Positions 1-64,000 of a stretch of DNA of 64,000 bases are shown here, in pieces. Under the pieces are notes generated by a model. The model was not told the origin of the DNA, did no database searches, and saw only the letters and a program-made list of their open reading frames with translations. A program made the translations under genes and the position numbers. Positions within the stretch are counted from its first letter, which is position 1, and every line of letters starts with the position of its first letter. The stretch lies in the sequence record MT661596.1; one strand, 5' to 3'.

Positions 1-32
1 TTATAAAGATATGAACACTTAACTTAAGGGCG

Positions 33-578
33 GTGGATTCTGCCCTTTTATGCGGACTAGGTACAATTACAATGACAAATGGGTTAACCATGTTTATGGG
101 TTTAGAAGTTATAACAGCTATTTTATTAATGGTACTATCGAGCAGCGCATTGATTATAATGTTATTAAAGAAAATGAATGATGAATATAAACACCAACAA
201 GCACTGGAACGAATTAATATCAAAGTAACTAAACTTGTTAATAACCTAATAGAAAAGCTAAAAGAATCGGGTGACAGTTGCGTTTGTTCGGATAAGATGG
301 ATTACCAGAACTATATGGTAAAACATATAGAGAAATATCTTAAACGCAATGTAACTAATTACATAATCAGATATTCATATGGACAAAAATCCATCCTACA
401 ACTGATACCTAAAGTATCCATAAAGACAGAATCAACTTCAGGTGATATTCTTATTTCAGCTGGGGTCAGCGGGCGGAAACCTGCTATTGTAACAACCTTC
501 AATTTACCAGCGTCTGCCCATTGCAGTCGTTATTTTAACGAAACAATCCTAGCACAAAAGGAAATATCTAATGTCTAA
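33..578 (+). CDS. hypothetical protein with N-terminal transmembrane helix
   Basis: 181-aa ORF with a hydrophobic stretch (LEVITAILLMVLSSSALIIMLL); overlaps the next ORF start; true start may be a downstream ATG. Confidence 0.6.
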   Translation: MDSALLCGLGTITMTNGLTMFMGLEVITAILLMVLSSSALIIMLLKKMNDEYKHQQALERINIKVTKLVNNLIEKLKESGDSCVCSDKMDYQNYMVKHIEKYLKRNVTNYIIRYSYGQKSILQLIPKVSIKTESTSGDILISAGVSGRKPAIVTTFNLPASAHCSRYFNETILAQKEISNV

Positions 579-1815
579 ACAAACACCCAAAGAGCAAAAA
601 CAACTTCGTAAACAAGTGGCTGCTTTTGGCGGGTTGCAGTGGGAACACGACTGGGCTAACACCATTGGTCCTCACCTTGATAATTTGTTTCGCGATAACT
701 TAACTAATAAAGTACATCGCGAATATAAAGGTAAAGAACGCTTCCCTGTTAACTTTGGTATCGATTTGTCTGTTGATATGGCTAATCGTCGGTTTGTATT
801 GGTTGAATGGAAAACCTTTACAAAGGTGACCGATATTCGTGAAGCGGTAGAATCGGGCGAAGCTGAGGTTCAAACATTCTTTATTTCATTTAATGCTCTA
901 CAAGCTCAGGCTCGTAAAGCGACAGAAATGAAACAGAAACTCGATGCACGTTGGTGTTGTGTTCCAGAAGTCCCTGTTGTTGAAACAAAACCAGGTGCAG
1001 CTGACTGGTTGAAAGAACTACGCGCTGACGTAACCTCATACATGGTTAAGGCAAAAGAAATCTACATGAATAAGGTATCTGAACTCTCTAAAGAGTACGG
1101 TGAACTTAATGACCAAAACTTGTATGTTGGTGTTAATTTCGGTTATGATACCGATACGCGTAAACTCGTTTATATCTTGCAAACGCAAGGTCCTTTAGAT
1201 GCTATTAAAGGCGTCCCTTATAAACAAGACCACCGTGACTTGGATATGGGTGATTTAGAATTACCTACCCACGAACGCGATGTTAATGGTATTAACGCTC
1301 CAGCTATTCTAGCTGACCTTGTCGCTGAGGAAGGTGGGTGGATTCGTATTAGCCGTCCATCAAAAGACTGTTATGATAATAATGCTAAAGAACTAGTTGA
1401 TATCTTAATGGAACGCGCGACAGTCACTTGTGATAAAGCGATTGAGATTGCGGCTGACCACGGTATCTCTGGTGAACCTAAAGTTGTTTTTGATTCGTCT
1501 ACTGGTCGCCTTGATATCTACTATCATAACGACGGTCAAGCACATAAAGACCTTGATGAAGTGGGTCGTTTAAAAATGGGTCGAAACGTAGGTAACCTAC
1601 TTGATGTTATAACTCGTGTAGAGCCAGACCTATGGGTTGTAGCGTTACCGAAGTTCAACACCGTGTTCACAGATAAGTATGGTGACAACATCCCACCTAA
1701 ATATACTTTTGTTAAAGTAGAGCCTATCAAAGAAGATTTATCTGCTCGTGGGCTAACTAAAGTACACACCCCTATCGACGAATCGCCATTAGCGAATGAA
1801 GAGGTTATTCATTAA
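571..1815 (+). CDS. hypothetical protein, possible three-fold internal repeat
   Basis: 414-aa ORF, AAGGA RBS upstream, no recognised family. Confidence 0.75.
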   Translation: MSKQTPKEQKQLRKQVAAFGGLQWEHDWANTIGPHLDNLFRDNLTNKVHREYKGKERFPVNFGIDLSVDMANRRFVLVEWKTFTKVTDIREAVESGEAEVQTFFISFNALQAQARKATEMKQKLDARWCCVPEVPVVETKPGAADWLKELRADVTSYMVKAKEIYMNKVSELSKEYGELNDQNLYVGVNFGYDTDTRKLVYILQTQGPLDAIKGVPYKQDHRDLDMGDLELPTHERDVNGINAPAILADLVAEEGGWIRISRPSKDCYDNNAKELVDILMERATVTCDKAIEIAADHGISGEPKVVFDSSTGRLDIYYHNDGQAHKDLDEVGRLKMGRNVGNLLDVITRVEPDLWVVALPKFNTVFTDKYGDNIPPKYTFVKVEPIKEDLSARGLTKVHTPIDESPLANEEVIH

Positions 1816-1958
1816 TGTGCGACACTGACACAGTTGATGTTGTGTGCGATGATGGAAGTATTAAAAGAATGACTGTTGCTGAAGTTGATGCGTTACGCAT
1901 TCAGTGTAAGATGGTATTTGTTGTTCCGGGTAGTCGTCGTAAACAAAAAGATAACTAA
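1815..1958 (+). CDS. small hypothetical protein (47 aa)
   Basis: ATG overlaps the upstream TAA (TAATG); reads MCDTDTVDVVCDDGSIKRMTVAEVDALRIQCKMVFVVPGSRRKQKDN; followed directly by a terminator; below the ORF-track cutoff. Confidence 0.6.
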   Translation: MCDTDTVDVVCDDGSIKRMTVAEVDALRIQCKMVFVVPGSRRKQKDN

Positions 1959-1968
1959 ACTGACATAG

Positions 1969-2007
1969 GAGAGGATAAGGGTAATTCCTTATCCTCTCTT
2001 TATGCCG
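1969..2007 (+). terminator. hairpin terminator with TTTATGCCG tail
   Basis: 12-bp stem gagaggataagg/ccttatcctctc followed by tttatgccg. Confidence 0.8.
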
Positions 2008-2023
2008 TTTAAAAATCATTTAT

Positions 2024-2063
2024 TTTAAGTTGCAGTTAATTTCAGACCTATATGACCCACATG
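2024..2063 (+). promoter_or_regulatory. putative early (vRNAP) promoter, copy 1 of a duplicated cassette
   Basis: 29-bp tttaagttgcagttaatttcagacctata is identical at 4117-4145 and ends in a CCTATATTAC-like element (the phiKZ early promoter core is TATTAC). Confidence 0.65.
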
Positions 2064-2121
2064 AATAAACAGTAGTAAAGAAGAAAATACATTAACCTAA
2101 CTAATAACCCAGGAGTATATC

Positions 2122-2448
2122 ATGGAAAATACATTAATCTCTAACTTATTCGCTAAAGCAACTGAAGAAGAAAAAGCACTTATCCTTAAAGTGTTATCTT
2201 CTAAAGCCGCTGACAAAGACCAAGCATTATCCGATTTAAATAAACTTGCAAAAGAAAAGGAAGTAATTGTGGATGTTGTTAATACAGAAGAAGTAAATGC
2301 ACCTGAAACTAAATCAGGTATTGTTAAAACTGCAGCCATTGCAGGCGGTGTAGTATTAGCGGGTGTAGCAGCTTATATGCTCTATACTAAATTCGGTAAG
2401 AAAGCAGCATCAGTTGTAACCGGCACTGAAGAAGCTCCAGCGGAATAA
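2122..2448 (+). CDS. small bitopic membrane protein, EVNAPE family
   Basis: AGGAG RBS; EEVNAPET then TM helix AAIAGGVVLAGVAAYMLY, basic KFGKK and an acidic tail. Confidence 0.8.
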   Translation: MENTLISNLFAKATEEEKALILKVLSSKAADKDQALSDLNKLAKEKEVIVDVVNTEEVNAPETKSGIVKTAAIAGGVVLAGVAAYMLYTKFGKKAASVVTGTEEAPAE

Positions 2449-2503
2449 CCAGCAACGGGAAGCCGTCATGGATACAGTAGCTGTAACCAGTAGCACCAAA
2501 AAC

Positions 2504-2532
2504 AGCCTCCTGCTAAGGAGGCTTTTATGACC
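2504..2532 (+). terminator. hairpin terminator with TTTATG tail
   Basis: agcctcct-gcta-aggaggct followed by tttatgacc. Confidence 0.65.
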
Positions 2533-2616
2533 CACCTAACATAACCGCTCCTTATTAGGGGTGGTTATAACTAACACTTAAAAGAAACCCATCCCTAATT
2601 AAAGAAGGAACGTATT

Positions 2617-3063
2617 ATGTCAAACGAAAAATTAGCAGTTGTTTTATCACCAGTATTCATCGAAATCGTCACTGAGTTACGTACACAGTACGATAACCTT
2701 GAAACCATCGCACGCTTAGCAGAACGCCGCTTAATCTATCGCGGTGTAGAAGCTGCTTACGACGTCCTTATCACAGCAGAAGATGTTGCTTTAGCACTGA
2801 ATGTTGATTACGAACAAACAATCAAAACCAACTACGCAGTTAACCTGTATACTTGGTTAACAAAGAACTTACACACGCTGGTTGGTTGTGCTAAGAACTT
2901 AACTAAAGATACTTTAACTAAAGTATGGAACTCATACGCTGAATACGTGACAGCGAATAGCTATGACCCACTGTGGTTGAAAACTAAGATGTATAAATCA
3001 AATAACCCAATGTACTCTGCATTCGGTGTTATGTGTAAAAACATCTTAGATAAAGCTGCATAA
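2617..3063 (+). CDS. hypothetical protein
   Basis: 148-aa ORF, AAGGA RBS. Confidence 0.75.
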   Translation: MSNEKLAVVLSPVFIEIVTELRTQYDNLETIARLAERRLIYRGVEAAYDVLITAEDVALALNVDYEQTIKTNYAVNLYTWLTKNLHTLVGCAKNLTKDTLTKVWNSYAEYVTANSYDPLWLKTKMYKSNNPMYSAFGVMCKNILDKAA

Positions 3064-3126
3064 GTAAATTAGGGTAGGTGTAATGACCTACCCACTAAGT
3101 TCAATTATTAATCACCGGAGTTATAC

Positions 3127-3525
3127 ATGCTAGCCATTAATACATTAGATGCAATCATTACTAAAGTGAACGAAACAACAAGTCATGCTTTGTCAGTTCA
3201 AGTTAAAGCGCGCAATTCGGTTAAGTTAAATCCAGAAATAGATTTAGCACATTACGAATTAGCATCTAAAACTTTAGCTGTTACAATCGCCGTGCTCACA
3301 GCAGGTGCGCAATCTTTACTTTCAGCTGCTGAACTATATGGTGAAGAAGATGCGATTAACTACATCGGTCATCGTATATTGGAACTTGCTGAGTCTGTTG
3401 ACCGTATTAGTCGGGATGTGGCGGTGTACACGACTCAACAAAAAGGTCTTATCAAACTCATCTTGTCAGATGATTCAACACCCACTGATTTAACGGGTGA
3501 TAGAGCAGACATTACTTTGCATTAA
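3127..3525 (+). CDS. hypothetical helical protein
   Basis: 132-aa ORF, GGAG RBS. Confidence 0.7.
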   Translation: MLAINTLDAIITKVNETTSHALSVQVKARNSVKLNPEIDLAHYELASKTLAVTIAVLTAGAQSLLSAAELYGEEDAINYIGHRILELAESVDRISRDVAVYTTQQKGLIKLILSDDSTPTDLTGDRADITLH

Positions 3526-3592
3526 TAATAAACGATTTAATCTTCACATACCAGAAATACCCCAATCCAAATTAATTACCAGGAGTGCTACA

Positions 3593-4114
3593 ATGAATGA
3601 CTTTGACTACAACTTAGAAACTTTTAAACGTGTACTAACAACTATGTCAACTTGGAAGGTTACAGAGAAGCAAGCAAATGCATTAAAAGAGTTACGTTGT
3701 AATCCTGCATTTGAAGCTGTGTTTGGTAGCATCTATGAAGATAAAGGAATTATCACTGAACGTCAGTTATCTGAACTCACCAACTTTAAATTCAGTACCT
3801 ACGCATTAGTCCAGCAATATATTCGCGACCCTAATATTAGACTCACTGAGTTAGGTGAGGTGTACATTATGTGCGCCCCAAGGTCTATGTGGGGAGCTGT
3901 CAATTACAACAACCAACCGACCACGGTATTCATTATGTTAGATGAAGAACCGGAAGAGTCTTACGATAACGTCATTAAAATATACTTTATTGTTGATGAG
4001 AAGGTTAGATACACCGGATACTTCGTCACACACCCTGGCTTCTATAATGTATTAATTGATGCGTTAAACAAATACGTTCCAGAGAACGTTAAAGTCGTTG
4101 CTAAGAAATCGTAA
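3593..4114 (+). CDS. hypothetical protein
   Basis: ORF track gives 3497; the ATG at 3593 has an AGGAG RBS and is the more likely start. Confidence 0.7.
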   Translation: MNDFDYNLETFKRVLTTMSTWKVTEKQANALKELRCNPAFEAVFGSIYEDKGIITERQLSELTNFKFSTYALVQQYIRDPNIRLTELGEVYIMCAPRSMWGAVNYNNQPTTVFIMLDEEPEESYDNVIKIYFIVDEKVRYTGYFVTHPGFYNVLIDALNKYVPENVKVVAKKS

Positions 4115-4116
4115 CA

Positions 4117-4156
4117 TTTAAGTTGCAGTTAATTTCAGACCTATATAACGTAGGTG
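4117..4156 (+). promoter_or_regulatory. putative early promoter, copy 2 of duplicated cassette
   Basis: identical 29-mer to 2024-2052. Confidence 0.65.
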
Positions 4157-4206
4157 AATAAGCAGTAATAAACAACCTAACTAATAACCTTAAAAGGAAT
4201 AACTCC

Positions 4207-4482
4207 ATGTCTAATAACTTTGTAACAGAAGCAACAGAAGCAGTTGAAGAAGTCTTAAATTCTAAACCAACAACCAACAGTAATACATTGTCTGATTTAT
4301 CTGATTTAGTCGAAACGGTTGAGGTAGAAGCACCTAAGTCGTCATCTGTTGGTGCCAAGGTGGTTAAAACTACTGCGGTGTTAATTGCAGCTTCGGCAAT
4401 TGGTTATTTAGCATATAAAGCTTACAGCGCTTTGAGCAGTAAAAGTGCAACTGAAGAAACAACTCAGTCCGAACAAGCTTAA
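4207..4482 (+). CDS. small bitopic membrane protein, EVNAPE family
   Basis: EVEAPKS motif, TM helix TAVLIAASAIGYLAY, acidic tail. Confidence 0.8.
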   Translation: MSNNFVTEATEAVEEVLNSKPTTNSNTLSDLSDLVETVEVEAPKSSSVGAKVVKTTAVLIAASAIGYLAYKAYSALSSKSATEETTQSEQA

Positions 4483-4512
4483 TTTTAATCAACAATCATT
4501 AGGAGTAATATC

Positions 4513-4710
4513 ATGCAACACGTAACTATCAATACTAAAGAAGTCGACGCGCCAGAATCTAAAGTTATGGCGGGTGTTAAAATCGCAGTGGGTGCAATGG
4601 CAGTCGGTGTCGTTGCTTACGCTAGCTATGTTGGCTACAAGAAAGTTAAATCCATGCTTTCTGAAAACCCTTCTGAAGCGCCAGCTGAAACACCTGAGTC
4701 AGCGGAATAA
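4513..4710 (+). CDS. small bitopic membrane protein, EVNAPE family
   Basis: AGGAG RBS; EVDAPES motif, TM helix IAVGAMAVGVVAYASYVGY, KK, tail EAPAETPESAE. Confidence 0.8.
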   Translation: MQHVTINTKEVDAPESKVMAGVKIAVGAMAVGVVAYASYVGYKKVKSMLSENPSEAPAETPESAE

Positions 4711-4787
4711 ATCAATCATCCCCGCCGGTGGATTTACCGGCAACATTATTCAACAAACTAATTAATCACCTATAAGGAATCATCATC

Positions 4788-5180
4788 ATGACTACTCATA
4801 AAGAAACTCTGAACACTCAAGAAGTAAATGCACCTGAAACTGGTAAGACTGTTTTCCAATATGGTATCAATAAAAGTAAACTTACCATGACACAAGCTAT
4901 GGCTTCTGCATTAGCATTCTCTGGCGTCGGGTATGCGACCGGTGCTCTTTCTAGTAATACCGCTAAGTCATCCGCTATCAAAATTTTAGCAGTAAGTGCT
5001 ATACTCACTACAGCGACTGTAGGTATAACTACACTAGCCACACCAAAATCAATTCGTAACAAACGTGTCTACAGTGACTACATCGCGAACAACACTGCTA
5101 AAGATTATGCTCGTGTTGCAACATTCGGTGCAGCAACAGGTCTTGTTGCTTTAGCACTTAACAAAGCTTTCGGAAAATAA
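4788..5180 (+). CDS. multi-pass small membrane protein with EVNAPE leader
   Basis: N-terminus MTTHKETLNTQEVNAPET, then about three hydrophobic segments. Confidence 0.75.
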   Translation: MTTHKETLNTQEVNAPETGKTVFQYGINKSKLTMTQAMASALAFSGVGYATGALSSNTAKSSAIKILAVSAILTTATVGITTLATPKSIRNKRVYSDYIANNTAKDYARVATFGAATGLVALALNKAFGK

Positions 5181-5192
5181 GGAATTACCACT

Positions 5193-5402
5193 ATGACTAC
5201 TCATAAAGAAACTCTGAACACACAAGAAGTAAATGCACCTGAAACAGAAGCACTGAGCATAAAAGGTTTAGCTCTACCTACAATTACAATCGCTGTAGGT
5301 GTTGGTTTCAGTAAAGGTGAAGGCGGGCTTAATAAAGCTCTTGGTTACGGCATGGTAACAGCTGGAACTATTAAACTAATCGAACGTATTATGAAAATGT
5401 AA
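5193..5402 (+). CDS. small membrane-associated protein with EVNAPE leader
   Basis: same 18-aa N-terminus as 4788..5180, different body. Confidence 0.75.
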   Translation: MTTHKETLNTQEVNAPETEALSIKGLALPTITIAVGVGFSKGEGGLNKALGYGMVTAGTIKLIERIMKM

Positions 5403-5404
5403 AC

Positions 5405-5463
5405 CGGCATAAGAGGAGTCCCTTTTGGGGCTCCTCACTTTATGCTGACTTATTTTTTTTTTT
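5405..5463. terminator. bidirectional terminator
   Basis: cggcataa + gaggagtccc-tttt-ggggctcctc + tttatgctg + T-run, between convergent genes. Confidence 0.85.
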
Positions 5464-5464
5464 G

Positions 5465-6103
5465 TTAAGGATTACCACCACTCAAAGAAATAATTTTATC
5501 TTCAAGGTCTTTGATAATAATTTTAAGTTGAGTGTTCTCTTCCGTTAACTTGATGTTAGCTGCATGTTCGGTCTCACGGCGTTTAATACGTGACACTCGG
5601 TTACGTTCAGCTACACGATGCTGCTCCACAGTGATTGCGTTTGTGGATGGTGCGGTTGATAAGGTAACTGTGACTTTCTCAGCACCCGTTAAATCACTAG
5701 CCGCCGCTTCTATGACATCAATAAGTTGCTGCAATTGCTCACTTACGGAAGTTGGTAACGCTCCAAGAGAACATGATAAAACGATATGCTCATAACGGAT
5801 TGCAGAGTCATCTGGGTACTTTAATATGTAGGAACTAGGGACATATATAGGTGGCTCTTCTAATGACGTCAGTGTTATGACGTGCTCTAGAGACTCCTTA
5901 TCTTTCTCATAATCCTTTTCAGTTAACCCCTTGGGTTTATAGACTTCATTAAACACATCAACATTATCCAGTAACATCTCATCGATAGTTCTGGTTGCTT
6001 CAACAGTGTATATTACCGTTGGTGTGCATTTAAATGGTGTCTTTAACTCAAACAACCCTTTTAGCAAAATAGGTATAAGTTGAGGTTTTAAAGTAGCTGT
6101 CAT
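5465..6103 (-). CDS. phiKZ-like conserved (probable virion) protein with C-terminal coiled coil
   Basis: 212-aa ORF coupled to the upstream gene; position beside RNase H matches the recalled phiKZ block. Confidence 0.55.
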   Translation of the reverse strand: MTATLKPQLIPILLKGLFELKTPFKCTPTVIYTVEATRTIDEMLLDNVDVFNEVYKPKGLTEKDYEKDKESLEHVITLTSLEEPPIYVPSSYILKYPDDSAIRYEHIVLSCSLGALPTSVSEQLQQLIDVIEAAASDLTGAEKVTVTLSTAPSTNAITVEQHRVAERNRVSRIKRRETEHAANIKLTEENTQLKIIIKDLEDKIISLSGGNP

Positions 6104-7413
6104 TTAAATAACTCTTCCATATAAGGTTTTGCAATAACAACGAACTTAACACCGTCCATTGTCTTTGTTGCACAGATAACACCATCACGTATAACGCGTG
6201 ATACGCCAGCAGGAATAGGTGTAAACTCAGTCATGTTCTCAGCTGCCAGTAGTAACTCTTGCATACCGTAAACAAACTCAGCTGTACGTTTACTCATGCG
6301 GTTTGATTCAGCCCTGTCACTTGGGACAAGAATGTAATCCGGGTAAAGTTCACGAATCTTAAACTGACCATCAAGATTGGTCGGTTTACCGACAAAATAA
6401 CAAGCCAACGATTTATGTAAGAATGGAACGACTTGTAGCGATTTAATGATGTGTGTTTTATCCCACCATTTAAAGACTTTCAATGGTCGATTTAACATCG
6501 TTTCATAATCAACGATAGGTGAGTTAAGTGATTCGCGCACTTGCTTTTCAGGAATGCTATAGGACAACCAATCTGGCATAACGGTGAATTCGCGAGGATT
6601 AAATAAATCAGGAATAACTTTCGCCCATTCATCTTCATCAAATTTAGAGTTTTTAAGAATTTCTTCTTTTAATAACTCATAAATAGCATCGTCGTTATTA
6701 CCATTAAAACCCCAACCAATCACTTGCCAATAACAGACTTGGTATTTCTTAGGGTTGAATTTATCGTAAACTTTAAAATCAAGTTCACGTATAAAGGTTT
6801 GTGGGTGTGACCCGATAGCTTCATTAATCCATCGTGTAACATCACCTTTTGTTACACCGTCTACGGCTGCTTTAGCAGTGGCGTAATCTTCATGGAGAAT
6901 ATCCATGTCTTTGAGTTCTAATGGATGAACAGCTGCTAGCTCGAATTTAGGGTAGCTTAATTTAAAGGACTCGTCAGCAAACCATATTTTGATGAGATTA
7001 TCGTCATCACCCTTGAGTTTGCCTTGTAACCATTCGGGTGCCCAATTCTTACCATCGGATACCATGTTGCCGATAATAAGGTCATCCCAAGTCCCTCCAA
7101 AGTCAGCTTTAATCTGCTGGTGAACAATTGCCTTATCATTGGTAAACCGCCCATCTGTTATACGCGGTAGCATCCACGCCTGTAACTTCAGAATGGACTG
7201 TTTGAACTTGTCGTTGAGTTGGAAAGGTACGTCCTTCTCATCAGCGGCATAAAAAGACAGAAAAGAGGTGCCAATACTGTTCTTGTCAGTGTATATACCA
7301 ATATCCCTTGAAGAGGTAGCAGCAACCGGTGAAATCTCACCAATAGGGTTAACAGCTCCAGGAAGGTTATTAGATAGAGAAGGATACAAACCGAACCCTA
7401 AGATGTATTTCAT
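6100..7413 (-). CDS. phiKZ-like virion structural protein (gp157-like)
   Basis: 437-aa ORF; size and synteny with RNase H/RecA as recalled for phiKZ. Confidence 0.55.
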   Translation of the reverse strand: MKYILGFGLYPSLSNNLPGAVNPIGEISPVAATSSRDIGIYTDKNSIGTSFLSFYAADEKDVPFQLNDKFKQSILKLQAWMLPRITDGRFTNDKAIVHQQIKADFGGTWDDLIIGNMVSDGKNWAPEWLQGKLKGDDDNLIKIWFADESFKLSYPKFELAAVHPLELKDMDILHEDYATAKAAVDGVTKGDVTRWINEAIGSHPQTFIRELDFKVYDKFNPKKYQVCYWQVIGWGFNGNNDDAIYELLKEEILKNSKFDEDEWAKVIPDLFNPREFTVMPDWLSYSIPEKQVRESLNSPIVDYETMLNRPLKVFKWWDKTHIIKSLQVVPFLHKSLACYFVGKPTNLDGQFKIRELYPDYILVPSDRAESNRMSKRTAEFVYGMQELLLAAENMTEFTPIPAGVSRVIRDGVICATKTMDGVKFVVIAKPYMEELFK

Positions 7414-7482
7414 AAAGTTTGCCCTTTGTTAGTGGATAGGTTAAAATACATAAGATTAAACGATTTAAAGCTGGAGGATACC

Positions 7483-7893
7483 GTGTGGCTTAAAATACTG
7501 CAAGGAATTGTCTTTATTATACAAGGTGCAGTACGGTTCTTCAATAAGTTATCACTGGATGGGTCTAGTGCACGTAGCCGTGGTAACTGGTTGGTTTCTA
7601 TGCTGGCTGTATTTTTTCTAGTAACACTGGTAGCTGTATCTGGTTATAGTGTTGAGGAGTATGTGCTCAACCGCGAACTAGCCAAAACAAACTCAAGCCT
7701 ACATAATGAGATTGGAGAACTAAAAGCACAGCTATTAAAGTATGAGCCCGCAGCAATCATCGTGGACCAAAATAAATCGCTCTTAGAGCAAAATTATGAC
7801 CTAGGTGATAAAATTATGCAGTTGCGGTTAGAAAACCTTGCATTAGATGAAGAAAACTTTCGTTTAAAGAAAGAAGCATTGAGATGTGAGTAA
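7483..7893 (+). CDS. membrane-anchored coiled-coil protein
   Basis: GGAGG RBS before GTG at 7483 (track start 7426); TM LVSMLAVFFLVTLVAVSGY then heptad coiled coil. Confidence 0.65.
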   Translation: MWLKILQGIVFIIQGAVRFFNKLSLDGSSARSRGNWLVSMLAVFFLVTLVAVSGYSVEEYVLNRELAKTNSSLHNEIGELKAQLLKYEPAAIIVDQNKSLLEQNYDLGDKIMQLRLENLALDEENFRLKKEALRCE

Positions 7894-7965
7894 TTTAATA
7901 CTTTTCTGGGTAATTATAAGAAGAGATATTACAATCTAAATTAATTCACGATTAAGGAGTAAGTT

Positions 7966-9516
7966 ATGGGTGAAGCAGTTAAAGACACATCCCGTAAAAT
8001 GTCTATGGTGTTATACACCGATGGTGGGTGTAAACCTAGTCGTGGGATGGGTGGCTGGGGAGTCCATGGCTACACTTATCCCGTTGATGATAGCGAAGAT
8101 AAACGTAAGAAGAAGAAACCAGCTAAGGATGTTCCTTCTACGACAGGATACATTCAAAAGAATGACACTGATTTAGCTACTAGAGAAGTAGTACGCCCAG
8201 AAATGTATTATGACGCCTTCGGTGGATTCCCTGGAGAAGTCACTAACAACATAGCAGAGTTAACATCTACCATCAACGGCATCAAATTAGCCATTGAAGA
8301 AAATGTTAACTCTCTACAAGTTTGGAGTGATTCCAAATATGTTGGTGACGGATTGACAAAGTATCTTAATAAATGGATTAAGAATAACTGGGTTAAATCC
8401 GATGGTGGTGAAGTTGCTAATAAAGAACTCTGGGTTGAACTTAATAAAACATTACAGGATGCTAAATCCAATGGTCTTGACTTCCGCATCGACTGGGTAA
8501 AAGGTCATGATGGTGATTACGGAAATACCATGGCAGATTACATGGCTACCCGTGGCGTTATATTAAGTCGACAAGGAGACTCTAAACCCTACATCACTAA
8601 AACACCTGCTAGCGATTATGAGAAATACACGACGGATAAACCAAAGTTTATTTCGCATTCTCGTTGGTATTTTAACCTAAATGAAGACAATGCATTAATT
8701 GGTAAAAATGAGCATGGGTTCTACGAGTATTATTTTGGACACCCAAGCAAAACCGATTCCGACCAAGTCTATCTCGGGCAGGCACTTGCTGATACAGCGT
8801 ATAGCGTGGTTTGGTTGAAAGAACCTGAACCTTGCTTAGATTTGATTCATGCAAGAACAGCACAGATTGCAGAAAATGCATTTGGTAATCTCTTTATTGG
8901 TCGTTTGGACAATATCTATAATCGCTTTAACCACAAAGAGATTATGGATTACGGTGGACAGTTACTCACTAGAGCCGGTCCCCGCGATAACGACATCATA
9001 AATTGTACTAACTCATTGATTGTCCGTGAGTCCAACCCACCAAGAATTTCTTACCGTGCGGTTGAAAACTTAAAGATGTTAAATGAGTTCTTGTATAAAT
9101 GTATTAAAGGTGAGACAAGTAACCTTGTTACATTCATTGATATTACAGATAAAATCTATGATGAGGTTACTGACAAGAAAGGTAAAGTTAAACTTGAGTT
9201 AAACAAGAAGATTAAGCAGACAACTCGTGTTCTTAAGGTGAAAGCAAATTGCGCGTTCATTGGTAAAGATGTTGATGTTGATGTAACATGCACATTTGGA
9301 TTGGATATTCCTATTCGAAACACACTTAACGGGTTGACCGCCTCTAATCCAAAAGTTTACTTATTCATGGTTAAAGAATCTGATATCGCATTCCGGTATG
9401 GCACTATTGTGACTTCAGATGACGGTTATTCTATCATGGCTAATGTCTATGCTAACTTACGTATTTTGAGTAAGGGCGATTTAGAAAAGGCAGAGGCGAG
9501 TAAGAAAGCTAAGTAA
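7966..9516 (+). CDS. rnhA: ribonuclease HI with long C-terminal extension
   Basis: RNase H motifs LYTDGGC, TNNIAEL, VWSDSKY, NKELW, WVKGH..GN.MAD..A. Confidence 0.93.
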   Translation: MGEAVKDTSRKMSMVLYTDGGCKPSRGMGGWGVHGYTYPVDDSEDKRKKKKPAKDVPSTTGYIQKNDTDLATREVVRPEMYYDAFGGFPGEVTNNIAELTSTINGIKLAIEENVNSLQVWSDSKYVGDGLTKYLNKWIKNNWVKSDGGEVANKELWVELNKTLQDAKSNGLDFRIDWVKGHDGDYGNTMADYMATRGVILSRQGDSKPYITKTPASDYEKYTTDKPKFISHSRWYFNLNEDNALIGKNEHGFYEYYFGHPSKTDSDQVYLGQALADTAYSVVWLKEPEPCLDLIHARTAQIAENAFGNLFIGRLDNIYNRFNHKEIMDYGGQLLTRAGPRDNDIINCTNSLIVRESNPPRISYRAVENLKMLNEFLYKCIKGETSNLVTFIDITDKIYDEVTDKKGKVKLELNKKIKQTTRVLKVKANCAFIGKDVDVDVTCTFGLDIPIRNTLNGLTASNPKVYLFMVKESDIAFRYGTIVTSDDGYSIMANVYANLRILSKGDLEKAEASKKAK

Positions 9517-9523
9517 CTTAAGT

Positions 9524-9579
9524 CGGCATAACAGGAGCTCCTTTCGGGGGCTCCTTTTTATGCGCTATTTATTTTTTTT
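9524..9579. terminator. bidirectional terminator
   Basis: cggcataa + aggagctcc-tttcg-ggggctcct + ttttatgcg + T-run, between convergent genes. Confidence 0.85.
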
Positions 9580-10362
9580 TTACTTACTGAGTTCGGCAAT
9601 TGTGTTATTTAAAGCATTACCAGTTGTGATAGCCAGTGTTGTACAAACAGAGTACATATCAGCATGGCGAGCTGTTGCGAGAACTGTATCTGACAGACTT
9701 CTTAAAATAGGCTTAGAAAGCTCAAGGTGACCTTCAGTAATAGAACGCTGTAATGTATCAACTAAGTCGCTAAGACGTTGTATGCTAGCGTCCACGCCCG
9801 CTACGCTACCCTTTAAGAAATCACTGAAGATATTATCAACATCTCGACATGCATGTTCGAATTCATTCATGTTTGAAAACTTTGCACCAAAGGTCGATAC
9901 CTCTGTATCGCGGCCGCTCAACGCTTTACCAATAACACTCTCCATGCTAATTCGATATCCGTCTTTAGATAAAGGTGCTTGGGTTGAACCGGCTTTACCC
10001 GCTGCCAATAAAGCCATCCATTTAGTCACGTCAGGAATCGATTCTTTTTCAACAAAAGTCATATATACTTTGCAAGAAGACAACACCGGAATAAAGTCTT
10101 TATAAGACCCTTTCATACGGCGTGGTGTAAATACACGCTTTTCCATTAAAGTTGCATAATTGTTATTACGCAATAATTTGTTCATACCAGCGATATTAAT
10201 TTGAATAACTGGGGTCTTGTGACCTTCAATAACTGAGGCAATGTATTTCTTAGCACCCTCGAACAGTTTACCAATACTAGATTTACCATCAAAGTCTTCC
10301 ATACCTGCGTTATCAAACACAGTTTTACAATCTTGTTCTAAGTCCGAAAATGTGTACATCAT
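9580..10362 (-). CDS. probable head/inner-body protein with protease-cleavable propeptide
   Basis: N-terminal AGME motif fits the phiKZ-type S/A/G-X-E cleavage consensus; sits between RNase H and RecA as recalled for phiKZ gp153. Confidence 0.55.
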   Translation of the reverse strand: MMYTFSDLEQDCKTVFDNAGMEDFDGKSSIGKLFEGAKKYIASVIEGHKTPVIQINIAGMNKLLRNNNYATLMEKRVFTPRRMKGSYKDFIPVLSSCKVYMTFVEKESIPDVTKWMALLAAGKAGSTQAPLSKDGYRISMESVIGKALSGRDTEVSTFGAKFSNMNEFEHACRDVDNIFSDFLKGSVAGVDASIQRLSDLVDTLQRSITEGHLELSKPILRSLSDTVLATARHADMYSVCTTLAITTGNALNNTIAELSK

Positions 10363-10449
10363 TAGTGCTCCGTTTGCTGGATGTAATTATTAACATATAA
10401 TGACTTACTATGAAGGTTGTTATTTAATTAAGTAATAGGAAAAAATACA

Positions 10450-11850
10450 ATGTCAAGCATTATTCAGTTTGGTGAGTTCGTTGAACGTTCTGCTCCTATC
10501 CGCCCATTTCTTAATGTTGGTGCTGGTTTTGATATCCCAACAGGGTCTTACAAACTTGGCAAACACGGAGAGTCTATTTTAAATGGCGGTCTTGCGCCAT
10601 TCACAGCAATCGTTGGTAAAGGGAACACTTTTAAAACAGCTATTGCTTTATTCTGGATGATGCGAGTCATCCAGCGTTACGGTAACTCTAACGCATTACA
10701 CTACGATACAGAGTGTACATTTAGTCCAGACCGTATTAGTAACATTATTGACAGTATGCGTACCGGTGATATGGATGTCGACGCACTGATGGATACAGGA
10801 CGTGTATTTCTTACCGATGACTCCCGTATTAAAGGTAATAAGTGGTTTAAAAACACCATCCAAGATTATGCTGCGATGAAGAAAAAAGACCGTAAGGTCA
10901 TGGGTACGTTACCGTTCGTTGATAACAAAGGTAACTTTATTCCTTTCATGCAACCCACTGTTAATATCGGCGACTCTATGTCAGAAATGAAGTTTGATGA
11001 CTTAGAAGCAAACTACGCTAAGATGGAGATTGGTAAGGGCGAAATGCAAACCGAAGCTATGCGCGTGTCGAACGCAAAGCGTATGCTTATCGAAAAGATG
11101 CAAGGTTATTGTAATGCCGGCGCTATTTATGCAATTGTTACAGCTCACTTGGGTAAAGAGCTTAACATGGATGGTAAACCACAAGAGAAGAAAACCACCT
11201 TCATGAAACAGGGTGATAAAATCTCTAAAGTTCCTACTCAGATTCTTGGGCTACCTAATTCCGTATGGGAAATCTCTACAGGGTCTCCATTGATTCACCG
11301 TGAGTCTAAAGAGTGGTTGTACCCTAACGGTAATGATGTTGATACAAAAGGTAACCCTGATTTAATTACACTTATTGCTAAAAACTTGCGCGGTAAGAAC
11401 GGACCATCTGGTGTTCCTTTTGAATTTGTTATGTCACAGTCTCAAGGTTTGCTGGCGTCACTAACTGAATTCAACCATATCAAAAACTTTGGTCGTTATG
11501 GTTTAGGTGGCAATGACCGTAATTACTATGTTGAGTTATGCCCTGATGTGAAACTTATGCGAACAACTATCCGTGGTAAAATTGATGAACACGCAGAACT
11601 TCGTCGTGCTCTGGAAATCACCATGGAAATGTGTCAGATGACTTTCCTATGGCACAACCGTGACCCTAAATATAACATCACCCCTCTTGAACTTCGTGAA
11701 GGTCTTGAGAAGAAAGGTTATAAATGGGACCAGTTACTCAATACTCGCGGTTGGTGGTGCTACAATGAAGATGCCCACGAAAAACCATTCTTAAGTACCA
11801 TGGACTTACTTCGTATGTATCATGGCGAATATCACCCGTACTGGCTGTAA
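10450..11850 (+). CDS. uvsX: UvsX/RecA-like recombinase
   Basis: Walker A GKGNTFKT (UvsX-type FK[ST]), YDTE, GDSM, IVTAHL. Confidence 0.9.
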   Translation: MSSIIQFGEFVERSAPIRPFLNVGAGFDIPTGSYKLGKHGESILNGGLAPFTAIVGKGNTFKTAIALFWMMRVIQRYGNSNALHYDTECTFSPDRISNIIDSMRTGDMDVDALMDTGRVFLTDDSRIKGNKWFKNTIQDYAAMKKKDRKVMGTLPFVDNKGNFIPFMQPTVNIGDSMSEMKFDDLEANYAKMEIGKGEMQTEAMRVSNAKRMLIEKMQGYCNAGAIYAIVTAHLGKELNMDGKPQEKKTTFMKQGDKISKVPTQILGLPNSVWEISTGSPLIHRESKEWLYPNGNDVDTKGNPDLITLIAKNLRGKNGPSGVPFEFVMSQSQGLLASLTEFNHIKNFGRYGLGGNDRNYYVELCPDVKLMRTTIRGKIDEHAELRRALEITMEMCQMTFLWHNRDPKYNITPLELREGLEKKGYKWDQLLNTRGWWCYNEDAHEKPFLSTMDLLRMYHGEYHPYWL

Positions 11851-11859
11851 TGTTTAAAT

Positions 11860-11888
11860 GGAGGGGTTCGCCTCTCCTATTTATGCGG
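11860..11888 (+). terminator. hairpin terminator with TTTATGCG tail
   Basis: ggagggg-ttcg-cctctcc followed by tatttatgcgg. Confidence 0.75.
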
Positions 11889-11922
11889 TCTTTATGGATT
11901 CAGTATAATGGATAATTAAAAA

Positions 11923-12339
11923 ATGATTACTAAAGAGTTTAGAATCGTAGTTTCGAGCGTTAAAGGTTTTAATGATAAAGCTCGGTTACAACACGCGGTG
12001 AACTCATTGTTAGGCGATATATTTGCCATGAATGAGGAAACCACCTCTGACGACGACGAGATGATTGATGATTCTAAAATCCTTGTTATGGTTAATGGAG
12101 AACGTAATACCGCAGCAACGATGTTAGAAGATATCATTCCCGTTACTATAGACACCGAAATTATTAAAGTCGACTGGTCTAAAGGTAAGAAAGCCTTTTA
12201 TGATAACTGCTCTGTCCTTGGCGGTCGTGCAACACACGCTATTGTGTTCTGGGACGACAAAGATGAAGGTCAACGCAGTTTAATCAAAGCATGTCTAGAG
12301 AATGGCGCTAGAGTTCGTTTGTACCCCTCAGCTGTGTAG
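11923..12339 (+). CDS. degenerate SLOG/DUF2493-like protein
   Basis: RIVVSSVKGFND...VDWSKGKKA...AIVFWDDKDEGQRSLI parallels the SLOG domain of the next gene. Confidence 0.55.
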   Translation: MITKEFRIVVSSVKGFNDKARLQHAVNSLLGDIFAMNEETTSDDDEMIDDSKILVMVNGERNTAATMLEDIIPVTIDTEIIKVDWSKGKKAFYDNCSVLGGRATHAIVFWDDKDEGQRSLIKACLENGARVRLYPSAV

Positions 12340-13179
12340 GTGAGCACCATGATAAAGTCCGAAAGTAATATCAATGTATTTAACGCTAACACAACACATG
12401 TTACTTGCACTGTTAATTGCCAAGGACACATGGGTAGAGGTATTGCGTTATACATGCGTAAACGCGTCCCTGGTTTATACGAAGCTTATAAGCGTCAGGT
12501 AGAGTCTGGCGCATTAACAGTTGATAAGTTATGGATATATAAGAACTCATCTCCAGCGGTGCTGTGCTTCCCCACAAAAGATAAAACATGGGAGCCTAGC
12601 AAGTTGGAATGGGTGGAGAGCAATCTTAAAAAGTTACGTGATAACTATAAACAAATGGGTATAACTAGCATCGCTATACCGCCACTTGGTTGCTCTAATG
12701 GTAACCTTGAATGGGGTGATGTTAGAAAGCTTATTTATGATATTTTAAGCGATTGTGACCTAGAGGTTCATATCTGTCTTGGTGAACAAGGTATTCACCG
12801 TAAACTAAGAGTGCTTGTTGCAGGTAGTCGAACTATCACAAACTACAAGTTAACAGAAAACGCCATCGAATTAGCATTCTCTGGATTAAAACTAACAAAA
12901 GCAGAACGTGAAGATGTTGTGTTCATATCTGGTCTAGCGCTTGATGGCCCAGATAACCACGTTATTACTTATTGTCGTAAAAACGGTAATCGGTTAGAGG
13001 GTTACCCAGCCAAATGGAATGAACTCGGTAAACGTGCTGGTATGGTTCGTAATGCTGAGATGGCTAAGGTTATTAATTATGGTGTTGTTGTCTATGATGG
13101 TAAATCCAAAGGCACGAAGAACATGATTGAGTTGTTAAACAAACATGATATAGACAACTTTATTTACATAACCGATTAA
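12340..13179 (+). CDS. Macro domain (DarG/TARG1-like) fused to SLOG/DUF2493 domain
   Basis: TVNCQGHMGRGIA, FPTK, IAIPPLGCSNGNLEW (macro); VLVAGSRT, ISGLALDG, AGMVRNAEMA, YDGKSKGTKNMI (SLOG). Confidence 0.88.
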   Translation: MSTMIKSESNINVFNANTTHVTCTVNCQGHMGRGIALYMRKRVPGLYEAYKRQVESGALTVDKLWIYKNSSPAVLCFPTKDKTWEPSKLEWVESNLKKLRDNYKQMGITSIAIPPLGCSNGNLEWGDVRKLIYDILSDCDLEVHICLGEQGIHRKLRVLVAGSRTITNYKLTENAIELAFSGLKLTKAEREDVVFISGLALDGPDNHVITYCRKNGNRLEGYPAKWNELGKRAGMVRNAEMAKVINYGVVVYDGKSKGTKNMIELLNKHDIDNFIYITD

Positions 13180-13192
13180 TGAGGATGACTCG

Positions 13193-13861
13193 ATGAACCA
13201 AGCAAGACAAAAAACACAAGAGTACGTAATTAGTCGTATCTCTGAAATCATTCCTGGCAGTAAAAATAAAGCCATTTACGAAGACTTCTTCTCGCGTCTT
13301 AGCGATGAACAATTCGATAAGCTTATGGCACGCATGGAAGAAGATAATGAATGCTTTCCTTTCTACAATCCTAATTTCGCTAAAACACGTATAGACCTAG
13401 AGCATGTATTTAAACTTCTTGAAAAAGAAGGGGGTAAGGCAACTGAAAAGGTTTGGGTAACATCCCCATCAACAGGTGTTCGCCATTTAACACCTCTAGC
13501 TTACCCAATTCTTTATACGTCTATTCGTATACAGCAACAAAAACTACCAAAGAAAATGTCTATACCAAAAGACAATAACCATATTGACGATTTGACCAAC
13601 CAACCAACAACAGAGTCTAAAGGGTCTAGTTTGAGTTATCCTGAGATACAGATACTCTATGCAATGGGTCTGGACGTCAGTATGGAAGAGCTAATAAAAG
13701 CCCGTGGTGGTGATGAGGTTACTTTCCGTAATTACAATAATGAAATCATCAATACAGGCTCTGTTATGATGTCGGCTATCAGCTCCGGTCAGACCAAGGT
13801 TAAGTCAACAAAAACCGTGTCAACTATTCTAAAAGCAATGCACTTGGATAATAACCTATAG
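13193..13861 (+). CDS. virion RNA polymerase beta subunit, C-terminal part (phiKZ gp149-like)
   Basis: QQKLPKK...DDLTNQPTTESKGSSLSYPEIQILYAMG...EELIKARGGD aligns with the RpoB C-terminus ([25 protein letters not shown]). Confidence 0.88.
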   Translation: MNQARQKTQEYVISRISEIIPGSKNKAIYEDFFSRLSDEQFDKLMARMEEDNECFPFYNPNFAKTRIDLEHVFKLLEKEGGKATEKVWVTSPSTGVRHLTPLAYPILYTSIRIQQQKLPKKMSIPKDNNHIDDLTNQPTTESKGSSLSYPEIQILYAMGLDVSMEELIKARGGDEVTFRNYNNEIINTGSVMMSAISSGQTKVKSTKTVSTILKAMHLDNNL

Positions 13862-13869
13862 GTGTTCTT

Positions 13870-14418
13870 ATGTTTGTTAAACCTCAAACTCAGATTGGGT
13901 CACCAGAAGAAAATGCAATCAACGTCCTTGATAAGGTCGCGTTAAACGAAGTCAAAAACTTTATTGAAACCTACGTTCGTAGTCGTAAAGCCATCGCGAT
14001 GAGTATCGGTAACAAAAGCCCCGATGAGAAGCTTGACAGAATTACTGGATGGCTTATTAAAGTTTCTATGGATTATAACCCTGCTAGAATCTGGACGGCA
14101 GCTAATATTAAAGATGTTATCTGGAAAGACCTTCTCGATAATAGTGATGCGCTGGAGTTTGTTAATCGTGGGGCTAGTCATCTTGTCGTCACATCACTTC
14201 ACGATAAAGACGCTACGGATAAACTGATAAAAGCTATTAGTGATGGTATAACTTGTATGTGTGGGGATGATAGCATTTGTACAGATGCTGAGTTCAGAAG
14301 AACTGCCCCTGCTTTTCATGTGGTTAATAAAGCATTTAACTCAGACCGTTGGTTGTTGTTTGTTTATTACGTCATGCGTTTGGGTGCGTCTACATTTGTT
14401 GGGAGTGATAAGCAATGA
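13870..14418 (+). CDS. conserved jumbo-phage hypothetical protein
   Basis: 182-aa ORF in the operon after the vRNAP beta C-terminal subunit. Confidence 0.7.
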   Translation: MFVKPQTQIGSPEENAINVLDKVALNEVKNFIETYVRSRKAIAMSIGNKSPDEKLDRITGWLIKVSMDYNPARIWTAANIKDVIWKDLLDNSDALEFVNRGASHLVVTSLHDKDATDKLIKAISDGITCMCGDDSICTDAEFRRTAPAFHVVNKAFNSDRWLLFVYYVMRLGASTFVGSDKQ

Positions 14419-15179
14419 ATGACGGTATTAGAAAAACGTGCGTGTTAGTCTCGTTAGATGCGTTACTTGATACACGTATTGGGACAATTGACCGCATAGC
14501 GCCAAATGTTGGAAAGGAGATTGTGAAGGATTGGTATCACGAAAGAACTATTGATAGATTCGGTCGTGATGGCACTGAGCTAACCAATGATAAATACGAC
14601 GAGGCATATAAAAATAGAGATGTTGAAACTATTGGACACTCGATTATTACACAAGTCCCAATTTATCTAAATACGTTAGTGATGAAGTACAACATGATGT
14701 CTGGTATGCCGTTAGATGCAAAAGGCTACGAAGTACATGTCAATATCTATCCGTATGAATTATCTGAACGAGCTCAAGAAGACCTTATTAAGGTCATGGC
14801 TGAATATACAGGTCATTTACCTAATATAGAGATTGTCTCAATACATCCTGCCGAACTGACAGTTGCTGGTATTCGTAATCTTTACACGCACATTATCATG
14901 TATGACTTTAACGAGTGGTTAGCCTTACACGTTGATGAGTTTTCATCAGTACAGGTCCCTGGAACGATGTTCATCGTCCCAAGGCTGCACATGACGACAA
15001 CATCTGATGAAAAGTTAAAATTACTTAACAGCGCTGAATCACCGACAAAACAGTTTGATAGCGAAGCTGATGCTTTCGACTTAACAACAGTATCTATGGC
15101 GGTGTTCATGGGGTTAGTATTTGCTGATGTTCGTTTGTTCTCTTTTGTTACAGACACGCCCCCTAATTTAGATTGCTAA
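14415..15179 (+). CDS. conserved jumbo-phage protein, HAD-like motif lacking the first Asp
   Basis: LVSLDALLDTRIGT resembles HAD motif I; ATGA overlap with the upstream gene. Confidence 0.55.
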   Translation: MNDGIRKTCVLVSLDALLDTRIGTIDRIAPNVGKEIVKDWYHERTIDRFGRDGTELTNDKYDEAYKNRDVETIGHSIITQVPIYLNTLVMKYNMMSGMPLDAKGYEVHVNIYPYELSERAQEDLIKVMAEYTGHLPNIEIVSIHPAELTVAGIRNLYTHIIMYDFNEWLALHVDEFSSVQVPGTMFIVPRLHMTTTSDEKLKLLNSAESPTKQFDSEADAFDLTTVSMAVFMGLVFADVRLFSFVTDTPPNLDC

Positions 15180-15181
15180 TA

Positions 15182-15604
15182 TCACTTAGCTTTTACGACG
15201 TCTTCGTACTCTATATTTTCTGAGCCTTGTGCTGTTTCCCCTGGCGCAAATGTCGCTGGGGGAAGCGCGTCAAGTTTAGGCTCAGGTGCTGAAGCACGTC
15301 GTGCGGCTAATTCATCTTCAGTAAGCACTTGTGCACCACCGCCACCAAGTACACGTTCAATAATACTACCGATAAGCTGATTATGCTCTTCGTCACTTTG
15401 TTGAGATTGTTTCTCAAGGTCGAGACGTTGTTGTGCTAATACTGACTTATCAATATCGTTCATTAAATCTCTTGCGATGCGTAGTTGCTTATCATCGATT
15501 TTATCTGCTGATTTACCATCGACTATTTCTGTCGTTAATGCAACACGACGTTTCTGGGTAAACTGCAACATCGCTTGAGGGTCGTTTAAGTCAACGTTAC
15601 TCAT
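15182..15604 (-). CDS. hypothetical helical protein
   Basis: GGAG RBS before ATG at 15604 (track start 15685). Confidence 0.7.
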   Translation of the reverse strand: MSNVDLNDPQAMLQFTQKRRVALTTEIVDGKSADKIDDKQLRIARDLMNDIDKSVLAQQRLDLEKQSQQSDEEHNQLIGSIIERVLGGGGAQVLTEDELAARRASAPEPKLDALPPATFAPGETAQGSENIEYEDVVKAK

Positions 15605-15671
15605 GACTTGTTCTCCATAAATAATTAGACCTACATTATAAGAATGCAGTATAAACAAAAGGAATAAAATT

Positions 15672-16193
15672 ATGCGTTGGTACAAACGTTATGTTATCAA
15701 AAAACAATTAAATAATATCAATGCGGTAAGAGAAAAAGCAGAAAGCTATGAAGACACCATAAATGTTTTAAAGTTGTTGTCTAATTCGTTTCTTAGCGCA
15801 TTATCTATAAGATATCTTGATACAGCGGCTGCTGACACTAAATCGATATCATTACGAACTAATAACGTAGAATGTTTATTTTTGTTGATAGATGACATGG
15901 TAGACATTATGACAAGGGGTGTTACTATATCAGGTAACGAATTCAGTAATTATTTAGGGGAAGTTCAAACATTAAAACTTTACGACTGGTTTATTAGTAA
16001 TGACGGCTATATTGTCGATTACCAAGATACTCTTGAACAACTTAGTGAAAAATTAATATCCATTATAAACTACTTCTCCCAAGAAAACGACCCGAGTGAT
16101 GTTGATTATTACTCAAGAAAGTTTTATTTTATCTTTGATGAAATAACATCAATTATAATAGCAATCTTGGAGTGTAAGTTAGAAAGCCTTTGA
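15672..16193 (+). CDS. hypothetical protein
   Basis: 173-aa ORF, AAGGA RBS, CCTACATTAT promoter-like element upstream. Confidence 0.7.
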   Translation: MRWYKRYVIKKQLNNINAVREKAESYEDTINVLKLLSNSFLSALSIRYLDTAAADTKSISLRTNNVECLFLLIDDMVDIMTRGVTISGNEFSNYLGEVQTLKLYDWFISNDGYIVDYQDTLEQLSEKLISIINYFSQENDPSDVDYYSRKFYFIFDEITSIIIAILECKLESL

Positions 16194-16200
16194 GGTTCTA

Positions 16201-16644
16201 ATGTCTAATCTAAGAAAGAAACCAAAAGAGGTCGCGGTTGAATTACTTACAGACCCGACTAAAAAGATAAGAGAGGTATCCCATCCCCTTGTTGTGTTAT
16301 GGCGAAGGTTTTTAATATCCGAACGTGTCACACCATCTGTGTGGGTTCATCTCGTATCAAAGCATATTTTACGAAAACGAGCCCAAAAAGAAATGGACGC
16401 GCAGGCTATAGGAACTGAGCGGGGTAACTTAAGTAAGAAGTTTATCGAGAACGACTCAATGACATTTAACGTTATGTTAGAAGGTTTGAGGTTTCTTGGT
16501 AGTTTTTGTAAAATAGAAATTGTTATTCGGGGTTATAAAAAGGACGGTACGTTTATAGAACACTCTACGGTTGTTGATGAAGAGCGTCAGTTATTTAAAG
16601 CACCTTCAAAATCTTCAGATGATGAAGATGATGACGAAGAATGA
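16201..16644 (+). CDS. hypothetical protein with acidic tail
   Basis: 147-aa ORF, GAGG RBS, followed by a hairpin+T-run terminator. Confidence 0.7.
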   Translation: MSNLRKKPKEVAVELLTDPTKKIREVSHPLVVLWRRFLISERVTPSVWVHLVSKHILRKRAQKEMDAQAIGTERGNLSKKFIENDSMTFNVMLEGLRFLGSFCKIEIVIRGYKKDGTFIEHSTVVDEERQLFKAPSKSSDDEDDDEE

Positions 16645-16653
16645 TAATATAGA

Positions 16654-16689
16654 AGTCAGGGGTAATTCCCTGACTACTTTTTTTTTTTG
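16654..16689 (+). terminator. intrinsic terminator
   Basis: agtcaggg-gtaatt-ccctgact followed by a long T-run. Confidence 0.8.
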
Positions 16690-16705
16690 TCTCAGGAGGT
16701 AACTT

Positions 16706-17779
16706 GTGGCTGGTATTTTAGACTCTGTATCAAAATCAATGCAATCGGCTTCAGACCTTACTAATAACGCTGTGTCTAAGGCTGACTCAGTGTTCACGGG
16801 AGGTTTAAAAGAAAACCTAGCACTCATTGACTCTAGAACCAGAACAGGGATTGAAACACTTAACTCCTTTATGGATGAACAGTTAGGTGAGCTAGCCGGG
16901 CTAATAAAAAGCACCTCATCAGGTGCTGTGTTAATAAAAGACCTATCCCAGTTTATCGACATTAGGAATGGTTTCAAAGTTGACTACGCTGGATTATCCA
17001 GACGATTGGGTAAGGAATTTGGCTTCCCTGTTGATGCGGTAATGAATCTTGCTGATGATGTTAAAAAGGAGATACTTGACACCATTGAGGATTTCAAAAA
17101 TTTATCACTAGATAATGTCATGAACGCCTTGGGTAAAGAGATACCTATCCTTGGTGCCGGTTGGGATGCGGCAAGCACAGTAGCTGACCTTATCAATAAA
17201 TTCTCAGATGGTGATAATGACTTTAATGGGTTTATCGATGAGGCTTCTCAGATTGCCTTTTTGAATGTCATGGTTCGTAATGCTGTTGCTATCGGTATGT
17301 ATACAAGCCTGGAAGATTTCTTAAAGCAATACACTCGAAAAGAAATTGGTATTAATAACCTGGTAGAAAGTTCTCGTATTGCTGTTCGGAATGGTGATAT
17401 CAGAACAGTAAAGGAAATAAACAGATTAGCTGGAAAAGACAGGGTCTATGCTGTAAACCCTAATCTAGTTACTGAAATGTTAATGTTCTTTAGAATGCCA
17501 GGTAAAACAACTAAGGCAGATTGGGATGGGTATCTAGCTGATATTGAATCTGTGTTTGATGATATTAACCCTAACTGGATGGTTGTTAAATTCGGTAAGC
17601 ATACTACATTAAATCTTGCACCTTTTAACACTATATCGGACTCGGCAAGGATGATAATGCAGTATAAGGATAAATACCGTGAACCTATCATGCTTGGTGG
17701 TCTTTACTACAAGAAAGATTTATTATGGATGTTAAGGGAGCAATACCCTTATATGGCTGTTGTTCAAGCTGTTATGTAA
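16706..17779 (+). CDS. probable virion structural protein
   Basis: 357-aa ORF, AGGAGG RBS with GTG start. Confidence 0.6.
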   Translation: MAGILDSVSKSMQSASDLTNNAVSKADSVFTGGLKENLALIDSRTRTGIETLNSFMDEQLGELAGLIKSTSSGAVLIKDLSQFIDIRNGFKVDYAGLSRRLGKEFGFPVDAVMNLADDVKKEILDTIEDFKNLSLDNVMNALGKEIPILGAGWDAASTVADLINKFSDGDNDFNGFIDEASQIAFLNVMVRNAVAIGMYTSLEDFLKQYTRKEIGINNLVESSRIAVRNGDIRTVKEINRLAGKDRVYAVNPNLVTEMLMFFRMPGKTTKADWDGYLADIESVFDDINPNWMVVKFGKHTTLNLAPFNTISDSARMIMQYKDKYREPIMLGGLYYKKDLLWMLREQYPYMAVVQAVM

Positions 17780-17785
17780 TTAAAT

Positions 17786-17838
17786 CAACATAAGAGGTAG
17801 CCCAAACGGGCTACCCTTTATGCTGTATTTTTTTTTTT
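17786..17838. terminator. bidirectional terminator
   Basis: caacataa + ggtagccc-aaac-gggctacc + tttatgctg + T-run, between convergent genes. Confidence 0.8.
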
Positions 17839-17840
17839 GG

Positions 17841-18353
17841 CTATAGTTCACCACTCCATGGAACCGCTTGATACCCAGAATATGGATTAATCATCATAGT
17901 CCTACCTATAGCGTTATCATAATAAATTAATGACTCCACTCGCATACCGATGTACTGCCCGTAAGATTTACTTATTAACCCATTTCTATTTAAACTAATA
18001 TAACTACTTCTAGACCCATATCCAGCAAAAGTAATAATCACCTTCTGCTTTAACCTCATTAAATTAGCCCACACACTCTCTGCTGGAACAGAGTGGCGGA
18101 TTATTTTTTCATAAGGCGAGTCGTGAGTAACGTAATTGTGCCATGGAGTCCCCCACATCACATTGTACTCAATGTTATCCAGTTCAATAACAATAGGGTC
18201 TGTTTTACTGGCTTCAGCCCTTGGAGGATTAGAGCCAACCAAAGAAGATATAAACAATTTTGAAGAGTTGTCTTTAATCCATTTGTCAAACCCTTCATAA
18301 GACCCAAAATAATCCACGTCCACTTTACCGGACAGTAAAATAGATTCCAGCAT
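17841..18353 (-). CDS. probable tail/baseplate-associated protein
   Basis: 170 aa; MLESILLSG-type N-terminus resembles jumbo-phage tail-associated paralogues; co-oriented with the tail genes. Confidence 0.45.
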   Translation of the reverse strand: MLESILLSGKVDVDYFGSYEGFDKWIKDNSSKLFISSLVGSNPPRAEASKTDPIVIELDNIEYNVMWGTPWHNYVTHDSPYEKIIRHSVPAESVWANLMRLKQKVIITFAGYGSRSSYISLNRNGLISKSYGQYIGMRVESLIYYDNAIGRTMMINPYSGYQAVPWSGEL

Positions 18354-18362
18354 ATAAACCTC

Positions 18363-20351
18363 TTAGTTCCTGAAAGTACCTTGCATAAATGCTTTAATAC
18401 CTTCACCAACCAGTGAATCAGAGAATGTTGCTGCCCATTGGGTTGGTGATGTCCATTGTTTAACATCTAGTCTTGTTTTTGCTAAAACACGGGCTAGTTT
18501 ATCAGAACGGTAAATCTGTTCATTAACACCTTGTGACGATAATACAGCCAGGTAGTCTGAATAGTTATTGTCGTCTGTCATTACTTTAGAGACCAACCTA
18601 GTTGGGTTTGTCAAGTCACCGAGCTCCATTGCGGCGTCTATAGGTGCATGCAGGATAGGGGATAGGTCGGCGTAAGTAAACGTTACATCGATTCCTAAAG
18701 GTTGTTTATCTTTAGTCCAGCCTACGTTACCGACACCACGAGTTACTGACATAGAGTCAATCATAGCTAGCCTTGACTGTGAACGACCTTTAGAGAATAT
18801 CTCTATTAAGAAAGGAGATGTATATGCTTGTGGGCCCGCTGAATGTGGCAGTGCTAAACATAGTAAACAAACTAAAGGTATCATTAGGTTTTGAACGCGA
18901 GATACTGGGTGTCCGTAAGGCGACCTTAGGTGAATGGTGTATGACTCTTTAGGTAGCGAGGCTGACGAACCTGTCCAGTGTTGTGGGACGTCTATATAAC
19001 CTTGTCCTAGGAATATATCCACCAACCCACCTAACAGTACAGAACCAGACGCAGCACCCATTAATAAGTCAGTTGCACCCGCAATGACATCATCTAAGAT
19101 AGGTATACCCGTTTTACCACCACCTGTAGTAAATCGTGCATCGACTGCAGCCGAGGATGTTGAGTTAAGAATACCACTTATCTTGTTCTCGCCAAATGAA
19201 TTACTAAAGGATTCTGATACAGAACCATTATGGTTTACCTTAAACCCGATAAATGCACCACCATCACGCAATTCGGAATGCATATGTGACATCAAGCTAT
19301 CAAAGAAACCTGATGCTCTTTCAACATCAACTACAGTTGCGAGCTGGTCTTCTACAATAACAGCCTCTGTACCGGTATCGCCATCAACATCCATACTGTC
19401 TAACCCGGCACGCTCAACCTCAGTCCCGGAGGCGTTTTCACCTTGACCTAACCCGGCTTCAAAGTAAGATTTTAAATAACCTTTAAGATTAGCTTGAGGG
19501 CTATCTCCTTCATTATCTTCCCAGTTGTTACCGTGCATGTAAACTGTTTTGATAGCAGAGTCTCGGTCGTTAGCATTAGCTTGTATTTTAGCCTCTAACG
19601 CAGTCTGCCAACGAATGTGTTTACGTGTGGCTCGGTTAGCGAGATAGTACAAGTCAACAGAGCCATCTGCTTTCCACAGACCAGGAAGTAGGTTAGCGAG
19701 CTTCTTACGTTCTTCTGGTGTTTGTGCGCTGAAATCAAACGTTTGTGTTTTTGCAGCAGCGTGACGTGTTCTATATATAGGTGGTACAATACCCATGTTA
19801 ATTAGTAAAGCGTTTAACATATTTGTGCACTGACGCCAGTAAAGTGGCATAGCACTTTTCGAATAATAAAACTTGAACTTAGGAATACCCATTAACCACG
19901 TCACTGTTTGATACGTCACTGCGTAAGCATGGACAGGCCAACAAATAACCGAAGACACAGCCTCAGCCATATGGAACAACCAACCTGGTGCGCGACCGGT
20001 ACGTGCCATATATGCGGCTTTGGTATTAAACATGTTACTAATAAAAGGTATTAAACCGTTAAAAGCTGGAACACCCGCACGAACATAAATGACATCTGCA
20101 TTATCATCGATGGCGTCACTATAGCAAGTGCCCATCCCGCCAAATTGGTCAGACCAAAACCGAGAGGCTCTTATATCGCATGTCGGTGACCATTGCGGTG
20201 CCGGGTTGATATAAAAGTTACCACCGGGTGTTGTGTCGACAAATTTATTTCTTGCTGGCTGGTACTGACGACGGTCTTTAAGACCATCATCAATGTTAGA
20301 CCCAGACAACATGAATGCTTGCTGGATATAATCATGGTCATTAAGAAACAT
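18363..20351 (-). CDS. baseplate hub / tail-tip protein (phiKZ gp182-like)
   Basis: 662 aa, immediately downstream of the tape-measure-like gene, matching recalled gp181/gp182 synteny. Confidence 0.65.
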   Translation of the reverse strand: MFLNDHDYIQQAFMLSGSNIDDGLKDRRQYQPARNKFVDTTPGGNFYINPAPQWSPTCDIRASRFWSDQFGGMGTCYSDAIDDNADVIYVRAGVPAFNGLIPFISNMFNTKAAYMARTGRAPGWLFHMAEAVSSVICWPVHAYAVTYQTVTWLMGIPKFKFYYSKSAMPLYWRQCTNMLNALLINMGIVPPIYRTRHAAAKTQTFDFSAQTPEERKKLANLLPGLWKADGSVDLYYLANRATRKHIRWQTALEAKIQANANDRDSAIKTVYMHGNNWEDNEGDSPQANLKGYLKSYFEAGLGQGENASGTEVERAGLDSMDVDGDTGTEAVIVEDQLATVVDVERASGFFDSLMSHMHSELRDGGAFIGFKVNHNGSVSESFSNSFGENKISGILNSTSSAAVDARFTTGGGKTGIPILDDVIAGATDLLMGAASGSVLLGGLVDIFLGQGYIDVPQHWTGSSASLPKESYTIHLRSPYGHPVSRVQNLMIPLVCLLCLALPHSAGPQAYTSPFLIEIFSKGRSQSRLAMIDSMSVTRGVGNVGWTKDKQPLGIDVTFTYADLSPILHAPIDAAMELGDLTNPTRLVSKVMTDDNNYSDYLAVLSSQGVNEQIYRSDKLARVLAKTRLDVKQWTSPTQWAATFSDSLVGEGIKAFMQGTFRN

Positions 20352-20395
20352 ATATAAACCTCGAAATGTTTAGGCGGGTGTTACCCCGCCTAGAT

Positions 20396-23300
20396 TTATT
20401 TACCTGTACGCATACTGACTGTGTTACCATTAACCCCTTGAACTGGACCAGGACCTGGTCTACCAGGCTGATTCATTCCACGCTTATACAACTCGACTAA
20501 CTCACCCATCAACCCAGCAATGGTAGCGAGGTGACCATTGGCTGTTTCAGTACCCACCGCGCTAGCCTGTTCCTGCTTAGCCGCTGCTGATGGTTTAACA
20601 GACGCTGTAGGCGCTTGCTGTACTGTTGGTTGTTGTGTTGGTTGTTGTTGAGGTTGCATTTGCGTTTTATTCAATGCAGCTTCAGCACCATCCACACCTT
20701 TAGGTGCGGCGGAAGGCTTAACACTTCCTGATGGTGTGGGTGTTGGCGTTGGTGCAGCCGTAGCACTCTCTGTGGATGCAGTTGAATTAAGTGCACTTGG
20801 TGCGGCAGACGTTGCGTTATCTTTAGCCGCCGCCGATGGAACTTGGCTGCGACCTAATTGCGGGGTTCCATCCGCACCTTGTGGTACACGTTCTCCTGCC
20901 TGCAGTGATTGGTTGACACCTTTACTTAATGTTGCACTTAATGAACTTGTATCCGCCACCGGAGCGGTACTTGTCGCATTACCTTCAGCAACTTCTGGTG
21001 CTGGTGACGCAGGTCCATCACCACCTTCAACTGCTGGAGTTTTACCAGACAACATATCGTCGAACTTACCTTCCGCCATTGTTTGCATGTATTGTTTGAA
21101 CAGTTTTGTTCTGTTCTCAATACCAATAGCGCCACCGTTTGCTATCTTAGTAACTTTAACCATATCCCCTGCTTGAGATGCGGCACGGAGTTTAGGTCTT
21201 GTTGTCCAGAAAGCAACAGCAGTACGAGCTGCAATAGAAGGGTCTGTTGCAACGAGGTCAGGGTTGTTAACCAAATCAACACCTAACACCTTACCGAGTG
21301 CTGCGTAGTTACCTTTACCTGTTAACTGTATGTAACCACGACCCCGGTATTTCCAACCATCACCCGGGTCAACGTTACCCATTCGATTACCATAGATACT
21401 ATTTGCTATAGCAACAGGACCACCTTGAGCAAGTGCTTGGGCAGATGCTAAGGTAGGGAATCGATGAGGCCACAACTTCATTAATGTCTCAGGGCGGTAT
21501 TTAAGGTTTTCTTCCATCACCTTATAACCACCTGTCTCATTATGTGTTTGTGCGAGTAACATAGCAAGCTCTGTCTTATCGGTGATGCCCATTTTCATGG
21601 CTTCACGAATAAGTGTTCTTGCACCTTCTTCAGTACCAGGACCCATTACAAGCGGGCCAACTGTACCGGTCATGTCTATCGCAGGCGTAACGGCACCTGT
21701 AGAAGCTGTTCCGTTAGCGCCACCCAAACTCGTTGTTGACGCACCTTTGTAAGTAACCTCCATCCTCCCCGTAGTCGGGTTGAACTGAGTTTGCATACGT
21801 TGTGAGTCATACGTATCACCTGAACGAGTTGCTATTTGTGATGATGTTAATGTACCATCTTCTTGCTTCTCCCAATCACCCCTTGCTGCTTTTTGTGCCT
21901 CGCTATTGCGATTTTGAGGCATGGCTTGGTATTCACGTTCTTTAATACGTGTACGTAGGTTTGTAAGGTGTCCTTCTATTAACGCAGCCTCTGTATTACT
22001 TTTGAAGTAAGGCCAAGGTGACTCGGTTATACTCCAAACAGAAACTTCAGCATCATTATCATCTTTAGTCATCACCGCTGTCATTGCTGTCAGGACATCT
22101 AATGCGATATCAGCTGACGTTAATTTAGCATCAACGATTGGTGTGGTTGTGGATGAAGCAGCATGCATCTTACCAACGAAGGTAACGAAAACAGGAAGAA
22201 AACGTTTACTGAACCAAATATTCCATCGTTTAAACGACCAAGAAGAATCTGCTATTTGGAAAATAGAAGCAGCGAGTTTGAAGATTTCAGCAGGGTCCCC
22301 ATCATACAGAGCACCGCTACTGGTGTATTTAATTTTGTTAGTCATCACCAACTCTAATTGAAGTATGGATTGTATTCTAACAATATCCAGGTTAGGTAAC
22401 CCGTAAATCTTCATACGTGCAGCAGTGAAGTCATCCAGTGGTTTGTCTTTATCAGGAAGTATGTCTTTCAACATATCCTTGGCAGAGACAACGGTGCGTT
22501 CGCTACCATACCACGTTGTTTCAATATGACCTTTTGTGTTAATACCGGCACGAGTACCATCAGGGTCTATTGCTTTAAGGACTTCTTCATCAACTTCTTT
22601 CTTCTCAAACTGAGAATCATTACCAGTGATAAACGACGAAGTTGAGGCGGTCGTCGCACTCATTGATTTTGATTTAGCTTTAAGCTCATCAACAATTTCT
22701 TTTACAAGTGCTGTGGTTGTTTTAAAGTCAATCGCTTCAGTATCTTCAAAGATACGACCAGTGATACGATAAGGGTGGTCATTAGTCTGGTCAAACATTT
22801 GAGCACGTCGAGCAAACTCATATTTTGCAGCCCAGTCTTTTGAATCATCGATTTCATGGAACTTCTTATCTGGGAACATTTCCTTAGATAGCGCCATGTG
22901 AGTTAAATACACTGGTTTAAACCTTTGCAGGAACCAGGTAGCCCACTCATCAATCATGTCTTCATCTTCAGGGTCGGTTATGTACAGACCAGCAATCTCA
23001 CCCAATGGTACATTAGGGTCTAAACTAGCAAACCCTTTTTCAGACACCTTAACGTATTGCTCTAAGAAGGCTTCGGTTTTAATAATGGCTTCTATACGAC
23101 GTTGGTCTGTCGTTTGTAAGCCATATTGGTACAGGCGCATTTTAGTTAACAAACCTGGGTCTTTAATTAAGTCGTACAAAGCGCCTGCTGCGGAACTACC
23201 AGCAAAATACCCTATAGCACCACCAATAAGACCACCGATGAATGTTCCTACAACTGGAACAACGGAGCCAATTGCAGCACCCGCCATTGCACCACCGAGT

Positions 23301-26300
23301 GCACCACCTAAACCACCTCCGGCGGCTTCAGCAACACCTTTATAATCACCTTCTTGATAAGAATCGTACATATCGAATGCAGCCATACCTACTGACAGTA
23401 CACCCGCACCTTTAACCATACGCATAGCACCTTTCGCTGGGTTACGGGCAAAACCCGCTGTTCGACGACCGATACCTTTACCAATATTACCAAGGTGATT
23501 ACCAATACCTCTAGCACCTCGTCTTAATAACCCACCGCGACCACCGCGTCTACCACCCCCTCTTCTACGACGTCTTCTATCACCTCCATCACCGTCGAGT
23601 AAATCCATCCCTGCATCCATGAACCGTTTACCTGTTAACAACGACCCAAGACCACCAATAAGGTCACCTACCCACCCTAACCCGAGGAAGTTTGCTAGAG
23701 ACCCTAAGATACCGAATTTCTTAACAGCGGCAAATGCCGACCCAACCATACCAACAAGACTACCTAACATCCCAAAGATTGATTTAGGTTTCTCTTTGGC
23801 ACTGCCATCCATCTGAGCTTCGGCTTCCTTATGGTCTTCTTTAGACCCCTTACGGCGTTTAAGGATATCAGACCACTTGTTACCCTCAACTTCATCACCG
23901 GTGTCTTCACGGCGGTTTAAGGAACGGTAAATTTGCGTTAAGATAGCTTCTTGACGAGATAGACCAAGTTCGCCTTTAGTCGGACCACCTGTGGTAGATT
24001 CGTTACGACCAAATAAACCATCAGACTTATCCTTGAAGAAATCTTTAGCGTTAAACTCACTACCTTTACCACTTTGGATTTTTAGTCTAGACCTGACTTT
24101 ACCCAGTACAGCTTTTATCCCGGTCTTAGGAGCAGTCTCTCTGGTTGAAACAACCACCGCACGAATTTCATCCGACCTTTGTTGGATAGTCTCTTGCGAC
24201 ACACCACTTCTGGCTAACTCTGCTTTAACACGAGCAACGGCATCGTCAACGCTCCCTGCGCTCACAGACCCTCTACTACCAAGTGCTTCAGAAACACCGG
24301 ATAATGATGAGGTAGTATCAGGTGGTGAATCAGCGCCATCTTGCTTAGGTGCGCCACCTAAACCACCTTTACCTACTTTACTCTTAGGCGGGAACAGTTT
24401 AGATGATACGTCATCACCAAGCTCAAGGTCAGGTCGATAGTTAGGGTCTCTGATGTATCTCTCCATCATTTCCCAATACATGTCATGGTTTATAACGTCT
24501 TGACCATTAACACGTTTTATCAACCCAATCTCTTTTAACTTAGAACGCTGCCCGCTACCTGCAAGTACGTTGACAGTCTCTTCGATATCTGGTGTGTATC
24601 GGGACTGCGTCTGTAATGATGAGGCGATATCCATTCTAAGCTTAGCAGTATCTTCATCTTTACCAATTTGATACTTACCGAACTTAGCAGCCAACCCGGT
24701 TGCTTTCGTTACTTTAAATCGGTCTTTTAAATGACCTTGTATTTCACGAATGGTTTTCTTACTAACACCGCCCCAACCAGAAGCTTTTAAATAGCTGTTG
24801 ATTTCAAATCCATCACCCGCATCTGCGTCTTTAGCAAAACGCATAGCCAGCGCAACACGGGCATCTGCTGACAACACGCCTTCTGGGTCTAGCGCTTCAA
24901 CCATACTGTTTACGTTACCAGCCGCAGATTGAAACTCGTTACGTTTGAATACGGAACTCACGACGTCTCTTGCAGCTTCACGACCAGTTGTAAACGCGCC
25001 CCTTTTATGACTATATTCGATATCTTGAATATCATCACGACCTGTACGCGCCTTCTCAAAAGAGGTAAGCTGTCTCGTAAGTAACCCAGGAATGACTTCA
25101 ATAAGTGTTCTTCGTGATAACACATCCCATTGAACAGGTGCCGCTAAATCCTTAATACTTTGATTATGTAATTTAGCTCGGTTACCCTGTGTAGTCGGCA
25201 TTTTAAACAGCATGTTGTTTAAGAACGGATTTAATAACTTCTTCTGCATTTTAGTGTAGAATTTGTTATTTTCATCATTAGGGTCAAAGTCTTCTGATAG
25301 CGAACCCCGTTCTTTTAACCACCTGTTCAATAACCCAGGCATGTTATCGGCGTAGTAACTCATGTTACTACCAGCACCTTTTATACCGGTTCGTTTAGCT
25401 ACAATAGGTCGAAGATACCGGGAAGCTAACCAAGGTGCAGCCGCCATTAGACCACTACCTGCCACTGACCCTATCGTTCTAGCACCTAACCGATTACCTT
25501 GACCAACCGAAGAGGCACCTGACAACATCATTCTTGCTAACATGGCACTGGTGTTTAACTTACCGCTAGCATCCATGGATTTCTGGTCAGCCATGTCGTA
25601 CAGTGAATCAAGTAGATGACTACCGTACTTTGATGCGCCTTTTGATGTTGTTCCGAATAATGTTCTCGATAGAATTTTTGTGGTCTTTTCATGCTCAGTT
25701 GCTTTGACTATTTCAGGTAACCCAGTATTCTTTGTGATTACCTCAAGACCTTTTAATGCATTGGTGTAAAACCCTTCCTGCATTTTAGCTGCGGCAACTG
25801 ACAGTTTATACTGACGAAGCTGAAGCTCTAGTGACTTTCTTTGGAAGTCAGCCGTTATCTGTTCATTATAACCCACTAACCGAGACGTCTGCCGATGCAA
25901 CGCGCCTAACAACACATTAGTGTCTGTTTGCACACTTATGGCTCTGTCGCTTACAGCGACCATCGTAGCCATCTCTTCACGATGGTGTGCATCCGCTAGT
26001 GCAGCTTGATACACAGCAGACTCAGATAACGTTCTAGAAACCTCATCTGTATCGTCTACAATCTTATCACTTGAATCGTAGGTGTATGAGTAATCCTCTG
26101 TACTTGTTTTTGCCCATTCATCAAGTGATTTAAGAACGCTCTCAGGGAGTTTGCTACCATGAATACTTAGGGCTTCACCTACGGTGCTTTTTACTTCGTT
26201 TACGGAGTCTCTTGTATTAACTTTGACTTTATCGTATAGGTCAGAGCCGAATCTTCCTAACCTGTCAATTGTGTCAAATGCAGGGGTGTAGGTTGCAGGC

Positions 26301-26500
26301 AGTATTGATTTAAGCAGGTTCTTTTTAACGCCACCAGACCGTAAGCTTGCACCCATTCCTGTTAACACACCAGCGGTAAATTCTTTAATGATACCGCGTT
26401 TAGTGACAGGTTTACTTGTACCGTCGCCTTCTAAAGTGAAGTCGACATCAAGCGAGAAGTCATCAAGATTACCGAAGTCAAGTTCTACATCGTTGGACAT
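20396..26500 (-). CDS. tape-measure-like tail protein with GH19 (chitinase-like lysozyme) domain (phiKZ gp181-like)
   Basis: 2034 aa; Gly-rich TM region GGGLGGALGGAMAGAAIGSVVP; GH19 motifs LAQTHNETGG, ENLKY, DGWKYRGRGYIQLTGKGNY; divergent from vRNAP beta'. Confidence 0.88.
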   Translation of the reverse strand: MSNDVELDFGNLDDFSLDVDFTLEGDGTSKPVTKRGIIKEFTAGVLTGMGASLRSGGVKKNLLKSILPATYTPAFDTIDRLGRFGSDLYDKVKVNTRDSVNEVKSTVGEALSIHGSKLPESVLKSLDEWAKTSTEDYSYTYDSSDKIVDDTDEVSRTLSESAVYQAALADAHHREEMATMVAVSDRAISVQTDTNVLLGALHRQTSRLVGYNEQITADFQRKSLELQLRQYKLSVAAAKMQEGFYTNALKGLEVITKNTGLPEIVKATEHEKTTKILSRTLFGTTSKGASKYGSHLLDSLYDMADQKSMDASGKLNTSAMLARMMLSGASSVGQGNRLGARTIGSVAGSGLMAAAPWLASRYLRPIVAKRTGIKGAGSNMSYYADNMPGLLNRWLKERGSLSEDFDPNDENNKFYTKMQKKLLNPFLNNMLFKMPTTQGNRAKLHNQSIKDLAAPVQWDVLSRRTLIEVIPGLLTRQLTSFEKARTGRDDIQDIEYSHKRGAFTTGREAARDVVSSVFKRNEFQSAAGNVNSMVEALDPEGVLSADARVALAMRFAKDADAGDGFEINSYLKASGWGGVSKKTIREIQGHLKDRFKVTKATGLAAKFGKYQIGKDEDTAKLRMDIASSLQTQSRYTPDIEETVNVLAGSGQRSKLKEIGLIKRVNGQDVINHDMYWEMMERYIRDPNYRPDLELGDDVSSKLFPPKSKVGKGGLGGAPKQDGADSPPDTTSSLSGVSEALGSRGSVSAGSVDDAVARVKAELARSGVSQETIQQRSDEIRAVVVSTRETAPKTGIKAVLGKVRSRLKIQSGKGSEFNAKDFFKDKSDGLFGRNESTTGGPTKGELGLSRQEAILTQIYRSLNRREDTGDEVEGNKWSDILKRRKGSKEDHKEAEAQMDGSAKEKPKSIFGMLGSLVGMVGSAFAAVKKFGILGSLANFLGLGWVGDLIGGLGSLLTGKRFMDAGMDLLDGDGGDRRRRRRGGGRRGGRGGLLRRGARGIGNHLGNIGKGIGRRTAGFARNPAKGAMRMVKGAGVLSVGMAAFDMYDSYQEGDYKGVAEAAGGGLGGALGGAMAGAAIGSVVPVVGTFIGGLIGGAIGYFAGSSAAGALYDLIKDPGLLTKMRLYQYGLQTTDQRRIEAIIKTEAFLEQYVKVSEKGFASLDPNVPLGEIAGLYITDPEDEDMIDEWATWFLQRFKPVYLTHMALSKEMFPDKKFHEIDDSKDWAAKYEFARRAQMFDQTNDHPYRITGRIFEDTEAIDFKTTTALVKEIVDELKAKSKSMSATTASTSSFITGNDSQFEKKEVDEEVLKAIDPDGTRAGINTKGHIETTWYGSERTVVSAKDMLKDILPDKDKPLDDFTAARMKIYGLPNLDIVRIQSILQLELVMTNKIKYTSSGALYDGDPAEIFKLAASIFQIADSSWSFKRWNIWFSKRFLPVFVTFVGKMHAASSTTTPIVDAKLTSADIALDVLTAMTAVMTKDDNDAEVSVWSITESPWPYFKSNTEAALIEGHLTNLRTRIKEREYQAMPQNRNSEAQKAARGDWEKQEDGTLTSSQIATRSGDTYDSQRMQTQFNPTTGRMEVTYKGASTTSLGGANGTASTGAVTPAIDMTGTVGPLVMGPGTEEGARTLIREAMKMGITDKTELAMLLAQTHNETGGYKVMEENLKYRPETLMKLWPHRFPTLASAQALAQGGPVAIANSIYGNRMGNVDPGDGWKYRGRGYIQLTGKGNYAALGKVLGVDLVNNPDLVATDPSIAARTAVAFWTTRPKLRAASQAGDMVKVTKIANGGAIGIENRTKLFKQYMQTMAEGKFDDMLSGKTPAVEGGDGPASPAPEVAEGNATSTAPVADTSSLSATLSKGVNQSLQAGERVPQGADGTPQLGRSQVPSAAAKDNATSAAPSALNSTASTESATAAPTPTPTPSGSVKPSAAPKGVDGAEAALNKTQMQPQQQPTQQPTVQQAPTASVKPSAAAKQEQASAVGTETANGHLATIAGLMGELVELYKRGMNQPGRPGPGPVQGVNGNTVSMRTGK

Positions 26501-26540
26501 TACCTTTACCTCGATTTAATTACATCCAAAAGGAACAGCT

Positions 26541-28172
26541 ATGAGAAGTGCAATGTTACCTTTCAGAATTAAGATTACTGATTCCAGGACTATTCCCTGG
26601 GCCTTGTTGAGACCAGTGACGTCACTGGATATCTACGATGGTTTAACAACCGAACTTAACGACGAAGGTCTTTATTCAATTCCTATTTTCGGTCGCGTTG
26701 GCTCAACGGAACGTGATGACCGTTTCAGCTACATTCATGTTAAATCATCAATATTCCATCCCGATATATTCCGAGCGCTTTCTGCCCTGAAACAGATTTA
26801 TGCTGGAATTATGGCAGGGACAGTTTATGCAAAATGGGATGATGTTGAGAAGGACTTCATAAAATCGTCTTCTATTGATGGTGAAACAGGTTTTTCGTTC
26901 TTTACAAAACACTGGAAAGATATTGTATTTAAAGACACGGGCTCACCAGCACGAGCTGATAAAATAAAATTAGTTGAGATGTATAAAGACTCAGCTATGT
27001 ATAGAAATGTGTTAGTCGCACCTGCTGGTATTCGTGATATACAAATCGATGAGAAAGGTAGAACGATAGAACATGAAATAAACTCACTCTATCGTAAACT
27101 ATTATCAGCAGCTAACACTATTTCTGACAATACCGAAGCTGCTGATAGCGAAATGTACGACAACGCACGTTGGAACTTACAAAGTCGATTTAATGAAATC
27201 TTCACAATGTACGCCGACATGCTTGAAGGTAAGAAAGGGATTCTTCAACAGAAATGGGGTAGTCGCCGCATCTTCAACGGCACACGTAACGTCATCACTG
27301 CCGCTCAAGTTGGTACGGGTGTGCTAGGGTCTATGACCTCACCACATTTGAATGACACCCAGATTGGTCTTTATCAGTTAATGCGCGGGGCTTTACCTCT
27401 AACTATTCATCTTTTAATGAACGGTTGGCTGTCAAGTGTATTTGCTCACGGAACGGTAGCTAAGCTTATTGACCGTAAGACACTGAAATCTGTTGATACC
27501 GAAGTTGATATTGAAACAGTAACTAAGTGGACAACAGCTGAGGGGCTTGAGAAATTAATCAACGGATTTTCTCAGCAACAAATCCGTAATAAACCAATTA
27601 CTGTAAACGGTAACTATCTTGGCTTAGTATATGCCGATGATAAATACTTCAAAGTATTTGGTGATATCGACGAACTACCTGAACAGTTCGATAAACGTGA
27701 CGTTCACCCTATGACTTATACAGAGTTATTCTATCTTGCTGGTTACCAGCGTTGGAATACTTTATATATGCTCGTGACCAGATACCCTATCACGGGTATG
27801 GGTTCAGTGTACCAAACAAAAGCTTGTGTTCAGACGACTATCGTATCAAGTGTTAAGCAAGAACTCGATTACGATTGGCAACCCATCCCTGATGCCTATG
27901 CGCTTGTATTCCCTAAACATGAGCGGGATGTTGACTTCTCCGATACTTTATCAGTTCACCCATCACGACTTGGTTTACTTGGTGGTGACTATGATGGCGA
28001 TACCATGTCAGCGACCGTACTTCTTAGTGAAGATGCGTTAGAAGAATGCAGACGCACCTTGGCAGAAAAAGAAACATACATCAATAGCCGTGGTGAGTTC
28101 CTTATTGATGTCACTAACGACACTGTTGATTTTGTTTTAAAAGCGCTAACAAGCGGAGTTAATGAATTATGA
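26541..28172 (+). CDS. virion RNA polymerase beta' subunit, catalytic part (phiKZ gp180-like)
   Basis: GLYSIPIFG, MLEGKKG....W..RR..N.TRNVI, and catalytic GGDYDGD (NADFDGD equivalent). Confidence 0.95.
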   Translation: MRSAMLPFRIKITDSRTIPWALLRPVTSLDIYDGLTTELNDEGLYSIPIFGRVGSTERDDRFSYIHVKSSIFHPDIFRALSALKQIYAGIMAGTVYAKWDDVEKDFIKSSSIDGETGFSFFTKHWKDIVFKDTGSPARADKIKLVEMYKDSAMYRNVLVAPAGIRDIQIDEKGRTIEHEINSLYRKLLSAANTISDNTEAADSEMYDNARWNLQSRFNEIFTMYADMLEGKKGILQQKWGSRRIFNGTRNVITAAQVGTGVLGSMTSPHLNDTQIGLYQLMRGALPLTIHLLMNGWLSSVFAHGTVAKLIDRKTLKSVDTEVDIETVTKWTTAEGLEKLINGFSQQQIRNKPITVNGNYLGLVYADDKYFKVFGDIDELPEQFDKRDVHPMTYTELFYLAGYQRWNTLYMLVTRYPITGMGSVYQTKACVQTTIVSSVKQELDYDWQPIPDAYALVFPKHERDVDFSDTLSVHPSRLGLLGGDYDGDTMSATVLLSEDALEECRRTLAEKETYINSRGEFLIDVTNDTVDFVLKALTSGVNEL

Positions 28173-31100
28173 TTTTATATCCTGTCTTTTATAAGAAATC
28201 GATAGCAAGAAAGAAGCAACATATCTTTAACCCGACCTTTGCTTCTCTCGGTGAAATCGAACTACCACGTAGTGCGTTATTACACTACATCCCGCAGGAC
28301 TTAACCGAATATGGCATAGCACCGGATGACATCTTAATCAACCAGTACCCTGATGACATTTATGTTAATCATGTTCAGGATTTAGAAACGCCTTTGGGTA
28401 ACCCTCGTGTAAAAACGGTTGCATTAAACGCCATCATTCGTGCCTACCATAACCGTAACAGACGTCTTAAATTGGTTCGTAACTACAGTTCCGTGCTGCG
28501 TAACGACCGTTGGTTATTTGTTAACAACTACGCAATGGCTCAACACAAAATCATTTACAGACCTGTTTTGTTTGTCGGGTACTATCGCTGGTACAACATG
28601 ATGTTTAACGTGCTGAAAGAAGCAACTAAGTTTCAGTCAACATCAAACCGATATCAGTTTATTCATCTTACCTTACCTGCGGTCATTCCACAAATCAACC
28701 AGCTTAACATTTATGAAGCTCGGATGAACAAAGGTCTAACTAACGTAGGTCTTGAAGAACTCAATGACTACGATGACCAAGAACAACTTGAAATTGTTGC
28801 TGATACATTAAACGATGTAGCACGGTATGAGGATTGGACTGCGCCTATTTCAAAAGAAGATGAGATTGCTATTTACAACATGGTTCGTGGTGTTATTGGC
28901 GATAGACCTATCAAAGGCACTGGTCTTGAATCAACTGAATCTAAAACTTATGGCGAAGTGCTGTCTTCTGGTTTAGAAGCTCTGCGTGCTTTTGAATCTG
29001 AGGTTATGTCATTCAGACCTGAACTTAACATGTCTATTATGAAACGAATCAGAACTCCAGCAGATTACTGGTTCATTCATTTCTGGACGTGGTTAGGTGA
29101 AATGCGTCAAGGGTCTTTGTTCAGTATGCTGGACCACTCAAAGCTTGACCGGATTAACTTGGTTATTAGTAACATGGGCGCGGATATCATCCTTAACCTA
29201 GGTGTTCTTGAAACATGGCGTCAGTCTGTTATTTCTGAATCCGATGGTGATGTTGCTAAAGTGATGAACTTCCGTAAGCATTTGCTGCGTATGTTCACAA
29301 AACTGTTCAATGTAAAAACAGGTGGTACTGAGGTTATCACTGATGATACAGCGGCGGTTACCACATCTGAGCCTGTTATTAGCGAATCAACTTCAGAGCG
29401 CCTTGACGCAGAAGAACAACAAGCTGATGAACAAGATAGCACCATAGACACTGAAGAGTTATATGGTATCAGCATCCCTGGTATTGGTGATATTAAGCTT
29501 GAACCAGAACCCCTACCTGAGCAGAAAGCTGAAACTAAGAAAGAAGTGGATGCTAAGGGTGGTGACCCTAAACCAGCTGAAGTTATCGAAGAAGAAGTCT
29601 ATGAATCTAAATCATTCACCGATGATATTTCTGATGATGAATTTAATGTTGATTTAGAGCAACGCCATCATAAAGAGCCTATCATTGAGTACGATGAACC
29701 CAAACCCGAAGATGGGATTAATAAGTACATCTCCATACTGACTGATGCTAACATGTTATCTGCTGCTGAATACCAGCGATATGTTAAATTGTCTGAGAAG
29801 TACAAAACAATTCCGGCAACAACAGGTGAAGGCACAATAGCTGATGAGATGATTGTTAAACCAGAAGCTATTGCTAACATCGGTGGTTTAGAAGCACCCG
29901 ACTCTATCAGTATTATTGATAAAGGGCTATTAAAATCATCAACAAAGGATTTTGATAAGCAGTATGTTGAAAACGTCATGTCGTCAGACATCGCCGGTGC
30001 TATCATGTCAATACAGAATGCGGGTATCTGTGTTATTGATATTAAATCAGAAGAGGTTTACGACGCGAAGAACCATTATGTTGTTTATAGTGTTACTGTT
30101 CAGCCTGTTGGAGGTAAACAAACTACCATTCGTTTCAGATTCCCGAAAGTAGATGATGATGGTGTGATGGTTATCAACGGGACAAAAACACGATTACGTA
30201 AACAACGTGTTGACATCCCTATTCGTAAAGTTAACACGAGCACCGTATCAATGACTTCTTACTACAGTAAGTTGTTCATGGTTCGCTCGCCTAAATCTAT
30301 CCACGACTATGGCAAGTGGTTATGTAACCGTATCACTGCGTTGTCACTTCCTGTTCTTGATGGTAATGGTAGTGTAGTGACACCGGCCGAAATAACCGGA
30401 CTTGTATTAGGTAGACCATTTGAACCTGCGGTGAGAGTCCCTCATACCTTTGCTATCTTAGCAAGTCGCTTTAAACGGTTTACCTATGACGAGTATCAGT
30501 TTAACTTTGTTCTCAAAGAAACAACGGCTAACCTGGACCCCAAAGTCGTCGATAAGTTTTCAAGCTCTGGCCTTACCGTTACAGGTAATGATGACAAAGG
30601 TAATCCATTATTGATGGATGATAATGGTGTTCTTTATATAGCCCGCCAAGACGTCTTAGACAGCATCGGTGATATAGAGACCCTGTTGGGTCTAGAAACA
30701 TCTAAAGCACCTGTAGAGACCGCTGAGCTCGGTATATTCCGTAAGAAAGTACCTGTCGGGTTTATCCTTGCTTATTATTACGGTTTTACGGAAATGCTCC
30801 GTCGTATCGGTGCGGAAGTTCGTATTGTGCAGAGAGGTGATAGACTTAATCTACAACCTAATGAGCGAACTATTGTGTTTAATGATGAAGTGGTTATTTT
30901 TAGTCGCCACGATAGATTAACTTCTTTATTACTCAATGGTTTTAACAACTACGAAAAAGATATCGCTACGTTCAGTCGTTACGACTTCGACAGAACAAGT
31001 GTTTATTTAAATGTGTTATCATCTAACAAGATGGGTGTTCGCTGGATACGCGAACTTGAGTTGATGAGGGAAATGTGGATTGACCCAATAACGTCTGGGC

Positions 31101-32797
31101 TGTTAAAAGACATGGGTGCACCAATTCACTTTGACTTACTCTTGTTATACGCCGCTAAGATGCTGTTGAACGACCAACATATTCGAGAGACCTCATTCCG
31201 TGGTCAACGTATTCGTGGCTATGAACGTATTTCTGGTGCCATTTACCTTGAATTGGTTAAAGCTGTAAGACAACAGAAATCTAGAGCTACTAGTACGAAA
31301 ACAGGACTTGATTTAAATCCTGATGCGGTTTGGTTCGCTTTACTTAGAGACACCTCTAGCATTCCTGTTGAAGAATGTAACCCAATCCACAACATAAAAG
31401 ACAGTGAAGTTATTACCTATGCAGGTACAGGTGGTCGAACATCTCGTTCAGTGACTAAACCTGGTCGTGAGTATCTTAAAGATAACATGGGTGTTTTATC
31501 TGAGCACACTGTGGATAATGCTGACGTTGCGTACACGGGTTATCTATCAATGGACCCACTCATTACAAACTTGCGTGGTATGACAGCAGCCGCTACTGAA
31601 GATACACCTGCAACTAACATTGTATCTACATCTGCGTTACTTAACCCAGCTGCTGACCGGGATGATGCAAAACGCACCAACTTCATTGGGGTCCAGCACT
31701 CACAGGCTATGTATGCTGTTGGTTATCAGACAACACCTTACCGCACCGGTGAGGAGAGGATGATTGCTCACAGAGCAAGTAAGTTGTTCGCTTATGCGGC
31801 TGAGGCGGATGGCGTCATCACAGAGATGTCAAGTAAGCACCTTATGGCTGAATACGAGACACACAAAGTAGGTGTCGAGTTAGGGTCTCGTTTCGGTAGT
31901 GCTTCTGGTACAGTTTATCACCATGAGATTATCACTGACCTAGAAGTTGGTCATAAGTTTAAGAAGGGTGACATCCTTTGCTGGAATAGAAATTACTTTG
32001 AACGTGATTTCATGGAACCAACGCAAGTATCTTGGAAAGCGGGTGTAATGACCCATCTGATACTTCGTGAAGACCAGTTCTCTTTTGAGGACTCCGGTAT
32101 CATAACTCGTCATGTTGCTAAGAAACTTGCAACAGAAACAGTTAAGGTTGTTGCTATTTCCGTTAACTTTGACCAGGAGGTTCGTAACCTTGTTCCAGTC
32201 GGCACTAACGTTGAGCAGGACGATATTTTATGTATCATCGAAGATAGAGTATCTGCTAACTTAGCAGGTGTTGATGAAGGTTCTTACGACAGCCTACGCC
32301 TCATGGCTGCACCCGGACATAAATCAAAAGTGACAGGTAAGATTGCTAAAATAGATGTGACTTACCGTGGTGACATTGATGACATGTCTGAATCACTTGC
32401 CATCTTAACCAATCGCTGTGACCGCGAAAGAGCTAAGATGAACAAGCGGTTGAACAAGAAGGGCGCTAACACCGGTGCCGTCCGTGAAGACTTGCGTGTC
32501 GGAGGAAAACCTTTAGAAACTAACCAAGCTATCATCGAAATATATATTGTTGTACCTATGCCAACACTGAAAGGTGATAAAGGTGTTATGACTAACCAGA
32601 TGAAGTTTACATTTGGTCGAATTGTCGAGGATGATTTAATTACTGAATCCGGGTTACAACTTGGTGGTGAATTCTCAAATAAAGGTATTGCTAACCGTAT
32701 GGTTACCTCACCTTATATTTGTGGGGTGACTAACCATCTCTTATTCACAATTACCAAAAATGCTCAAGCACTTTATAAGGAGCTTAAAAATGGCTGA
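28169..32797 (+). CDS. virion RNA polymerase beta subunit, N-terminal part (phiKZ gp178-like)
   Basis: 1542 aa; GVMVINGTK, YAGTGGR, RDDAKRTNFIGVQHSQA, FEDSGII, GDKGVMTNQMK. Confidence 0.93.
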   Translation: MILYPVFYKKSIARKKQHIFNPTFASLGEIELPRSALLHYIPQDLTEYGIAPDDILINQYPDDIYVNHVQDLETPLGNPRVKTVALNAIIRAYHNRNRRLKLVRNYSSVLRNDRWLFVNNYAMAQHKIIYRPVLFVGYYRWYNMMFNVLKEATKFQSTSNRYQFIHLTLPAVIPQINQLNIYEARMNKGLTNVGLEELNDYDDQEQLEIVADTLNDVARYEDWTAPISKEDEIAIYNMVRGVIGDRPIKGTGLESTESKTYGEVLSSGLEALRAFESEVMSFRPELNMSIMKRIRTPADYWFIHFWTWLGEMRQGSLFSMLDHSKLDRINLVISNMGADIILNLGVLETWRQSVISESDGDVAKVMNFRKHLLRMFTKLFNVKTGGTEVITDDTAAVTTSEPVISESTSERLDAEEQQADEQDSTIDTEELYGISIPGIGDIKLEPEPLPEQKAETKKEVDAKGGDPKPAEVIEEEVYESKSFTDDISDDEFNVDLEQRHHKEPIIEYDEPKPEDGINKYISILTDANMLSAAEYQRYVKLSEKYKTIPATTGEGTIADEMIVKPEAIANIGGLEAPDSISIIDKGLLKSSTKDFDKQYVENVMSSDIAGAIMSIQNAGICVIDIKSEEVYDAKNHYVVYSVTVQPVGGKQTTIRFRFPKVDDDGVMVINGTKTRLRKQRVDIPIRKVNTSTVSMTSYYSKLFMVRSPKSIHDYGKWLCNRITALSLPVLDGNGSVVTPAEITGLVLGRPFEPAVRVPHTFAILASRFKRFTYDEYQFNFVLKETTANLDPKVVDKFSSSGLTVTGNDDKGNPLLMDDNGVLYIARQDVLDSIGDIETLLGLETSKAPVETAELGIFRKKVPVGFILAYYYGFTEMLRRIGAEVRIVQRGDRLNLQPNERTIVFNDEVVIFSRHDRLTSLLLNGFNNYEKDIATFSRYDFDRTSVYLNVLSSNKMGVRWIRELELMREMWIDPITSGLLKDMGAPIHFDLLLLYAAKMLLNDQHIRETSFRGQRIRGYERISGAIYLELVKAVRQQKSRATSTKTGLDLNPDAVWFALLRDTSSIPVEECNPIHNIKDSEVITYAGTGGRTSRSVTKPGREYLKDNMGVLSEHTVDNADVAYTGYLSMDPLITNLRGMTAAATEDTPATNIVSTSALLNPAADRDDAKRTNFIGVQHSQAMYAVGYQTTPYRTGEERMIAHRASKLFAYAAEADGVITEMSSKHLMAEYETHKVGVELGSRFGSASGTVYHHEIITDLEVGHKFKKGDILCWNRNYFERDFMEPTQVSWKAGVMTHLILREDQFSFEDSGIITRHVAKKLATETVKVVAISVNFDQEVRNLVPVGTNVEQDDILCIIEDRVSANLAGVDEGSYDSLRLMAAPGHKSKVTGKIAKIDVTYRGDIDDMSESLAILTNRCDRERAKMNKRLNKKGANTGAVREDLRVGGKPLETNQAIIEIYIVVPMPTLKGDKGVMTNQMKFTFGRIVEDDLITESGLQLGGEFSNKGIANRMVTSPYICGVTNHLLFTITKNAQALYKELKNG

Positions 32798-33185
32798 CAT
32801 TAATGACGTAGCAGGTATTAAGGCTAAGATTGCGGCTGCGAAGACCCTTGGTCAGAAACAACGTGTGTTTTCCGAAATGGTTGGCATGTTACTGACATGG
32901 ATTTACACCCAACCAGACTTATCGGTTTCTTTAGGTGAAGCGTTGCGTTCTGAAGCACAAGCAAATGCTAATGCGGTAAATGGGAAAGGTATTTCTAACT
33001 CGTTGCATTTATTAAAACTCGCTATTGATTTGAATTTATTCATCAAGGGGGTTTACCAAACAGATACTCCTGCGTATAAACCATTAGGTGACTATTGGAA
33101 ATCTATTGGTGGTACATGGGGTGGTGATTTTAAATCAAGACCTGATGGTAATCACTTCTCACTGGAATACAATGGGGTTCGCTAA
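32790..33185 (+). CDS. M15-family (L-Ala-D-Glu type) peptidase endolysin
   Basis: AAGGAG RBS before ATG 32790; SNSLHLLKLAIDLN...WGGDFKSRPDGNHFSLE carries the Zn-binding H/D/H residues. Confidence 0.9.
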   Translation: MADINDVAGIKAKIAAAKTLGQKQRVFSEMVGMLLTWIYTQPDLSVSLGEALRSEAQANANAVNGKGISNSLHLLKLAIDLNLFIKGVYQTDTPAYKPLGDYWKSIGGTWGGDFKSRPDGNHFSLEYNGVR

Positions 33186-33208
33186 CTCAGTAATCTATAT
33201 GAGACAGT

Positions 33209-33243
33209 ACGGGGTCATCGAAAGATGGCTCCGCTTTTATTTA
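33209..33243 (+). terminator. GNRA hairpin terminator
   Basis: cggggtcatc-gaaa-gatggctccg followed by cttttattt. Confidence 0.65.
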
Positions 33244-33256
33244 GCCTGGAGACATC

Positions 33257-33454
33257 ATGAACGATAATTCCCTTTATGACAACACCGCAGCCACTGCTAA
33301 CATTGTTAGCGTTGTAAGTGCTGTGTTACAAAAAGTTTCAGGTAACAAAATAGCCGACATGTCTTCTGTGGAAGATAAATCTGCACTGGCTAACTTTGTT
33401 GCTGTTAAGTTACAAACCCGTCTTACCCCGCTTATTGTTGGAGGTGTTAAGTGA
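33257..33454 (+). CDS. small hypothetical protein
   Basis: 65 aa, GGAG RBS, coupled to the next gene. Confidence 0.65.
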   Translation: MNDNSLYDNTAATANIVSVVSAVLQKVSGNKIADMSSVEDKSALANFVAVKLQTRLTPLIVGGVK

Positions 33455-34992
33455 TTCGATTAGAAGAAGCACAAGCCGGTTTCGCAATCGCTAGTATGTT
33501 GACTTCCGCCGGGGTGACTTTAAAACCTTGTACCGATACTAACCTTGCACGTTTAAATCACGCTGTTGCTATTGATAACGACCCAGTCGCAGCAGATGAT
33601 GTTGTTGATAAACTGATTACTCGCAGCACCTTGATTCGCGTAGCTGAATCCCAGGAAGCTGGTAAACCAGATGTCACCATTCCTTCTGAACACACCAAAG
33701 TAAAAGCTGATATTGTTGAAACTTTAGCACTTGGTGTTGCTCGTGTTCAGAAGAAAGCAGTTGAAGTTGTTATCCCTGCAATCAAGTCTGTTCGCAACCG
33801 TATTGATGAAATGGTTGGTGAGCGTGATAATGATAATGCCCTAGCACCTGATATCGAAGTTTATAACTTTGATGATATCTGGTCATCGGTAATCGCTGAC
33901 TCTATTCGCGAACGTTATAAAAGTGTTGATGATGCTGGCTTTATTAACATCAACATGCCTAACCGCACTCCTGAAGCTATCATGAGTATGCTTGACACAC
34001 CTCACTCAGAACTCAAAGCGTTTATCGAGCATGAGCTTGGTGAATGGCCTGGTCTTGCTGAGCAGGTTTACCGTTCGTGGTTCCAGTTTGGTTATCTCAA
34101 TGATAAAGAAGACTACAAGTTTCTTTCTCGTGTAACCCAACGCAACCAAAACGGTGAAATTGAATTAATCTTAAAGGGTAATGACCCTCTTGAGTTTCGT
34201 TCAGCTTACGGCGCTTTATTCATTGCTTTTGTTATGGCATCCCATCTTTATGAAAATATGCCTACTGAACTTGTTGGTGTTGTTCCTAAAGATAAATACC
34301 AGATGGTGATGAGTGGTTATCGAGCTCATGTTGGGTTTATCATCTCGCGTATTATGACAGCTCGTGAATTTAGTATCAAAAATAACACACTGTTCATTCA
34401 AATGCCAATCACATCTAACTGGCGTCTTGGTGAGTTACCTGAAGGTAAGTTAGTCCTTAACGGTGATGTTTATAAGTCGTATCTGACCAATGGCGGTAGC
34501 GTTGAAGCTATTCTTGGCAACATCTATACAGACCGTGTTATCTCTGCACGAACTATCTTGGATGCCAAAGACCGTTTTGAAACACAATACGAACAAGTTA
34601 AGAATGCGTTCCGTACTGTATCTAACAATAATCGTCACACCATCCTGGTTCGTGCGGTATCCACTGCGTTAATTGAACACGTCCGTGGTATCCCGGAAGA
34701 CCTTTGGGGTGAGTTAACTGACGATGGATTCAATCGTAACAATACTAAAGGTGATGTTATTTCAAGCATCACATCTATCTTAACTAGCCAAAACACACCG
34801 TCTGACAGTATCGGTCTTGACATGCTTATTACGCGTGTTCTTGCTAACCAGGTGTATAGCCGATACCACACCTATGAGTTCTTGGAAGCGATGTTTAACT
34901 ACAAAGACCAGACATTATCCCCTGCGATGATTGCTGCTAATGTATTTACTGACATCCTGATTGATGAACTTCTTTCCACTCTTATGTATTAA
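33451..34992 (+). CDS. head/virion protein (phiKZ gp177 / SPN3US gp243-like)
   Basis: 513 aa, GGAGG RBS with GTG start; recalled synteny between vRNAP beta and the protease. Confidence 0.6.
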   Translation: MIRLEEAQAGFAIASMLTSAGVTLKPCTDTNLARLNHAVAIDNDPVAADDVVDKLITRSTLIRVAESQEAGKPDVTIPSEHTKVKADIVETLALGVARVQKKAVEVVIPAIKSVRNRIDEMVGERDNDNALAPDIEVYNFDDIWSSVIADSIRERYKSVDDAGFININMPNRTPEAIMSMLDTPHSELKAFIEHELGEWPGLAEQVYRSWFQFGYLNDKEDYKFLSRVTQRNQNGEIELILKGNDPLEFRSAYGALFIAFVMASHLYENMPTELVGVVPKDKYQMVMSGYRAHVGFIISRIMTAREFSIKNNTLFIQMPITSNWRLGELPEGKLVLNGDVYKSYLTNGGSVEAILGNIYTDRVISARTILDAKDRFETQYEQVKNAFRTVSNNNRHTILVRAVSTALIEHVRGIPEDLWGELTDDGFNRNNTKGDVISSITSILTSQNTPSDSIGLDMLITRVLANQVYSRYHTYEFLEAMFNYKDQTLSPAMIAANVFTDILIDELLSTLMY

Positions 34993-35003
34993 TTAAAACA
35001 AGG

Positions 35004-35741
35004 TTGCCACTCATGGACATTTCTAAACTCACTCGTGACCCAAAGAAGGTCCGTGCAATCTTTGTTGAGATGGAAGACGATTCAATCGTTACTCGTGAGG
35101 GATGTAAAATCTACATCCCTAATCGATATATCAATAAAGGTTTAGCGGGTATTGGTGACACGGTATGGTCTGTAGGGGTGTTTGTTATTGTCACTGATTC
35201 AGGTTCATACTCCATCAGTTCAGCTACATCATTCTTAACTTTAGACCCAAGTGATATACGTCAAGTTAAACTACCGGATGAAAACATGTATTATGAACTA
35301 TACTTCCCAGCAGGAAGTGTAGTGTTTAAATCCAAATGGTTGAGTAAGACAGACAAACCTATTGACCCACTCTTCGAAGAGTTTGTCATCAACGGTAATA
35401 TTCCGTATGGGTTTACTGTGTTTGATTACGCTAAGTTATTTAGGTTTGCTAATATGTACTCAGGTTTCAACATGGGTGCTAATAATCAGATATTTGAATC
35501 TTTAGTTGCCATCACAGCGCGTGACCCTAAGGATTTAAATAAACAATGGCGGTATTGTAACACTAAGCAAACTGATGCATACACTAACCCACCGGTTATT
35601 GTTGGTTTGCGTAATGCGGCAAGAATCTCCACAAACACCACTGCTAAGTTACTGGGTTCTTACTTTGGTGATGCGCGTGTGTCGGCGTTGATTAACCCAC
35701 CAAGTCGTTTAGAGGGCGTTGAAGAAATATTAAGGAGATAG
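35004..35741 (+). CDS. vRNAP-associated protein (phiKZ gp176-like)
   Basis: 245 aa; size and position before the protease match recalled gp176/gp244. Confidence 0.55.
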   Translation: MPLMDISKLTRDPKKVRAIFVEMEDDSIVTREGCKIYIPNRYINKGLAGIGDTVWSVGVFVIVTDSGSYSISSATSFLTLDPSDIRQVKLPDENMYYELYFPAGSVVFKSKWLSKTDKPIDPLFEEFVINGNIPYGFTVFDYAKLFRFANMYSGFNMGANNQIFESLVAITARDPKDLNKQWRYCNTKQTDAYTNPPVIVGLRNAARISTNTTAKLLGSYFGDARVSALINPPSRLEGVEEILRR

Positions 35742-35743
35742 TA

Positions 35744-36463
35744 ATGAGCGCCGATTCCACTAACTCGGAGACTAATGACCTATTAGAGTTTCTTGAGTTA
35801 TTCCCGCCTGCCATTAAAAACAATACGAAAATCTTAGGTAATGGTGTTGATTTGAATTACACATTTCATATTAGCACCAACCCTAAGATTAAGTTATTCA
35901 CACCTTCTATATCCCAACGGACAATGAATAAAGAAGACCGTAGTGTACCGCGTGTATCTACTGCTAAAACACTGAATGGGTGTATTGGTGGTTATGTCGC
36001 ATTACTCTATGACTTCGAAGCAATGGATGGTAAGGATTGGAATGGTGGTTGGAAGATTTATGCGTTACCGTATGTTCACGCACTACAACCTAATAAAAAC
36101 ATTTTAGGTGATGCAGAACAAACAGAAGAAGTTTGGTTGGTGGGATATAACAAGTCACATCGTACATACCCGGCACTTATAGCGGGCGAAATGTTTGTGA
36201 TGAGCATGGCTATCGTTGTAGACCCTGATGTGAAATACCATCGTAAAACGGTAGTAACAATGTATGTACGTGTTGCTGACGGTTATCAACTTCCCTTAAA
36301 TAAGCAAGTTGTATTGCGTTCTGGTTATTACCATCTCACCTACAATGATTATTACACAGCTGTTGATGTCCGTAATCCACAGGACATTATTGTTAGACCT
36401 GTAAGTGCAGGCGAATACAATACCAAAAAGAAAATTGGGTCAGCTAACCTAAGTTACCAATAA
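35744..36463 (+). CDS. putative ADP-ribosyltransferase-fold protein
   Basis: FHIS / RVSTA / QTEEVWL motifs in ART strand order; AAGGAG RBS. Confidence 0.45.
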   Translation: MSADSTNSETNDLLEFLELFPPAIKNNTKILGNGVDLNYTFHISTNPKIKLFTPSISQRTMNKEDRSVPRVSTAKTLNGCIGGYVALLYDFEAMDGKDWNGGWKIYALPYVHALQPNKNILGDAEQTEEVWLVGYNKSHRTYPALIAGEMFVMSMAIVVDPDVKYHRKTVVTMYVRVADGYQLPLNKQVVLRSGYYHLTYNDYYTAVDVRNPQDIIVRPVSAGEYNTKKKIGSANLSYQ

Positions 36464-36474
36464 ATGGTGGTGTC

Positions 36475-37302
36475 ATGAGTAATATTACATTTTCCTGTCA
36501 GAAATTACAGGGTGTAAATAAAGCGGGTATTTTAAAACCAGATAGTGATGGTTACTACACAGTTGTTGGGGGTGGTTTTAACATCACTAATGAATCTAAC
36601 AACTACTACCCGTTTAACAAATACCTTGAAAACTGTTTTAAGCGTAGTTCTGCGTTTATGCGCAGAATCACTCGTGGTCATCTGCGTGGCGAATTCAACC
36701 ACCCGGCTCCATGGGCTGGTATGACTGAAGCTGCATGGTTTGCTAGATTACGTGAAATTAAGCTTGAGCGTGCAGCGATGCATATCAGCGATGTCACCTT
36801 AGATTTTAATAATTATAAAAGTCATCTGGGTGAAACGATGGTCGCGTGTATCCTAAAGATACGTCCTGTCAAAAATGAATTTGGTGAGCAATTACTTGAC
36901 TCACTGAACAATCCTAAGGAAGACACTTGCTTCTCTGTCCGTACCTTGACGCTGGATACACCTAATGGGTTAAATTGGCGTAAAGATGTTTATGAGATGG
37001 TTACCTGGGATTACGTTCCTGAACCTGGTGTGCGAAATGCAACCAAATACCATTCTCCTGGATTAGAGTCTTTCCAAGAACCTAATAACGGACCTACTGT
37101 TATAGCCTCTGGTCAGGACTATGCGTTCTCACCACAAACTATCCGTGATGTATTGTATACGGCTAAACATGTGGATAATAACGGTACTGGTTTAGAAGCT
37201 ATTGCGGGTGACGTAGAGCCTCTTGAAAACATCCTTAAGGCATTTGGTATGGAGTCTAGTAAAAACTCTCCTGTATTGCGTCCAGCTCATCTACGCTGGT
37301 GA
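36475..37302 (+). CDS. prohead protease (phiKZ gp175-like)
   Basis: LRGEFNHP, FSVRT, TWDYVPEPG motifs; C-terminal GLE/GME self-cleavage-type sites. Confidence 0.88.
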   Translation: MSNITFSCQKLQGVNKAGILKPDSDGYYTVVGGGFNITNESNNYYPFNKYLENCFKRSSAFMRRITRGHLRGEFNHPAPWAGMTEAAWFARLREIKLERAAMHISDVTLDFNNYKSHLGETMVACILKIRPVKNEFGEQLLDSLNNPKEDTCFSVRTLTLDTPNGLNWRKDVYEMVTWDYVPEPGVRNATKYHSPGLESFQEPNNGPTVIASGQDYAFSPQTIRDVLYTAKHVDNNGTGLEAIAGDVEPLENILKAFGMESSKNSPVLRPAHLRW

Positions 37303-37310
37303 TATAAATC

Positions 37311-37342
37311 AAAGCCTGGGTTAAGCCTGGGCTTTTATGCCG
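37311..37342 (+). terminator. hairpin terminator with TTTATGCCG tail
   Basis: agcctggg/cctgggct stem then tttatgccg. Confidence 0.6.
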
Positions 37343-37412
37343 ATTTGTTAAACATTACTCAAATACCCATTTATATGCTCTCAGTAATTCATTTAATTCA
37401 TCAGAGGTTAAA

Positions 37413-38081
37413 ATGTCAGATAAATCTATTTTAAACGCTCCTCACTATTTGCTTCGTGCCGCGCTAGCTAGTCAGGATGTGAGTGAATTTATTACTCGCT
37501 ATATTGACGCTTATGAACAGTCGAAGGAAATTTTCACTAATCACAAAGATAAAATCATGCAAGCCGATAACCCTAAAACAGCGGAGGCTAGCATCCTTGC
37601 TTTAATGAATGATGTTATTGCTTTATTCCTCGGTGGCAAGGGTAACGCAACACCGTGGGTTATTGTTCAACACACACCATCATCAGTTGGTCGCGCGTTT
37701 CAGGCTGAATTACTTAAAATGTTTTCCTCATCTGAAGTGACACACGATGAGGTTATTAATGCCGTTAACCGTATTCTCTTTGAAGTGCTTAATTTAGATG
37801 GTCTTATGCAACACCTTAAAGATAAATCTGTAGACTGCTTAGAGGTTGTTGCTAACTTAAACCAACAAGCCATCTCGTTGTTAACATATCGTCATATTGG
37901 CTATGGTGATGATAACACAGAGACTATTGTTTACCCTGATGATTCAGAACTTATTTCTAAAGCAACTGAGCTTTCGCATAACTTCTCTATGGCCCTTGGT
38001 GAACACATGTATGACGCTGGGTCTGAAGACTTCATCGCTTTAACTGCTATGAAAAGCGCTATAGCTAAAATAAAATCATAG
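37413..38081 (+). CDS. hypothetical helical protein
   Basis: 222 aa, GAGG RBS. Confidence 0.7.
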   Translation: MSDKSILNAPHYLLRAALASQDVSEFITRYIDAYEQSKEIFTNHKDKIMQADNPKTAEASILALMNDVIALFLGGKGNATPWVIVQHTPSSVGRAFQAELLKMFSSSEVTHDEVINAVNRILFEVLNLDGLMQHLKDKSVDCLEVVANLNQQAISLLTYRHIGYGDDNTETIVYPDDSELISKATELSHNFSMALGEHMYDAGSEDFIALTAMKSAIAKIKS

Positions 38082-38098
38082 TTCCAAAAAATCACATC

Positions 38099-38115
38099 CC
38101 TATATTACTAAGGTG
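38099..38115 (+). promoter_or_regulatory. putative early promoter
   Basis: cctatattac-taagg-tg matches the window consensus. Confidence 0.6.
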
Positions 38116-38151
38116 TATAAGTAGTAGTAATAATAAAAGAGGTATTTATTA

Positions 38152-38415
38152 ATGAGTTCTACTGGTAAGAAAGAACTGACCATCACAGTCAGCGGTAAGT
38201 CAAATACTGGCGTTACTAGTTCACTTCTGGCTATTAAAGAACTACTGGCGTCCCATGGGTTTGAAATTGAACACGACTCGCTAACTAACGAACGCATCGA
38301 TGAAAATCCTGATTTAGATTTTAACACGGTATTAAGTTTGTTACCAAAGCGTGTTAAAATTAAGCTTGTGGAAAAGCCTATTATCGAAACCGTCAGCATT
38401 CGCAGTATGGAGTAA
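38152..38415 (+). CDS. small protein with degenerate P-loop
   Basis: LTITVSGKSNTGVTS (GxxxxG-V-T; catalytic Lys absent). Confidence 0.65.
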   Translation: MSSTGKKELTITVSGKSNTGVTSSLLAIKELLASHGFEIEHDSLTNERIDENPDLDFNTVLSLLPKRVKIKLVEKPIIETVSIRSME

Positions 38416-38504
38416 ATAGTAAATATCAACTAATCTGAACTAACATATACACGTAGTACCAAAACAATTAACCTTAACCAAAAACCTAAAAGAAGGAATT
38501 ATCT

Positions 38505-38942
38505 ATGTCTAACGAAATCAACGCAAGCGTACGTGCTAAAGCTGACTTACTGAAATCTGCAATGACTGTTGGTGATAAAGGTGCAATCACTGTTGAGCAA
38601 GACTGGTATGTCAAAAACCTGCCTGCTGACATCACCCCTGAGCAGTTAACCGCACTTCAAGAAGACGTTACCACGACAACTGCGGCGTTAGCCCTAGCAG
38701 CTGGTGAACTCGCTGCACCTATCTTTAAAGAAGATGAATCTATCACAGAAGCATCTGCTCACTTAAACATCGGTGCCCACCGTATCCCTGTAACTGTAGT
38801 ACGTGACTATACTCATGGTAAAGAAAGTTATCATGGTCATGTGATTGCTGGTTATGAAGTAAACGCGACTGGTCCTGATGCATCTCAATTAACAACTGTA
38901 ATTTCCCATGTACGCGCATTAGCTGATGACCTTTTAGGTTAA
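38505..38942 (+). CDS. hypothetical jumbo-phage protein
   Basis: 145 aa, AAGGA RBS, followed by a hairpin+TTTATGCC terminator at 38969-39001. Confidence 0.75.
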   Translation: MSNEINASVRAKADLLKSAMTVGDKGAITVEQDWYVKNLPADITPEQLTALQEDVTTTTAALALAAGELAAPIFKEDESITEASAHLNIGAHRIPVTVVRDYTHGKESYHGHVIAGYEVNATGPDASQLTTVISHVRALADDLLG

Positions 38943-39037
38943 TTGTAGTTCTTTCCATGTAGTCCTTTGGTGGGTGTAAAAACCCACCTCTTTTTATGCC
39001 CTTTAAATTTAATAAATTAATTTCCCTGGAGTTTAAC

Positions 39038-40783
39038 ATGAAACAATTATTAACTGGTTATACTGTAAACAATTCTTTAAATAATCCTGGCTTGCTCACA
39101 TTCATGGGGTCGTTCCTAAAAATTGATGCGACAGACACTCCTATTAGAACACACCATAGTTGGGAAGTTGCGTCTAATGTTAATACCGCTCACATTGATT
39201 CTGTTAAGGTGGTGCTAGATACAATTATTCACCATAACGCGTCGCAACCAACTATTGCAAAATCGGTAGCCTCAATTAACATCATTGGCGATGTTGTTGT
39301 GGCTGATGTTGTGAACTACAAGAAGGGCGACCATAAAGTATTCACATCTCTCTTATCTATGAATGGTGTGATTATCTCTGAAGTCCCTTATATGGGTGAG
39401 GAGATTATTGGTTGTGACGAATCTATTCGTCGTTGTTACAACATGGTTTGGGCACCTGAAGGTTATCGTCATTGGACTAACAGTAATGGTTTACATCAAA
39501 TTACCTGTGAACAGGCATTGGATACTTTAAACAAAGCCCATGTAACTTTAACAGGTGTTGATATCACAAAAACATCTGATGTAAATCCTAAGATACAAGT
39601 ATTAACGATGCCTTTAGAATTAACAAGTCATGAGAACCCTTACGTCATGACATCGATTAGTAAAATCAAATTATGGTTGGAAGGAAGTAACATTGTTGAT
39701 ACATGCAAAACCATGTTACAGGGCATTACCATCACTGGTGATGTGGTTGTTGGTCATTTTACACACAAGAATGCACTAGACCCTAATATCTCTAGCTGTA
39801 CAGCTTTAGTTTATGTTCAAGGTAATCATGTTAGTATTTCAATTACAACAACTAACACCACCGAAGCAATTACGGCTGAAGCCGCCATTCGTGGCGCGTA
39901 CAAATTAGTATACGCTAATACGGCTAAAGAAGGTGATACCGTAAACGATGGATACACGTTAACATTAGCTAATGCGTACAACTTATTACTAAACGACTTA
40001 ATCGACCAGGGTGTTGACGAAAAAACCTTACCTGGTATTTGCTCAAATGTTGATAAAGGTAATATTCTTACGGTGCCGGCTGTCGATGTAAACTCTCAAA
40101 CTCACACCTCGGCTGTTATCGGTGGTTTGAATTACGGGGTAGTGGCGATGATTGGTGCGGCAACACCTATTACCAAATCTAAGCTTACCGGTTTTCCATT
40201 TTGTGGTGGCGTTGCTGGTTTAGCTGGCTTTGACCAATCCAATACTGAAGTTCTTGGTGTGTACGCGTGTAATTCGGATGGTATCAAACAAATGGCTGAT
40301 GACCTACTTAGACATGATGATAGTAAAACAGAATCTCGCTCAGCAGCAGCGTCATTGTTATCACCTACTGGGTTTGAACCTAAAGGTGATGTCAATACAT
40401 CAGCTGAGCGTTGCTCTATGGTAGGTAAGTCTACATCTAGTAAAGCTGACTTTGCGGCTGGTATCCGTTCACTCGACCCATCAAAAGTATCTTTCATGGT
40501 GACTCAATTCGAAACGCCTAAAGTGTGTTACGAAGATGTTAGTGGTGATGATGAAGATGACACTGTCGTGAAATACATCTCGCGCCCAGTTCTTCTTGAT
40601 GAAGAATCAGGTGAGTGTGTTGTTGTTAGTGAAGAAGATTGGTTAACAGGTAATGCTGAAGCTAATCTATTCTCTGTGTACGCCGTATGTGATTCTGGTG
40701 AGCACGTTTGTGTTGCTGACTTTGATACTAAAGATGCAGCTGACGCTGTAGCACTTATATTAAATCAGTTACATCGTTTATAA
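39038..40783 (+). CDS. multidomain protein with two internal repeats resembling the phage gp49/gp66 family
   Basis: GGAG RBS at ATG 39038; repeats INIIGDVVVAD / ITITGDVVVGH; NG...E.IG...N.VW..EGY in repeat 1. Confidence 0.55.
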   Translation: MKQLLTGYTVNNSLNNPGLLTFMGSFLKIDATDTPIRTHHSWEVASNVNTAHIDSVKVVLDTIIHHNASQPTIAKSVASINIIGDVVVADVVNYKKGDHKVFTSLLSMNGVIISEVPYMGEEIIGCDESIRRCYNMVWAPEGYRHWTNSNGLHQITCEQALDTLNKAHVTLTGVDITKTSDVNPKIQVLTMPLELTSHENPYVMTSISKIKLWLEGSNIVDTCKTMLQGITITGDVVVGHFTHKNALDPNISSCTALVYVQGNHVSISITTTNTTEAITAEAAIRGAYKLVYANTAKEGDTVNDGYTLTLANAYNLLLNDLIDQGVDEKTLPGICSNVDKGNILTVPAVDVNSQTHTSAVIGGLNYGVVAMIGAATPITKSKLTGFPFCGGVAGLAGFDQSNTEVLGVYACNSDGIKQMADDLLRHDDSKTESRSAAASLLSPTGFEPKGDVNTSAERCSMVGKSTSSKADFAAGIRSLDPSKVSFMVTQFETPKVCYEDVSGDDEDDTVVKYISRPVLLDEESGECVVVSEEDWLTGNAEANLFSVYAVCDSGEHVCVADFDTKDAADAVALILNQLHRL

Positions 40784-40920
40784 TACAATCGGAGTCGTGT
40801 AATACTCCTTAATCCATTTTGCTCGGTCTTATTACACACCTTACGAAAATTAGACACGCCCTAAGTAGCTTCGGTTACTTAGGGCAACCTACCCTTACAT
40901 TTTATTTTTGGTAATTAATA

Positions 40921-41850
40921 ATGAGAACATTAAACGTCTTCATTGCTTTTAACACTAATCATCTACAAACCAAGTTCAATGTACTTTTAGAGGCATCTAA
41001 GCTAGAAGATTTTAAGTATCGGATGAACACGGTACTTAATCTTTTCAATCTAGAAATTAAACATCGAGCAACTGTCACCATCCCTACTTCTAATCCCTCT
41101 GTTTATGATGAGACTGTTGTGTATGATGTTAGCATTAAAGACATCCACGATATCTCCGGTTTGTACTTCAGCCCTAACGGTATCTTTAAACTAATGATTG
41201 AAGTTGTTAAAGGGTCTGAAAATAACCTGTTTGAAAGCAAAGATATTATCAAAGCAATTAAGGCGTGTTTAGACGTTGCTTACTCTGGTAACCAACCAAC
41301 CACTGATATTTATAATGACATATGGTTATTATCGATAAAGTACGTTATAACTCGTTTAGAGAATCCGAAGCTACAAGTTAAAATTTGTTATAATGATAAG
41401 TTCAAAGAACTTAATAACATCGCGCCTATCCAGGATATAAACACCGCAAACTGTATTGGCGTCAAAGTCAAGAATGGTTTACTTGGTGAAGCTCTTGATT
41501 ACTTCAACGATATCTTTGATGTGGCACCTGAGCGAATTATAGAGTTCGGTGGCGACCTCAGCGACCTAAATACGATTATCACTAGTATAAAAGAATGTAA
41601 GCTCGCGTATGGTATACTTAAACCAATAATCATGTTGGATAGTGATTCACCTTCTATTGTAGAATTCATTAATGCTTGCAGAGACACTGGTTCTCTTGGT
41701 GTTATTTTAGACGCTGGTACTTCCACTAAACATGCTAACTTCTTACCCGATTATATATTCCATATTGAGAAGACTGTCGATAATGGAGTCTCTATCACAA
41801 TGCTTCGTAGTCGTGATACCGCAACTGGCGCTAAAGTAACTGTCTTTTAA
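40921..41850 (+). CDS. hypothetical protein
   Basis: 309-aa ORF. Confidence 0.7.
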   Translation: MRTLNVFIAFNTNHLQTKFNVLLEASKLEDFKYRMNTVLNLFNLEIKHRATVTIPTSNPSVYDETVVYDVSIKDIHDISGLYFSPNGIFKLMIEVVKGSENNLFESKDIIKAIKACLDVAYSGNQPTTDIYNDIWLLSIKYVITRLENPKLQVKICYNDKFKELNNIAPIQDINTANCIGVKVKNGLLGEALDYFNDIFDVAPERIIEFGGDLSDLNTIITSIKECKLAYGILKPIIMLDSDSPSIVEFINACRDTGSLGVILDAGTSTKHANFLPDYIFHIEKTVDNGVSITMLRSRDTATGAKVTVF

Positions 41851-41897
41851 TTCAATCACACATTAAACAACATAATGCTAACAAAGGAAACATTATA

Positions 41898-42518
41898 ATG
41901 AACGTACTTAAATTAGACCCGCGTAAATTAGCCAATCAAACAGATAACGTTGACATCAACGTCGGTGTCTGTGAACACTTCTTAGGTAAGTTACACGGTT
42001 ATATTGAAGCTGCCTTAAACAATAATTTATTTTTAGGGATTGAGTGCATTAACATGTGGCACCGTGGCTTTTCTGTTGAAGGAGCTGCTCTCTACGTGAT
42101 TCGCTCAGCAATAACCGAAGCGTATCGCAATAACCTTGATGAGGGTGTCATATCTGATGAAGTTTACGAACCACTGGTGAATGAATTTAAAAGTCGTCTT
42201 GTTTCCATCCCTGATTGGTGTGACTATTACAATATCATGCTATCATCAGCTGAGACAGTTAAACCCGCTGAAGAAGTTCAAGCTATCTTTCTACGACGTA
42301 TTGCAGAACGGGACGAGCTGTTAGAAATTGCTATTAAAGACTCCAATTCAACAATCCAGCGCTATAAAGCACCTCGGATTCGTTTGTGTGAGCATGATAG
42401 CCGATTGAACGATATCTATCACCCGGACGAAGCTGCTTTGATTGGTGCTTACCGTTTTGATATTAAACGTACTGTTGTTACTTTATTTAACAACACGTAC
42501 AGTAGTATGAGGGTTTAA
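41898..42518 (+). CDS. hypothetical protein
   Basis: 206 aa, AAGGA RBS. Confidence 0.7.
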   Translation: MNVLKLDPRKLANQTDNVDINVGVCEHFLGKLHGYIEAALNNNLFLGIECINMWHRGFSVEGAALYVIRSAITEAYRNNLDEGVISDEVYEPLVNEFKSRLVSIPDWCDYYNIMLSSAETVKPAEEVQAIFLRRIAERDELLEIAIKDSNSTIQRYKAPRIRLCEHDSRLNDIYHPDEAALIGAYRFDIKRTVVTLFNNTYSSMRV

Positions 42519-42519
42519 A

Positions 42520-42819
42520 ATGGCTGTTAAGAAAGAAAGCTATCGTTCTGTCTCTGTTGATATAGATAAGCGATTGAACTACGTCACTAAAGACCCTGAA
42601 CCAAACTGTTCGATGTACGCAACAGTAAATCAAGATGATGTAGTCATCAGAACATCGACTGACCTTAAGTTGACCGAGTTACTCACTGGCTTCATGAATG
42701 AGCACGTTGGTAAAGGTGTGAGTATTGTCTACACGGCTCTGGACGATGATGGTTTGTCTATTCAGTATCAACTTGAAGACAGTGGTTCAATTCACAGCAC
42801 TACTTTGAAAGTGGTTTAG
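42520..42819 (+). CDS. hypothetical protein
   Basis: 99 aa, GAGG RBS. Confidence 0.65.
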   Translation: MAVKKESYRSVSVDIDKRLNYVTKDPEPNCSMYATVNQDDVVIRTSTDLKLTELLTGFMNEHVGKGVSIVYTALDDDGLSIQYQLEDSGSIHSTTLKVV

Positions 42820-42821
42820 TT

Positions 42822-43181
42822 ATGAAGCTAATGACGGCTCAAATGGCTAAGTGGCGGAAAGTACCTGAAGGGTATGTTTTTATAGACACAACCATTAAAT
42901 CAGGCGAGCCTATGTTAGCCCCGACTTGGGATATGGTAGCTAGACATAAAGCAGGTACACTAACGAATGATTTGTATACAGAAATGTACTACGATATCAT
43001 GAGGAATAGATATAGGCAAAATCACTTATGGTTTAATGAATTCTGTGGAAAGGAGTTTGTTGTTATATCTTGTTATTGTAAGAACGGGTGTTTCTGTCAC
43101 CGATATTTACTTGTTGACATCATCCGTAAGCTCTGTCTTAGTTTTGGCTATCCATTTGAATACCTTGGTGAAATAACTTAA
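42822..43181 (+). CDS. DUF488-like protein
   Basis: LAPTWDMV and ISCYCKNGCFCHRYLL motifs. Confidence 0.7.
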   Translation: MKLMTAQMAKWRKVPEGYVFIDTTIKSGEPMLAPTWDMVARHKAGTLTNDLYTEMYYDIMRNRYRQNHLWFNEFCGKEFVVISCYCKNGCFCHRYLLVDIIRKLCLSFGYPFEYLGEIT

Positions 43182-43183
43182 AC

Positions 43184-43250
43184 CGGCATAAAGAGAGACT
43201 CTCCCCGCAAGGGAAGGGTCTCTCTGTTTTATGCCAATCTTTTTTTTTTT
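43184..43250. terminator. bidirectional terminator
   Basis: cggcataaa + agagactctccc-cgcaa-gggaagggtctct + ttttatgcc + T-run, between convergent genes. Confidence 0.85.
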
Positions 43251-43252
43251 TG

Positions 43253-44122
43253 TTAACCGCGTACTTGTTCAGCACGAGTCTTCTGGATATCCTCTCGGAA
43301 ACCATGTTGTACAGCATCAAGGTCAGCCGTACTAGACTTGAAGCGGTCAGGCAGGTCTTGAGTATGTGGGTTAGCCCCTTCCAGACGCATATCACGAAGG
43401 AACGACTGCGCCATCAGGTCAACAGCGTAGTTCATGATAGTTGTACCAGCAAACTCAATAGAGTGAGTCAGTAGAGATGGTCCTGAAGATTTATCTTTAC
43501 GTGATTCACGAGTACCTGAAGACTTAGGCCACATACCCACAACCAGATACGCATTAATAACTTCTTTGTGTGTTGGGTCTGGTTCAATGTACAGACAGGT
43601 CATACTGTACATGTCTGGCAGTAAGTCTTTAGGTGGGTTAGGGTAGGTCATGATAAGAGGAACTTTCGCATCCTGGTCCATGATACCTAAACGAATCCAC
43701 CACTCAAGTAATGTACCGTGTGGGAAACCGTATTTTTCATCGATTTCGTGGTTTGGTACGGGTTGTTGTTGGGTGACGTTGCTTGGGTCTTGTTGAGTTG
43801 CACCTGCACCACCTGCGGTTTGAGTAATCTCATCCACAGTAAGGGCTCGTTGGAACCCTGTGATAGTACGTGAGTGTTTCTCCATCATCGCCTTGATGTT
43901 ACCATGCCAAACTTCTGGATGGTCAAGATGATTAATGAACCCTGGGGTTTCCAACACAATACAGATTAACTGCTGTTGACGGAATGACGCATTATCAACA
44001 TATCGTGCTAGGTTCGCTGTGAACCCGTGGTAACCACCTGTAACAACGTTTACCATTGTGGCGTTAGTAAAGGTAGCCGGGCCTACGCCAGGCTGGGCTA
44101 CGCTGTCAGTAAAACGTGGCAT
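43253..44122 (-). CDS. tail tube protein (phiKZ gp30-like)
   Basis: 289 aa directly downstream of the sheath; EKYG......L..WI..G..D pattern. Confidence 0.8.
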   Translation of the reverse strand: MPRFTDSVAQPGVGPATFTNATMVNVVTGGYHGFTANLARYVDNASFRQQQLICIVLETPGFINHLDHPEVWHGNIKAMMEKHSRTITGFQRALTVDEITQTAGGAGATQQDPSNVTQQQPVPNHEIDEKYGFPHGTLLEWWIRLGIMDQDAKVPLIMTYPNPPKDLLPDMYSMTCLYIEPDPTHKEVINAYLVVGMWPKSSGTRESRKDKSSGPSLLTHSIEFAGTTIMNYAVDLMAQSFLRDMRLEGANPHTQDLPDRFKSSTADLDAVQHGFREDIQKTRAEQVRG

Positions 44123-44123
44123 A

Positions 44124-46181
44124 TTACTCTAAATCCTCTTGGTTACGTGATACTACCGTGAACGAACCGATGTACATACCTTTATTGAAGGCAGCCGACA
44201 CTTCACAAGAGTAACGAACACGACTGTTGATATCGCGAATAGTGCGGAAAGCAGTGATATCGATAATAACACGATTATCGTATTTATCTTTCGTTAGGTC
44301 TTCGAGAATAGTCTTCAGTCGACTTAAGTTCTGCGCTGTTGTACGACGAGTATCAACACCAAGCATCTTGTAAGCCTGCTGGCATTTCTTCTCAAGGTCG
44401 ATACAGATAGTCACAGCAATCTCATCACGAATGGTTGAAGACTCGTGTTCGTAGATTGACTGAACGTGTGGCACATACGCATAACGACGGGAGTGCGTCA
44501 TGGCGTAGTTAAGACCCGCAGACCAGTTCTTATTACGTACTTCATTTGGTTCCCAAAGCACGTCCATGTTTTTGAGCAGTTGGACTTTGTTGTTCTCAGC
44601 TGCGTCATAGGCAAACTCATTCTTAAGAACCCCATCAGCTGACCCAGCGTAGCGTGCACGCTTATATGCGTGGTCAATCAGATGTGGAACAAATGCATCG
44701 GAGTCATCCCCTGCAATTTGACCTGACTGCATGAACATGAAGAAGCGACACGCACCCGTACCATACAGAGTTGACTCTGGGAACAGTTGTGCATAGGTAC
44801 GTAAAGCAGCACCTAGAGAGCGTTGCTCTTGGGCAGACAGACGAACACGACCAGGTAAAGAGGTTGAACCATAGATACCGATATCTTTACGTTTACCAAG
44901 TAAGGAAATCATGGCTTTCTTAGTTTCAATGGAGTAGTTCGCATCCCAGTAGGAACTCACCGGATAACGAGCCTCATCCAACATTTCAATCCCAGGCAGG
45001 TAGCCATAGTTTTCAAATTGGGTCCGGCAGAGTTTGTCGTAAACTTCTTCTGACATCTCGCCATCACTACCACCTTCAGCGTAGTACACCGCTACATCGT
45101 TCATGTTAATACCGCCTTCGGCGATACCTTGTAAACGGAAAGTGTAGTAAGGGAAACCATTAAAGTCTAATGCGCTGATGAAGTTAATCTGGTGCTGACC
45201 ATTTGGAACTTTTGCAATTGTTTCATTTGCATCAGTCTCTGCTTTATACAGCATATTCAGAACGGTATCCAAGTTTTTCTCATACAAGAAATAATTGGTT
45301 AGTGGTCCTGGCATAGGCACTGTACCATCGTCGCCTTCATTAGCATAATCGCGAATACGGAGATTAAGGTCGTACTTAAACTCGGTTGATTTGTCAACGA
45401 CGTTACGACGGAACGAGAAGTCAATCTCAGCAGAGTGACCTTGAGTCAGTTTTACAACTGGTGTAGACTGTATGTCAGGGCGTTCGTATAAACGCATGCG
45501 ATACAGTTGTGCAGCTTGGTCTACAGCTACACTCACGTTTAAAGGGTCATTACCTTTAGCGTTAGGTGCCCAAATAGACAGACCAACGTTATTACCAAAT
45601 TCACCCGGGGACGGAACTTCTAAATCCATGATAGGATAGAAGTCTGACTGTACACCTGTAGATGAAGTCATTTCACCTTTTGCTTTCTCGCCCGCACCTA
45701 CAGCACGAGTAACATCACGGTTAATAACCAGACGACCAATATAGCCATCACGGGTATCACCTGTTAGGATATAGTTACCGTCTTTATCACGAACCCCATC
45801 ACCGTCATCATCACGCTGAATGTCAGGTATTTTATCTTTTACAATTTCAATACCTAACGTAAACATTGCTGGTTTTAGCGCATCTTCTGGGTGGACACGT
45901 TGAACCAACATCATATTACCGACACGACTAAAGATGTTAGCATACACAGAACCCATGGTAAAATACTTACTTAGGCTATTAAATGTTTTGCTACCATAGA
46001 GCGTGGTAAGTAGGACTGGGTCAATCAGCTGCGGCGTCAAATCACCACGCTCAGCCAACAGGTAAATGTGCGGCAGGTTCTGCGGATATTCCTCAGGTAC
46101 TGGCACAGGTGCTTTCATGGAGTCATCACGAATACCGTTAAGGATATAACGTGGACCTCCATTAGAAATATTAGACATCAT
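44124..46181 (-). CDS. tail sheath protein (phiKZ gp29-like)
   Basis: start at CAGGAG-preceded ATG 46181 (MMSNISNGGPRYILNGIRDDS); PQNLPHIYLLAERG; ~685 aa. Confidence 0.85.
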   Translation of the reverse strand: MMSNISNGGPRYILNGIRDDSMKAPVPVPEEYPQNLPHIYLLAERGDLTPQLIDPVLLTTLYGSKTFNSLSKYFTMGSVYANIFSRVGNMMLVQRVHPEDALKPAMFTLGIEIVKDKIPDIQRDDDGDGVRDKDGNYILTGDTRDGYIGRLVINRDVTRAVGAGEKAKGEMTSSTGVQSDFYPIMDLEVPSPGEFGNNVGLSIWAPNAKGNDPLNVSVAVDQAAQLYRMRLYERPDIQSTPVVKLTQGHSAEIDFSFRRNVVDKSTEFKYDLNLRIRDYANEGDDGTVPMPGPLTNYFLYEKNLDTVLNMLYKAETDANETIAKVPNGQHQINFISALDFNGFPYYTFRLQGIAEGGINMNDVAVYYAEGGSDGEMSEEVYDKLCRTQFENYGYLPGIEMLDEARYPVSSYWDANYSIETKKAMISLLGKRKDIGIYGSTSLPGRVRLSAQEQRSLGAALRTYAQLFPESTLYGTGACRFFMFMQSGQIAGDDSDAFVPHLIDHAYKRARYAGSADGVLKNEFAYDAAENNKVQLLKNMDVLWEPNEVRNKNWSAGLNYAMTHSRRYAYVPHVQSIYEHESSTIRDEIAVTICIDLEKKCQQAYKMLGVDTRRTTAQNLSRLKTILEDLTKDKYDNRVIIDITAFRTIRDINSRVRYSCEVSAAFNKGMYIGSFTVVSRNQEDLE

Positions 46182-46377
46182 AGTCTCCTGAATTTCTGTT
46201 AGACATTGTGAAACATCGAAACCGGTTTCTTTTTGCCCTTGCAAGGGATACATTTACTTCCCGACGAAACCATCACAGGTTTGTAAATGTTATGGCTCAC
46301 TAATAGATTTAATCCTAACAGTGCCATAGAATAAAGTGTTAATTATTACAAAGCTCATTAATAGAGGAATCTAGGTC

Positions 46378-47334
46378 ATGTTTAAAACTCCGTATGAAAC
46401 CACGGCGGCGAGATTTTACAAGACCGATAATATCAAAAAAGAACTGCGGGATGCTAAAGCTGACGGCTTACTTACATCGGCTGAAGTGCCGGTTCCAGTT
46501 ACCCCTGCATCTACTGATATTGCCGGTCCTGTCTTAACTAAAAACCATTGGTATGTTTTACATAACTCCCGTGTTGAAGATTTAGTTCAACCTTTCTTTC
46601 ACCCTATCATATTTAAAGATTCAATGGCTCGTCAGAACATTGCTATCAATTTACGCGAGTCTGTATCTGACGGGGGTAGTGAAGGTCTTGTCATTCGTAA
46701 CCGAAATGGGCTGATGGATGCCGAGCAACAAATCATTCGAATGAAGGCGGTTTGGTTCTGGCATGAGAAAGACCCAGAAGCAATGCTTAATATCTCAACA
46801 CTACCTATTAAAGTATTTGGTCGCTGGGTGACGGAACCAATTGCTCGTAACCTAGGGTTAGGTTTTGATATCACACCAAGACTGCTTGCATACACTAGCT
46901 ATTTCTTTTTATGTCAGTTTGCTGATAGAGAAAAAGTTGAACATGATTTCCTTATCAACTGCATGAACCGGATATCAATACAGGCGGGTATTGACCGTCA
47001 TGTTGTTATGGATGTGTTAGGTGCGGTTCCGTTTATCGGCACTATTGCTGAGTTCTGTGAACATGCCAAAGAACACGTTGGGTCTGAGCAGTTAGGTATG
47101 CTGACACCTAAGTTAATGGTTCGTATTTGTGGTAACGCCTGGTTTGGTGCTAACGCCCAAGAATCTTCTGCGATTGCTTTAGAATTCCCTCCTTACCTGA
47201 TGTCTATGATGTACGGTGTTATTGGTAGTCGTCTGTATAGAAATACAGCGCTTGGTAACATTCTCGAACGTAAGGGTATCCGCGAACACGGTGAAGACTT
47301 CCGCAAATCATTCAGCAACCTTATTACTAACTAA
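46378..47334 (+). CDS. virion structural protein (phiKZ gp28-like)
   Basis: 318 aa, divergent from the sheath, MFKTPYETT start; recalled synteny. Confidence 0.65.
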   Translation: MFKTPYETTAARFYKTDNIKKELRDAKADGLLTSAEVPVPVTPASTDIAGPVLTKNHWYVLHNSRVEDLVQPFFHPIIFKDSMARQNIAINLRESVSDGGSEGLVIRNRNGLMDAEQQIIRMKAVWFWHEKDPEAMLNISTLPIKVFGRWVTEPIARNLGLGFDITPRLLAYTSYFFLCQFADREKVEHDFLINCMNRISIQAGIDRHVVMDVLGAVPFIGTIAEFCEHAKEHVGSEQLGMLTPKLMVRICGNAWFGANAQESSAIALEFPPYLMSMMYGVIGSRLYRNTALGNILERKGIREHGEDFRKSFSNLITN

Positions 47335-49904
47335 TGGAGCGTGTTATGAGGGGTCCGTTAACTAACTATGCAATCGAAAATGCATGGGCTAACCCTCAAG
47401 CAGATAGACAACACGTTATTCAATTATCTCGTGTATCTCGCGACGTAGGTGCAATAAACTACGTCCGAGTTATGCAGGGCGATTACATGTTACCTACTCA
47501 AGGTGATTATTATCATGTATTCGTTATAGGGCAGAACCATCCATGGGTTTGGAACTTCGGTAATGAGTATATCACTCCACTACCTTATGAGTCATGGATA
47601 CCTGCTAGTGAGATGATGGAGCGCTTTCTGCTTGTTACCAATACCTACATGGATAACGGGGTTCAGTTCCCCACCACTGATGTTTATATTCGTAAGTGCT
47701 ATAATCACAACATCATTGTGGCGATACGTGAATTCCCTAACATGGTTGTTCCTCGTCTTGTTCCTGTGTATATGCGCGTATACAGTAATGCCCATTACGA
47801 TGACTTTAGGTCTGACACCAATAAAGAGGCAATAAAGTCATTTGGTGGTAGAATGTCTAAACCCAATCAAGTTCTTGATTGGCAGAACAAGTACCACAAA
47901 TTAAAAGAACTTCCAGGTAAGGCAATGGCATTTATTAACGGTTATCTTGTTGATGACTTCCCGCCTGGGTCTTATCGAAACAACGATTGGTTATCCGTGG
48001 TTTATGACGAATCTGTATTCCGTACTGTTGAACTTCCCATTAAACAAATGGAAACGTTTATGTCAGATATGGATAAACGTCGTAAGTACATTGTTCATCC
48101 AAGTAAGGTCACCTATCCTGACTTCGACTTTATTTATCATGATGATGTTGATTTTTATTTAATTGGTGAGAACGGTAAAGGTGTTTACTACAACCGTAAT
48201 CTTGCTGAAAATGTAAGACAGTTGACACACCATGATTACGCACTTGTTGTGGGTAATATTAGAAATCTCTGTGACACTAACCCTGGATTCGGTGACCCTA
48301 ATAAAGGTCGTATATTAGCAGTGATGCGGCGTGGTGGTAGAGCAAACCAACTTGTGTTTGATGACCAACGCGTCTTTGACTTATACAAGTTAAATGATAA
48401 ACAAATCATTGACGCTATGGTTAATGTGAATTCATTAATTCCTGAATGGACTGCTGCGCGTTTAGAAGACTCCAAGTATATGGAACTTCAGGGGTGCCAG
48501 TTTAAAGACCTTACAGAGCGTCTGGCTTACGAGGCGTTAGGCTACCACGCAAGCACCCGTGTTTCTTCAATGTCTCCATTACGTGTTGTTAAAACACCCC
48601 ACGGTAATTACGTTGACTTACCTCATTCCCTTGATAACAACTCAACAGTCTATGAATACGACAGTGAAGGTTTATATCTAGGTAATCAGTATCATCTAAT
48701 GGGTCGTCGTTACAGTCCAATGAATCCATCTTGTGACATGGTAGAAGTGCTGAGTGGTAAAGCAACTAAAGACCTTAACTACAAGTTTGGTAACGATGAC
48801 GTTGTACTTAACCCATCTTACGGGTATCGGTGCTACAGAACAACGTGGATTGATGGTGAACCCAATCACGATAACTGGATTGACTGTACTGCGGACAAAG
48901 ATATTGTTATTTTTGATAACGGTGTGCTTAAGTGGAAACACAATAAAGTTCGTTACGTCGGTCTTGTTATTATCAACGATGCTTTCCTTGGTTATGATTT
49001 TAAACTAAGTCCACCAGACCGCTCTTATACATTCGCAACAACTTACGAATGGGATAAAGGTGGTATGATGTCTAAGTTCCCTCTTGGTGATTTAGATATC
49101 ATAATGAACAAACGGTCACTTGTCCGTGGTCTTGACTACCACTTCAAATTTCCACGCGCTGTGATTTGCAATAAACTCTATTTAAACAAAGGTTATGAAC
49201 AGGACTTTGTACTTAAACATTACGGGTTCTGTACTGACAAATTAGAGTTGCAACCGGTTAATGAGTTTGGTTGGGTTTCTGCTGGCTCCCTTAGTGATGA
49301 TGATATACATCAATTAAGGAAAGACCGCGTCACTCGATGTGTTGTTGACGGTCGTATCTTTGATAGTAACGACCTCGTCTGGGCGGAAGAGATAAAGAAC
49401 GGTAAAGGTAAGTTATTCGATAAGCTTAATGGTAAGCCTTATCAGATAAGTAACGTCATGACATCAGTTCGTGACTCAATACCTTATGACACTTACTATA
49501 ATCGTGATAAGTCTCTGGATATGGATAAACGAGCAGGTGCTTATCTAACAGACAAATTAGCTCAGCAGGAATTACACGACCCTAGTGTCGCTGGTGATAA
49601 ATACATTCTTTATTCACCATTCCTAAATAAAGTCATTCACGATATTAAGTTGAAAGTCTTTATTGTGGGTAACCTGCCTGTCAGCGATGACCGACTCGAT
49701 AAGATGCTGTTTGCTTATAAATGGTGGTTAGATTTTGACCCTTGTGTTCAAGGTGTTAGTTTCGCTAACATCATCATCCACCCACACGCAAGCTTTGATA
49801 CCATTTCAGTTACTGCTAATGAATACAAAACATTAAATAGAATCATAGAGCTCTATTTAAATAATCGTGTTCAGTTATCAGGTCATGTGAATATTACAGG
49901 ATAA
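47334..49904 (+). CDS. baseplate-region structural protein (phiKZ gp27-like)
   Basis: 856 aa, AIENAWANPQADRQ start; synteny. Confidence 0.65.
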   Translation: MERVMRGPLTNYAIENAWANPQADRQHVIQLSRVSRDVGAINYVRVMQGDYMLPTQGDYYHVFVIGQNHPWVWNFGNEYITPLPYESWIPASEMMERFLLVTNTYMDNGVQFPTTDVYIRKCYNHNIIVAIREFPNMVVPRLVPVYMRVYSNAHYDDFRSDTNKEAIKSFGGRMSKPNQVLDWQNKYHKLKELPGKAMAFINGYLVDDFPPGSYRNNDWLSVVYDESVFRTVELPIKQMETFMSDMDKRRKYIVHPSKVTYPDFDFIYHDDVDFYLIGENGKGVYYNRNLAENVRQLTHHDYALVVGNIRNLCDTNPGFGDPNKGRILAVMRRGGRANQLVFDDQRVFDLYKLNDKQIIDAMVNVNSLIPEWTAARLEDSKYMELQGCQFKDLTERLAYEALGYHASTRVSSMSPLRVVKTPHGNYVDLPHSLDNNSTVYEYDSEGLYLGNQYHLMGRRYSPMNPSCDMVEVLSGKATKDLNYKFGNDDVVLNPSYGYRCYRTTWIDGEPNHDNWIDCTADKDIVIFDNGVLKWKHNKVRYVGLVIINDAFLGYDFKLSPPDRSYTFATTYEWDKGGMMSKFPLGDLDIIMNKRSLVRGLDYHFKFPRAVICNKLYLNKGYEQDFVLKHYGFCTDKLELQPVNEFGWVSAGSLSDDDIHQLRKDRVTRCVVDGRIFDSNDLVWAEEIKNGKGKLFDKLNGKPYQISNVMTSVRDSIPYDTYYNRDKSLDMDKRAGAYLTDKLAQQELHDPSVAGDKYILYSPFLNKVIHDIKLKVFIVGNLPVSDDRLDKMLFAYKWWLDFDPCVQGVSFANIIIHPHASFDTISVTANEYKTLNRIIELYLNNRVQLSGHVNITG

Positions 49905-49908
49905 TTCA

Positions 49909-51666
49909 ATGAATGAGATTGCAAAAGCGCTCGGGAACCTAAGTGGTACTACACCCGTAAAACCATCTATATTCAACGAGCCTATTTATCCACAACCAAA
50001 CGACATGTGGCGTATCTGGCACATAAAGTACATCTATAAAGGTAAGGAGTTCATGAAACCGGACTCCCCTGATGGTGTTGGTTGTTGGGTGCCTAAAATT
50101 GGTGACTTTGTTGTTGACCCAGCTCAAGGTTGGTTTATTGTCACCGACGTCGATATTGAAGGTAACCTTCATTCTAAGTTAAAGCCATGGTCTCCTATTG
50201 CAACCGATGGTGGTGACGAAGATGGGGACTTCAGTTTGCTTGGTGGTCATGTAGGTAACTACACCAGTGAGCAACTTATTTGTAGTGTCGATTATAGTCA
50301 AATGCCAGCTGTTATGGTGGTTGATAATCGCCTACAAGTATACGGTACAAACGTGGCAACAGCTAAGGTGTTTCTTAACAACGACATCGGTCCTAATGGC
50401 GAAGTCATCAGTTGTCGCTTTGACAACTCTGGTAACATCATCAGTGAAAACATGGAACTTGAGTTAATCGATGTTCCTGGCGTTAACAACCGTGCCATCT
50501 GGATACCTAAACCTTGTCACACTAATAAGCGATTACCTGACGGTGAAACAGCGACATTAGTGTTCTATGATAAAGAAGGTGGTTATATTCCGCCAGCGCA
50601 TCGAATGGTTATTCAGAACAGTGCCTTTATCAGACAAGCCGAAGCTCCTAAACGCTACGTTAAACGTGTTGAATTACTGACTCCTTTCCGTAGTGAGAAC
50701 GACCCTAACCTTATTGAACTTTCTGTTGACATCACATCAATCGCAGCGGTCGAGTGGGTTGGTCGTGTTTGGTATACAGATAATACTTATCGTGATTTAA
50801 GGGTTGATGGAACCAAGTTTATCTTAAATGGTTCTAAGGGGTATATACCTACTACAGCAGGTCAAGGTGCAAGCCTCATGTTGACCTATGTGCTAGGTGA
50901 AGGTGAGGCTGCTATACAAACCCACCCTGGTGAGCAACCTCATGTGTACGAACACTACCGTGTCAGAACAACAGCAGGTAACGGTTCGTATGCGCCTAAG
51001 TTGTTCGGTTACCCTGTATGGGTTAACGGGCGCTGGGAGATGAAGTGGTGGTTGTATAATCTTGCTCGCCAAATTGCTTATGAAGTAACTAGTAAAGTTG
51101 AAGTTGGTGTAGACTCTCCGCCATTTGACGGAAGCCGATTCGGTGCAGTTCAACACATGACATACGCCATCACCCTCTCAGATGTTGATGGGCGCTTTAA
51201 AGCATATCGCCATGTTCAGAATGTTGATATTACGTTATATCGTAACGACCCAACGTTGGATACTTCTTGGGTAGTAGGTTTTGAAGGTAGTAACACACCG
51301 TTCTACGGTGCGCAGGTTTATATGAACCTTGTATCTATGCAGGCAGGTAACCGTAAAGTTAATATTGCCAGTAAGCAAAAAGATTATAATGCGTGGTTGA
51401 ACATGATGTATTACAACATCAAACCTCTTTCATTTAATCCAATGCAGCAAGGTGGTGAAGACCGTGCTCCTGAACCAACTCACTTTATTATCCATGTTGA
51501 TGATAAGCATGAGTACCGTTACCCAATCGAGAACTGGAATAAAGACTTAACTATCGATGTTGATATTCCGTCTGGTACTACCGTGTTTGTTAAGTGGATT
51601 AAAATTGATGCTGGTGGTACAGAGTTACAACTTGGTATTTCTGGCTTAGTTGCTAAAAAACGTTAA
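49909..51666 (+). CDS. virion structural protein (phiKZ gp26-like)
   Basis: 585 aa, immediately before the terminase; synteny. Confidence 0.65.
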   Translation: MNEIAKALGNLSGTTPVKPSIFNEPIYPQPNDMWRIWHIKYIYKGKEFMKPDSPDGVGCWVPKIGDFVVDPAQGWFIVTDVDIEGNLHSKLKPWSPIATDGGDEDGDFSLLGGHVGNYTSEQLICSVDYSQMPAVMVVDNRLQVYGTNVATAKVFLNNDIGPNGEVISCRFDNSGNIISENMELELIDVPGVNNRAIWIPKPCHTNKRLPDGETATLVFYDKEGGYIPPAHRMVIQNSAFIRQAEAPKRYVKRVELLTPFRSENDPNLIELSVDITSIAAVEWVGRVWYTDNTYRDLRVDGTKFILNGSKGYIPTTAGQGASLMLTYVLGEGEAAIQTHPGEQPHVYEHYRVRTTAGNGSYAPKLFGYPVWVNGRWEMKWWLYNLARQIAYEVTSKVEVGVDSPPFDGSRFGAVQHMTYAITLSDVDGRFKAYRHVQNVDITLYRNDPTLDTSWVVGFEGSNTPFYGAQVYMNLVSMQAGNRKVNIASKQKDYNAWLNMMYYNIKPLSFNPMQQGGEDRAPEPTHFIIHVDDKHEYRYPIENWNKDLTIDVDIPSGTTVFVKWIKIDAGGTELQLGISGLVAKKR

Positions 51667-51717
51667 TAAAAAATAATTAGGTACGTTGATGGGGTTACCC
51701 ATCAACTACCTATCAAG

Positions 51718-53928
51718 GTGTCGATTATGATTATTTATAAAGACGATTGGATTAAGTATAAGACTGTCCCCCACGTCCATTACGAAACACGAAATGACTC
51801 GTTCTTACAGATGGCAAGTAAGTACCACGAGATGGGTGTGGAGAACTGTTTATTCCACTTGTCCTTATTCAATCGTGACCTTATTGATGTTGACCCACAT
51901 GACCCTAACTTAACCAACGAACAAAAACAAGCTGTTGCCATAGAGTGTAGTCAGAACTTCTGGTACTTTATTCGTGAGGTTGTACGGATAAACGTTAAGG
52001 GTGTGGATGGTGGTATTTCGTATAAAGCCAACCGTGGTAACTTAGCCATGAGTTGGTTGTATCTTGCACACATCGATACATTCTTGATACAACCACGACA
52101 AACAGGTAAGTCTGTTTCAACTGACTGTATCATGCTCTGGCTCATTTATTTTGGTACAAAGAATAACTCCTTTACACTTATTACGTTAGGTCACCTTAGA
52201 CCTGAAAACATTAAACGCCTTAAAGAGATGCGGGACTTACTCCCTAAATACCTCTTGGCAAAATCAAATAAAGACCCAGATAACTCCGAATGGATAGGGT
52301 ATAGTAAATTAAGTAATGTTTATAAAGCTGTAATCGCTCAGGGTAATGAGACTGCTGCTAACAACCTTGGTCGTGGTATCACAACAGCAACAGTGCATGT
52401 GGATGAAGGTCCTTTCTTAAACTTTATTGATGTCACTATTCCAGCAGCACTGAACGCAACGACTACAGCCCGTACACTTGCTGAACAGAATGGAACACCT
52501 CACGGTAACATATTCACCACAACAGCTGGTCGTAAGGATTCACGGGAGGGTAAATATTACTACAACATTCTTTCTGAAGCCGCAGTCTGGACAGAGAAAT
52601 TCCTTGATTGTAAAGACTTTAAAGATTTATCTGAAACAATCATGGCTAACTCTCGTGGGCAAGCAACTGAAGCACCTTCTGTTAACATCACCTTGTCACA
52701 CAGACAACTTGGTTATACCGATGAATGGCTTCGTAAGAAAATAGCTCAAAACAAGAACAGTAAGGATGCAGCAGAGCGAGACTACTTTAATAAGTGGACG
52801 TCTGGTAATTTAACGTCTCCACTCTCCATTGCACTTAACGAAAAGGTAACTGCTTCATTAAGGGAACCTGTTTGGACACAAGTCACTAAACAGAAGTACA
52901 TGATTAACTGGTATATTAGCAAAGCCGATATAGAGTTAAACAAAACGTCGACGCACTATATACTCGGTATGGATACTTCTGACGCAACATCAACAGGTGA
53001 TGGAATGGCGATTGTCTTTAGGGACATTCGTGACCTGGGTGTTGTTGCAACAATGAACTTTAGAAACACGAACCTTATGAACGTGGGTGGTTTATTAGCC
53101 GACCTGTTAACCGAACATCGTAACAGTACGTTAATTATTGAGCGTAACCGCGCTCAAGCGCTAATTGATAAACTATTGATAGAATTACCTGCTAGAGGAA
53201 TAGACCCGTTCAAGCGTCTCTATAACACGCTTGTCAACGACCAAACTATTCGTCGCGCGGAGTTTGCCGAGTTACAAGCACCATTAAGTTCAAGAACTCA
53301 GGAGTTCTACGATTCAAAACGTACCTCTTTTGGTTTCTGGACCGGTAGTAATTCCCGTGCAATTCTCTACGGTAATACATTACAAGAAGCGGCTAAAATG
53401 ACAGGTTATGCTGTCAGGGATAAAACTCTTATAGACCAAATAGTTGGATTGGTTGCCAAAAATGGTCGTGTTGACCATAAATCCGGTAGTCATGATGACT
53501 TGGTTATCGCTTGGTTATTATCTCACTGGTTTGCTATTGAGGCAAGACATCACGATTGGTACGGTATTGATAAATCCAAAGTTATGTCTGTCAAAGAACG
53601 TGAAGTCGGATATTCTCCTGAAGAAGAAGCCTGGATGGATTATCAAGGTCGATTACAAGATGAAGTTAATGACATCATGGAGCAACTCAAAACAGCGACA
53701 AACCCGCAAATAGTTACACGGTTAGAACGTAAACTGGTTCACATTAAATCCCAGATTGTCGACATGGGTAGTGAGGCACAGACCATTGACCAGTTACTTG
53801 CTGAAGCCGCAGAAGAGCGTATGGTGCGCAGTAGAACTAACAGGCTTAATAATAATAGCTTGAGAAGGGGTATGGGTCATAGACCTCCTGGGCATCGTTC
53901 TATGCACGCTGGCAGAGGTTTCTGGTAA
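51718..53928 (+). CDS. terL: terminase large subunit
   Basis: Walker A QPRQTGKS, Walker B VHVDEG, nuclease ILGMDTS and HDDLVIAWL. Confidence 0.95.
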   Translation: MSIMIIYKDDWIKYKTVPHVHYETRNDSFLQMASKYHEMGVENCLFHLSLFNRDLIDVDPHDPNLTNEQKQAVAIECSQNFWYFIREVVRINVKGVDGGISYKANRGNLAMSWLYLAHIDTFLIQPRQTGKSVSTDCIMLWLIYFGTKNNSFTLITLGHLRPENIKRLKEMRDLLPKYLLAKSNKDPDNSEWIGYSKLSNVYKAVIAQGNETAANNLGRGITTATVHVDEGPFLNFIDVTIPAALNATTTARTLAEQNGTPHGNIFTTTAGRKDSREGKYYYNILSEAAVWTEKFLDCKDFKDLSETIMANSRGQATEAPSVNITLSHRQLGYTDEWLRKKIAQNKNSKDAAERDYFNKWTSGNLTSPLSIALNEKVTASLREPVWTQVTKQKYMINWYISKADIELNKTSTHYILGMDTSDATSTGDGMAIVFRDIRDLGVVATMNFRNTNLMNVGGLLADLLTEHRNSTLIIERNRAQALIDKLLIELPARGIDPFKRLYNTLVNDQTIRRAEFAELQAPLSSRTQEFYDSKRTSFGFWTGSNSRAILYGNTLQEAAKMTGYAVRDKTLIDQIVGLVAKNGRVDHKSGSHDDLVIAWLLSHWFAIEARHHDWYGIDKSKVMSVKEREVGYSPEEEAWMDYQGRLQDEVNDIMEQLKTATNPQIVTRLERKLVHIKSQIVDMGSEAQTIDQLLAEAAEERMVRSRTNRLNNNSLRRGMGHRPPGHRSMHAGRGFW

Positions 53929-53998
53929 TATTTAAAAAGTGACATTATTGATAAACTATATAAGTAGTGTCACTTTAATTTATTTATAGAGGTAAAAC

Positions 53999-54301
53999 AT
54001 GGTTAATCCTGAAGATGATATTCGGGTAGCGAGTAATTTGCTACATCAGCTTGAAGTATCTGACATAACACCAAAACCGGATAATACTATTCGCGAAGGT
54101 GAGATTGAGTTAGCAGACAGAATTATTAGTAAGTTATCTCGTAACTTACACACACCTGATGGCTATAACAACGAATCATTTATTAACGCATTGAGTGCAT
54201 GCGGTTATACGTTGTTGTTCTTAGTCAACGATTTATTCTCCTGCCAATTATTTGGTTTGCAGACAACAAAAGGTATGTTAGTTATCGAACCAAAAAGGTA
54301 G
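53999..54301 (+). CDS. hypothetical protein
   Basis: 100 aa, GAGG RBS. Confidence 0.65.
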   Translation: MVNPEDDIRVASNLLHQLEVSDITPKPDNTIREGEIELADRIISKLSRNLHTPDGYNNESFINALSACGYTLLFLVNDLFSCQLFGLQTTKGMLVIEPKR

Positions 54302-54313
54302 ATAATGAAAAAA

Positions 54314-54356
54314 GTCGACATAAGTGGCAGCCCACTTAGGGCTGCCTTTATGCCGT
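54314..54356. terminator. bidirectional terminator
   Basis: gtcgacataa + ggcagccc-actta-gggctgcc + tttatgccg, between convergent genes. Confidence 0.8.
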
Positions 54357-54358
54357 TT

Positions 54359-55327
54359 TTATTTTAACGAAGCTAAAATCCATTGCTCTAGCGCACGGGC
54401 TAAATTGAACAGATGCTCAGCCATTTTATTTGCTCGTGTACTTGGACCTTCATGTAGTACATCCCAATACACACCATATAAGCGATTGCTCTGTTCTTTT
54501 GTTAAACCTTCACCTGGTTCTATGAATAAATCCTGACCACCGCCAAAATCAATACGGGCATCTTCAGCTAATCTTTCCAGATTCACACAAGCTTCCATTA
54601 GAGATGTAATAAGTTCAGCTACATCTTTAACAGTCTCTTTGGTCAATGCCTGGAAACTTGATTCTTTTGACACTGGGTATTCAGGGATGGATACTTCATC
54701 ACAGGCTGCTGGATTTTCTGTGCCTGCTGCTTTCATAAACGCATCGATGGCTTTCTTAAAGGCATCACTGGTCATATCGTCTGACTCATCAACCACAGCT
54801 TCAGCTGAATCTTCAACTTTAGTCCAGAAATCACAAACAATTTTAAGTTGTGCTTTTAACGTGTCTTCGAAAAGTTTGATTTGTGACTCAGTTGCAGTTT
54901 TAACACTGTCTAAATCATCACCTGCGACAAGTTTACCCAATTCAGGTACAGACACCTTACCAAATTTGAATGTTTGCTTTTCAACCCATGCATCAGAACC
55001 GTAAGTTTTCTTAACTTCATCGCTGACGGCTTTTGTGGTTGATTTCAGTAATGGGTCTGCCTTACCTGATTTAAGAATGTTTTTCAAACCCTTGATGCCA
55101 GATTTAATCTTTTCAATTAAATCTTTAATACCCTCTTGACCAGACCCAAGTTTATAATGGTCAGGGTAAGCTGTTGCGAAATAACGTTCTGCAAGTTTAT
55201 CGGATGGGGCGTCAAGCGACTCCATACCACAGCCAATAGTTGAATCCGCATAAGTCTGGATTAAGTTTAAATCTGATTCTAGTTTTTCAATACCACCTGA
55301 AAGTGTTTCAAACTTATTGATAATCAT
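54359..55327 (-). CDS. probable head/inner-body paralogue with propeptide
   Basis: CGMES and GQEG motifs near the N-terminus, then the IKDLIEKIKSGIK helix typical of jumbo-phage head paralogues. Confidence 0.6.
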   Translation of the reverse strand: MIINKFETLSGGIEKLESDLNLIQTYADSTIGCGMESLDAPSDKLAERYFATAYPDHYKLGSGQEGIKDLIEKIKSGIKGLKNILKSGKADPLLKSTTKAVSDEVKKTYGSDAWVEKQTFKFGKVSVPELGKLVAGDDLDSVKTATESQIKLFEDTLKAQLKIVCDFWTKVEDSAEAVVDESDDMTSDAFKKAIDAFMKAAGTENPAACDEVSIPEYPVSKESSFQALTKETVKDVAELITSLMEACVNLERLAEDARIDFGGGQDLFIEPGEGLTKEQSNRLYGVYWDVLHEGPSTRANKMAEHLFNLARALEQWILASLK

Positions 55328-55330
55328 AGG

Positions 55331-56680
55331 TTACCCCGTATAATAATTCATTGTTAATGTTCTTGCAACAATGTATAAGAAAATACCAACACGTATTGCT
55401 GCGACGGTTGACTCTGTTCTTATACCTGTAGCGGTTGTCACGATAACATCGCCGTATTCCCGCATCTTAAGGACACTTTCATTTGAAGTGCGACTGGATT
55501 TGTAGGCACCACGCATTCTACTTATGACCTCAGGCAAGTCATTAATCTTAAGATTCTTCTGTTGAGACACATATTCAAACAGATGTTGAATAGTTTCCTC
55601 TAACAACCCGTCAATAATACCTGATTTATCATAGGCGTAGTTTTCGGACATGTATTTAAGTACATCTGCCATAGGTTCTGGCGGGACAGATGTATTGTAT
55701 TTAATAATGATGTCAGCAAGTTCTGGTCGATACCAGTCTGACGTCACACCAATTACATTTCTAATATAACGAACATATTTGGTTACCGTCTTTTCAACAT
55801 CACGAATATGTTTAACACCGTCAAGTTCGATTGTCGCTTTTGAGTCAATCACCATGGCTTCTTTTAACTTTACAGTATGGAAAACATTGTTGATTGAATT
55901 AACTACGTCCCGTAACCGGTCTTGAACATCACCCACCATATAGACAACAGCTTTATCATCTATCATCTTAACATAGGTGTTGTAATGGATACCTGTACCT
56001 TTAGTGATAATGGATTTGGCTCTCATGTCAATAAGCTTTTTCCATGACCCGGCTACCTTTAAGTCAAACTTCTTACTTAATTGCTTATAGGTTTCCATAG
56101 CAGTCGACTTGTTGGCTGGGTATGGGTAATCGTTAGCCAGTATTGATGAAAGACATTGATAGTGGAATATGCGTACGACATTCATCTTGGCTTCTTCTAT
56201 TTCTGCTTGTGACAGAATCTTAGAGTGGTGCAAGATATGAAGTAGATAAGGCATTGACATTCTGAAGACGTCGCCTGTAACGTGGAATTTAGGGTTAACC
56301 CAGAAAGTACCGTGAACGTCGGTGGTTAGGTCTGCTTCATCACAATCCATTATGGTGTCAAACCATTCGTTTCTATCCGCCGTTGTGAAACGAATTGGGT
56401 AGACGCCTATTAGGTTACCTCCAAAGAAATTAATATGGTCTTGGTTCTTTGTTAAAAAACGCTGTGCGTATAACTGAAGCTCTTTAGCTAGGCGTTTATC
56501 AGCGATTAGATTTGGGCAGTTTTTAGCATAAGCTTCTTTGATACTCATGCCGTTATCTTTACCATTGATTGCCTCGTTGCCATATCCTAAAGTAAAGAAA
56601 CCATCACTAACCTCTAATGCGTGTCTATTACCGTAATGCTGTCTAAGAGCTAATAGAAGCTCATTCTCGCGCATAATCAA
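55331..56680 (-). CDS. conserved phiKZ-like virion protein
   Basis: 449 aa; KNQDHINFFGGNLIGVYPIRF motif; N-terminal YGNE. Confidence 0.6.
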   Translation of the reverse strand: MIMRENELLLALRQHYGNRHALEVSDGFFTLGYGNEAINGKDNGMSIKEAYAKNCPNLIADKRLAKELQLYAQRFLTKNQDHINFFGGNLIGVYPIRFTTADRNEWFDTIMDCDEADLTTDVHGTFWVNPKFHVTGDVFRMSMPYLLHILHHSKILSQAEIEEAKMNVVRIFHYQCLSSILANDYPYPANKSTAMETYKQLSKKFDLKVAGSWKKLIDMRAKSIITKGTGIHYNTYVKMIDDKAVVYMVGDVQDRLRDVVNSINNVFHTVKLKEAMVIDSKATIELDGVKHIRDVEKTVTKYVRYIRNVIGVTSDWYRPELADIIIKYNTSVPPEPMADVLKYMSENYAYDKSGIIDGLLEETIQHLFEYVSQQKNLKINDLPEVISRMRGAYKSSRTSNESVLKMREYGDVIVTTATGIRTESTVAAIRVGIFLYIVARTLTMNYYTG

Positions 56681-56750
56681 TCCTCATTGTAGTTTGTTAC
56701 AAACCTATATTATCAATGAGAATAAGCTAATTAATAACGAGGTAATAAAC

Positions 56751-57620
56751 ATGCGTATCATTGGAACCGCCGCTTTTTCACGACTGGTTCGTGATAATAT
56801 TCAGATGACTAACGGAAGTACATTGTTTAAAGTGTTTTATGGACATAGAAAAACAGGACATAATCAAATACCTTTGTACTTCTACCGTTCGGATAACGCT
56901 TCAAATTTAAAACCTATACTAACTCCAATGTGCACTGATATTGTTTACGACCAGAACACACATGGTGAATTAGTGAAATCTTTTTCTGGCGATGGGTCAA
57001 ATTCAGACCGTGGTTGCTTTGTGGCTGTCGACGTCAATAATAGCAGTATGTCAAAGGAAACAGACAAACTCATCTCTACGGACTATATAGGTGCTTTAAA
57101 GATGATAGAAGAGCGTCAGTACGGACTGACTAGATACATTATCGATGAAAACTCTGATAATTATATCGGGTCTACAAATAACCCATCTGAAATAGCTGGT
57201 ATCATCGATAAAGGTATGTCTCACAATAGAACCTTTATCATGTTTGAATTGAATGGTGTTTTAAATGTTGTTATCGTCACCCGAATGGTTGAAGATTCTC
57301 TACTGCGATTAGTTCGCTATGACCGTAAAAGTGGTTGTGCTTATTTTGCTGGAACCATCTCCGGTAAAGCGGTTTACCAGAAAGTATTATTAAAACCAAG
57401 TATCAATGTTGGTGATGCTAAGTTTATTGAACATGTAAACTCAACGACTCGTGGTATTACACAGAAAGACTTGTGGTGGATTCGTCACAACGGTGTCATA
57501 GCTCATCACGCTGGAAACAGTTTACTCTTACACTCTCCGTCTGTTAGCCCTATGGGTTACAATACAGATATACTCACCCCGACTTATGATTATATCCTTA
57601 ATCGAAAATCTGTAATTTGA
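56751..57620 (+). CDS. hypothetical protein
   Basis: GAGG RBS before ATG 56751 (track start 56694). Confidence 0.65.
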   Translation: MRIIGTAAFSRLVRDNIQMTNGSTLFKVFYGHRKTGHNQIPLYFYRSDNASNLKPILTPMCTDIVYDQNTHGELVKSFSGDGSNSDRGCFVAVDVNNSSMSKETDKLISTDYIGALKMIEERQYGLTRYIIDENSDNYIGSTNNPSEIAGIIDKGMSHNRTFIMFELNGVLNVVIVTRMVEDSLLRLVRYDRKSGCAYFAGTISGKAVYQKVLLKPSINVGDAKFIEHVNSTTRGITQKDLWWIRHNGVIAHHAGNSLLLHSPSVSPMGYNTDILTPTYDYILNRKSVI

Positions 57621-57646
57621 TAATGCTATCATAGGAGTGATGTTTT

Positions 57647-58039
57647 ATGTTATCAACTACAAAACCTATTTTAAAACTTATTCATGTTGTAAACCTTAAT
57701 GACCTTAATGAAGAACCTGTTTTATTAACAAATTTATTTTCAGGTAAACTCACTTGGGGTGTTAAATACTCAACAGAAAATAATAAACCTGGTGTTAAGC
57801 CAAAAGTAATTCGCCTTGGTGATTATGTGGCTATCCACAATGACAATACTGTTAGTGTCTTGGATTGTGTAGAAGGGAGCCGCCTAGTTGAGACTGTCAT
57901 CAACTTAGCTCCTACTCATTATACCCCAGTAAAACCACCAACCCGTTTAGAAGACTTAATCACTGAACCAGTAGCTTGTTCTAAAGAAGAGCTTGCTGCC
58001 GCTGCTATTAAATTGATTAAACAATTAGTAACTAAGTAA
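57647..58039 (+). CDS. hypothetical protein
   Basis: 130 aa, AGGAG RBS. Confidence 0.7.
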   Translation: MLSTTKPILKLIHVVNLNDLNEEPVLLTNLFSGKLTWGVKYSTENNKPGVKPKVIRLGDYVAIHNDNTVSVLDCVEGSRLVETVINLAPTHYTPVKPPTRLEDLITEPVACSKEELAAAAIKLIKQLVTK

Positions 58040-58154
58040 TAACTTACAGACTTAGTTGATTAGTATGTAAAGATTTTAAATAATCTGTTTTAGCGAGCTT
58101 ACGCTAACGAGAGTCTTTATATATGCCGTTTAAATAATTAATAAGGTAATTATT

Positions 58155-58517
58155 GTGAATACTATTTTTAATACTAAGGGTGTTATAGTAAAAGCATTAG
58201 AAGTGACTATGGACAATAGTCGTAGTGAACAACTACGACCTAAACCTGGTACAGTTGCTGAATTAACTTGGGAAGGTATTATAGAACCTTACATGACAGG
58301 TTTCAAATGCGGTGCCCATGTCTATGATTATGGTTCTGTTGTTTTACTTGGTGAGAACAAGCGTGTGATTGGGATTGTTGATAGTGCGGTGGGTACTGTC
58401 ATCAATTCTACAATCTCTGTTAAAGCTGAAACGGATATAGACGCGTTAGCTGCTACTATTCGTAATCTGGATAACAAAAGCATTGCAGAGTTATTCACGT
58501 TAGCATTTGTACGGTGA
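58155..58517 (+). CDS. hypothetical protein
   Basis: 120 aa, AAGG RBS with GTG start. Confidence 0.65.
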   Translation: MNTIFNTKGVIVKALEVTMDNSRSEQLRPKPGTVAELTWEGIIEPYMTGFKCGAHVYDYGSVVLLGENKRVIGIVDSAVGTVINSTISVKAETDIDALAATIRNLDNKSIAELFTLAFVR

Positions 58518-58606
58518 TAGTTACAGTGTTAGGGGTAATCACCCCTAACCTTAATTTCTTTTTTTTTGTACTCAACACTCTATTGTATGGTAAACAACTC
58601 AGAAAT

Positions 58607-58740
58607 GGGGGGAAACCTTAGGAAGGGGGGTTATGTGTAATTATTAATATATATTAAATAAATATATAAATTATTATAATTTTAATTATAATTAATAATT
58701 AAGTTTAATATATACTAGTATTTATATTTTAAAATATAAT
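58607..58740. other. G-tracts followed by an extremely AT-rich element
   Basis: two G6 runs (58607-58612, 58625-58630), then 65 consecutive A/T bases (58638-58702). Confidence 0.8.
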
Positions 58741-58780
58741 CAGTAGTTATATACAACGATACCACGGAATTAATAACATC

Positions 58781-59116
58781 ATGAATAAATCACAGAAAAC
58801 CGTTATAAACGATAAAGACGATAGATTCACTGTTTATATCGATAAACGTGGAGAGTGTCCTAAGTTGACATTAACACACTCTAAGGGTATGGCGGAATAC
58901 CTTATAGGTGATTTAGCAATTAGTGATGATATTGAGCCCGTTACAATACATGTAGTGAGTTCACGTAGGACAACAACGATTGGGTTTGTAAGAGCATTCC
59001 CTAATGGTGATGTTAGCGTTTATCTCAACAAGGTATTTGACGGGTATGGTAATAAGGCAGATGTCATATTAGACATCAAATCACGTATCATTAAATACTT
59101 CAATACAAAAGGGTAG
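58781..59116 (+). CDS. hypothetical protein
   Basis: 111-aa ORF. Confidence 0.65.
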   Translation: MNKSQKTVINDKDDRFTVYIDKRGECPKLTLTHSKGMAEYLIGDLAISDDIEPVTIHVVSSRRTTTIGFVRAFPNGDVSVYLNKVFDGYGNKADVILDIKSRIIKYFNTKG

Positions 59117-59121
59117 TAACA

Positions 59122-59607
59122 ATGAACAACACGATGCAAGAAACCAGTGATACTTATACTGCGATTTTAAATGCACTGATGGCTTTACATAACTCTTTAG
59201 ATTTACCTAAGATAAAAGATGGTTTAGGTAAGCGGCATTATCTTAGAGAGATTTGTACGTTTGGTTATGAAGGAATGCGTCAGACAGGATGTACGCTAGC
59301 CAATCTAAAGTTTTTAACCAGTAACCCAAATGCAATACTAATCATGACAAACAAGACTTGTTATGAGATGACTGAACAATTAATTCTTAACTCTAACACA
59401 AAGTATAGTGAGCTCTCTAAAGACCTCATGGAACGTGTGCACACTGCTGTGGAATTTTCAAGGTTAATTGATAACGGTGAAGTGCCAGATAGTGTTAACG
59501 TTATTATGTTTGATTGTAATAAACACAGTATGCCAAGGGTAACCGAAAAACGATACTACAAATGGTTAGAAAGTCTTGATAGAGATGTCATTACTATACT
59601 TTGCTAA
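59122..59607 (+). CDS. small degenerate terminase/helicase-like ATPase domain
   Basis: GMRQTGCT (RQxGK[ST] with K>C) and VIMFD Walker B-like strand. Confidence 0.5.
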   Translation: MNNTMQETSDTYTAILNALMALHNSLDLPKIKDGLGKRHYLREICTFGYEGMRQTGCTLANLKFLTSNPNAILIMTNKTCYEMTEQLILNSNTKYSELSKDLMERVHTAVEFSRLIDNGEVPDSVNVIMFDCNKHSMPRVTEKRYYKWLESLDRDVITILC

Positions 59608-59616
59608 TTGTTACTT

Positions 59617-59647
59617 AGGTCTAGGGTCTATCCTAGACCTTTATGCC
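59617..59647 (+). terminator. hairpin terminator with TTATGCC tail
   Basis: aggtctagg-gtctat-cctagacct then ttatgcc. Confidence 0.75.
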
Positions 59648-59665
59648 AGTCAAGTAATAATCAAG

Positions 59666-59682
59666 CCTATATTACTTTATTG
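59666..59682 (+). promoter_or_regulatory. putative early promoter
   Basis: cctatattac-tttat-tg. Confidence 0.6.
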
Positions 59683-59714
59683 AATGACCAATTAAAATTA
59701 ATAAGGAATCTGTA

Positions 59715-60197
59715 ATGGATAATTTACATGAAGTGGAAGTGAACGTAGGAGCGGGTATACAACCCGAGGATGTATTAGGTCTTGTAGGTAATTCAATCAA
59801 GTTTGATAACGAAGTAGATGCTAAACACTTTGTTACTTGCGCCAAAGCCCTTGCAACATCATTGGATTTTAATATCCAAGACCACACATCTGAAACTAAA
59901 AGCTTTAGACGCGTTACAATTGCAGTCCCTAATAGCGAACCTGTGCTTAGTGCAATCATCGTACTGGAGGCTCTATTGAAATTAGCGACTAAAATAAGAC
60001 TCGCTAATAAACAATTCGAGTTAAACTTATATGACTATGTCGTTAATGAGTTAATACGTGATACCTTACGTGATTCGTTAAACCAATCAGGGGTAGAGTT
60101 TACAGATAAAGAGGTAATCATTGCCGGTGTTCATTTAAATCGGTTAGCACTTGATAGGCTTCGTTACGCTTTGGACTGGAGTACCCGTAAGCAGTAA
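59715..60197 (+). CDS. hypothetical protein
   Basis: 160 aa, AAGGA RBS. Confidence 0.7.
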   Translation: MDNLHEVEVNVGAGIQPEDVLGLVGNSIKFDNEVDAKHFVTCAKALATSLDFNIQDHTSETKSFRRVTIAVPNSEPVLSAIIVLEALLKLATKIRLANKQFELNLYDYVVNELIRDTLRDSLNQSGVEFTDKEVIIAGVHLNRLALDRLRYALDWSTRKQ

Positions 60198-60240
60198 ACA
60201 AGGTAATCATTATGAAATACTCATCCCGAGATAACAGATA

Positions 60241-60477
60241 ATGATTAAACTTGATAATAATACTCACATCGTTGATTCGATAGATGAGTACCTTGCTGTG
60301 TTTAAACTACATGGAATGCCGTTCTCTAGACTACCTGATAGTTACCCTACATATACCGTTTATGATGGTGTTAATACATTGGCTGTATTTGGCGTTGGCG
60401 ATAAACCTATACCAAAAACAAAAGAAGCTTTAACAGCATTTAAAGAACGTGTTATTAAATACCATAATTGGGGTTAG
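60241..60477 (+). CDS. hypothetical protein
   Basis: 78 aa, overlapped by a 9-codon upstream ORF. Confidence 0.6.
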   Translation: MIKLDNNTHIVDSIDEYLAVFKLHGMPFSRLPDSYPTYTVYDGVNTLAVFGVGDKPIPKTKEALTAFKERVIKYHNWG

Positions 60478-60599
60478 CGCTTACACCGTCCGGCTTACAG
60501 CTATTATATGTAGAAGACATTACTCCACTCGCTGCTCTAGTAGACGCGGGTTGGAGGGTGTTTTATGCTGATAAATTTTAAGTTCTAAAATACTACATA

Positions 60600-60616
60600 C
60601 CTACATTACTTATGTG
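60600..60616 (+). promoter_or_regulatory. putative early promoter
   Basis: cctacattac-ttatg-tg, preceded by ttttaagtt at the same spacing as in the 2024/4117 cassettes. Confidence 0.6.
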
Positions 60617-60671
60617 AGTGTTGGGCCAACACACTAAACTAATTAACTAATTAATTATTTGGAATATTATT

Positions 60672-61091
60672 ATGAAAACAGGATTCTTCTCAGTAACTTC
60701 TATTTCAACTACCGATGCAAAAGAATTAATTTCAAAAATGCAGTCAGGTTTTTCAATACCTGATATAAGCATAACCCACGGTAAGCGAGCTACTGGACGT
60801 TATTTGACAATCTCAACTGACCACAAAGGCAAGCCAGTAGAGTACGCAACCCGTATCCCTTTATTACTCCGTGAGAACTATCTACCTGGTGGAACTTCTG
60901 ACGGATACAGTTTAGAAGGTCTTCAGATATCGGTGCATTGGGAGCACGCAGGTTCTAAGATAGTTGTTATGTACAGACGATTAAACGGTGATGATAGTGT
61001 TATCGGTGAAAACCTATTATTGACCCTACCACTAACTAATGTGCTTCGAGCGCGACATTTAACTTTAAAGATTGGGAGTGAACATGACTGA
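60672..61091 (+). CDS. hypothetical protein
   Basis: 139-aa ORF. Confidence 0.65.
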   Translation: MKTGFFSVTSISTTDAKELISKMQSGFSIPDISITHGKRATGRYLTISTDHKGKPVEYATRIPLLLRENYLPGGTSDGYSLEGLQISVHWEHAGSKIVVMYRRLNGDDSVIGENLLLTLPLTNVLRARHLTLKIGSEHD

Positions 61092-61359
61092 TATGGTACT
61101 CACACTAAACCCAATTAATGGGTATAGTTTAATTAATCCAGAATACTCAGCGTCTACTTATGATGGCAACATTGTTATCGCTAAAGGTAAATTTGATATT
61201 CGGCAAAGTGAGATTTACTTAGGTGATTTAAAACTAGGTACAATCAAGAAAGATGGTAATGTTGATTTGGATGCTAAAGCTGTGATGTGTAATTTAGGTT
61301 ATGTAACAGGGTTGTGTAATCAAATACTTTACTTTAACTCGGTAATGCGACTACACTAG
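61084..61359 (+). CDS. hypothetical protein
   Basis: GGGAG RBS before ATG 61084. Confidence 0.65.
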   Translation: MTDMVLTLNPINGYSLINPEYSASTYDGNIVIAKGKFDIRQSEIYLGDLKLGTIKKDGNVDLDAKAVMCNLGYVTGLCNQILYFNSVMRLH

Positions 61360-61364
61360 TCGTA

Positions 61365-61400
61365 AAGAAGAAGTGGGTTCGCTCACTTCTTTTTTTTTTT
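61365..61400 (+). terminator. intrinsic terminator
   Basis: aagaagtggg-ttcg-ctcacttctt plus T-run. Confidence 0.85.
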
Positions 61401-61608
61401 AATCTTATAAATCAATTGTTTGTAAAAAATTACATACTAGGTAATACTTATGTAAGGGTAGAGGTTTTTTCATTTTGCTTTAAACCAATATTGCTTTTTG
61501 ATTCCTTTTTGTTGCCATGAAGGTAGGGTGTTAGTTGTTGTTATAACACCCTCTTTTTCTTACACTAAATTTAAAACTTCTGTATTATATACAGTGGTAC
61601 ATTATCAT

Positions 61609-61694
61609 GGGTTGGTACTCAAGTGGTTAACGAGGGCAGACTGTAAATCTGCTGGCTTCGGCCTTCGGTCGTTCAAATCGACCCCAGCCCACCA
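61609..61694 (+). tRNA. tRNA-Tyr(GTA)
   Basis: cloverleaf with class II variable arm, loop CTGTAAA, encoded CCA. Confidence 0.95.
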
Positions 61695-61699
61695 AATAT

Positions 61700-61774
61700 T
61701 GGGGTATAGCTCAGTGGTAGAGCGGAGAGCTGTTAACTCTTAGGTCGTTGGTTCGAATCCAACTATCCCAGCCA
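61700..61774 (+). tRNA. tRNA-Asn(GTT)
   Basis: cloverleaf, loop CTGTTAA, GTTCGAATC, CCA. Confidence 0.95.
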
Positions 61775-61780
61775 ATTAAT

Positions 61781-61857
61781 GGCCCTTTAACTCAATCGGT
61801 TAGAGTAGAGCCCTCATAAGGCTTTAGTTACCAGTTCGAGCCTGGTAGGGGTCACCA
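61781..61857 (+). tRNA. tRNA(CAT), probably Ile2 (lysidine) rather than Met
   Basis: loop CTCATAA; acceptor GGCCC with C4:G69/C5:G68 as in E. coli ileX; CCA. Confidence 0.85.
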
Positions 61858-61859
61858 GT

Positions 61860-62362
61860 TAGTTCCTCCTTGTCAAGAGGTAACGTGGATAATGAGTATC
61901 AAGTTGATTGTTTAGATGTCTTTCAATCAACCGCACTAATCCAATGGATAGTTGCAGTGACTCACGTAATCCTAAGACTGTTATTAATCTGTGTACCATC
62001 GGGCAATTAATAATGACACCAACAACCGAAGGCTAAAGAGATGCCATTGCATCACATGAGTAATCCCAGCAGTCATGTCACCCTATATCCAACCTACAGG
62101 TGATATGCAAAGACTTAAAGGTCTCCTACATTAGGGTCGCTGTGAGGTTACAATATCAAAGGGTGGATATCCTGGTGTTGTTATGAACACCGGTGAATAG
62201 AATGGGTTTATCCTCTTTATAGGTTAGTGCCCACATAACTGTCTTGGTCGTTTGATACGATGACAACCTTTAACTGCGGGGGACTAAAAGTAAGTTACTT
62301 GCACTAACTTGCGAGCAGTTAACTAATTCAAGACGATACACGTATGGTTGTTGGCTGGCTGG
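61860..62362 (+). ncRNA. putative large structured ncRNA (~500 nt)
   Basis: no ORF in the track; many helices including the long-range pair 62019-62027/62346-62354; embedded in the tRNA array. Confidence 0.7.
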
Positions 62363-62454
62363 TCTATATTACTGTGTGTTTCGTGTCTCCATCTAACCGC
62401 GTGGTGAATATAAAGTGAAGAGCACAGCACTCTGAGCAAGCGGTGTCAAATTTA

Positions 62455-62531
62455 GGAGCCATAGTTCAGTTGGTTAGAACGCTACCCTGTCACGGTAGAG
62501 GTCGCGGGTTCGAGTCCCGCTGGTTCCGCCA
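62455..62531 (+). tRNA. tRNA-Asp(GTC)
   Basis: cloverleaf, loop CTGTCAC, GCCA end. Confidence 0.96.
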
Positions 62532-62537
62532 AACAAT

Positions 62538-62613
62538 GTTCTGCTCATCTAGCGGCTTAGGATTACGGGTTTTCAGTCCGTCCACCGGGGTTCGATTCCC
62601 CGGCAGAACACCA
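62538..62613 (+). tRNA. tRNA-Glu(TTC)
   Basis: cloverleaf, loop TTTTCAG, CCA. Confidence 0.9.
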
Positions 62614-62618
62614 AACAT

Positions 62619-62731
62619 GGAAAGGTGTGTTGGCAGAGTGCGTGAATGCGCTAACCTTTAAGTTGGTTAGTATAGGCTGACTCAGAAATGATAGGCTTAT
62701 CGTGGGTTGGAATCCCACACACGTCTTTCTA
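62619..62731 (+). tRNA. atypical class II tRNA-like element (Lys TTT or Leu TAA reading), no CCA
   Basis: GCAGAGTG..GAATGC D-arm, T-arm gtggg-ttggaat-cccac, ~35-nt variable arm, acceptor extendable to 12 bp. Confidence 0.6.
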
Positions 62732-62753
62732 TTTCTTTTTTTTTTTTATCAAT

Positions 62754-62860
62754 GGCGACAGTCTCTTTAAGAGACAAGCACCCAATGTTGTGATTAGAGC
62801 AACCTCTAATATGTCAACGGAATGCGGTAACCCCTGTGAAACTCAGGGTGTCGTCTACCA
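62754..62860 (+). ncRNA. CCA-ended tRNA-mimic RNA
   Basis: ggcgaca/tgtcgtc acceptor, ccctg-tgaaact-caggg T-arm, ...TACCA end; non-tRNA interior hairpins. Confidence 0.6.
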
Positions 62861-62932
62861 AATATGGTTTGCTGTCGAAACGTGAGAGTTAAATAAAATA
62901 ACTTTCCTTGGCGGTAAGCCATTCCCATTAAT

Positions 62933-63010
62933 GGTGGTGTTAGTTCAGTTGGTTAGAATTCAGGAATGTGACTCCTGAGGTCGAGAGTTCAAATCTCTCA
63001 CACCACCCCA
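62933..63010 (+). tRNA. tRNA-His(GTG)
   Basis: G-1:C73, loop ATGTGAC, CCA. Confidence 0.93.
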
Positions 63011-63091
63011 ATTGTGAGTTACCTGATATGAGACAGCTACAGCAGCAAGTCAGGTAGCTCATATTTACACTTATACCGATTAGAGGTCAAA

Positions 63092-63433
63092 ATGAGTGAA
63101 CAGAATCTGGCGACTGTTAGTAAAAATGGTTGTTCGAAAGTTTGTTCAGCTAAAAGTTGTAATGAGTTCATCTTCATTAGCTCTAATGATAAACTAACAT
63201 GTAAGCGCTGTGGCACCCCAAGATTGCTAAGCCATGGCGAAGTCATTGATGCGTTCCCTAGAAAGAACAGTGAGTTCTTTGACCGGGTAAATCAGCTGAG
63301 TCGTTACTCCTTTCATAAAGGCACTGACTCCGTTAAACGAGTGCCCGACCCAGGCGGTAACTATATCGACTACCATGAAGTTGTAGAACTCATGTCATTA
63401 GCCGATGAACGCATTCGTGAATTAAGTAAATAG
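63092..63433 (+). CDS. hypothetical protein with Cys-rich (Zn-ribbon-like) N-terminus
   Basis: CSAKSC...CKRC; GAGG RBS. Confidence 0.65.
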   Translation: MSEQNLATVSKNGCSKVCSAKSCNEFIFISSNDKLTCKRCGTPRLLSHGEVIDAFPRKNSEFFDRVNQLSRYSFHKGTDSVKRVPDPGGNYIDYHEVVELMSLADERIRELSK

Positions 63434-63443
63434 CACCACTATG

Positions 63444-63516
63444 TAGAATGTAGCTTGAGGAAAAAGCAGCCGACTAATAATCGGGGATTTCGCCAGTTCG
63501 AATCTGGTCATTCTAC
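63444..63516 (+). tRNA. atypical tRNA, anticodon AAT (Ile), no encoded CCA
   Basis: acceptor tagaatg/cattcta, D-stem gctt/aagc, loop CTAATAA, T-arm gccag-TTCGAAT-ctggt. Confidence 0.7.
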
Positions 63517-63598
63517 AACCCTATCATGATTGATGATACCACGTAAGAAAAATATTTATTAGCACGTACGCTAATCCATTTTTTACGGGGAATTCATC

Positions 63599-63994
63599 AT
63601 GATAATCGATAAACTCATTAATGCTAAACCAACCTATCTTTATAAGTTAGATGGTGAAGTTTGTAAAGACGAATACACAACACTAGAAGGGTTCAGTGAC
63701 TGTATTAAGTGGCATCTGTCACTTAATAACTTCAATGTGATTGGCGTCTTCTATAATGACCAACCAGAAGATTATTACGGGTCGGGTGTCGTATTAGGTT
63801 ATGATAAAACATCGTCGGAGTGTTTTGTTATTGAGCTAAGCCACTGTTCCTGTTATGGTATTCTGGATGTAGATGCTTGGGAGGATATCCAACCGGAGCG
63901 CTACAGTGTTGAGTTGTTAGATAAGGCATATTCTGAAAACAGACTTACAAGTGAATTAACAGAGCTAATCGAACATTGCATCGCACAGATGTAA
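63599..63994 (+). CDS. hypothetical protein
   Basis: 131 aa; ELSHCSCYG motif common in phage hypothetical proteins. Confidence 0.7.
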   Translation: MIIDKLINAKPTYLYKLDGEVCKDEYTTLEGFSDCIKWHLSLNNFNVIGVFYNDQPEDYYGSGVVLGYDKTSSECFVIELSHCSCYGILDVDAWEDIQPERYSVELLDKAYSENRLTSELTELIEHCIAQM

Positions 63995-64000
63995 AGGAAT

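Follow-up and report, generated by a model that had tools for sequence, protein, structure and literature searches.

A short acidic peptide shared by five small predicted membrane proteins of Proteus phage 10

Why would five small genes of a giant phage, several of them with little else in common, encode the same five-residue peptide just ahead of a hydrophobic helix? The question is raised by a locus of Proteus phage 10 (MT661596.1; genome, 223 kb), a true chimallivirus that encodes chimallin and PhuZ, from which a stretch of 64,000 nucleotides (here, the window) was analyzed. The handling of host membranes by nucleus-forming jumbo phages is poorly understood, and no phage-encoded membrane protein of the early infection stage of chimalliviruses has been identified (PMC12908238). 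An initial annotation of the window had described five open reading frames, here called A to E, as a paralogous family of early membrane proteins that share a short linear motif and may dock on one partner to help build the early phage infection (EPI) vesicle, exclude superinfecting phages, or inhibit a host membrane complex.

Five small genes in two predicted transcription units

All five reading frames, with the motif strings quoted for them in the initial annotation, are present on the plus strand. The genes of the locus are as follows.

2122-2448, plus strand: gene A, 108 amino acids; charged helical N-terminal domain, EVNAP at 2290-2304, single transmembrane helix ending in A-Y-x-x-Y, KFGKK, and acidic tail
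2617-3063, plus strand: gene for a 148-amino-acid soluble protein (PHROG 11150; dN/dS, 0.05), a conserved neighbor within the A transcription unit and a synteny anchor
3127-3525, plus strand: gene for a 132-amino-acid protein with no hydrophobic segment, between the two motif-bearing units
3593-4114, plus strand: gene for a 173-amino-acid protein, present in phage 10 and L002 and absent from the relatives L005 and L006
4207-4482, plus strand: gene B, 91 amino acids; acidic N-terminal region, EVEAP at 4321-4335 followed by K-S, single transmembrane helix ending in A-Y-x-x-Y, and acidic tail
4513-4710, plus strand: gene C, 65 amino acids; EVDAP at residues 10 to 14 (4540-4554), single transmembrane helix, KKVK, and acidic tail
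4788-5180, plus strand: gene D, 130 amino acids; EVNAP at residues 12 to 16 (4821-4835) in coil, followed by three predicted helices, of which two or three are hydrophobic
5193-5402, plus strand: gene E, 69 amino acids; EVNAP at residues 12 to 16 (5226-5240) and two short hydrophobic stretches

Each of A to E is preceded by a Shine-Dalgarno sequence, and all five are annotated as hypothetical proteins. The architecture previously ascribed to three of the proteins was seen in A, B, and C, each of which has one Gly/Ala-rich hydrophobic helix that ends in A-Y-x-x-Y and is followed by basic residues and an acidic tail; D and E have an identical 18-residue N terminus. All five genes are intact. Their dN/dS ratios against a diverged relative (dS, 0.6 to 1.0) are between 0.10 and 0.20 (A, 0.17; B, 0.18; C, 0.20; D, 0.16; E, 0.10), indicating that purifying selection acts on every one of them. 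Sequence searches of Pfam, PHROGs, NCBIfam, and the PDB returned no functional family for the five proteins or for their Erwinia counterparts, and A to E had no match to Pfam, NCBIfam, a PADLOC-independent PHROG function, or a PDB family. The description of A to E as an undescribed set of membrane proteins is borne out in that they are predicted membrane proteins belonging to no described family.

The following transcription signals flank these genes.

1967-2007, plus strand: GC-rich hairpin followed by TTATGCCG, terminator-like, ending the upstream unit (genes of 414 and 47 amino acids) before A
2024-2109, plus strand: promoter-like element and conserved leader before A, with CCTATATGAC at 2047-2056 and AACCTAACTAATAACC at 2094-2109
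4117-4189, plus strand: second copy of the promoter-like element and leader, before B, with CCTATATAAC at 4140-4149
5413-5446, plus strand: terminator, a strong hairpin (5413-5436; 10 pairs, 7 of them G-C) with a TTTATGCT tail

The terminator-like signal at 1967-2007 is one of 16 "hairpin + TTATGCC" sites that form a class across the genome. The element and leader before A form a direct repeat with 4106-4189; they are nearly invariant in relatives at a dS of 0.6 to 1.0, and the extended promoter-like sequence is found at the orthologous Agricanvirus sites, being conserved across genera at the cluster. The conserved leader gave no Rfam match and no consensus fold or pairs that would point to a structured RNA. 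The element before A and B is a subclass of the class I upstream motif, which also precedes chimallin and an nvRNAP gene. An element of their own is found only for A and B, with C, D, and E following B, so the earlier statement that all five genes follow early-promoter-like elements is correct for A and B and applies to C, D, and E only by way of the B unit. B, C, D, and E look like one operon closed by the hairpin at 5413-5436, and the terminator separates this unit from the convergent DUF7194 and virion genes. Both transcription units begin at what appears to be an early-type promoter, and the genes are probably transcribed early.

The promoter type also bears on the idea that A to E are holin-like or lysis-timing proteins, which their small size and, in A, B, and C, the Gly/Ala-rich helices with charged C-terminal tails might suggest. 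However, the promoter is of the early rather than the late type, no endolysin gene is adjacent (the nearest annotated muralytic gene, for a lytic transglycosylase, is about 30 kb away), and no curated holin, antiholin, or spanin model from Pfam or NCBIfam matched above noise. Five motif-sharing copies would also be atypical of holins, and we regard a function in lysis as very unlikely.

Constraint on the E-V-[NDE]-A-P motif

The degenerate DNA pattern for E-V-[NDE]-A-P was matched 5 times in the window, compared with 0.05 matches expected, and every match is in frame in one of the genes A to E. A six-frame search of the whole 223-kb genome likewise gave 5 matches, confined to A to E, where 0.12 were expected. 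Among 20 sequences (the five genes in four genomes), E, V, A, and P of the motif are each invariant (20/20), while the third position is N in 9, E in 9, and D in 2; the conserved block around the motif is about 10 residues long. The Val, Ala, and Pro codons vary across the same 20 sequences. This synonymous variation rules out a constraint at the nucleotide level and indicates that the motif is kept by selection on the protein. Fixed residues with changing codons are the peptide-level constraint expected of a short linear motif, as the initial annotation had termed it.

The motif lies 9 to 20 residues ahead of the first hydrophobic helix in all five proteins, and predictions for A and D place it in a coil between helices; the AlphaFold2 models of these two proteins are of low confidence (pLDDT, 46.6 and 43.6). 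Its constant position just N-terminal to the helix would suit a determinant of membrane insertion or topology that aids translocation of a short N-terminal tail, through an insertase or the membrane potential, or that caps the helix, with no specific partner. The motif is net acidic, it is present on unrelated membrane proteins of the cluster, and the charges flanking the helix (about -1 on the N side and about +3 on the C side) favor an N-out topology. In contrast, the Lys-rich N-terminal domain of A, which contains 10 Lys/Arg residues, argues for an N-in topology, and translocation of so long a domain is unlikely. Furthermore, the same phages have other small membrane proteins without the motif, and a physicochemical need alone fails to explain invariant Val, Ala, and Pro residues with exact spacing in 20 sequences. 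A role confined to insertion or topology is therefore rather unlikely in our estimation.

The residue that follows the motif bears on the main rival explanation. Prohead proteases of the giant phages SPN3US, phiKZ, and 201phi2-1 cleave after Glu at A-X-E or S/A/G(/T)-X-E, the SPN3US paralogues gp53 and gp54 have identical 15-residue N termini with such a site at an overall identity of 34%, and the capsid-targeting peptides of T4 are 10 to 20 residues long (PMC5694885). The E-V-[NDE]-A-P motif is followed by E in 16 of the 20 sequences (K in 2 and A in 2), giving an A-P-E end that fits the A-X-E or S/A/G-X-E specificity, and the identical N termini of D and E resemble those of the diverged gp53 and gp54. 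The motif could be part of a propeptide or capsid-targeting peptide with a prohead protease site, cleavage of which would remove the N-terminal 15 to 17 residues of C, D, and E and 62 residues of A, the hydrophobic mature parts being head associated or ejected as membrane-active peptides. However, the Glu after Pro is the least conserved position of the motif (K or A in B and T in the related protein P0006), with the invariant residues upstream of it, and in the Erwinia relatives the Glu precedes the Pro. The motif is found in no other protein of the phage, and the genes follow early-type promoters in an early block on the plus strand, at a distance from the late structural genes. The proteins are hydrophobic, and their homologues have been neither annotated nor detected as virion proteins; published lysate proteomics of the Erwinia relatives did not detect their small membrane proteins, a kind of protein that is easily missed. 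On balance, processing by the prohead protease seems quite unlikely.

Origins of the five genes and spread of the motif

Homology searches indicate that the five proteins have at least three different origins. A matches B (E = 4e-10), C (E = 3e-10), and P0006 (E = 2e-18), and P0006 in turn matches gp141 of Ea35-70, a 99-amino-acid protein (E = 6e-7), and phrog_11081 (E = 0.0045). The direct match of A to gp141 is weak (E = 0.026); the link runs via P0006, and the motif positions align. A profile built from A, B, and C matched the Erwinia profile in hhalign (74%; E = 2.9e-5), and the three proteins share with PHROG 11081 both genomic position and architecture, namely, a helix with an aromatic end, a basic cluster, and an acidic tail. 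By these comparisons, A, B, and C are true paralogues, and the single-pass family to which they belong (Ea35-70 gp141, PHROG 11081) is an older one.

E belongs, by the same kind of evidence, to a separate conserved family. Over its C-terminal 45 residues, it shows homology to PHROG 10939, a family of 62-amino-acid proteins from Erwinia and Salmonella phages (hhalign, 92.8%; E = 3.9e-7), the direct match being weak (E = 0.051), and both genes occupy the same position after a gene of about 120 to 130 amino acids. The homology covers the core of E without the motif region, so that common descent alone does not account for the motif, which is a module; the E orthologue of L005 has a different N terminus. 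D appears to be lineage specific, its relatives being found only in the Proteus-phage lineage. Homology of D to a multi-helix Erwinia family of about 120 amino acids (PHROG 11484) was not detectable: the hhalign probability was 0.5%, an intermediate from L017 gave no bridge, and the agreement was limited to position, length, and helix count. The original term "paralogous family" is thus apt for A, B, and C but not for E, which is of another family, or for D, with no detectable relatives outside its lineage.

What D and E share is confined to a 69-nucleotide module present in two copies.

4772-4840, plus strand: copy 1, containing the ribosome-binding site, start codon, and first 18 codons of D, motif included; direct repeat of 5177-5245 with 93% identity
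5177-5245, plus strand: copy 2, the 5' end of E

This motif-bearing 5' module is the only part that D and E have in common, and its near identity indicates spread by recent gene conversion. Codon identity among A, D, and E also exceeds the expectation from codon bias (P of about 0.02 to 0.03). Recent gene conversion lies behind part of the A/D/E identity, so the apparent conservation is inflated.

A looser form of the motif extends beyond the Proteus-phage lineage. In 43 small proteins of distant relatives, strict E-V-x-x-P occurred 4 times against 0.64 expected (P = 0.0045), always 5 to 11 residues ahead of a hydrophobic 17-mer and in two unrelated families, and the occurrences fall within the block of membrane-protein genes that is syntenic in the Erwinia and Salmonella relatives. 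The pattern of E-V-x-x-P, short spacer, and helix is, on this evidence, ancient in the syntenic block of related phages, and the feature as a whole is judged to be real, selected, and older than Proteus phage 10.

These data allow a weighing of the view that the motif is functionless in itself and that duplication and gene conversion of the 5' module alone account for its sharing. The 93% identity of the D/E repeat, ribosome-binding site included, and the excess codon identity among A, D, and E are both as such a view would have it. B and C, however, encode the same motif residues with different codons (0/6 identical), orthologues retain E, V, A, and P despite synonymous change, with the low dN/dS ratios given above, and distant genera show the pattern again, placed in the same way with respect to the helix. 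The codon and distant-genera evidence largely refutes a motif without function, to which we give very little credence.

Distribution and candidate roles

The cluster is confined to the Proteus-phage/Agricanvirus/SA002 clade. No equivalent block was found in phiKZ or PhiPA3 at the equivalent locus beside a core virion gene. An exhaustive profile search of 1.84 billion representative proteins returned only the Proteus-phage lineage and one metagenomic protein, with no relatives beyond the clade; IMG/VR contained only two further Agricanvirus-type loci, and a metagenome scan yielded no additional ones. This distribution argues against the proposal that the five proteins are inserted into the EPI vesicle membrane as components of the vesicle. 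The phage is a chimallivirus, the proteins are probably early and predicted to be membrane inserted, and the channels and membrane components of the vesicle have not yet been identified (PMC12908238), all of which would accommodate the proposal. However, the vesicle stage is conserved across the chimallivirus family (PMC12908238), whereas the cluster is limited to one clade and missing from phiKZ and PhiPA3, which speaks against a core role; moreover, the vesicle channels have to function before any early protein is made. The part in building the vesicle that the initial annotation suggested is, in light of this, highly improbable. Because it is clade specific and rare in public data, the cluster is less likely to hold the key to the conserved vesicle or nucleus pathway than to be an accessory module for interaction with the host.

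We favor, with a probability of roughly one in two, a model in which A to E are accessory, probably early inner-membrane proteins that share a short docking or sorting peptide. The set would comprise three single-pass proteins (A, B, and C), one with three helices (D), and one small hairpin-type protein (E), all presenting the same short acidic peptide, copied between their genes by gene conversion, in a disordered stretch before the first hydrophobic helix. In this model, the peptide would be a short linear motif for docking or sorting, and a single partner common to all five proteins would use it at the membrane surface to recognize the different membrane anchors. Phage ORFans seldom show a peptide module that sits on unrelated membrane anchors and persists from genus to genus, and its presence here suggests such a common partner. 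The proteins would most likely serve in taking over the envelope or in functions of the exclusion type at an early stage of infection, rather than in a core chimallivirus step. The predicted membrane proteins of the cluster form a defined set that is under selection and probably early, and the five-residue peptide provides a handle on them.

The closest comparison is with the small membrane proteins of the Agricanvirus phages (PHROGs 11081, 11650, 11484, and 10939), which occupy the same syntenic block, between the 414-amino-acid gene and the DUF7194 and virion genes, behind the same upstream promoter-like element. Both blocks encode a single-pass protein with an aromatic helix end, basic cluster, and acidic tail as well as a multi-helix protein of about 120 amino acids followed by one of about 62. 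In the Proteus-phage lineage, the single-pass gene has been triplicated and the motif homogenized to E-V-[NDE]-A-P on all five proteins, whereas the Erwinia proteins carry looser variants; a 209-amino-acid three-helix protein of the Erwinia block is missing from the Proteus cluster. With the superinfection exclusion proteins T4 Imm and HK97 gp15, A to E have in common, by prediction, that they are small, early inner-membrane proteins of a lytic phage. T4 Imm, whose single defined binding partner is the incoming tape measure protein (bioRxiv 10.64898/2026.03.06.709160), is the best-characterized model for the action of such a protein; it differs in being a four-helix protein with no shared linear motif. 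Searches of Pfam, PHROGs, NCBIfam, and the PDB gave no sequence or family match between A to E and T4 Imm, HK97 gp15, or Sp-type exclusion proteins.

Several candidates for the partner or for the type of peptide were considered. PDB searches with the motif peptides, at E values of up to 10, returned no TonB-box protein, so a beta-strand docking peptide of the kind seen in colicin M and TonB-dependent transporters is an unsupported lead. The tail of PhuZ in Proteus phage 10 contains a loosely similar acidic-Val-acidic stretch; mimicry of this tail was rejected, as the tails of four relatives follow a pattern of their own, contain no Pro, and do not vary in step with the motif. An M48-like HExxH protein (179753-181015 of the record) was dismissed as a specific partner, since it is a phiKZ gp084-type virion protein found in 195 records and, being so widely conserved, does not co-vary with the cluster.

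Tripartite sorting signals consist of a signature motif, a hydrophobic helix, and a basic cluster and are recognized by sortase- or exosortase-type enzymes. The same order of elements (motif, spacer of a few residues, helix, and Lys/Arg) is seen in A, B, and C and in a 140-amino-acid protein of L017. A to E depart from such signals in that C, D, and E have no N-terminal signal peptide or cargo domain and an acidic tail is added after the basic cluster; no NCBIfam sorting-signal model matched A to E, and the cluster yielded no cognate processing enzyme. It is a long shot, but conceivable, that E-V-x-x-P with its short spacer and helix constitutes an undescribed phage sorting signal, one that marks unrelated small membrane proteins for a single destination or processing step. 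Were this so, cleavage by the prohead protease might, for example, load membrane-active peptides into the virion, to be ejected later into the membrane around the incoming genome, or the signal might recruit its carriers to a specific membrane site in early infection.

Genes sharing a short peptide motif

Proteus phage 10 (MT661596.1; 223,209 bp), which infects Proteus mirabilis, is a true member of the nucleus-forming chimalliviruses. Its genome encodes a phiKZ gp29-type sheath, split phage RNA polymerase subunits, PhuZ tubulin, and a chimallin (record 138914-141031) that matched solved chimallin/PhuN structures (E values, 1e-24 to 1e-15). Nearly every gene in the record is annotated as coding for a hypothetical protein. 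One gene outside the window (record 179753-181015; L015 5754-7016) is annotated as a beta-barrel assembly-enhancing protease; the product combines an HExxH site with an extended hydrophobic segment and matches Peptidase_M48 at a borderline level. It falls in a family of virion proteins that is conserved in 195 jumbo phages and includes phiKZ gp084, and it may be a packaged membrane-associated metalloprotease.

Window 1800-5600 matches the record at 100% (window position, record position minus 62,000). The five ORFs reported here by the initial annotation as sharing the motif E-V-[NDE]-A-P were recovered in full:

2122-2448, + strand, gene A, ORF
4207-4482, + strand, gene B, ORF
4513-4710, + strand, gene C, ORF
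4788-5180, + strand, gene D, ORF
5193-5402, + strand, gene E, ORF

Scanning all six frames of the complete genome confined the motif to these genes (0.12 expected), and a degenerate DNA pattern for it gave 5 matches in the window (0.05 expected); this recurrence is far from chance. The conserved block around the motif is about 10 residues long. As had been described for three of the ORFs, proteins A, B, and C carry a single Gly/Ala-rich helix ending in A-Y-x-x-Y, behind which come a cluster rich in Lys and then an acidic tail. In protein D two or three helices are hydrophobic; protein E has two short hydrophobic stretches.

The five had been proposed to form one paralogous family. Pairwise matches among A, B, and C (E values, 1e-10 to 1e-6) show that these are true paralogues, but the likeness of D and E to them is limited to the motif block. 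Profile comparison (hhalign, 92.8%; E value, 3.9e-7) shows homology between the core of E and PHROG 10939, a family of 62-aa proteins from Erwinia and Salmonella phages, in an alignment that leaves out the motif region. The motif thus has the character of a module placed on different membrane proteins. D and E also share a 69-nt direct repeat (93% identical) that takes in the ribosome-binding site plus codons 1 to 18. The E orthologue in L005, the most diverged close relative, has a different N-terminus, so this sharing reflects recent gene conversion, a reading supported by A, D, and E having more identical codons than expected (P about 0.02-0.03). B and C use other codons for the motif.

Promoter-like elements and transcription

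The ORFs had also been placed downstream of early-promoter-like elements. Such elements, about 90 nt long and almost unchanged in relatives whose synonymous sites are saturated, lie ahead of A and B, with C to E falling within unit B-C-D-E:

Window 2024-2109, extended promoter-like element and conserved leader, ahead of the A unit
Window 4117-4189, extended promoter-like element and conserved leader, ahead of the B unit
L010 (Erwinia Agricanvirus) ~10290-10360 and ~11720-11800, copies at orthologous positions
L009 (Erwinia Agricanvirus) ~10380-10450 and ~12040-12120, copies at orthologous positions

De novo motif discovery in 116 of the phage's upstream regions returned one dominant class of about 22 sites, all 40-75 nt ahead of start codons. 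The A and B elements are members, with one deviation, and other sites of the class lie upstream of an nvRNAP subunit gene and of chimallin, whose early expression is established (PMC12908238). The early virion-RNA-polymerase promoter is the sole bioinformatically detectable upstream motif in such phages (PMC7598289). We therefore infer, with good support, that unit A and unit B-C-D-E are expressed early.

Unexpectedly, the extended element was also present at both orthologous positions in three Agricanvirus genomes, and a nine-sequence alignment contained 32 invariant columns. It had no Rfam match and a search for consensus RNA structure found none; it is therefore a linear DNA-level signal, and it may set apart a sub-class of early genes under special regulation. 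The Erwinia phages that keep the element have proteins with just 30-60% identity. Elsewhere in phage 10, the 5' half of the element occurs a third time, ahead of an unrelated 159-aa gene (L014 20035-20110; record ~145035).

GC-rich hairpins at window 1967-2007 and 5413-5446 end in a conserved TTATGCC(G) tail rather than a plain T-run. There are 16 such sites genome-wide, often immediately upstream of an early-type promoter, and the arrangement resembles a terminator or processing signal particular to the phage. A further, small GC hairpin (6-bp stem, window 4724-4741), in the 77-nt C-D spacer of the presumed B-E operon, could act as an attenuator or a processing site.

Conservation of the peptide among relatives

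Close relatives were drawn from two bacterial assemblies with phage-sized contigs and from raw-read assemblies, and genes A to E were intact in all relatives found. Against L005 (~80% protein identity; dS, 0.6-1.0), dN/dS was 0.17, 0.18, 0.20, 0.16, and 0.10 for A to E, respectively. The initial annotation had made its proposal depend on conservation of the motif in homologues, and Glu, Val, Ala, and Pro were each fixed in 20/20 sequences. Position 3 was N in 9, E in 9, and D in 2, and the residue following Pro was E in 16, K in 2, and A in 2. Two or three codons are in use for each of Val, Ala, and Pro; the peptide, not the nucleotide sequence, is therefore under constraint.

A 173-aa gene between the two motif-bearing units (window 3593-4114) is present in phage 10 and L002 and missing from L005 and L006, an indel within an otherwise collinear block. 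L002 (GCA_031870755.1; 220,736 bp) and the 224,147-bp contig encoding P0003 and P0007 are near-complete relatives of phage 10, a lytic jumbo phage. The assemblies that contain these phage-sized contigs bear the labels Proteus columbae and Proteus mirabilis, which points to cultures in a carrier state or to co-purification of phage DNA with the bacteria.

A profile search across jumbo phages had been proposed; one run exhaustively on 1.84 billion representative proteins picked up only members of the Proteus-phage lineage and a single protein of metagenomic origin, P0006. This protein matched A (E value, 2e-18) and the 99-aa Ea35-70 protein gp141 (E value, 6e-7), with motif positions lining up. 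The nearest named relatives, Agricanvirus phages of Erwinia, pEa_SNUABM_37, and Salmonella phage SA002, have the phage 10 gene order (helicase, 414-aa gene, small-gene block, DUF7194 gene, core virion gene, RNase H), and their small-gene block is also rich in small membrane proteins. E-V-x-x-P, a pattern fixed strictly from the Proteus phage, occurred 4 times in 43 block proteins of these relatives (0.64 expected; P = 0.0045). All 4 copies lie 5-11 residues ahead of a hydrophobic segment, in both A-like and D-like families. It follows that the arrangement is ancient; in the Proteus-phage lineage it has been homogenised and amplified.

The P0006 contig (L017; metagenome ERR12379741; 2.3 kb) is the only known example of a third, intermediate lineage of the cluster. 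Beside A-like P0006 it encodes a 123-aa D-like protein with a variant N-terminal peptide and a 140-aa protein whose C-terminus runs from a motif-like stretch through a helix to a basic cluster and then stops.

Possible roles of the shared peptide

Family and structure-sequence searches matched proteins A to E to no functional families. Giant-phage prohead proteases cleave after Glu at A-X-E, and SPN3US paralogues have identical short N-termini containing such a site (PMC5694885), much like the N-termini of D and E. That the motif peptide is a prohead-protease site, the chief alternative, is nevertheless unlikely, given that this Glu is the least conserved position of the motif and lies on the opposite side of Pro in the Erwinia relatives, that the promoter is early-type and the proteins hydrophobic, and that the homologues include no known virion protein. 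The initial annotation had also raised vesicle formation; in phiKZ-type genomes and in PhiPA3 the cluster is absent beside the core virion gene, which argues against a role in the family-wide early infection vesicle.

Weak AlphaFold2 models place the motif in a coil between helices, a predicted setting that would fit a short linear motif. We put at about one in two the probability that A to E are accessory early membrane proteins with a common peptide, which would serve in docking or sorting. Among analogues, the best characterised is T4 Imm, a small protein of the inner membrane that is made early and acts through binding of one partner.

Follow-up and report, generated by a model that had tools for sequence, protein, structure and literature searches.

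On balance, we consider it probable that two adjacent genes of Proteus phage 10, here termed ORF1 and ORF2, belong together as a module, conserved among RAY-like nucleus-forming jumbo phages, for the protection of phage DNA from DarT-type ADP-ribosylation, with a macrodomain as the eraser, a SLOG domain as its tether to single-stranded DNA (ssDNA) and ORF1 as a partner. The window analyzed here is a 64,000-nucleotide stretch of record MT661596.1, to which all positions refer unless the record is named. ORF1 (11923..12339, plus strand) encodes a protein of 138 aa that can be described, from profile, fold and family evidence, as a divergent acidic SLOG-fold paralogue; ORF2 (12349-13179, plus strand) encodes a protein with the macrodomain in its N-terminal half and the SLOG domain in its C-terminal half. 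Both open reading frames had been picked out by a sequence-only reading of this DNA, and both are present where it placed them.

MT661596.1 is the record of Proteus phage 10, a jumbo phage, and a search of the GenBank record shows that it encodes a chimallin homologue (E 2e-24); together with synteny with the nucleus-forming phage RAY, this homologue identifies the phage, at the sequence level, as a chimallivirus. The upstream neighbor of ORF1 is a gene for a UvsX/RecA-like recombinase (10450..11850, plus strand; match to phrog_97, UvsX-like recombinase, at 7.7e-48), which shares 75% nucleotide identity with Erwinia phage genes annotated as 'putative UvsX', and the downstream neighbor of ORF2 is a fragment of the virion RNA polymerase (vRNAP) beta subunit (13193..13861, plus strand; phrog_3233, RNA polymerase beta subunit, 3.2e-87), at a place syntenic with RAY gp154, 'vRNAP beta subunit 2'. 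The position of the UvsX-like gene is unchanged in all related phages, and the gene order is kept in the Erwinia Agricanvirus phages, in Salmonella SA002 and in pEa_SNUABM_37; as judged from this synteny, the series UvsX, ORF1, Macro, (Mid), SLOG and vRNAP-beta, in which Mid is a domain of the relatives, is the ancestral order in RAY-like phages. The recA and vRNAP beta flanks that had been recognized earlier stand, but the ORF1-ORF2 pair is not an insertion between them, because the arrangement is syntenic in related phages. A predicted terminator-like element (11860..11885, plus strand), consisting of a GC-rich hairpin followed by TATTTATG and recognized in the terminator-like scan as a consensus match only, separates the recombinase gene from ORF1. 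In the promoter scan, sigma-70-like sites were no commoner than in shuffled sequence.

Residues 1-148 of ORF2 (12349..12792, plus strand) correspond to a macrodomain of the DarG2/AdfM type, as indicated by Pfam, DarG models, PDB comparisons and the predicted fold. ORF2 scores 35 bits against the Pfam Macro model (cut-off 22 bits), matches the PHROG macro family phrog_335 at 4e-36 and, over the macro part alone, matches the DarG models of NCBIfam and PADLOC at 1e-36 and 1.1e-40, respectively. The DarG macrodomain of PDB entry 5M3I is detected at 1.6e-22, and the FPTK motif of ORF2 is aligned with the FPTK of both 5M3I and 5M31. The lysine of this motif, Lys77 (codon 12577-12579, plus strand), is the catalytic residue, which we take to be the equivalent of K80 in Thermus aquaticus DarG. 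Structural comparison points in the same direction: the ORF2 model superimposes on 5M3E (T. aquaticus DarG-ADPr) with an rmsd of 1.4 A and a TMt of 0.88 (Foldseek), and its Z score is 23.1 with Mycobacterium tuberculosis DarG vs 17-18 with TARG1 and 2AFC (VIA-align). Indeed, DarG chains are the top PDB matches of the ORF2 macrodomain both by sequence and by fold.

Among phage proteins, the macrodomain shows 34% identity to phiKZ gp104, that is, AdfM (E 1e-21); Asn23 (codon 12415-12417, plus strand) lies in a TVN motif aligned with the TVN of gp104, and both Asn23 and Lys77 of FPTK are invariant in nine relatives. Work from 2026 showed that the AdfM proteins of phiKZ and T4 (Tk.4) counter DarTG2: AdfM strips DarT2-derived ADP-ribose from DNA and protects phiKZ (PMC13309987), and T4 Tk.4/AdfM acts likewise (PMC13716836). 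The prediction, made earlier from the sequence alone, that ORF2 erases ADP-ribose from DNA is strongly supported by this homology: the domain is of the DarG2/AdfM type, it keeps the catalytic lysine as well as the asparagine that was mutated in AdfM, and its homologues remove DarT2 ADP-ribose. By analogy with the characterized proteins, the ORF2 macrodomain would hydrolyze the ADP-ribose with which DarT2 toxins modify the thymidines of ssDNA.

ORF2 is not, however, a full-length DarG antitoxin. The DarG proteins of T. aquaticus and M. tuberculosis (5M31/5M3E/5M3I) are the best match for its macro half (rmsd 1.4-1.6 A), but ORF2 has neither a cognate DarT nor the C-terminal DarT-binding domain of DarG, its neighbors being the UvsX-like, ORF1 and vRNAP subunit genes. 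Its NCBIfam DarG score of 126.9 bits, with positions 7-145 of 338 covered, does not reach the equivalog cut-off of 250 bits, as the match is confined to the macro part. ORF2 shares the absence of the toxin-binding domain with AdfM, which it further resembles in being phage-encoded and of the DarG2 type, in coming from a chimallivirus, as in the case of phiKZ, and in keeping Asn23 and the FPTK lysine. The differences from AdfM lie in the context: the AdfM proteins of phiKZ and T4 are stand-alone proteins of about 160 aa, that of phiKZ being active with no SLOG domain at all, which counts against our reading, whereas the ORF2 macrodomain continues into a YAcAr SLOG domain, is preceded by a SLOG paralogue and is located inside a UvsX-vRNAP gene block.

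The SLOG domain of ORF2 (residues 153-276; 12805..13179 including the stop codon, plus strand) is assigned to the YAcAr family on the basis of PHROG matches, motifs and fold. It matches the PHROG SLOG families phrog_289 (2e-23) and phrog_11222 (about 5e-24) and just misses the gathering score of the Pfam YAcAr/DUF2493 model (PF10686; 24.3 bits, E 2.8e-5, with gathering at 28.2 bits). The four YAcAr loop motifs (GSR, SGxAxGxD, RN and DGxSxGT), which are invariant in the family alignment, are all present in ORF2, the first at G159-S160-R161, the third within G231-M-V-R234-N235 and the fourth at D250-G-K-S-K-G-T256, and place the domain within the family. Thus, the DarG-type macrodomain with FPTK fused to SLOG that had been read from the sequence is borne out on both sides of the fusion, by the PADLOC DarG and 5M3I matches and by phrog_289. 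The domain is basic (pI 9.0), shows 39% identity to the C-terminal half of RAY gp153 and, in the ORF2 model, is matched foremost by YpsA (Z 12.0), Streptococcus pneumoniae DprA (Z 11.5, 23% identity) and ShosA (Z 11.4; VIA-align); a fixed packing of the two domains of ORF2 is not predicted (pTM 0.56).

These similarities suggest that the SLOG domain is a nucleotide-pocket domain of the DprA/YpsA kind. In DprA, a base and a phosphate of ssDNA are held by the G-S-R and M-x-R-N motifs, and the proposed ssDNA-binding signatures are G-[STA]-R and [FLY]-x-x-R-[ND], or A-M-x-R-[ND] (PMC3950713); G159-S-R161 of ORF2 fits the first, and G231-M-V-R-N235 is one mismatch away from the A-M-x-R-N variant. 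DprA/Smf and ShosA (3UQZ, 4LJK, 8ZVA) share the Rossmannoid SLOG fold with both proteins of the locus (for the ORF2 SLOG domain, Z 11.4-11.5 with 21-23% identity; for ORF1, Z 9.4-10.2), and they are dimers that bind ssDNA and RecA, the locus itself adjoining a RecA-like gene. They differ in that ORF2 lacks a SAM or winged-helix extension and shows no match to the Pfam DprA model (DNA_processg_A), and in that ORF1 lacks both motifs. The GSR and RN motifs do not discriminate between DNA and a small molecule because they line a nucleotide pocket that is general to the SLOG superfamily, and the putative ligand could be either an ADPR-derived small molecule or a DNA base. YAcAr domains are not known to bind DNA, and the literature searched contains no characterized phage YAcAr SLOG. 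HelB of ICP1 combines YAcAr with an SF1B helicase, and elsewhere YAcAr is joined to nucleases and helicases (PMC9503650). We infer that the basic SLOG domain most likely tethers or guides the eraser to ssDNA, possibly modified, at replication or recombination intermediates; targeting to recombination intermediates would fit the fixed position next to the UvsX gene.

The main alternative, which was put forward in the sequence-only reading and which we regard as unlikely, holds that ADPR-derived immune signals, such as the gcADPR and His-ADPR of Thoeris, are the ligands of the ORF2 SLOG domain and possibly of ORF1 too. These would act as a sponge or sensor, and the module would counter signaling immunity besides or instead of DNA ADP-ribosylation. 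Such a role would be in line with the sensing of 3'cADPR by ThsA via its SLOG domain, with the intact nucleotide pocket motifs of ORF2 and with the role in sensing or processing cADPR-like molecules that Iyer, Aravind and co-workers predicted for the YpsA-clade SLOG domains of viruses, fusions of SLOG to Macro, NADAR and Nudix domains having been described as well (PMC7824862, PMC9503650). The ThsA SLOG domain (type I Thoeris, 7UXS) belongs to the same superfamily, has its pocket at the same loops and matches the ORF1 model with a Z score of 8.8. However, it is the sensor of a host effector, not a phage protein, and is the weaker structural match: DprA, ShosA and YpsA rank among the 50 structures most similar to the ORF2 model, but the ThsA SLOG domain does not. 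Moreover, the macrodomain belongs to the DarG2 class, and according to Morgan et al. this class acts only on DNA ADP-ribosylation; a 1:1 fusion of sponge and enzyme would be an unusual design; ORF1 is acidic and has lost the pocket motifs; and no phage SLOG sponge was reported in the literature searched. Given that the SLOG domain keeps the DprA ssDNA-binding motifs, targeting to ssDNA would be at least as likely as sequestration of a signal. The Macro-SLOG (YAcAr) architectures of jumbo phages were described computationally in 2021-22 by Iyer, Burroughs, Aravind and co-workers (PMC7824862, PMC9503650), with the same domain combination, in the same kind of phages and with a NADAR-type association. 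The roles foreseen there are the processing of small-molecule ADPR signals or 'toggles', whereas in these papers the remodeled paralogue ORF1, the link to AdfM and DarT2 and the fixed UvsX neighborhood are absent.

It is decidedly less probable that the SLOG domain is an enzyme that, in a LOG-like manner, cleaves an N-glycosidic bond in an ADPR derivative or in released ADP-ribose, so that Macro and SLOG would successively process two bonds of a single substrate and ORF1 would be an inactive paralogue. A division of labor has been proposed for viral Macro/NADAR/SLOG/Nudix combinations (PMC9503650), and the LOG-family chains 1RCU and 2IZ5 are among the structural matches. Against this, the LOG catalytic signature PGGxGTxxE (PMC3950713) is absent from ORF2, where the corresponding stretch, DGKSKGTKNM, has no Glu at the equivalent place, and the closest structures, those of YpsA, DprA and ShosA, are of non-catalytic binders.

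Comparison with related phages shows that the parts of the module are repeatedly fused, split, duplicated or deleted among these jumbo phages. A Macro homologue lies next to a SLOG homologue in 59 phage records, phiEco32-like podophages among them; in the latter, the Macro-SLOG pair adjoins a sigma factor gene, not UvsX, so that a link to recombination would be clade-specific at best. In relatives of Proteus phage 10, an approximately 150-aa Mid domain lies between Macro and SLOG, and fused Macro-Mid-SLOG proteins of approximately 425 aa are found; in RAY, Mid makes up residues 1-155 of gp153, and gp152 is the ORF2 homologue. The Mid domain is absent in Proteus phage 10, where its loss resulted in the direct Macro-SLOG fusion. 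The Mid domain of the relatives has no Pfam match, and the Macro-Mid-SLOG profile, searched against PDB sequences, gave no match in Mid. Nevertheless, the domain is probably NADAR/Gp30.3-like: in the ESM Atlas, it is close to N-glycosidase/Gp30.3/NADAR clusters (0.84-0.86), comparison with T4 gp30.3 (hhalign) gives an E value of 7.6e-4 but a Prob of 25%, and one Mid-type protein is labeled 'putative N-glycosidase' in GenBank.

In Erwinia phage Hena1, the Mid-domain homologue adjoins RNA ligase, PNK and Sir2 genes. Along with the PHROG and GenBank names 'phosphatase' and 'Appr-1-p processing' and the toggle proposal for jumbo phages (PMC7824862), this neighborhood would suit a module devoted to the NAD/ADP-ribose housekeeping of the phage itself, that is, clearance of Appr-1''-p/Appr>p from RNA repair or reversal of the ADP-ribosylation carried out by a phage transferase. 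We hold this to be very unlikely, for the macrodomain groups with DarG and TARG1 rather than with MacroD or the Poa1p Appr-1''-p phosphatases, the Z score of the ORF2 model is 22-23 with DarG compared with 16.7 with Poa1p, and the characterized phage homologues act against DarT2.

The second protein of the proposed anti-DarT module, ORF1, shows no match in Pfam or PHROG, and its relationship emerged from profile and structure comparisons. The ORF1 family profile and a profile of YAcAr SLOG domains can be aligned across 121 columns (hhalign; E 1.8e-14, Prob 98.3%), in the very register in which a SLOG-like ORF1 had been recognized by eye, with AGSR replaced by SSVK and GKSKGT by DKDEGQ. A bona fide YAcAr protein is matched at E 4.3e-5 in a phmmer search with ORF1 (1.8 billion sequences), and ORF1 orthologues match PF10686 at 2-4e-4. 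Direct BLASTP comparison of ORF1 and ORF2, which yielded only a 17-residue match in another register (E 0.013), is superseded by the profile comparison. The AF2 model of ORF1 (pLDDT 86.9, pTM 0.82) has a five-strand Rossmannoid beta/alpha fold with elements in the order E-H-E-H-E-H-E-H-E. Foldseek alone found weak generic Rossmann matches in the PDB (best E 6e-3), and an exhaustive VIA-align comparison then resolved the fold: the best seven structural matches, with Z scores of 8.5-10.2, all belong to the SLOG superfamily, namely ShosA (10.2), DprA (three entries; 9.4), YpsA (9.4), TM1055 and the ThsA SLOG domain. The neighbors of ORF1 in the ESM Atlas are viral YAcAr clusters (0.91). Two other matches were set aside: HAD phosphatase, obtained with the ORF1 family profile against PDB sequences at a non-significant E of about 0.03, reflects a general Rossmannoid resemblance, and a 1985-aa S-layer/dockerin repeat protein (P0037) matched by ORF1 in a large library is a repeat-driven chance match. 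The word-index protein search with ORF1 returned two relatives only, and no related loci were found in IMG/VR.

The YAcAr (PF10686/DUF2493) motifs GSR, SG.A..G.D, RN and DGxSxGT are not found in ORF1, the loops of which instead carry S11-S12-V13-K14, N58-G59-E60 (NGE..T in place of SGxAxGxD), A91-F-Y-D-N-C96 and D111-D-K-D-E-G116; residues 38-50 form an acidic insert, and the pI of the protein is 4.9. With the SLOG fold present in the model, ORF1 is best filed as a divergent sister group within the SLOG superfamily. It shows 53% identity to RAY gp151, and its family has 57 invariant columns over five phages, with 48-57% identity between clades, the replaced loop residues being among those conserved. 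The dN/dS of ORF1 is 0.10-0.15, compared with 0.08 for the macro gene, and it occupies the same place in each of the 21 phage records in which it occurs. From this pattern of conservation, ORF1 is an acidic paralogue under purifying selection with a conserved pocket of its own, in which the motifs have been replaced, not decayed. The description of ORF1 as decayed must therefore be dropped, although the accompanying idea that it is a putative binding or regulatory subunit remains reasonable. The view of ORF1 as a decaying duplicate without a function of its own, to which the loss of the canonical SLOG loop motifs and the lack of Pfam and PHROG matches might lend color, is barely credible, as it is contradicted by the selection analysis, the invariant replaced loops, the confidently predicted fold and the fixed genomic place.

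The two genes were also thought to be contiguous with zero spacing, which proves to be an artifact of an alternative GTG start of ORF2 at 12340. The N-terminus MIxSE, present in 9/9 aligned relatives, corresponds to the ATG at 12349; the GenBank CDS starts at the same place (record position 74349); and the stop codon TAG of ORF1 overlaps an AGGTGA Shine-Dalgarno-like site that is followed by a 5-nt spacer to this ATG (12337..12348, plus strand). As all three place the start at 12349, the true spacer is 9 nt. In relatives with coordinates listed or inspected, the ORF1 homologue is located 7-17 nt upstream of the macro gene.

Within the favored anti-DarT module, ORF1 would most likely be a non-DNA-binding partner that either pairs with the SLOG domain in a heterodimer or serves as adaptor or regulator. 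A more specific version, which we consider unlikely as it stands, is that the acidic pseudo-SLOG ORF1 pairs with the ORF2 SLOG domain in a DprA-like heterodimer that recruits the AdfM eraser to UvsX-coated ssDNA in the phage nucleus. If so, these phages would possess a repair pathway for ADP-ribosylated DNA in which lesion removal is coupled to recombination, ORF1 would be a DNA-mimic or adaptor subunit, and the NADAR-type eraser of the relatives would be recruited as well.

The conserved acidic pseudo-SLOG partner ORF1 is the new element of this locus, and a fold and a family can now be assigned to the previously unannotated protein family of ORF1 and RAY gp151. Throughout the clade of jumbo phages that comprises Proteus phage 10, the Erwinia Agricanvirus phages and Salmonella SA002, the eraser does not stand alone but is part of a conserved block that consists of a recombinase, a remodeled SLOG protein, a macrodomain, a domain that is probably NADAR-like, and a SLOG domain. 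The variants of this block provide natural 'domain swaps' for asking what the common phage YAcAr SLOG domains do, SLOG domains having been reported for about 31% of jumbo phages (PMC9503650). Chief among the possibilities are that they sense or sponge ADPR signals, as previously predicted, or that they bind ssDNA in the manner of DprA. In practice, it would become easier to predict which jumbo phages are resistant to DarT-type defenses.

The predicted ADP-ribose eraser function of ORF2, a Macro-SLOG fusion protein (+ strand, from 12340 or 12349 to 13179), is the best-supported part of the mechanism considered here. The Pfam Macro model matches ORF2 with 35 bits, and the DarG models of NCBIfam (1e-36) and PADLOC (1.1e-40) both cover the macro part only. 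Among solved structures, the M. tuberculosis (1.6e-22) and T. aquaticus (6.9e-21) DarG macrodomains come closest, with the FPTK motif of ORF2 aligned with that of DarG. In the AF2 model of ORF2 (pLDDT 90.7), the macrodomain superposes on ADPr-bound T. aquaticus DarG at 1.4 A rmsd and scores Z 23.1 against M. tuberculosis DarG, versus 17-18 for TARG1-like chains, which bears out the proposal of a DarG-type macrodomain retaining FPTK. Moreover, phiKZ gp104 is 34% identical to this domain (E 1e-21), with Asn23 and the Lys kept. The phiKZ protein, a DarG2-like macrodomain (AdfM) with import into the phage nucleus, takes DarT2-made ADP-ribose off DNA, relieves the toxicity of DarT2 and is required on DarTG2 hosts, and approximately half of the chimalliviruses possess AdfM homologues (PMC13309987); T4 Tk.4 is likewise an AdfM (PMC13716836). 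The macro half is a further member of a known, recently proven anti-defense family. Elsewhere in the window, an ORF at 35744-36463 (+) has no Pfam match at E <= 0.1; should this ORF encode a true transferase, there could be a connection with ADP-ribosylation by the phage itself.

The region, in which GenBank labels all genes 'hypothetical protein', comes from Proteus phage 10 (MT661596.1, 223 kb; host Proteus mirabilis), which is 100% identical to window bases 11000-14500, window position 1 being record position 62001. This phage belongs among the nucleus-forming jumbo phages because it encodes, outside the window, a homologue of chimallin, the nuclear-shell protein gp54 of phiKZ (MT661596.1 139328-140890, 714-aa open frame; E 2.3e-24, 24% identity), and because the region shares synteny with Agricanvirus phages, Erwinia phage RAY among them. 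The flanks of the module had been named correctly, with a UvsX-like recombinase (phrog_97, 7.7e-48) upstream and a virion RNA polymerase beta fragment (phrog_3233, 3.2e-87) downstream. The module is not, as had been thought, inserted between them: the order RNase H, hypothetical genes, UvsX, ORF1 homologue, Macro, SLOG and vRNAP-beta is common to all ORF1-carrying phages compared. The RNase H domain (within ~residues 80-210) is followed by a long C-terminal extension in a 516-aa protein (7966-9516, +; phrog_3265, 1e-163) whose position is kept in RAY-like phages. Immediately 3' of the UvsX-like gene, at 11860-11885 (+), there is a GC-rich hairpin (GGAGGGGTTCGCCTCTCC), then TATTTATG.

The C-terminal domain of ORF2 is indeed an intact SLOG domain of the YAcAr (formerly DUF2493) type, matched by Pfam YAcAr at E 2.8e-5, slightly under the gathering score, by two PHROG SLOG families at ~1e-23, and structurally by YpsA (Z 12.0), S. 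pneumoniae DprA (Z 11.5, 23% identity) and ShosA (Z 11.4). We favor a putative ssDNA- or nucleotide-tethering role for this domain, given that ssDNA is the DarT2 substrate. Its G159-S-R161 and G231-M-V-R-N235 agree with the pair of motifs by which H. pylori DprA was shown to hold ssDNA (PMC3950713), the domain is basic (pI 9.0), and its closest structures with appreciable identity are DprA and ShosA, dimers that bind ssDNA and RecA (PMC12961424). Furthermore, YAcAr domains occur elsewhere in fusions with enzymes that act on DNA, the ICP1 HelB helicase being one example, and a recombinase gene always adjoins the SLOG module in the Proteus phage 10/RAY-like clade. The main rival reading is a sponge or sensor, since the same GSR/RN pocket could equally accommodate an ADPR-derived ligand. 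Earlier computational descriptions of Macro-YAcAr fusions and Macro/NADAR/SLOG neighborhoods in jumbo phages proposed that these sets process or toggle soluble ADPR signals (PMC7824862, PMC9503650). The fusion type is thus previously catalogued; neither AdfM paper mentions SLOG (PMC13309987, PMC13716836), and a literature search found no experiments on phage YAcAr/DUF2493.

The preceding gene, ORF1 (11923-12339, +, 138 aa), matches nothing in Pfam or PHROG, but its place in the SLOG superfamily, beside YAcAr, is supported by four independent lines of evidence. Profile-profile alignment of its family with YAcAr domains (Prob 98.3%, E 1.8e-14, 121 columns) reproduces exactly the motif register proposed in the sequence-only reading. 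Searching all 1.84 billion representatives with HMMER returned only three matches, one a 136-aa protein (E 4.3e-5) with its own PF10686 match at 5e-14, and ORF1 orthologues reach PF10686 at 2-4e-4. The seven best matches of its confident AF2 model (pLDDT 86.9, pTM 0.82) among 48,161 chains are all chains of ShosA, DprA, YpsA, TM1055 or the ThsA SLOG domain (Z 8.5-10.2), and its ESM Atlas neighbors are viral YAcAr clusters (scores 0.90-0.91).

The motifs of ORF1 had been described as decayed; selection and conservation argue otherwise. Its dN/dS of 0.10-0.15 (unsaturated pairs) is near the 0.08 of the macro gene. Its family, known from Proteus phage 10, Salmonella SA002, ~19 records of Erwinia phages and a few sequences from metagenomes, has 57 invariant columns, the replaced loop residues included. 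With the Arg-containing SLOG motifs lost, an acidic pI of 4.9 and a conserved acidic insert (residues 38-50), ORF1 is unlikely to bind nucleic acid, and its most economical reading is that of a putative heteromeric partner or adaptor. The spacing between the genes is 9 nt rather than zero: all nine ORF2 relatives start with MIxSE, corresponding to the GenBank ATG at 12349, 5 nt downstream of an AGGTGA that overlaps the ORF1 stop codon, and the two genes are probably translationally coupled. Corrected for spacing, decay and insertion, the original observation holds, and its interpretation as an eraser plus ADPR-signal sponge is half supported. What is new is the SLOG paralogue, remodelled yet conserved, together with the plastic gene block linked to UvsX.

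In relatives, a ~150-aa middle (Mid) domain lies between Macro and SLOG. A single ~425-aa Macro-Mid-SLOG protein is encoded by pEa_SNUABM_37 and by several jumbo-phage contigs from metagenomes; RAY has separate genes for Macro (gp152) and Mid-SLOG (gp153), and AH06 has an additional small gene between the two. Salmonella phage SA002 carries a tandem partial duplication (MN445183 110433-112309; L010:3927-5803), which may be genuine or may stem from misassembly, with a Macro-Mid gene followed by one whose product joins the C-terminal third of a Macro domain to Mid and SLOG, in that order. The Mid domain (phrog_652; N-terminal half of RAY gp153, L003:4486-4950 in the RAY locus) is absent from the window, and from two close metagenomic relatives of Proteus phage 10, hence the direct Macro-SLOG fusion. 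Mid is widespread among phages (537 records), and no Pfam model matches it. A stand-alone homologue in Erwinia phage Hena1 (L008:1090-3314) has RNA ligase and polynucleotide kinase genes on one side and Sir2 on the other, a neighborhood of NAD/RNA-repair type unlike that of the jumbo phages. Weak but consistent leads, namely ESM features, a weak colinear hhalign match and one 'N-glycosidase' annotation, suggest that Mid is similar to NADAR and T4 Gp30.3 (AdfN), an anti-DarTG1 eraser (PMC11825919). Mid may represent a family, so far unannotated, that erases ADP-ribose from DNA guanine and, if it is NADAR-like, the ancestral module would have joined erasers for both DarT chemistries with a SLOG domain.

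Follow-up and report, generated by a model that had tools for sequence, protein, structure and literature searches.

What occupies the 597-nt gap (61858-62454) that separates tRNA-Met(CAT) from tRNA-Asp in the tRNA array of Proteus phage 10? This phage (MT661596.1) is a 223-kb phiKZ-type jumbo phage, kin to Agricanvirus and phiKZ-like phages, with a PhuZ/FtsZ-like gene; the window that we analysed is a 64,000-nt stretch of its genome. The remaining spacers of the same array measure only 5-12 nt. A first-pass annotation, made from the letters alone, had described the gap as free of ORFs and had proposed that it encodes a new or highly diverged large paired RNA. The gap is real: its longest ORF, both strands considered, has 46 aa, and no reading frame is conserved across relatives, where indels break any frame. 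The element and its immediate neighbours are arranged as follows.

61781-61857, + strand: tRNA-Met(CAT) with encoded CCA, the upstream neighbour; the structured RNA begins at the following base
61858-62454, + strand: the whole structured non-coding RNA gene, about 600 nt, filling the tRNA-Met/tRNA-Asp interval
62455-62531, + strand: tRNA-Asp, the downstream neighbour

The wider neighbourhood consists of tRNAs and small hypothetical phage proteins, and the array holds several more tRNA-like elements that are not tRNAs. Scans for sigma-70 promoters and terminators performed no better than on shuffled sequence, a sigma-70-like match at 61559-88 being at chance level. We propose that 61858-62454 (+) encodes a non-coding RNA of about 600 nt, of an undescribed family, which would be matured by tRNA processing and act in trans as a structural RNA; in our judgement this reading is probably correct.

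The comparison on which the proposal is built covers two lineages, the close relatives of the phage and a second one made up of L050 and L014. The element is retained, 91-99% identical, in each of the 15 close relatives whose sequence spans the site, even as the tRNAs around it are lost, replaced or recombined. It is always followed by tRNA-Asp or by an Asp/His chimera, and where the arrays are rearranged the homology blocks begin at 61855-61856. What stands upstream in L004 and in the L042 clade is not called as a tRNA; it is a hairpin that carries degenerate tRNA-like elements. In the second lineage, whose neighbouring proteins are 51-76% identical, the full-length copy of L050 (11967-12607, about 63% identical) exactly fills the interval between tRNA-Ile(GAT) and tRNA-Asn, and the L050 and L014 copies begin with GUUAGUU straight after the ...CCA of the tRNA. 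In both lineages the element thus runs from the base after the upstream CCA to the base before the downstream tRNA, although the tRNAs differ: it is a module in its own right, fitted exactly between two tRNA genes regardless of their identity.

Wider searches added no further lineage. Queried with both copies by blastn, 50,697 phage records returned Proteus phage 10 alone, and flanking proteins led to no relatives in IMG/VR. DNA-pattern scans of IMG/VR, JGI metagenomes and GTDB genomes, with motifs common to both lineages, gave only chance matches in coding DNA, as checked with nhmmer. Neither nhmmer nor the three domain models had a match in the syntenic 14 kb of Agricanvirus Ea35-70 and AH06 or in a further 50 kb of Ea35-70.

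The constant adjacency to tRNAs on both sides might be explained by a cis-acting spacer, which acts through spacing or folding, sets the order in which RNase P/RNase E cut neighbouring tRNAs or protects the transcript, and is degraded afterwards, with no role in trans; in the close relatives the element indeed always moves with the 5' part of tRNA-Asp. However, since the flanking tRNAs differ between the lineages (Met/Asp vs Ile/Asn), the element serves no one particular tRNA. It also stays while tRNAs are lost, and its 600 nt, some 17 helices, invariant loops and junctions and conserved pseudoknot far exceed the needs of a spacer in an array whose other spacers are so short. We consider a spacer quite improbable.

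A more basic objection is that the gap could be DNA without function, left behind by a decayed gene or a mobile element, its helices arising by chance. The narrow distribution of the element fits this, and so does the fold of the single sequence: its minimum free energy is -159.7 kcal/mol where shuffles reach -155.2 +/- 7.3 kcal/mol (z = -0.62), and the native value is equalled or bettered by 29 of 100 shuffles. At such a shuffle-level fold, helices spotted by eye prove nothing by themselves. The alignment of relatives behaves differently, with -133.8 kcal/mol against -95.1 +/- 5.8 kcal/mol after column shuffling (z = -6.7, SCI 0.80). The excess of folding over shuffled controls that the first-pass annotation had named as a check is therefore missing from the single sequence and present in the alignment, and it is the comparison with relatives, not the single-sequence fold, that confirms the structure.

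Base-pair changes give the same picture. Among close relatives alone, 12 pairs are changed on both sides, compared with 6.1 +/- 1.2 in shuffles (0 of 500 reach the observed value) and 0-3 in slid controls. With L050 included, three domain models contain 126 pairs, 36 of which are changed on both sides yet still paired (18/49, 14/46 and 4/31 per domain); here each domain yields 0-4 such pairs in slid controls, and none of its 500 shuffles reaches the observed value. In these models 94-98.5% of cells are paired, a figure to be read with the fact that the L050 domain alignments were fitted to the model and are biased toward structure. A brute-force listing of double-change stems against L050 proved too noisy and was dropped. 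As for the strand, 99.0% of cells pair when the element is read on the + strand and 89.1% when it is read as the - strand; because of the wobble pairs, the RNA is assigned to the strand of the tRNAs (+).

With substitutions in stems that keep pairing in 94-99% of cells, an element retained by every relative and indels that destroy any reading frame, non-functional DNA is strongly disfavoured, and we give it almost no weight. The element folds into at least 17 helices, in which junctions and loops are near-invariant and peripheral stems are free in sequence and length. Those of the 5' part are the following.

61862-61884, + strand: P1, hairpin GUUCCUC / GAGG-U-AAC
61887-61972, + strand: 5' three-way junction domain, in which P2 closes P3 and P4
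61887-97 / 61960-72, + strand: P2, closing stem of the 5' three-way junction
61903-10 / 61924-31, + strand: P3, with 4 pairs changed on both sides
61933-41 / 61947-55, + strand: P4, with 5 pairs changed on both sides
61979-62015, + strand: P5, long hairpin (gttattaat/attaataat)
62040-62053, + strand: P6, hairpin GAUGC/GCAUC, invariant in close relatives

Every string quoted in the first-pass annotation is found in its place in the sequence, and its helices of the 5' part fare well. Both gttgattg/caatcaac (61903/61924), now P3, and gttattaat/attaataat (61979/62001), now P5, carry compensatory changes; P5 has 7 pairs changed on both sides with L050 and 2 such pairs within the close relatives. 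The pairing gatgc/gcatc (P6) is consistent with the alignment, a different hairpin, GGACAC/GUGUUC, standing at its position in L050. P1 is in L050 a 9-bp hairpin of altered sequence, with 1 double change and 3 wobble changes. The strands of the three-way junction, AGUAUCAAGU, CAGUGACU and AAUCCUAA, are invariant, and the same fold is obtained from L050 and L014.

The central and 3' parts comprise a second junction (P7-P10), with a pseudoknot, a series of hairpins (P11-P15) and a 3' domain (P17-P19).

62060-62151, + strand: central four-way junction, in which P7 encloses P8, P9 and P10
62060-70 / 62139-51, + strand: P7, with 4 pairs changed on both sides
62074-82 / 62099-107, + strand: P8, with 3 pairs changed on both sides
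62083-62098, + strand: loop of P8, 16 nt (CUAUAUCCAACCUACA), almost invariant
62085-91 : 62164-70, + strand: PK1, predicted pseudoknot AUAUCCA:UGGAUAU, with a compensated change in L050
62111-15 / 62120-24, + strand: P9, inside the central four-way junction
62125-28 / 62132-35, + strand: P10, inside the central four-way junction
62172-62193, + strand: P11, hairpin CUGGUGUU / AACACCGG, with 5 of 8 pairs changed on both sides
62203-62233, + strand: P12/P12b, UGGGU...GCCCA around CCU...AGG, with invariant UUAUCCUCU
62247-62264, + strand: P13, peripheral hairpin of variable length, whose place in L050 is taken by a stem-loop some 37 nt longer
62270-77 / 62315-22, + strand: P15, which encloses P14; invariant GCGGGGG
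62290-97 / 62305-12, + strand: P14, a different inner hairpin in L050
62333-41 / 62376-84, + strand: P17, ACGAUACAC / GUGUUUCGU, and an inner extension; spans ctatattac
62419-62433, + strand: P19, hairpin AGAG/CUCU of the 3' tail

P7 reads UGGAAACAUC/GUUGUUUCCA in L050 and AAUCCCAGC/GCUG.G.GGUU in Proteus phage 10. Compensatory changes are likewise found in P8 (catgtcacc/ggtgatatg, 62074/62099) and in P11 (ctggtgtt/aacaccgg, 62172/62186), which occurs in at least 3 distinct helix versions among close relatives and is the strongest of the helices noticed at first sight. P12 becomes CGAGC/GCUCG in L050, with double changes at 2 pairs and every cell paired. In P17 an A:U pair is changed to G:C in the L042 clade, and an internal U.U becomes U:G (L042) or U:A (L050); P19 is CGAG/CUCG in L050, an A:U to C:G change.

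Other pairings read from the single sequence hold in part or not at all. P15, first seen as ttaactgc/gcagttaa, has partial support: one double change (U:A to C:G) speaks for it, but two of its outer pairs are broken in L050. The candidate helix gtcttg/caagac does not vary apart from a single mismatch in L050, and tatcaaa/tttgata must be given up, being broken without compensation in two clades. The end of the RNA had been placed at 62362, which is too short, as conservation and helices run on to 62454. The promoter-like ctatattac (62364-72), thought to mark that end, fails as well: most relatives have CTACATTAC in place of the TATATTAC at 62365, which is thus not conserved, and TATATTAC occurs 4 times in the window where 4.5 are expected. 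We also considered an 11-nt tetraloop receptor, of which CCUAAG and UAUGG are present, and rejected it: the two strands are not placed to pair, there is no GAAA loop, and CCUAAG is changed in L050.

Sequence comparison indicates that 62164-70 forms a pseudoknot with the conserved loop of P8, 16 nt in length. This pairing, atatcca with tggatat, had been suspected from the start; in L050 the loop reads AUACCC and its partner GGGUAU, with a compensated U-to-C change, and the local hairpin AUAUC/GAUAU that would compete with PK1 is lost. The second pseudoknot suggested for the same loop, aaccta with taggtt, keeps only 3 of 6 pairs in L050 and is not retained. Two long-range helices are candidates for the closure of the whole fold.

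62019-27 / 62346-54, + strand: LR, candidate long-range helix of 9 bp, weak to moderate support
62025-28 / 62441-44 with 62032-34 / 62435-37, + strand: LR2, candidate long-range helix

LR corresponds to the perfect ccaacaacc/ggttgttgg pairing of the first-pass annotation. In its favour, L050 retains 7 of 9 pairs and shows 3 double changes; against it stand uncompensated mismatches in L004 (U.U) and in the L042 clade (A.G). LR2 shows C:G to U:G changes only and no breaks. The two cross each other, and LR crosses P17 too, so that LR, LR2 and the P17 extension are in competition; the global closure is ambiguous because just two lineages are known.

Does this RNA belong to a family already described? 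We searched Rfam 15 at the gathering score and at E <= 10 with permissive filters, the latter over window positions 61400-63600 (2.2 kb) and L050 positions 10700-13800 (3.1 kb). Apart from the tRNAs, no family matched either copy at E <= 10. Hence GOLLD (RF01998, at neither threshold), ROOL (RF03087), OLE (RF01071), group I and group II introns, RNase P RNA and tmRNA are not matched in the element, and ARAGORN calls no tmRNA. A 17-nt tmRNA_permuted match on the T-arm of tRNA-Glu (62586-62602) is due to chance. Nor did we find a description of this element in the literature searched. The best reading is a previously undescribed family of large structured phage RNA. The central idea of the first-pass annotation is thereby supported by covariation in two lineages, agreement with the tRNA strand, lack of coding potential and this absence of an Rfam match.

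Size, a conserved core with a variable periphery, the pseudoknot and invariant junction nucleotides are all typical of large ribozymes, and the element might be a ribozyme of a new class, one that processes itself, ligates or has tRNA as its substrate. Yet the models for group I, group II, RNase P and small ribozymes all gave no match, no chemistry suggests itself and, the flanking tRNAs being complete genes, there are no exon-like flanks. A ribozyme is in our opinion highly improbable.

Very few phage or bacterial non-coding RNAs above 500 nt are known to have an elaborate conserved fold (OLE, GOLLD, ROOL and a handful more), and cage structures have been solved for both phage-borne classes, ROOL and GOLLD. 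The GOLLD cage is a closed 14-mer, formed by an RNA, in most cases longer than 800 nt, whose 3' domain is universally conserved. ROOL, which is multi-pseudoknotted and has a homo-oligomeric cage, has been found mainly in Firmicutes and rumen organisms and was non-essential in the one strain tested. Both are encoded by phages or prophages, often near tRNA islands, and form cages made of RNA only; ROOL is a highly structured, pseudoknotted RNA of about 580 nt without a known protein partner (PMC12286853). GOLLD lies near tRNA genes, at times directly downstream of tRNA-Met, as does GOLLD env-38, or with embedded tRNAs, and its expression climbs during lysis (PMC12286853).

Our element resembles ROOL in size (597 vs about 580 nt), in having at least one supported pseudoknot (PK1) and in its place in a phage tRNA array, a resemblance of kind only: there is no match in sequence or structure, and the host setting is a phiKZ-type jumbo phage of Proteus. 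With GOLLD it shares the context of a phage RNA beside tRNA genes, including tRNA-Met, a matter of context that is no sign of homology; it is shorter (597 nt vs usually >800 nt) and does not match the model. By context alone, then, ROOL and GOLLD appear to be its nearest likenesses. The common setting, the Met-tRNA upstream of both the element and env-38 and the size close to ROOL could also mean that it is a very diverged GOLLD or ROOL missed by the Rfam models; but neither family appears at E <= 10 under permissive filters in two copies that share 63% identity with each other, which leaves such an origin a very slim chance. OLE, a chromosomal RNA of about 610 nt from extremophilic Firmicutes, is likewise a large ornate RNA with a conserved core. 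It acts with OapA/B/C proteins and has no phage or tRNA linkage, whereas here the neighbours are tRNAs and phage proteins, not oapA/oapB, and the OLE model finds no match.

Returning to the proposed trans-acting structural RNA, we suggest that it would be transcribed within a polycistronic tRNA precursor and then freed by host tRNA-maturation enzymes. The 3' end of the RNA would be created by the RNase P cut that makes the 5' end of the tRNA downstream, and its 5' end by 3' maturation of the CCA-encoding upstream tRNA. We infer co-transcription and release from one feature, namely that in each lineage a tRNA directly adjoins the element at either end; release by tRNA processing is probable on this ground. 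The small stable RNAs of the T4 tRNA cluster would be the precedent for this route. Species 1 and 2 of T4 (rnaC and rnaD) are stable non-tRNA RNAs, co-transcribed with the tRNAs among which they lie and freed by tRNA-processing enzymes. Like our element they sit in a phage tRNA operon with sites of tRNA processing, predicted ones in its case, at either end, but they have about 120-140 nt where it has about 600, and the likeness drawn is one of setting and manner of working, not a claim of homology. Ordinary 3' processing of a tRNA cannot always make the 5' end, given the hairpin that stands upstream in L004 and the L042 clade.

Once freed, the RNA would act in trans. Since ROOL and GOLLD are the closest analogy, the most likely kind of role would be to engage the tRNA/translation machinery during infection, as a scaffold or as a particle that assembles itself. 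A bolder version, tentative and rather unlikely, sees in it a large self-organising phage RNA of a third class, unrelated to the other two and either a new ribozyme or an assembly of RNA alone, which issues from the tRNA operon of nucleus-forming jumbo phages and has the tRNA/translation apparatus in the cytoplasm of the infected cell as its target. If so, large RNA machines of tRNA islands would be a general phage strategy, one that reaches Gram-negative hosts and Chimalliviridae as well. Were an RNA of that size, unrelated to ROOL and GOLLD, at home in the same niche in a phiKZ-type jumbo phage of an enterobacterial host, the large tRNA-island RNA would prove to be a recurrent invention. A jumbo-phage review of 2026 mentions the expression of non-coding RNA in phiKZ, and no more (PMC13282480). 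With a cultivable pair, Proteus mirabilis and Proteus phage 10, and natural variants with deleted tRNAs, the role of such RNAs becomes experimentally approachable.

Phage tRNA arrays are thought to counter the cleavage of tRNAs by host RNases (PMC13282480). In line with this, the RNA might instead be a decoy for anti-defence or host takeover, titrating a host RNase, an anticodon nuclease, a tRNA-targeting defence protein or ribosomes. Its invariant single-stranded loops could serve as binding sites, and the array has its further tRNA-like, non-tRNA elements; within the element, however, neither ARAGORN nor the Rfam tRNA model recognises a tRNA-like domain or T-loop. We find a decoy unlikely, and note that it is compatible with a trans-acting structural RNA and does not exclude it. 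Elsewhere in the window, a weak match of the 3' model at 17715-17836 (- strand), considered as a second copy, is instead a terminator-like hairpin between convergent genes.

Proteus phage 10 (MT661596.1; 223,209 bp; host Proteus mirabilis) is identical to the window over 61500-63600, window positions being record positions minus 62000. The record carries an annotated FtsZ-like (PhuZ-type) protein near the element described here, and homologues of a neighbouring 450-aa protein occur in 291 phage records, those of phiKZ-like jumbo phages, Erwinia Agricanvirus being the closest. Agricanvirus RAY is a nucleus-forming phage, and the data are consistent with Proteus phage 10 being a nucleus-forming jumbo phage. 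ARAGORN and Rfam delineate the tRNA genes of the following array.

61609-61857: tRNA-Tyr, tRNA-Asn, tRNA-Met(CAT)
61858-62454, plus strand: large RNA element
62455-62613: tRNA-Asp, tRNA-Glu
62624-62726: 103-nt tRNA-like gene (Rfam tRNA model, 36.6 bits; no ARAGORN call)
62934-63010: tRNA-His
63443-63517: tRNA-Ile(AAT), with a counterpart at 12742-12814 of L050, a contig of a second phage lineage

The interval between tRNA-Met and tRNA-Asp is exactly 597 nt long. It is ORF-free, as the first-pass annotation had it: its longest ORF on either strand has 46 aa, and relatives share no conserved frame. The helices quoted there are all present at their positions. Since the single-sequence minimum free energy (-159.7 kcal/mol) hardly differs from that of dinucleotide shuffles (-155.2 ± 7.3 kcal/mol; z = -0.62), helices seen in the window sequence alone carry no meaning; their significance comes from comparison.

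Ten loci of close relatives (L004-L013) were fetched through an upstream 91-aa protein, common on public contigs, and five (L042-L046) through a downstream 131-aa protein. The element is kept at 91-99% identity in 15 of the 15 loci spanning the site, in a surrounding tRNA array that is fluid. Degenerate tRNA-like pieces replace tRNA-Asn and tRNA-Met in L004 and L042-L046; tRNA-Glu, the 103-nt Leu-like gene and a 109-nt element (62754-62855) are deleted from several loci. In L005 (11371-11442), L006 and L045, tRNA-Asp and tRNA-His recombined through their similar 5' halves, joining window position 62479 to 62941 and deleting ~460 nt; the chimeric Asp/His tRNA scores 42 bits on the Rfam model, with no ARAGORN call. 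Homology to the rearranged arrays resumes at 61855-61856, which sets the element's 5' border.

A 51%-identical homologue of the 91-aa protein led to the second lineage. One of its sequences, L014, stops after 118 nt of the element. L050 is a 53-kb contig from the same type of phage; its copy of the element (11967-12607; nhmmer E = 1e-69, model 3-596) is full-length and 63% identical to the window copy across aligned columns. Because this copy exactly fills the interval between tRNA-Ile(GAT) (11891-11966) and tRNA-Asn (12608-12684), the unit is the whole inter-tRNA interval, a module independent of the identity of the flanking tRNAs. The end first placed at 62362 had thus left out the 3' 90 nt. 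The promoter-like TATATTAC at 62365, proposed to mark that end, is rejected: it lies within the P17 span, reads CTACATTAC in most relatives, and occurs 4 times in the window versus 4.5 expected.

Among close relatives (13 distinct sequences, 103 variable columns), the RNAalifold consensus has standard pairs in 99.2% of cells. Both sides have changed in 12 pairs, against 6.1 ± 1.2 in shuffles (0/500) and 0-3 in slid controls, and in 36 cells, against 10.1 ± 2.6 in shuffles. The clearest helix, 62172-79 / 62186-93, exists as CUGGUGUU/AACACCGG, CUAGUGUU/AAUACUGG and CUGAUAUC/GGUGUCGG. Three domain covariance models were built from close relatives only, and L050 (joined by L014 for the first) was aligned to them, so that the following counts lean toward the model.

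Two-side changes by domain
5' 160 nt: 18/49 pairs; slid 0-3; shuffles 0/500; 97.9% of cells paired
Central 178 nt: 14/46 pairs; slid 0-4; shuffles 0/500; 98.5% of cells paired
3' 130 nt: 4/31 pairs; slid 0-1; shuffles 0/500; 94.1% of cells paired

As an independent check, six representatives were aligned with MAFFT and folded with RNAalifold; the alignment folded at -133.8 versus -95.1 ± 5.8 kcal/mol when column-shuffled (z = -6.7; structure conservation index 0.80). Stems and loops are equally changeable (variable columns 0.175 versus 0.169), and changes in stems preserve pairs. The structure is strand-specific because of its G:U pairs: 99.0% of cells pair on the plus strand, versus 89.1% if the minus strand is read. 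The element is conserved, elaborately folded and non-coding, and always flush between tRNA genes; junk DNA is practically excluded.

Helices of the element (window; L050 version where compared)
P1: 61862-84
5' three-way junction: P2 (61887-97 / 61960-72) closing P3 (61903-10 / 61924-31; GUUGAUUG/CAAUCAAC, L050 GUCAUUG/CAAUGAC) and P4 (61933-55)
P5: 61979-62015
P6: 62040-53; GAUGC/GCAUC, L050 GGACAC/GUGUUC
Central four-way junction: P7 (62060-70 / 62139-51; AAUCCCAGC/GCUG.G.GGUU, L050 UGGAAACAUC/GUUGUUUCCA) around P8 (62074-82 / 62099-107), P9 and P10
P11: 62172-93
P12: 62203-33; UGGGU/GCCCA, L050 CGAGC/GCUCG
P13: 62247-64; variable length, short hairpin in window, ~37 nt longer in L050
P15/P14: 62270-322
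P17: 62333-41 / 62376-84
P19: 62419-33; AGAG/CUCU, L050 CGAG/CUCG

L050 thus retains hairpins at homologous places with different sequences. Thirteen runs of 7-11 bases each are invariant, mostly in junctions and loops (for instance AGUAUCAAGU, CAGUGACU, AAUCCUAA, UUAUCCUCU, GCGGGGG, ACGUAUGGUU and GCGUGGUGAAU), and the 16-nt P8 loop is nearly so. The pseudoknot suggested between AUAUCCA of this loop and UGGAUAU (62164-70) is accepted: L050 has AUACCC:GGGUAU, its U-to-C change compensated, and has lost a competing local hairpin. A second one, AACCUA:UAGGUU, keeps only 3/6 pairs there and is discarded, its AGG being better explained by P12b; two clades break the helix tatcaaa/tttgata with no compensating change. 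In L050 the 9-bp helix 62019-27 / 62346-54 still forms 7/9 pairs and shows three double changes, but it has uncompensated mismatches in L004 and the L042 clade, crosses P17, and competes with 62025-34 / 62435-44, itself showing wobble-compatible changes only; the tie between domains is therefore ambiguous.

Neither copy matches any Rfam 15 family even at E = 10, including GOLLD, ROOL, OLE, group I/II introns, RNase P and tmRNA; rival readings as a very diverged GOLLD/ROOL or as a new ribozyme are to be weighed against this result. With both copies, blastn against 50,697 phage records returned Proteus phage 10 only; searches of 78 kb of Agricanvirus DNA, syntenic region included, were negative with nhmmer and with the three domain models, and scanning IMG/VR, JGI metagenomes and GTDB genomes for patterns yielded chance matches only. 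The family is so far limited to two related jumbo-phage lineages, and the literature searched contains no account of it.

T4 small stable RNAs leave the T4 tRNA cluster through RNase P action at the downstream tRNA combined with 3' maturation of the upstream one. We consider it rather probable that this element is likewise co-transcribed with its tRNAs and released by the same route; the operon would be bracketed by an upstream terminator (61364-95) and the T-run at 62727-50 after the Leu-like tRNA. Once released, the RNA may act in trans, with a structural or self-assembling role comparable to that of ROOL and GOLLD, whose niche it shares (PMC12286853); any specific version of this role has a low probability. 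Rival readings are a purely cis-acting processing spacer and a decoy that binds a host nuclease or a defence protein. The first-pass proposal of a new large structured RNA holds at its core, with details corrected: the element represents a new family within a known kind. It should strongly attract RNA and phage biologists, an appeal tempered by its narrow distribution.

The array holds further features. The anticodon AAT of tRNA-Ile, kept in both lineages, is unusual among bacteria and their phages, where Ile codons are as a rule decoded by GAT and modified CAT. The Leu-like gene (anticodon loop CUUUAAG, Leu-UAA; unusually long variable arm, ~30 nt) has an L050 counterpart at 11603-11702, and the run of 12 T after it is a possible end point of the first tRNA transcription unit. 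The 109-nt element, missing from several relatives and matching no Rfam family, forms a tRNA-like four-way junction (7-bp closing stem GGCGACA/UGUCGUC, three arms, T-loop-like loop of 7 nt; fold z = -3.8); L014 (1970-2079) is 91% identical and carries U:A in place of a C:G pair of the closing stem, a compensated change. Between tRNA-His and a 113-aa ORF lies a nearly perfect 15-bp hairpin (63013-63063; z = -5.4), whose core GAGACAGCUA.AGCAGCAAGU recurs in L014 (2197-2221). The ~200 nt substituting for tRNA-Asn and tRNA-Met in L004 (10612-10835) and L042 (8195-8390) comprise a hairpin immediately 5' of the large RNA and two degenerate tRNA-like pieces, whose T-arm-like sequences are GUAGGUUCAAUUCCUAC and UGUGGGGUUAGUCCCCAC. 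The sister genus Agricanvirus, with one tRNA only and no large-RNA copy in the regions searched, encodes an RtcB-like tRNA-splicing ligase (Erwinia phage Ea35-70, L056 44510-45748). Just past the window end, downstream of the array, ~1 kb (L001 10879-11904; record 126378-127403) lacks annotated genes, relatives having called ORFs of only 61-66 aa. Finally, L004 (GCA_964209615.1), L006 (GCA_040139325.1) and L013 (GCA_964210685.1) are near-identical ~224-kb phage contigs in Proteus mirabilis isolate assemblies, which suggests either its persistence in cultured isolates, as a carrier state or by pseudolysogeny, or their contamination with it.
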